Of a stretch of 2,424 nucleotides of DNA, positions 1 to 2,424 are shown one piece after another. The DNA comes from Naegleria gruberi. Its lineage: Eukaryota. Where the stretch lies: assembly GCA_000004985.1 (NCBI GenBank), contig GG739263.1; one strand, given 5' to 3'. The notes under the pieces are model-generated. The model searched no databases and was not told the DNA's origin. It saw only the letters and a program-made list of their open reading frames with translations. Both the position numbers and the translations under genes were made by a program. The stretch's first letter is position 1; every line of letters starts with the position of its first letter.

Positions 1-221
1 TCACACCTTCTTTGACGTTTCTACTGAACATATGATTTAAAATGTTCACATGCGAAACTTTTTGGAATGGTTATTTGTGGTTGAGTGGTTTGACCTTGTC
101 CAGTCTCTGACCAATAAAATTCGAGATCAAATTCATAACTGTCATTAGAAGACATTCGCTGATAATTTTAGATATTGGTTGTTGGGATTTGTGTTGGTTT
201 GAGGAAGAATTCTTCACCGTA

Positions 222-230
222 TTTTTTTTT
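222..230. repeat. T9 homopolymer
   Basis: atttttttttc, read directly; this is low-complexity sequence. Confidence 0.8.
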
Positions 231-283
231 CTTCTTGAAAATCGGTCACGTTCCGTTTAATTACCGATTCTATTATTGATTAT

Positions 284-285
284 TA
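284..285. repeat. TA, putative target-site duplication (left copy)
   Basis: The dinucleotide ta lies immediately outside the CAGT terminus (..gattatTA|CAGTCTG..). Confidence 0.45.
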
Positions 286-323
286 CAGTCTGTTTCATCC
301 AATGCTGAACGCAAAAAAATGAA
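286..323 (+). repeat. Left terminal inverted repeat of the element
   Basis: Read directly from the sequence; see the alignment described for the mobile element. Confidence 0.7.
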
Positions 324-978
324 GTTTTTCAAACTTTTAGTCAGGAATGGCAGTTTTCTGATCGATTGGCCTTTGTTAGGAAGGGAAAACCACTTGAATA
401 CCTTCAGATTCTAATAAAAAAGTTGTGTTTCTAATTGAAAAACAAGAACATCAGTCCAAAAATCAAAAAACTTGTTTTCTCTCTTCACATGTCTCGTCAC
501 ACGCCAATGCTAGCCGTTAAATTTCAAACTCAAAAAAAATAAAGCAATGGTTAGTAGCAAAACCGTTCACTCAAAACTAACTTTTCGACTTGTAGATTTT
601 TTCATAATTTTCTGTCAGTGACATGTACTATAGAGAACCATCACCACCCAAGCAAAGGAAGTACTCTGCTACACTCTACATATCATGTATCTTTTAAAAG
701 CACATCTGTTTCATAGACCTTTTGTCTGTCAGCCACATGATAAACAGCCCAACATCATCAGTTCGGCTCCCTAACACAACAATATTCCAAATAAGCATCA
801 ATTCAAATTGAATAAAATAAATAAATTCTTTATTAAAACAGTCTGCTTCATTGATCAATCAGTGCAGTATAAACACAGGCATTCCACTCATTACAACTGC
901 TAAATCCTTAAAGGCTCTCTAAACCAAAATGAGAGACAGTTGAAAAACTTTGCTGTTACCAAAAAAAACTTGCAAAAT

Positions 979-1016
979 TTCGTTTTTTTGCGTTCAACAT
1001 TGGATGAAACAGACTG
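979..1016 (-). repeat. Right terminal inverted repeat of the element
   Basis: Reverse complement of 979..1016 aligns to 286..323 with two mismatches (C/T at TIR position 20, T/C at position 35). Confidence 0.7.
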
Positions 1017-1018
1017 TA
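1017..1018. repeat. TA, putative target-site duplication (right copy)
   Basis: ..CAGACTG|TAtcgaat..; ta lies immediately outside the right terminus. Confidence 0.45.
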
Positions 1019-1255
1019 TCGAATAAAAAGTGTTTCGCTATGAACTTGAACGAAAAGGCCATTAATGATAATGTCTGATAGCATTGAACTGCTTGAGGTT
1101 CATTTTTAATCAAAAATGGCCATTACTAATTTGTATTTGAATCAATCAGTTCTCTCACTCTCTCGTTTACAAATTGGAGATTCTTATATTGGATATTCCA
1201 ATGTTAGTTGTTCACAATATTGAAGTTTAATTATTGTCTAAAAGTGTGTTTCCAG

Positions 1256-1272
1256 TATTATTATTATTATTA
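1256..1272. repeat. (TAT)n / (ATT)n microsatellite, about 5.7 units
   Basis: tattattattattatta, read directly. Confidence 0.8.
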
Positions 1273-1341
1273 GCACAGGAAGTCTCAAACGATATTGAAT
1301 TCTTATTGAAAGGCATCATCACATCTCTCATCTTTACAATA

Positions 1342-1361
1342 AAATCTCAATAAATCTCAAT
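1342..1361. repeat. Perfect 10-bp tandem duplication (aaatctcaat x2)
   Basis: aaatctcaat at 1342..1351 is repeated exactly at 1352..1361. Confidence 0.7.
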
Positions 1362-1529
1362 ACTGTACAGAACAACAATTTTCAATGTTCAAGTATAGAA
1401 CTTTTGCTCACATCAAACTGGCTCGCTACTTGAACTCAATTCCAATTTGTGCGACTTTAGAGCGGAGCTCAACTCGAGATTAAATCCAGACACATTGAGC
1501 TTGTAGTTTTCACTACCCTAAGAGTGGAT

Positions 1530-1586
1530 GTAGTTGGTGGTGTAGCCGGTAGCCGGTTACAGCCGGATGGTAGTGCGGGTAGTCGG
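1530..1586. repeat. GC-rich degenerate short tandem repeat (about six GTAG-Y-(N)-GG units) forming a GC island in AT-rich DNA
   Basis: Units: gtagttgg (1530..1537), gtagccgg (1542..1549), tagccgg (1550..1556), cagccgg (1560..1566), gtagtgcgg (1570..1578), gtagtcgg (1579..1586). There are four CCGG and several CGG within ~45 nt. No start-to-stop ORF covers the island on either strand. Confidence 0.45.
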
Positions 1587-1635
1587 AAGCTGTTGAATAC
1601 ACCTTCAAAGCCAAAAATTAATAAAAGTTCTATTT

Positions 1636-2088
1636 TTAAAATTTAACTTTATGGAAATTCATGAAAAACGAGTATTGGTTGAACATTTCTTTGCCAGCAA
1701 TATTATGAATCAAACATTTACCAATTATTTGATTTACTGCAACATAGCCTGTTGTTACATGAATGTTTGAATCAATTAATCTATATCCAATAATTGGATG
1801 AACCGAAGAGAGACACTTTTTGATGTTGGTGAAATATACTTTTTGCTCTTTAACCTCAACAAATTGACCAACAAGTAAGGAACCATCCTTTGCCTTAAAT
1901 AAAATAAATTCTTTGTTTTGTACAATTGGAATCCATTTCTTGTTTTCAGATTGATTTCTTACCCAAGGATAATTGATGTTAATTTGTCTTTGAAGTTTTT
2001 CAAAATTCGCTCCTCGTTGTTCTAAATTTTTGTGATTGGAAGAGTCATTAAATTGTTTGAAAACTTTGTGTTTCAATTCAAAAAGCAA
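1636..2088 (-). CDS. C-terminal segment (150 codons) of the same uncharacterised protein; it has no ATG start of its own
   Basis: Open frame of 150 codons ending at TAA (plus 1633..1635). The 'M' in the ORF track is a TTG (plus 2086..2088 = caa), which is a start only under the bacterial translation table. There is no in-frame ATG until ~20 codons from the end (..AGKEMFNQ..). The frame opens just after a TGA at 2104..2106 and overlaps the end of the upstream ORF by 16 nt. Codon bias matches the upstream ORF. The most economical reading is that it continues that ORF. Confidence 0.5.
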   Translation of the reverse strand: MLFELKHKVFKQFNDSSNHKNLEQRGANFEKLQRQININYPWVRNQSENKKWIPIVQNKEFILFKAKDGSLLVGQFVEVKEQKVYFTNIKKCLSSVHPIIGYRLIDSNIHVTTGYVAVNQIIGKCLIHNIAGKEMFNQYSFFMNFHKVKF

Positions 2089-2420
2089 TGCCCAGAAGAA
2101 CCTTCAAAAATATGAGAATTCCAATGAAAATTAGGATTTGTAAAATTACCATTACCATATAGGGAAATGACTTGTTTCCTGAAATTGAAATGTTTCAATT
2201 TTGCAATTTCAATGTTTGAAGGTGAAACCAAATCTTGAATCAAAGAAAGTACGTATTCTACGTGATTTGACCAACATATAATATGTTTCTTCTTCAAACT
2301 GAATGAAACATCACAGTGATTCTTATTATTAATAAGAAAATCATAGATAATTGGGCAACTAAAAACCACGAATTCCAAAAAATGATCTGCTGAACAATCA
2401 TTGTAATCTTTTGCAATCAT
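2073..2420 (-). CDS. N-terminal segment (115 codons) of an uncharacterised protein; may be 5'-incomplete at the window edge
   Basis: ATG at 2420..2418 in an A-rich context (gaaaATGatt). The frame stays open in the single additional codon visible before the window ends at 2424, so the true start could lie outside. It runs 115 sense codons to a TGA (plus 2073..2075) in ~68% AT sequence, where a stop is expected roughly every 12 codons. Codon usage is biased (AAT, AAA, ATT, TTT, TTG, GGT) and matches the downstream ORF. I recognise no domain or family from the translation. Confidence 0.5.
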   Translation of the reverse strand: MIAKDYNDCSADHFLEFVVFSCPIIYDFLINNKNHCDVSFSLKKKHIICWSNHVEYVLSLIQDLVSPSNIEIAKLKHFNFRKQVISLYGNGNFTNPNFHWNSHIFEGSSGHCFLN

Positions 2421-2424
2421 TTTC

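What the first reader, a model, noticed from the sequence alone, without database searches (positions are those of the whole stretch)
284..1018. TA-flanked 731-bp non-coding element with ~38-bp CAGT-initiated terminal inverted repeats (Tc1/mariner-type MITE)
Seen directly: 286..323 and the reverse complement of 979..1016 are near-identical (two mismatches). Both begin CAGTCTGTTTCATCC and both are abutted externally by TA. Nothing between them codes on either strand. From established knowledge, TA target-site duplication together with CAGT-type termini is the Tc1/mariner/IS630 signature, and short non-coding derivatives are mobilised in trans by a transposase encoded elsewhere. It lies ~620 bp from the 3' end of the only gene in the window, so it may contribute to that gene's 3' flank or regulation. 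I do not recognise the TIR sequence as a named family.
Basis: partly seen in the sequence, partly recalled or inferred. Interest (0 to 1): 0.55.

Follow-up and report, generated by a model that had tools for sequence, protein, structure and literature searches.

The report
TA-flanked inverted-repeat transposon relic in Naegleria
A 731-base non-coding stretch bounded by matching inverted ends and a duplicated TA is very probably a small "hitch-hiker" DNA transposon in the amoeba Naegleria gruberi; it is an ordinary kind of element, and it sits next to a dead copy of a much larger, RAG1-like transposon gene.

Summary
Window 286-338 and 964-1016 are inverted repeats (47/53 identical; 36/38 in the outer 38 nt). 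That is far beyond chance: score 37 against 14±2 in shuffles. TA lies on both sides, and no longer flanking duplication fits. The interior has no ORF above 54 aa and no Pfam or Rfam match.

So the element sits in or beside another transposon, not in the 3' flank of a working host gene. I also found two extra internal copies of the terminal motif ACAGTCTGYTTCAT, against 0.01 expected.

I could not test copy number, empty sites or the mobilising transposase, because no tool reaches N. gruberi DNA. Tc1/mariner/pogo remains the best guess on TA plus CAGT ends. The family next door belongs to a clade that commonly has CA..TG ends and 2-5 bp duplications, TA in one lineage, so it is a live rival. 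Verdict: a plausible unnamed non-autonomous DNA transposon, superfamily unproven, modest interest.

The parts
284..285 (.). Left TA, putative target-site duplication
   Evidence: TA on both sides; flanks of 3-11 bp do not match.
286..338 (+). Left terminal inverted repeat, starting CAGTCTGTTTCATCCAATG
   Evidence: 47/53 identical to the reverse complement of 964-1016; 36/38 in the outer 38 nt; inverted-repeat score 37 against a shuffle maximum of 24.
339..963 (.). Non-coding interior of the element
   Evidence: longest stop-free stretch 54 aa; no Pfam hit in six frames; no Rfam hit; no similarity to the rest of the window beyond short AT-rich words.
701..714 (+). Internal copy of the terminal motif (ACA-TCTGTTTCAT), oriented like the left end
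   Evidence: TCTGTTTCAT is exact at 705-714. The motif TCTGYTTCAT occurs 4 times, all inside the element, against 0.01 expected.
838..851 (+). Internal copy of the terminal motif (ACAGTCTGCTTCAT, 13/14), oriented like the left end and inverted relative to the right end 152 nt away
   Evidence: (pair I4) and 86: 0.01 such matches expected in shuffles; the similarity stops after 14 nt.
964..1016 (-). Right terminal inverted repeat
1017..1018 (.). Right TA, putative target-site duplication
1636..2424 (-). Context, not part of the element: 3' part of a frameshifted copy of a multi-copy RAG1/Transib-fold transposase-like gene of Naegleria gruberi. It runs off the window's right edge. About 25 nt are missing at 2101/2102.
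   Evidence: 99% identity to the C-terminus of P0001. P0001 is N. gruberi XP_002679140, with three paralogues in the same 90% cluster; 107/107 and 154/155 identical residues on either side of the missing DCLKWGNA; fold matches RAG1, RAG1L and Transib.

Best explanation
Window 286-1016 is one copy of a non-autonomous, MITE-like cut-and-paste DNA transposon in the Naegleria gruberi genome. A transposase encoded elsewhere would bind the roughly 38-53 bp terminal inverted repeats, cut at the CAGT...ACTG ends and integrate the element at a TA dinucleotide. Gap repair then duplicates the TA on both sides. The most likely superfamily is IS630-Tc1-mariner, of the Tc1 or pogo type with CAGT ends. This copy landed in non-coding DNA 620 bp downstream of a dead copy of a larger RAG1-like transposon gene, so it is probably nested in or next to that transposon.

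Shown here: the inverted repeats, the TA flanks, the non-coding interior, the organism, and the nature of the neighbouring gene. Inferred: mobility, mobilisation in trans, and the superfamily.
For: - The inverted repeats are far above chance.
- TA lies on both sides and no longer duplication fits. This excludes the duplication lengths of hAT (8 bp), Transib (5 bp), Chapaev (4 bp), EnSpm and canonical Harbinger (3 bp) and Mutator (9-11 bp).
- There is no coding capacity and no transposase remnant.
- The termini read CAGT...ACTG. From established knowledge, Tc1, Tc3, pogo and Bari-type ends start CAGT and duplicate TA.
- The third base is G, not the C that is conserved in Transib ends and in the ESTA ends I read. 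Transib's heptamer is CACAATG (PMC1131882). ESTA consensus sequences start CACC (supplement of PMC12730594).
- The element shares no sequence with the part of the neighbouring transposon that lies in the window.
- The terminal motif occurs only inside the element.
Against:
- A 2-bp flank match has about a 10% chance expectation.
- I found no report of a Tc1/mariner/pogo transposon or MITE in N. gruberi in the searchable literature.
- One survey finds only 0.28% recognisable transposon content in this genome (bioRxiv 10.64898/2026.06.24.734286).
- A transposase of a clade that can also give TA duplications and CA..TG ends lies 620 bp away.
- The two internal copies of the tip, both in left-end orientation, are not a feature of a simple Tc1-type MITE.
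Confidence: 0.5

Rival explanations
1. The element is a non-autonomous partner of the RAG1/Transib-fold (CMCT-clade) transposon family whose dead transposase gene lies next to it. That family would make 2-bp TA duplications, as the fungal ESTA lineage does; Mirage, its neighbour in the tree, makes 2-bp duplications by my recollection of Repbase. It would recognise the CAGTCTG... ends. In a stronger version, the left arm at 286 is the true 3' terminus of the large transposon copy running from 286 to beyond 2424, and the right arm is an internal inverted copy.
For: - It shows the D, D, C(2)C, H(3)H, E layout.
- The left arm has the orientation expected for the 3' end of a transposon whose gene is on the minus strand.
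- The family is recent and multi-copy, at least 5 copies at 98% identity or more counting this one, so a source of transposase may exist.
Against: - The ends read CAG, not CAC. ESTA consensus sequences start CACC, Transib starts CACAATG, and position 3 is perfectly conserved in all Transib families examined.
- There is no sequence similarity between the element and the 3' part of the large transposon in the window.
- The terminal motif is absent outside the element.
- The 'heptamer, spacer, A-run' resemblance to Transib/RSS ends is not distinctive. The same loose pattern occurs four more times in this window.
- The stronger version needs the TA after the right arm to be coincidence.
- Adjacency of two transposons is common and proves nothing.
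Confidence: 0.22
2. The element is a non-autonomous member of another superfamily that can duplicate TA. One candidate is a PIF/Harbinger-ISL2EU relative of the 'PHISTA' kind.
For: PHIS-group elements with TA duplications exist (PMC12730594). Repbase holds a PIF_Harbinger-1_Ngru entry, so this superfamily occurs in N. gruberi (tree file in the supplement).
Against: Canonical Harbinger makes 3-bp duplications, which do not fit here. Nothing in the window links the ends to a PHIS transposase. I did not see the PHIS termini.
Confidence: 0.08
3. The feature is not a mobile element. It would be a single-copy local inverted duplication, or a fixed structural feature such as the stem of a long hairpin, that happens to be flanked by TA.
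For: No second copy was seen in any collection. A 2-bp flank match is weak evidence. The genome is reported as transposon-poor.
Against: The collections searched do not contain the source genome, so absence is uninformative. The arms end exactly at CA/TG with TA outside, the shape of a transposon end. The tip motif recurs twice more inside the element, which suggests a recognised sequence. No RNA family matches.
Confidence: 0.12

Closest known systems
Tc1/pogo-type MITEs of the IS630-Tc1-mariner group, for example Tc7 of C. elegans, a 921-bp non-coding Tc1 derivative (from my own knowledge)
   Same: TA duplication, ends starting CAGT, inverted repeats of tens of bp, a non-coding interior of a few hundred bp, and presumed mobilisation in trans.
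   Different: No autonomous partner or other copy is known. The repeat sequence matches nothing in the searchable literature. There are two extra internal copies of the tip in left-end orientation. The host is a heterolobosean amoeba, for which I found no Tc1/mariner report.
[quoted passage not shown]
   Same: TA duplication, CA..TG ends, and a transposase with RAG1 similarity. A RAG1-fold transposase gene lies 620 bp from the element.
   Different: ESTA ends start CACC, while this element starts CAGT. ESTA is described from rust fungi. No link between this element's ends and the neighbouring gene has been shown.
Transib transposons and RAG recombination signal sequences (PMC1131882)
   Same: A terminal repeat of about 38 bp that can be read as a 7-nt CA....G block, a spacer of about 20 nt and an A-rich 9-mer (AAAAAAATG here, AAAAAAATC in Transib). 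The neighbouring gene has the RAG1/Transib fold.
   Different: The duplication is 2 bp, not 5. The third base is G, not the invariant C. The spacer is 20 nt, not 12 or 23. The loose pattern recurs by chance in this window.

Membership tests
IS630-Tc1-mariner (Tc1/pogo-type) non-autonomous element | TA target-site duplication | tested here: met
   TA lies at 284-285 and 1017-1018, and flanks of 3-11 bp do not match. Weak on its own, with roughly a 10% chance expectation.
IS630-Tc1-mariner (Tc1/pogo-type) non-autonomous element | Terminal inverted repeats shared with an autonomous element that encodes a DD(E/D) Tc1/mariner/pogo transposase | not testable with these tools
   The repeats are present. 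No N. gruberi DNA is available and no transposase remnant lies inside the element.
IS630-Tc1-mariner (Tc1/pogo-type) non-autonomous element | Ends of the CAGT type (typical of Tc1 and pogo lineages, but not exclusive) | tested here: met
   Both ends read CAGTCTG. hAT ends also have G at position 3, so the feature does not discriminate.
MITE (miniature inverted-repeat transposable element) | Small size, no coding capacity, terminal inverted repeats, flanking duplication | tested here: met
   The element is 731 bp, at the upper end of the usual range. Longest ORF 54 aa, no Pfam hit.
MITE (miniature inverted-repeat transposable element) | Many dispersed, similar copies in the genome, and empty sites | not testable with these tools
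   The 19-nt tip gave only chance hits that do not extend. Exact-ORF look-ups and a six-frame pseudo-protein search found nothing, but the source genome is not in those DNA collections.
CMCT clade (EnSpm/Mirage/Chapaev/Transib/ESTA) non-autonomous element | 5'-CA..TG-3' termini and a 2-5 bp duplication (TA in ESTA) | tested here: met
   The ends are CAGT...ACTG with a TA duplication. The definition comes from PMC12730594.
CMCT clade (EnSpm/Mirage/Chapaev/Transib/ESTA) non-autonomous element | CAC at the very end (CACTA, CACAATG, CACC...) | tested here: not met
   The third base is G on both arms. ESTA consensus sequences start CACC and Transib starts CACAATG.
CMCT clade (EnSpm/Mirage/Chapaev/Transib/ESTA) non-autonomous element | Ends shared with an autonomous element that encodes the CMCT transposase | not testable with these tools
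   The 5' end of the neighbouring transposon is outside the window. Other copies are not retrievable.
Transib | 5-bp target-site duplication | tested here: not met
   The 5-bp flanks are TATTA and TATCG.
hAT | 8-bp target-site duplication | tested here: not met
   The 8-bp flanks are GATTATTA and TATCGAAT.
Ciliate internal eliminated sequence (TA-bounded, TAYAGYNR ends) | Ciliate germline origin, with the ciliate genetic code in flanking coding DNA | tested here: not met
   Translation table 6 opens no long reading frames. The flanking gene is 99% identical to a Naegleria gruberi protein read in the standard code.
RAG1/Transib-like (CMCT) DDE transposase (applies to the neighbouring gene, not the element) | [quoted passage not shown] | tested here: met

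The most novel reading that the evidence does not exclude
The 731-bp element is the non-autonomous partner of the uncharacterised RAG1-fold transposon family next to it. That would define a new CMCT lineage in Discoba with TA duplications and CAG (not CAC) ends. The repeated ACAGTCTGYTTCAT motif would be its transposase-binding site.
Probability: 0.18. Interest if true: 0.55.

Novelty: new member of a known kind. Interest (0 to 1): 0.3.

Why it matters
If confirmed as multi-copy, this would add a named DNA-transposon family to Naegleria gruberi. Only a small fraction of that genome's repeats can be classified (PMC12344493), and standard pipelines recognise just 0.28% as transposons. The by-product may matter more. 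A recently amplified, Pfam-invisible, RAG1/Transib-fold transposase family exists in a heterolobosean amoeba. Its ends and duplication length could be read straight from the public assembly. That would show whether the element described here belongs to it and where the family sits among the relatives of RAG1. The element itself gives no sign of any host function.

Tried and rejected
- **Other copies.** I searched for the 19-nt tip in the metagenome, viral and prokaryote genome collections. There were 11 loci, all with a single hit that stops at the 19-mer, so all are chance.
- **Literature strings.** The tip sequence and its reverse complement occur in no paper.
- **Word-index protein search.** It missed a 99% identical protein with the neighbouring ORF as query and found only P0001 with P0012 as query. 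Its negative result for a six-frame pseudo-protein of the element therefore carries little weight.
- **Exact look-ups.** Ten window ORFs are not in the protein collection, and a contig look-up for the 150-aa ORF found nothing. Look-ups of P0001, P0013 and P0012 showed that N. gruberi contigs are not on record.
- **Distant relative.** The metagenome contig L012 (23% GC) shows no clear terminal repeats and no similarity to the element. The contig of P0015 had no DNA available.
- **Ciliate IES idea.** Rejected.
- **Intron in the neighbouring gene.** I considered an intron that would heal the frameshift, and an extra 3' exon at 1519-1597. I rejected both, because the paralogue shows a clean loss of 8 residues (~25 nt) and ends at the same KVKF stop.
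- **RSS-like reading of the repeat.** The pattern is not distinctive.
- **Longer duplications.** None fits.
- **Sequence annotation of the transposase family.** Pfam and PDB sequence searches found nothing. Only fold comparison worked.
- **Unavailable library.** The afdb50 fold library was not on the machine.

Full report
**1. The observation**

The window is 2424 bp with 32.5% G+C. The repeat finder reports one outstanding inverted repeat: arms 284-338 and 964-1018, 55 nt, 89% complementary, 625 nt apart. Read directly, both arms are TA followed by CAGTCTGTTTCATCCAATG....

With +1/-2 gapless scoring, the best inverted repeat in the window scores 37. Across 200 dinucleotide-preserving shuffles the mean was 14.0, the sd 2.1 and the maximum 24. 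The only flanking duplication that fits is the 2-bp TA; lengths of 3-11 bp all fail.

The 731-bp interior does not code. The longest stop-free stretch is 54 aa. No Pfam family matches any of six frames at E<=10, and there is no Rfam match at E<=1.

**2.

The terminal motif recurs inside the element.
- TCTGYTTCAT occurs four times in the window: 289-298 (+), 705-714 (+), 842-851 (+) and 1004-1013 (-). All four are inside the element, against 0.01 expected.
- With context, 838-851 is ACAGTCTGCTTCAT, 13/14 identical to the tip, again against 0.01 expected.
- 701-714 is the same 14-mer with one base missing (read).
- Both internal copies have the orientation of the left end although they lie in the right half. 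Similarity stops after 14 nt.

They could be extra transposase-binding sites or scars of nested or abortive copies. I cannot tell which.

**3. Where the window comes from, and what the 'only gene' is**

The minus-strand ORF at 1639-2103 had no Pfam hit, and the word-index protein search found nothing. A full HMMER scan of 1.84 billion representatives found a 645-aa protein, P0001, that is 99% identical over all 155 residues.

P0001 is Naegleria gruberi XP_002679140, annotated 'predicted protein'. Its 90% cluster holds three more N. gruberi paralogues. More distant relatives occur in N. gruberi, N. lovaniensis and two metagenome contigs.

The window copy is identical to P0001 at 107/107 and 154/155 residues on either side of a gap. 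It lacks the eight residues DCLKWGNA, about 25 nt at 2101/2102, which shifts the frame. In the family alignment the deletion removes two invariant residues, D579 and G584. It also breaks the frame ahead of the invariant E595. This copy is a pseudogene.

Pfam and PDB sequence searches do not recognise the family. The alignment nevertheless shows a conserved YxDEF...W-WD...CSxC...NFHWxxH...FELKH layout. An AlphaFold model of the 741-aa paralogue reached pLDDT 62.8 and pTM 0.62.
- By Foldseek the seven best hits are all RAG1 or Transib, with E from 3.8e-8 to 6.9e-4.

The suggestion that the element shapes a host gene's 3' flank loses its object.

**4. What the element most likely is**

Long terminal inverted repeats that end exactly at CA/TG, a duplicated TA and a non-coding interior are the anatomy of a non-autonomous cut-and-paste transposon. 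I rate that at about 0.85.

For the superfamily, several candidates are excluded by duplication length: hAT, Transib, Chapaev, EnSpm, canonical Harbinger and Mutator. TA with CAGT ends is the classic Tc1/pogo signature, from established knowledge. The third base, G, differs from the C conserved in Transib and in the ESTA consensus ends I read. That makes IS630-Tc1-mariner the best guess.

It is only a guess, for these reasons:
- (a) CMCT elements commonly have CA..TG ends and 2-5 bp duplications. The RAG1-like ESTA lineage makes TA duplications.
- (b) A transposase gene that fits that clade lies 620 bp away.
- (c) The left arm has the orientation expected for the 3' terminus of that large transposon.

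Against the CMCT rival:
- The ends are CAG, not CAC.
- The element shares no sequence with the transposon's 3' part.
- The terminal motif is absent outside the element.
- The tempting 'heptamer, 20-nt spacer, AAAAAAATG' likeness to Transib ends (PMC1131882) is a loose pattern. It occurs four more times in this window.

**5. What could not be tested**

All need the N. gruberi assembly, which none of the tools holds.
- The 19-nt tip gave only chance matches in the prokaryote, viral and metagenome collections.
- Contig look-ups for the N. gruberi proteins failed.
- A distant metagenomic relative, L012, gave no usable ends.

The searchable literature has no named Naegleria MITE or Tc1/mariner family and no report of a RAG1-like transposase in Naegleria. 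It does say that most N. gruberi repeats are unclassified (PMC12344493) and that recognisable transposon content is 0.28%.

**6. Verdict**

The feature is a plausible, unnamed, non-autonomous DNA transposon copy in N. gruberi, nested in or beside a dead RAG1-fold transposon.
- Tc1/mariner/pogo is the most likely superfamily, about 0.5 overall.
- A CMCT partner is a live rival, about 0.2.
- A non-mobile inverted duplication is not excluded, about 0.1.

This is a new member of a known kind and of modest interest. The more interesting thread is the neighbouring transposase family.

Noticed in passing
window 1636-2424 (- strand): The 'only gene' is a frameshifted copy (about 25 nt lost at 2101/2102) of a multi-copy Naegleria gruberi gene. 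Pfam does not recognise it, but its predicted fold matches RAG1, RAG1L and Transib transposases, and it carries the D-D-C(2)C-H(3)H-E motif layout. I found no report of such a family in Naegleria in the searchable literature.
   Followed up: yes
window 701-714 and 838-851: There are two extra internal copies of the element's terminal 14-mer (ACAGTCTGYTTCAT). Both have left-end orientation, and 0.01 such matches are expected by chance. Their meaning is unknown: binding sites, or scars of nested copies.
   Followed up: partly
window 21-155 (- strand): A 44-aa ATG-initiated ORF (MSSNDSYEFDLEFYW...) starts 129 bp from the element's left TA. If it is the first exon of a real gene, the element sits in that gene's upstream region. 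An exact look-up and a word search found nothing.
   Followed up: partly
window 1500-1600; 1256-1272; 1337-1362: A local G+C-rich patch (47% against 32%) holds a short GTAGCCG tandem repeat at 1542-1557. Upstream lie a (TAT)5.7 microsatellite and a 10-11 nt tandem repeat. All sit in the non-coding stretch between the element and the transposase stop codon.
   Followed up: no
L012:2581-5172: A metagenome contig (JGI 3300038658, 23% G+C) encodes an 863-aa distant relative of the same transposase family with N-terminal zinc-finger-like CxxC motifs. The family therefore extends beyond Naegleria. No terminal repeats were recognisable on the 5.5-kb contig.
   Followed up: partly
window 520-541: An A-rich stretch (TCAAACTCAAAAAAAATAAAG) loosely resembles the inner part of the terminal repeat (GAACGCAAAAAAATGAAG; pairs I3 and D7). 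It is low-complexity and may be chance.
   Followed up: no

What the first reader, a model, noticed from the sequence alone, without database searches (positions are those of the whole stretch)
2073..2106. Two-ORF gene is most simply one gene broken by a 1-nt indel in an A5/T5 homopolymer
The downstream ORF (1636..2088) has no ATG; its annotated start is TTG, an artefact of bacterial-table ORF calling. It opens immediately after a stop in its own frame and overlaps the ATG-initiated upstream ORF by 16 nt in a frame offset by one. Inserting one T in the minus-strand T5 run (plus A5 at 2080..2084) makes ..GHCF-F-ELKHKVFKQ.. continuous, giving a ~261-codon protein. Homopolymers are the classic site for sequencing indels and for polymerase slippage, so this is either an assembly error or a very recent inactivating mutation. 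The high coding signal in both halves (348 and 453 nt without a stop in ~68% AT DNA) argues against an old pseudogene.
Basis: seen in the sequence. Interest (0 to 1): 0.5.

Follow-up and report, generated by a model that had tools for sequence, protein, structure and literature searches.

The report
Transposase gene copy broken by 25-base deletion
The two overlapping reading frames are the tail end of one copy of a repeated Naegleria gruberi transposase gene that has lost 25 bases (not one base in an A-run), which makes it an ordinary defective transposon copy.

Summary
On the minus strand, ORF 2073..2420 and ORF 1636..2088 overlap by 16 nt in frames offset by one, and they belong to one gene. 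The proposed lesion is wrong.

Four near-identical Naegleria gruberi paralogues (NAEGRDRAFT_65790, 51042, 71659, 76741) read ...NFHWNSHIFE-DCLKWGNA-RFFWALLFELKHK... The window matches the first of them at 107/107 residues in the upstream frame, ending at E (2105..2103). It matches 154/155 in the downstream frame, starting at R (2103..2101). Eight codons plus one base, 25 nt in all, are therefore missing at about 2103.

That peptide is identical in all paralogues and in N. lovaniensis. The deleted segment holds one of only two residues invariant across 52 family members, the Gly of an H-x3-H...G-P-P...W...E-x-K-H motif.

The gene is not about 261 codons long. It runs off the window end, the ATG at 2420 is an internal Met, and relatives are 740-930 aa. 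Profile comparison places the family with Transposase_21 / Plavaka (CACTA/En-Spm-type) transposases. This is an ordinary, recently inactivated transposon copy, or less likely an assembly artefact. Interest is low.

The parts
2103..2424 (-). Upstream coding segment (frame A). It encodes K..NFHWNSHIFE, which corresponds to residues 376-482 of N. gruberi XP_002679140 (P0002) and 472-578 of P0152. It runs off the window end, so the gene's 5' two-thirds lie outside the window. The ATG at 2420..2418 is an internal Met.
   Evidence: 107/107 identical to P0002; tblastn, P0152 472-578 to window 2423..2103, 99%.
2101..2105 (-). Deletion junction. GAA (E, 2105..2103) and AGG (R, 2103..2101) share base 2103. 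The 24 nt encoding DCLKWGNA plus one flanking base (25 nt) are absent. The exact breakpoint is ambiguous within about 3 nt.
   Evidence: tblastx against N. lovaniensis: query 2-322 then 322-531, subject 5133-5453 then 5478-5687; paralogue sequences.
1636..2103 (-). Downstream coding segment (frame B), RFFWALLFELKHK...HKVKF plus the TAA stop. It corresponds to residues 491-645 of P0002. The TTG at 2088..2086 is an ordinary internal Leu codon, not a start.
   Evidence: 154/155 identical to P0002; P0152 587-741 to window 2103..1639, 98%.
2073..2102 (-). Out-of-frame tail that a ribosome coming from frame A would read after the deletion: GSSGHCFLN, then the TGA stop at 2075..2073.
   Evidence: This peptide has no counterpart in any homologue.
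2080..2084 (.). It lies inside codons L-F-E of the conserved RFFWALLFELK peptide and is not the lesion.
1503..1590 (-). Candidate 3' end of the transposon (tentative). The only CACTA in the window (CACTACCCTAAG, 1511..) lies 125 nt past the stop codon. It sits beside a G+C-richer cluster that holds 6 of the window's 7 GTAG[CT] motifs.

Best explanation
Window 1636..2424 (minus strand) is the 3' third of one copy of a multi-copy DNA-transposon transposase gene of Naegleria gruberi. The family is related to Transposase_21 / Plavaka, that is, the CACTA/En-Spm type of the CMC superfamily.

This copy has lost 25 nt at about 2103. The loss removes eight codons (DCLKWGNA), including the family-invariant Gly of an H-x3-H...G-P-P...W...E-x-K-H motif, and shifts the frame by one. 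Translation coming from upstream would read nine wrong residues (GSSGHCFLN) and stop at 2075..2073, dropping the last 163 residues of the intact protein (the 8 deleted plus the final 155). The copy therefore cannot make full-length transposase.

Shown here:
- the position and size of the gap relative to the intact paralogues;
- near-identity on both sides of the gap;
- conservation of the deleted motif;
- family placement.

Inferred:
- the deletion is real rather than an assembly artefact;
- it arose by microhomology-mediated deletion or abortive gap repair, as is usual for defective DNA-transposon copies;
- the copy could still be moved in trans if its ends are intact.
For: -: the only word-index hit is the N. 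lovaniensis protein P0001 (308 aa, 39% identity, 98% coverage). It reads HIFE-DCLEWGSP-RFFWALLFELKHK.
- tblastx puts the frame switch at minus-strand position 322 (plus-strand 2103), with a 24-nt gap in the subject and a 1-nt overlap in the query.
- the N. lovaniensis gene is a single continuous ORF.
- a profile search finds 160 relatives, many of them 830-930 aa with the match in their C-terminal third.
- P0002, P0151, P0152 and P0153 are four N. gruberi NEG-M proteins in one 90%-identity cluster.
- all four read HIFEDCLKWGNARFFWALLFELKHK. The window is 107/107 and 154/155 identical to P0002 on the two sides of the gap.
- the spacing of the motif is constant in 42 of 44 family members found by pattern.
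- G584 (inside the deleted segment) and E595 are the only invariant columns among 52 members.
- the metagenomic relative L002 carries an uninterrupted 863-codon ORF through the motif.
- 9 of 52 relatives match Pfam Transposase_21 (best 2.9e-17), 3 match Plavaka and 2 match DUF4218, the last on the same region as ours.
- hhalign of the Naegleria-type group against the Pfam-positive members gives probability 100, E 5e-51, over 445 columns (P0152 122-615).
- the N. lovaniensis genome paper (PMC6125883) lists CMC-EnSpm repeats in Naegleria and gives N. gruberi a G+C content of 35%. The window is about 32%.
Against: - No DNA of the intact N. gruberi copies could be retrieved. The 25-nt figure therefore rests on protein alignments plus the divergent N. 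lovaniensis DNA, and the exact breakpoint and any microhomology are unknown.
- No reads were available, so an assembly artefact cannot be excluded.
- Neither the window protein nor its close paralogues hit Transposase_21 directly in Pfam. The family assignment is by transitive and profile-profile evidence.
- The transposon ends were not identified.
Confidence: 0.83

Rival explanations
1. One reading: a 1-nt loss in the minus-strand T5 run (plus-strand A5, 2080..2084) broke a ~261-codon gene, and restoring one T gives ..GHCF-F-ELKHK..
For: Mechanically it restores a single ORF, and homopolymers are common indel sites.
Against: The 9 codons upstream of that run, read in the downstream frame (RFFWALLFE, 2103..2077), are identical to all four N. 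gruberi paralogues and to N. lovaniensis. The frame-A reading GSSGHCF matches nothing. Eight conserved residues, including the invariant Gly, would still be missing. The gene also extends beyond the window.
Confidence: 0.02
2. The 25-nt gap is not biological. It is an assembly or consensus artefact in a low-coverage, repeat-derived piece of the N. gruberi assembly, and the real locus is intact.
For: The element is multi-copy and nearly identical between copies, a situation prone to mis-assembly. The window may be a small repeat-derived scaffold. No read data were available.
Against: A clean 25-nt loss is not a typical base-calling or homopolymer error. The copy also carries a private substitution (V where all four paralogues have L), which suggests a distinct genomic copy rather than a collapsed consensus.
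Confidence: 0.12
3. The frames are joined in the mRNA by a cryptic 38-nt GT..AG intron (2101..2064, length 3n+2), giving ..NSHIFE-VFKQFNDSS..
For: The sequence shows GT at 2101..2100 and AG at 2065..2064, and removing those 38 nt restores the downstream frame (read).
Against: This would delete RFFWALLFELKHK, which is coding and identical in the intact paralogues, together with the invariant W and E. The homologues are continuous ORFs here. From memory, not tested here: 38 nt is very short for a Naegleria intron. A GT..AG pair at this distance is easily a chance occurrence.
Confidence: 0.02
4. A programmed -1 ribosomal frameshift in the overlap joins the two frames.
For: The required shift is -1, and there is a U-rich stretch (C UUU UUG) at 2085..2079.
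Against: Intact paralogues and all relatives encode this region in a single frame, so no frameshift is conserved. There is no canonical X XXY YYZ heptamer. The product would lack the invariant motif.
Confidence: 0.01

Closest known systems
N. gruberi NEG-M predicted proteins NAEGRDRAFT_65790 (XP_002679140), _51042 (XP_002674278), _71659 (XP_002673243), _76741 (XP_002668347)
   Same: They are 98-100% identical to both window frames over 262 residues and belong to the same repeated gene family.
   Different: All four encode DCLKWGNA between HIFE and RFFW in one frame, whereas the window copy lacks these 8 codons plus 1 nt. The window has V where they all have L at one position.
N. lovaniensis C9374_012352 (P0001) and its locus L001
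   Same: A homologue with 39% identity across the whole window-encoded part. It is continuous through the junction (HIFE-DCLEWGSP-RFFW).
   Different: It comes from a different species and is divergent. Its annotated protein is itself only the C-terminal ORF of a larger locus split over several frames.
CACTA / En-Spm (CMC superfamily) transposases: Pfam Transposase_21 (PF02992) with DUF4218 (PF13960); fungal Plavaka (PF18759)
   Same: Profile-profile homology covers 445 columns, including the catalytic core, with members that pass the Transposase_21 threshold. The window's motif region coincides with the weak DUF4218 match in P0061 and P0011. CMC-EnSpm repeats are reported in Naegleria (PMC6125883).
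   Different: The Naegleria proteins do not hit these Pfam models directly. They carry N-terminal C2H2-type fingers. CACTA termini and a 3-bp target duplication were not demonstrated.
Internally deleted, non-autonomous derivatives of DNA transposons (for example dSpm, Ds, and the KP P element); comparison from general knowledge
   Same: This is a near-identical copy of an autonomous-type element carrying an internal deletion that destroys the transposase ORF.
   Different: Only 25 nt are missing. Whether the ends are intact, and whether the copy is mobilised in trans, is unknown.

Membership tests
N. gruberi NAEGRDRAFT_65790-type repeated gene family | At least 90% protein identity to the cluster members over the aligned region | tested here: met
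   107/107 and 154/155 identical to P0002; 99% and 98% to P0152 by tblastn.
N. gruberi NAEGRDRAFT_65790-type repeated gene family | Single continuous reading frame through the HIFE-DCLKWGNA-RFFW motif | tested here: not met
   Eight codons plus 1 nt are absent at about 2103 and the frames are offset by one. This is a defective copy.
CACTA/En-Spm-type transposase (Pfam Transposase_21 / Plavaka) | Direct match to PF02992 or PF18759 above the gathering score | tested here: not met
   There is no hit for the repaired window protein or for paralogues P0152 and P0154, even at E<=10. The catalytic region lies outside the window in any case.
CACTA/En-Spm-type transposase (Pfam Transposase_21 / Plavaka) | Homology of the whole core to proteins that do pass the Pfam thresholds | tested here: met
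   hhalign gives probability 100, E 5e-51, 445 columns, P0152 122-615 against P0061 123-593. P0061 and P0095 pass Transposase_21 and P0033 passes Plavaka. 9 of 52 relatives match Transposase_21.
CACTA/En-Spm-type transposase (Pfam Transposase_21 / Plavaka) | C-terminal DUF4218-like region | tested here: inconclusive
   DUF4218 hits on the equivalent region are below the cut-off: P0061 residues 516-597 (E 0.0033), P0011 residues 708-757 (E 0.014), and 2 of 52 at E<=1e-3.
CACTA/En-Spm-type transposase (Pfam Transposase_21 / Plavaka) | CACTA-type terminal inverted repeats, subterminal repeats and a 3-bp target duplication | tested here: inconclusive
   CACTAC at 1511 lies 125 nt past the stop, with a cluster of GTAG[CT] motifs beside it. 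The 5' end is outside the window, and no other copy's DNA was available. L002 gave no clear inverted repeats.
CACTA/En-Spm-type transposase (Pfam Transposase_21 / Plavaka) | Acidic catalytic triad (DDE/D) | not testable with these tools
   The catalytic region lies upstream of the window. It was seen only in the paralogue alignments and was not analysed residue by residue.
Programmed ribosomal frameshift site | Two-frame arrangement conserved among homologues, with a slippery heptamer | tested here: not met
   All homologues are single-frame here, and there is no X XXY YYZ heptamer in the overlap.
   The repair gives GSSGHCFFELK, whereas the homologues read DCLKWGNARFFWALLFELK.

The most novel reading that the evidence does not exclude
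The deletion allele is real and expressed. Its product keeps the DNA-binding and catalytic regions but lacks the C-terminal 163 residues, and it acts as a trans-dominant inhibitor of the intact copies, in the way the KP repressor does for P elements. A milder version is that this copy is a snapshot of the first step in the birth of a non-autonomous element by abortive gap repair.
Probability: 0.04. Interest if true: 0.3.

Novelty: new member of a known kind. Interest (0 to 1): 0.1.

Why it matters
The result matters mainly for annotation.

- It shows that the two bacterial-style ORF calls are a single eukaryotic transposase fragment.
- It corrects the lesion to a 25-nt deletion at about 2103.
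- It shows that the gene is cut by the window end.
- It links a set of Naegleria "predicted proteins" with no Pfam hit to the Transposase_21 / Plavaka (CACTA-type) transposases. That is useful for repeat masking and gene counts in Naegleria genomes.

It opens no new biological question.

Tried and rejected
- Direct family scans gave nothing significant. These covered the repaired protein, the N. lovaniensis ORFs and the full-length paralogues, against Pfam and NCBIfam. The only hit for the repaired protein was LOC400499 at E 0.049, which I dismissed.
- PDB sequence searches with profiles A1 and A2 found nothing.
- Rfam and tRNA scans of the window found nothing.
- Exact-protein look-ups meant to fetch DNA failed for the window ORFs and for P0002, P0152, P0153 and P0151. 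P0005's contig was listed but had no DNA.
- A gapped DNA pattern across the junction found nothing in metagenome contigs.
- A search for terminal inverted repeats in the relative L002 was swamped by AT-rich noise.
- The first word-index protein search missed the 99%-identical N. gruberi paralogues that the exhaustive search later found. Absence in that index is therefore not evidence of absence.
- I rejected the homopolymer indel, a programmed frameshift and a cryptic 38-nt intron; see the rival explanations.
- I did not predict a structure. It would not change the verdict, and alignment rows were restricted.

Full report
**Observation.**

The window is about 32% G+C. On the minus strand it carries an ATG ORF at 2420..2073 (115 aa) and a TTG-called ORF at 2088..1636 (150 aa). 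They overlap by 16 nt in frames offset by one. The plus-strand A5 run is at 2080..2084, and adding one T there does fuse the frames into 261 codons.

The downstream frame is in fact open from AGG at 2103..2101, directly after its in-frame TGA at 2106..2104. Open runs of this length are very unlikely by chance at this composition, about 8e-5 and 3e-6.

**Where the frame really breaks.**

The repaired protein found one homologue in the word-index search: Naegleria lovaniensis C9374_012352 (P0001, 308 aa, 39% identity, 98% coverage). Its alignment reads NFHWIAHIFE-DCLEWGSP-RFFWALLFELKHKEFKQFNDSSNHKN.

In the window, NFHWNSHIFE is in the upstream frame and ends with GAA at 2105..2103. RFFWALLFELKHKVFKQFNDSSNHKN is in the downstream frame and starts with AGG at 2103..2101. 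tblastx against the N. lovaniensis locus L001 shows the same picture: two HSPs meet at minus-strand position 322 (plus-strand 2103), with a 24-nt gap in the subject and a 1-nt overlap in the query.

An exhaustive profile search then found 160 relatives. The best is P0002, which is N. gruberi NEG-M NAEGRDRAFT_65790. Three cluster-mates from the same genome are P0151, P0152 and P0153. All four read HIFEDCLKWGNARFFWALLFELKHK.

The window is 107/107 identical to P0002 residues 376-482 in frame A and 154/155 identical to residues 491-645 in frame B. tblastn of P0152 gives 472-578 to window 2423..2103 and 587-741 to window 2103..1639. The window copy therefore lacks exactly residues DCLKWGNA plus one base, 25 nt in all, at about 2103.

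**What was lost.**

A pattern scan of the family shows a motif with constant spacing in 42 of 44 members: H-x3-H-x3-[DE]-x4-[FWY]-G-P-P-x3-[FYW]-W-x3-[FY]-E-x-[KR]-H. In a 52-sequence alignment the only invariant columns are G584 and E595 of P0152, and G584 lies inside the deleted octapeptide.

After the deletion, frame A reads GSSGHCFLN and stops at 2075..2073. That drops the last 163 residues of the intact protein: the 8 deleted plus the final 155.

**What the gene is.**

Frame A is open to the window end, with a K before the M. The homologues continue upstream (P0002 ..GKPLKMIAKDYN..). The ATG at 2420 is therefore an internal Met, and the gene is cut by the window.

Relatives are 741-930 aa, with our region forming the C-terminal third. 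A metagenomic relative, L002, has an uninterrupted 863-codon ORF.

Pfam does not recognise the close family directly. Among 52 relatives of 480 aa or more, however, 9 match Transposase_21 (best 2.9e-17), 3 match Plavaka, 4 match DUF1258 and 2 match DUF4218. The weak DUF4218 matches lie on the region equivalent to the window's motif (P0061 516-597, P0011 708-757).

hhalign of a Naegleria-type full-length group against the Pfam-positive members gives probability 100, E 5e-51, over 445 columns (P0152 122-615 against P0061 123-593). That span includes the catalytic core, which played no part in how those proteins were found.

The N. lovaniensis genome paper lists CMC-EnSpm repeats in that genome and gives N. 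gruberi 35% G+C and 784 scaffolds (PMC6125883). I conclude that the window holds the 3' end of a CACTA/En-Spm-like (CMC) transposase gene from a multi-copy N. gruberi element.

**Mechanism and rivals.**

The best explanation is a real, recent 25-nt internal deletion in one copy. It is recent because 261 of 262 flanking residues equal those of an intact paralogue, and it is a distinct copy because of a private V-for-L change. The likely cause is microhomology-mediated deletion or abortive gap repair, but that is inference. The breakpoint is ambiguous within GAAGG.

An assembly artefact cannot be excluded without reads (about 0.12).

The sequence also offers a 38-nt GT..AG interval (2101..2064) whose removal would restore the frame. 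It would delete the conserved RFFWALLFELKHK, so I reject it. A programmed frameshift is rejected because every homologue is single-frame here.

**Limits.**

I could not fetch DNA of the intact N. gruberi copies. The 25-nt figure therefore rests on protein alignments and the divergent N. lovaniensis DNA. The transposon ends are not established.

**Verdict.**

This is an ordinary defective transposon copy.

Noticed in passing
window 284-338 and 964-1018: A 55-nt inverted repeat, 89% complementary, brackets 625 nt. Both arms begin TACAGTCTGTTTCATCC. It looks like a 735-bp MITE-like insertion, possibly with a TA target duplication. No coding potential is evident inside it.
   Followed up: partly
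window 1503-1590: The only CACTA in the window (CACTACCCTAAG at 1511) lies 125 nt past the transposase stop. Next to it is a G+C-richer tract holding 6 of the window's 7 GTAG[CT] motifs and all 3 CCGG sites. This may be the 3' terminus and subterminal repeats of the element.
   Followed up: partly
L001 3272-3336 and 6113-6177 (N. lovaniensis PYSW02000058.1): A perfect 65-nt direct repeat, spaced 2841 nt apart, brackets the whole transposase-like locus. This is far longer than the 3-bp target duplication expected for CACTA elements. Its origin is unexplained.
   Followed up: no
L001 3356-5927: The N. lovaniensis homologous locus is split into four same-strand ORFs in different frames: 3356-3700 with a weak C2H2 finger, then 3687-4484, 4520-4936 and 4938-5927. 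They are annotated as three separate genes. It may itself be a decayed or intron-bearing transposase gene, or carry long-read indel errors.
   Followed up: partly
N. gruberi paralogues P0002 (645 aa), P0151 (385), P0152 (741), P0153 (245): The annotated lengths of the near-identical N. gruberi copies differ widely, and all are shorter than the 860-930 aa of intact relatives. This suggests further truncated copies or incomplete gene models in that assembly.
   Followed up: no
tool behaviour: The word-index protein search returned only the 39%-identical N. lovaniensis protein. It missed four 98-100%-identical N. gruberi proteins that are in the same collection, so negative results from that index should not be read as absence.
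   Followed up: yes
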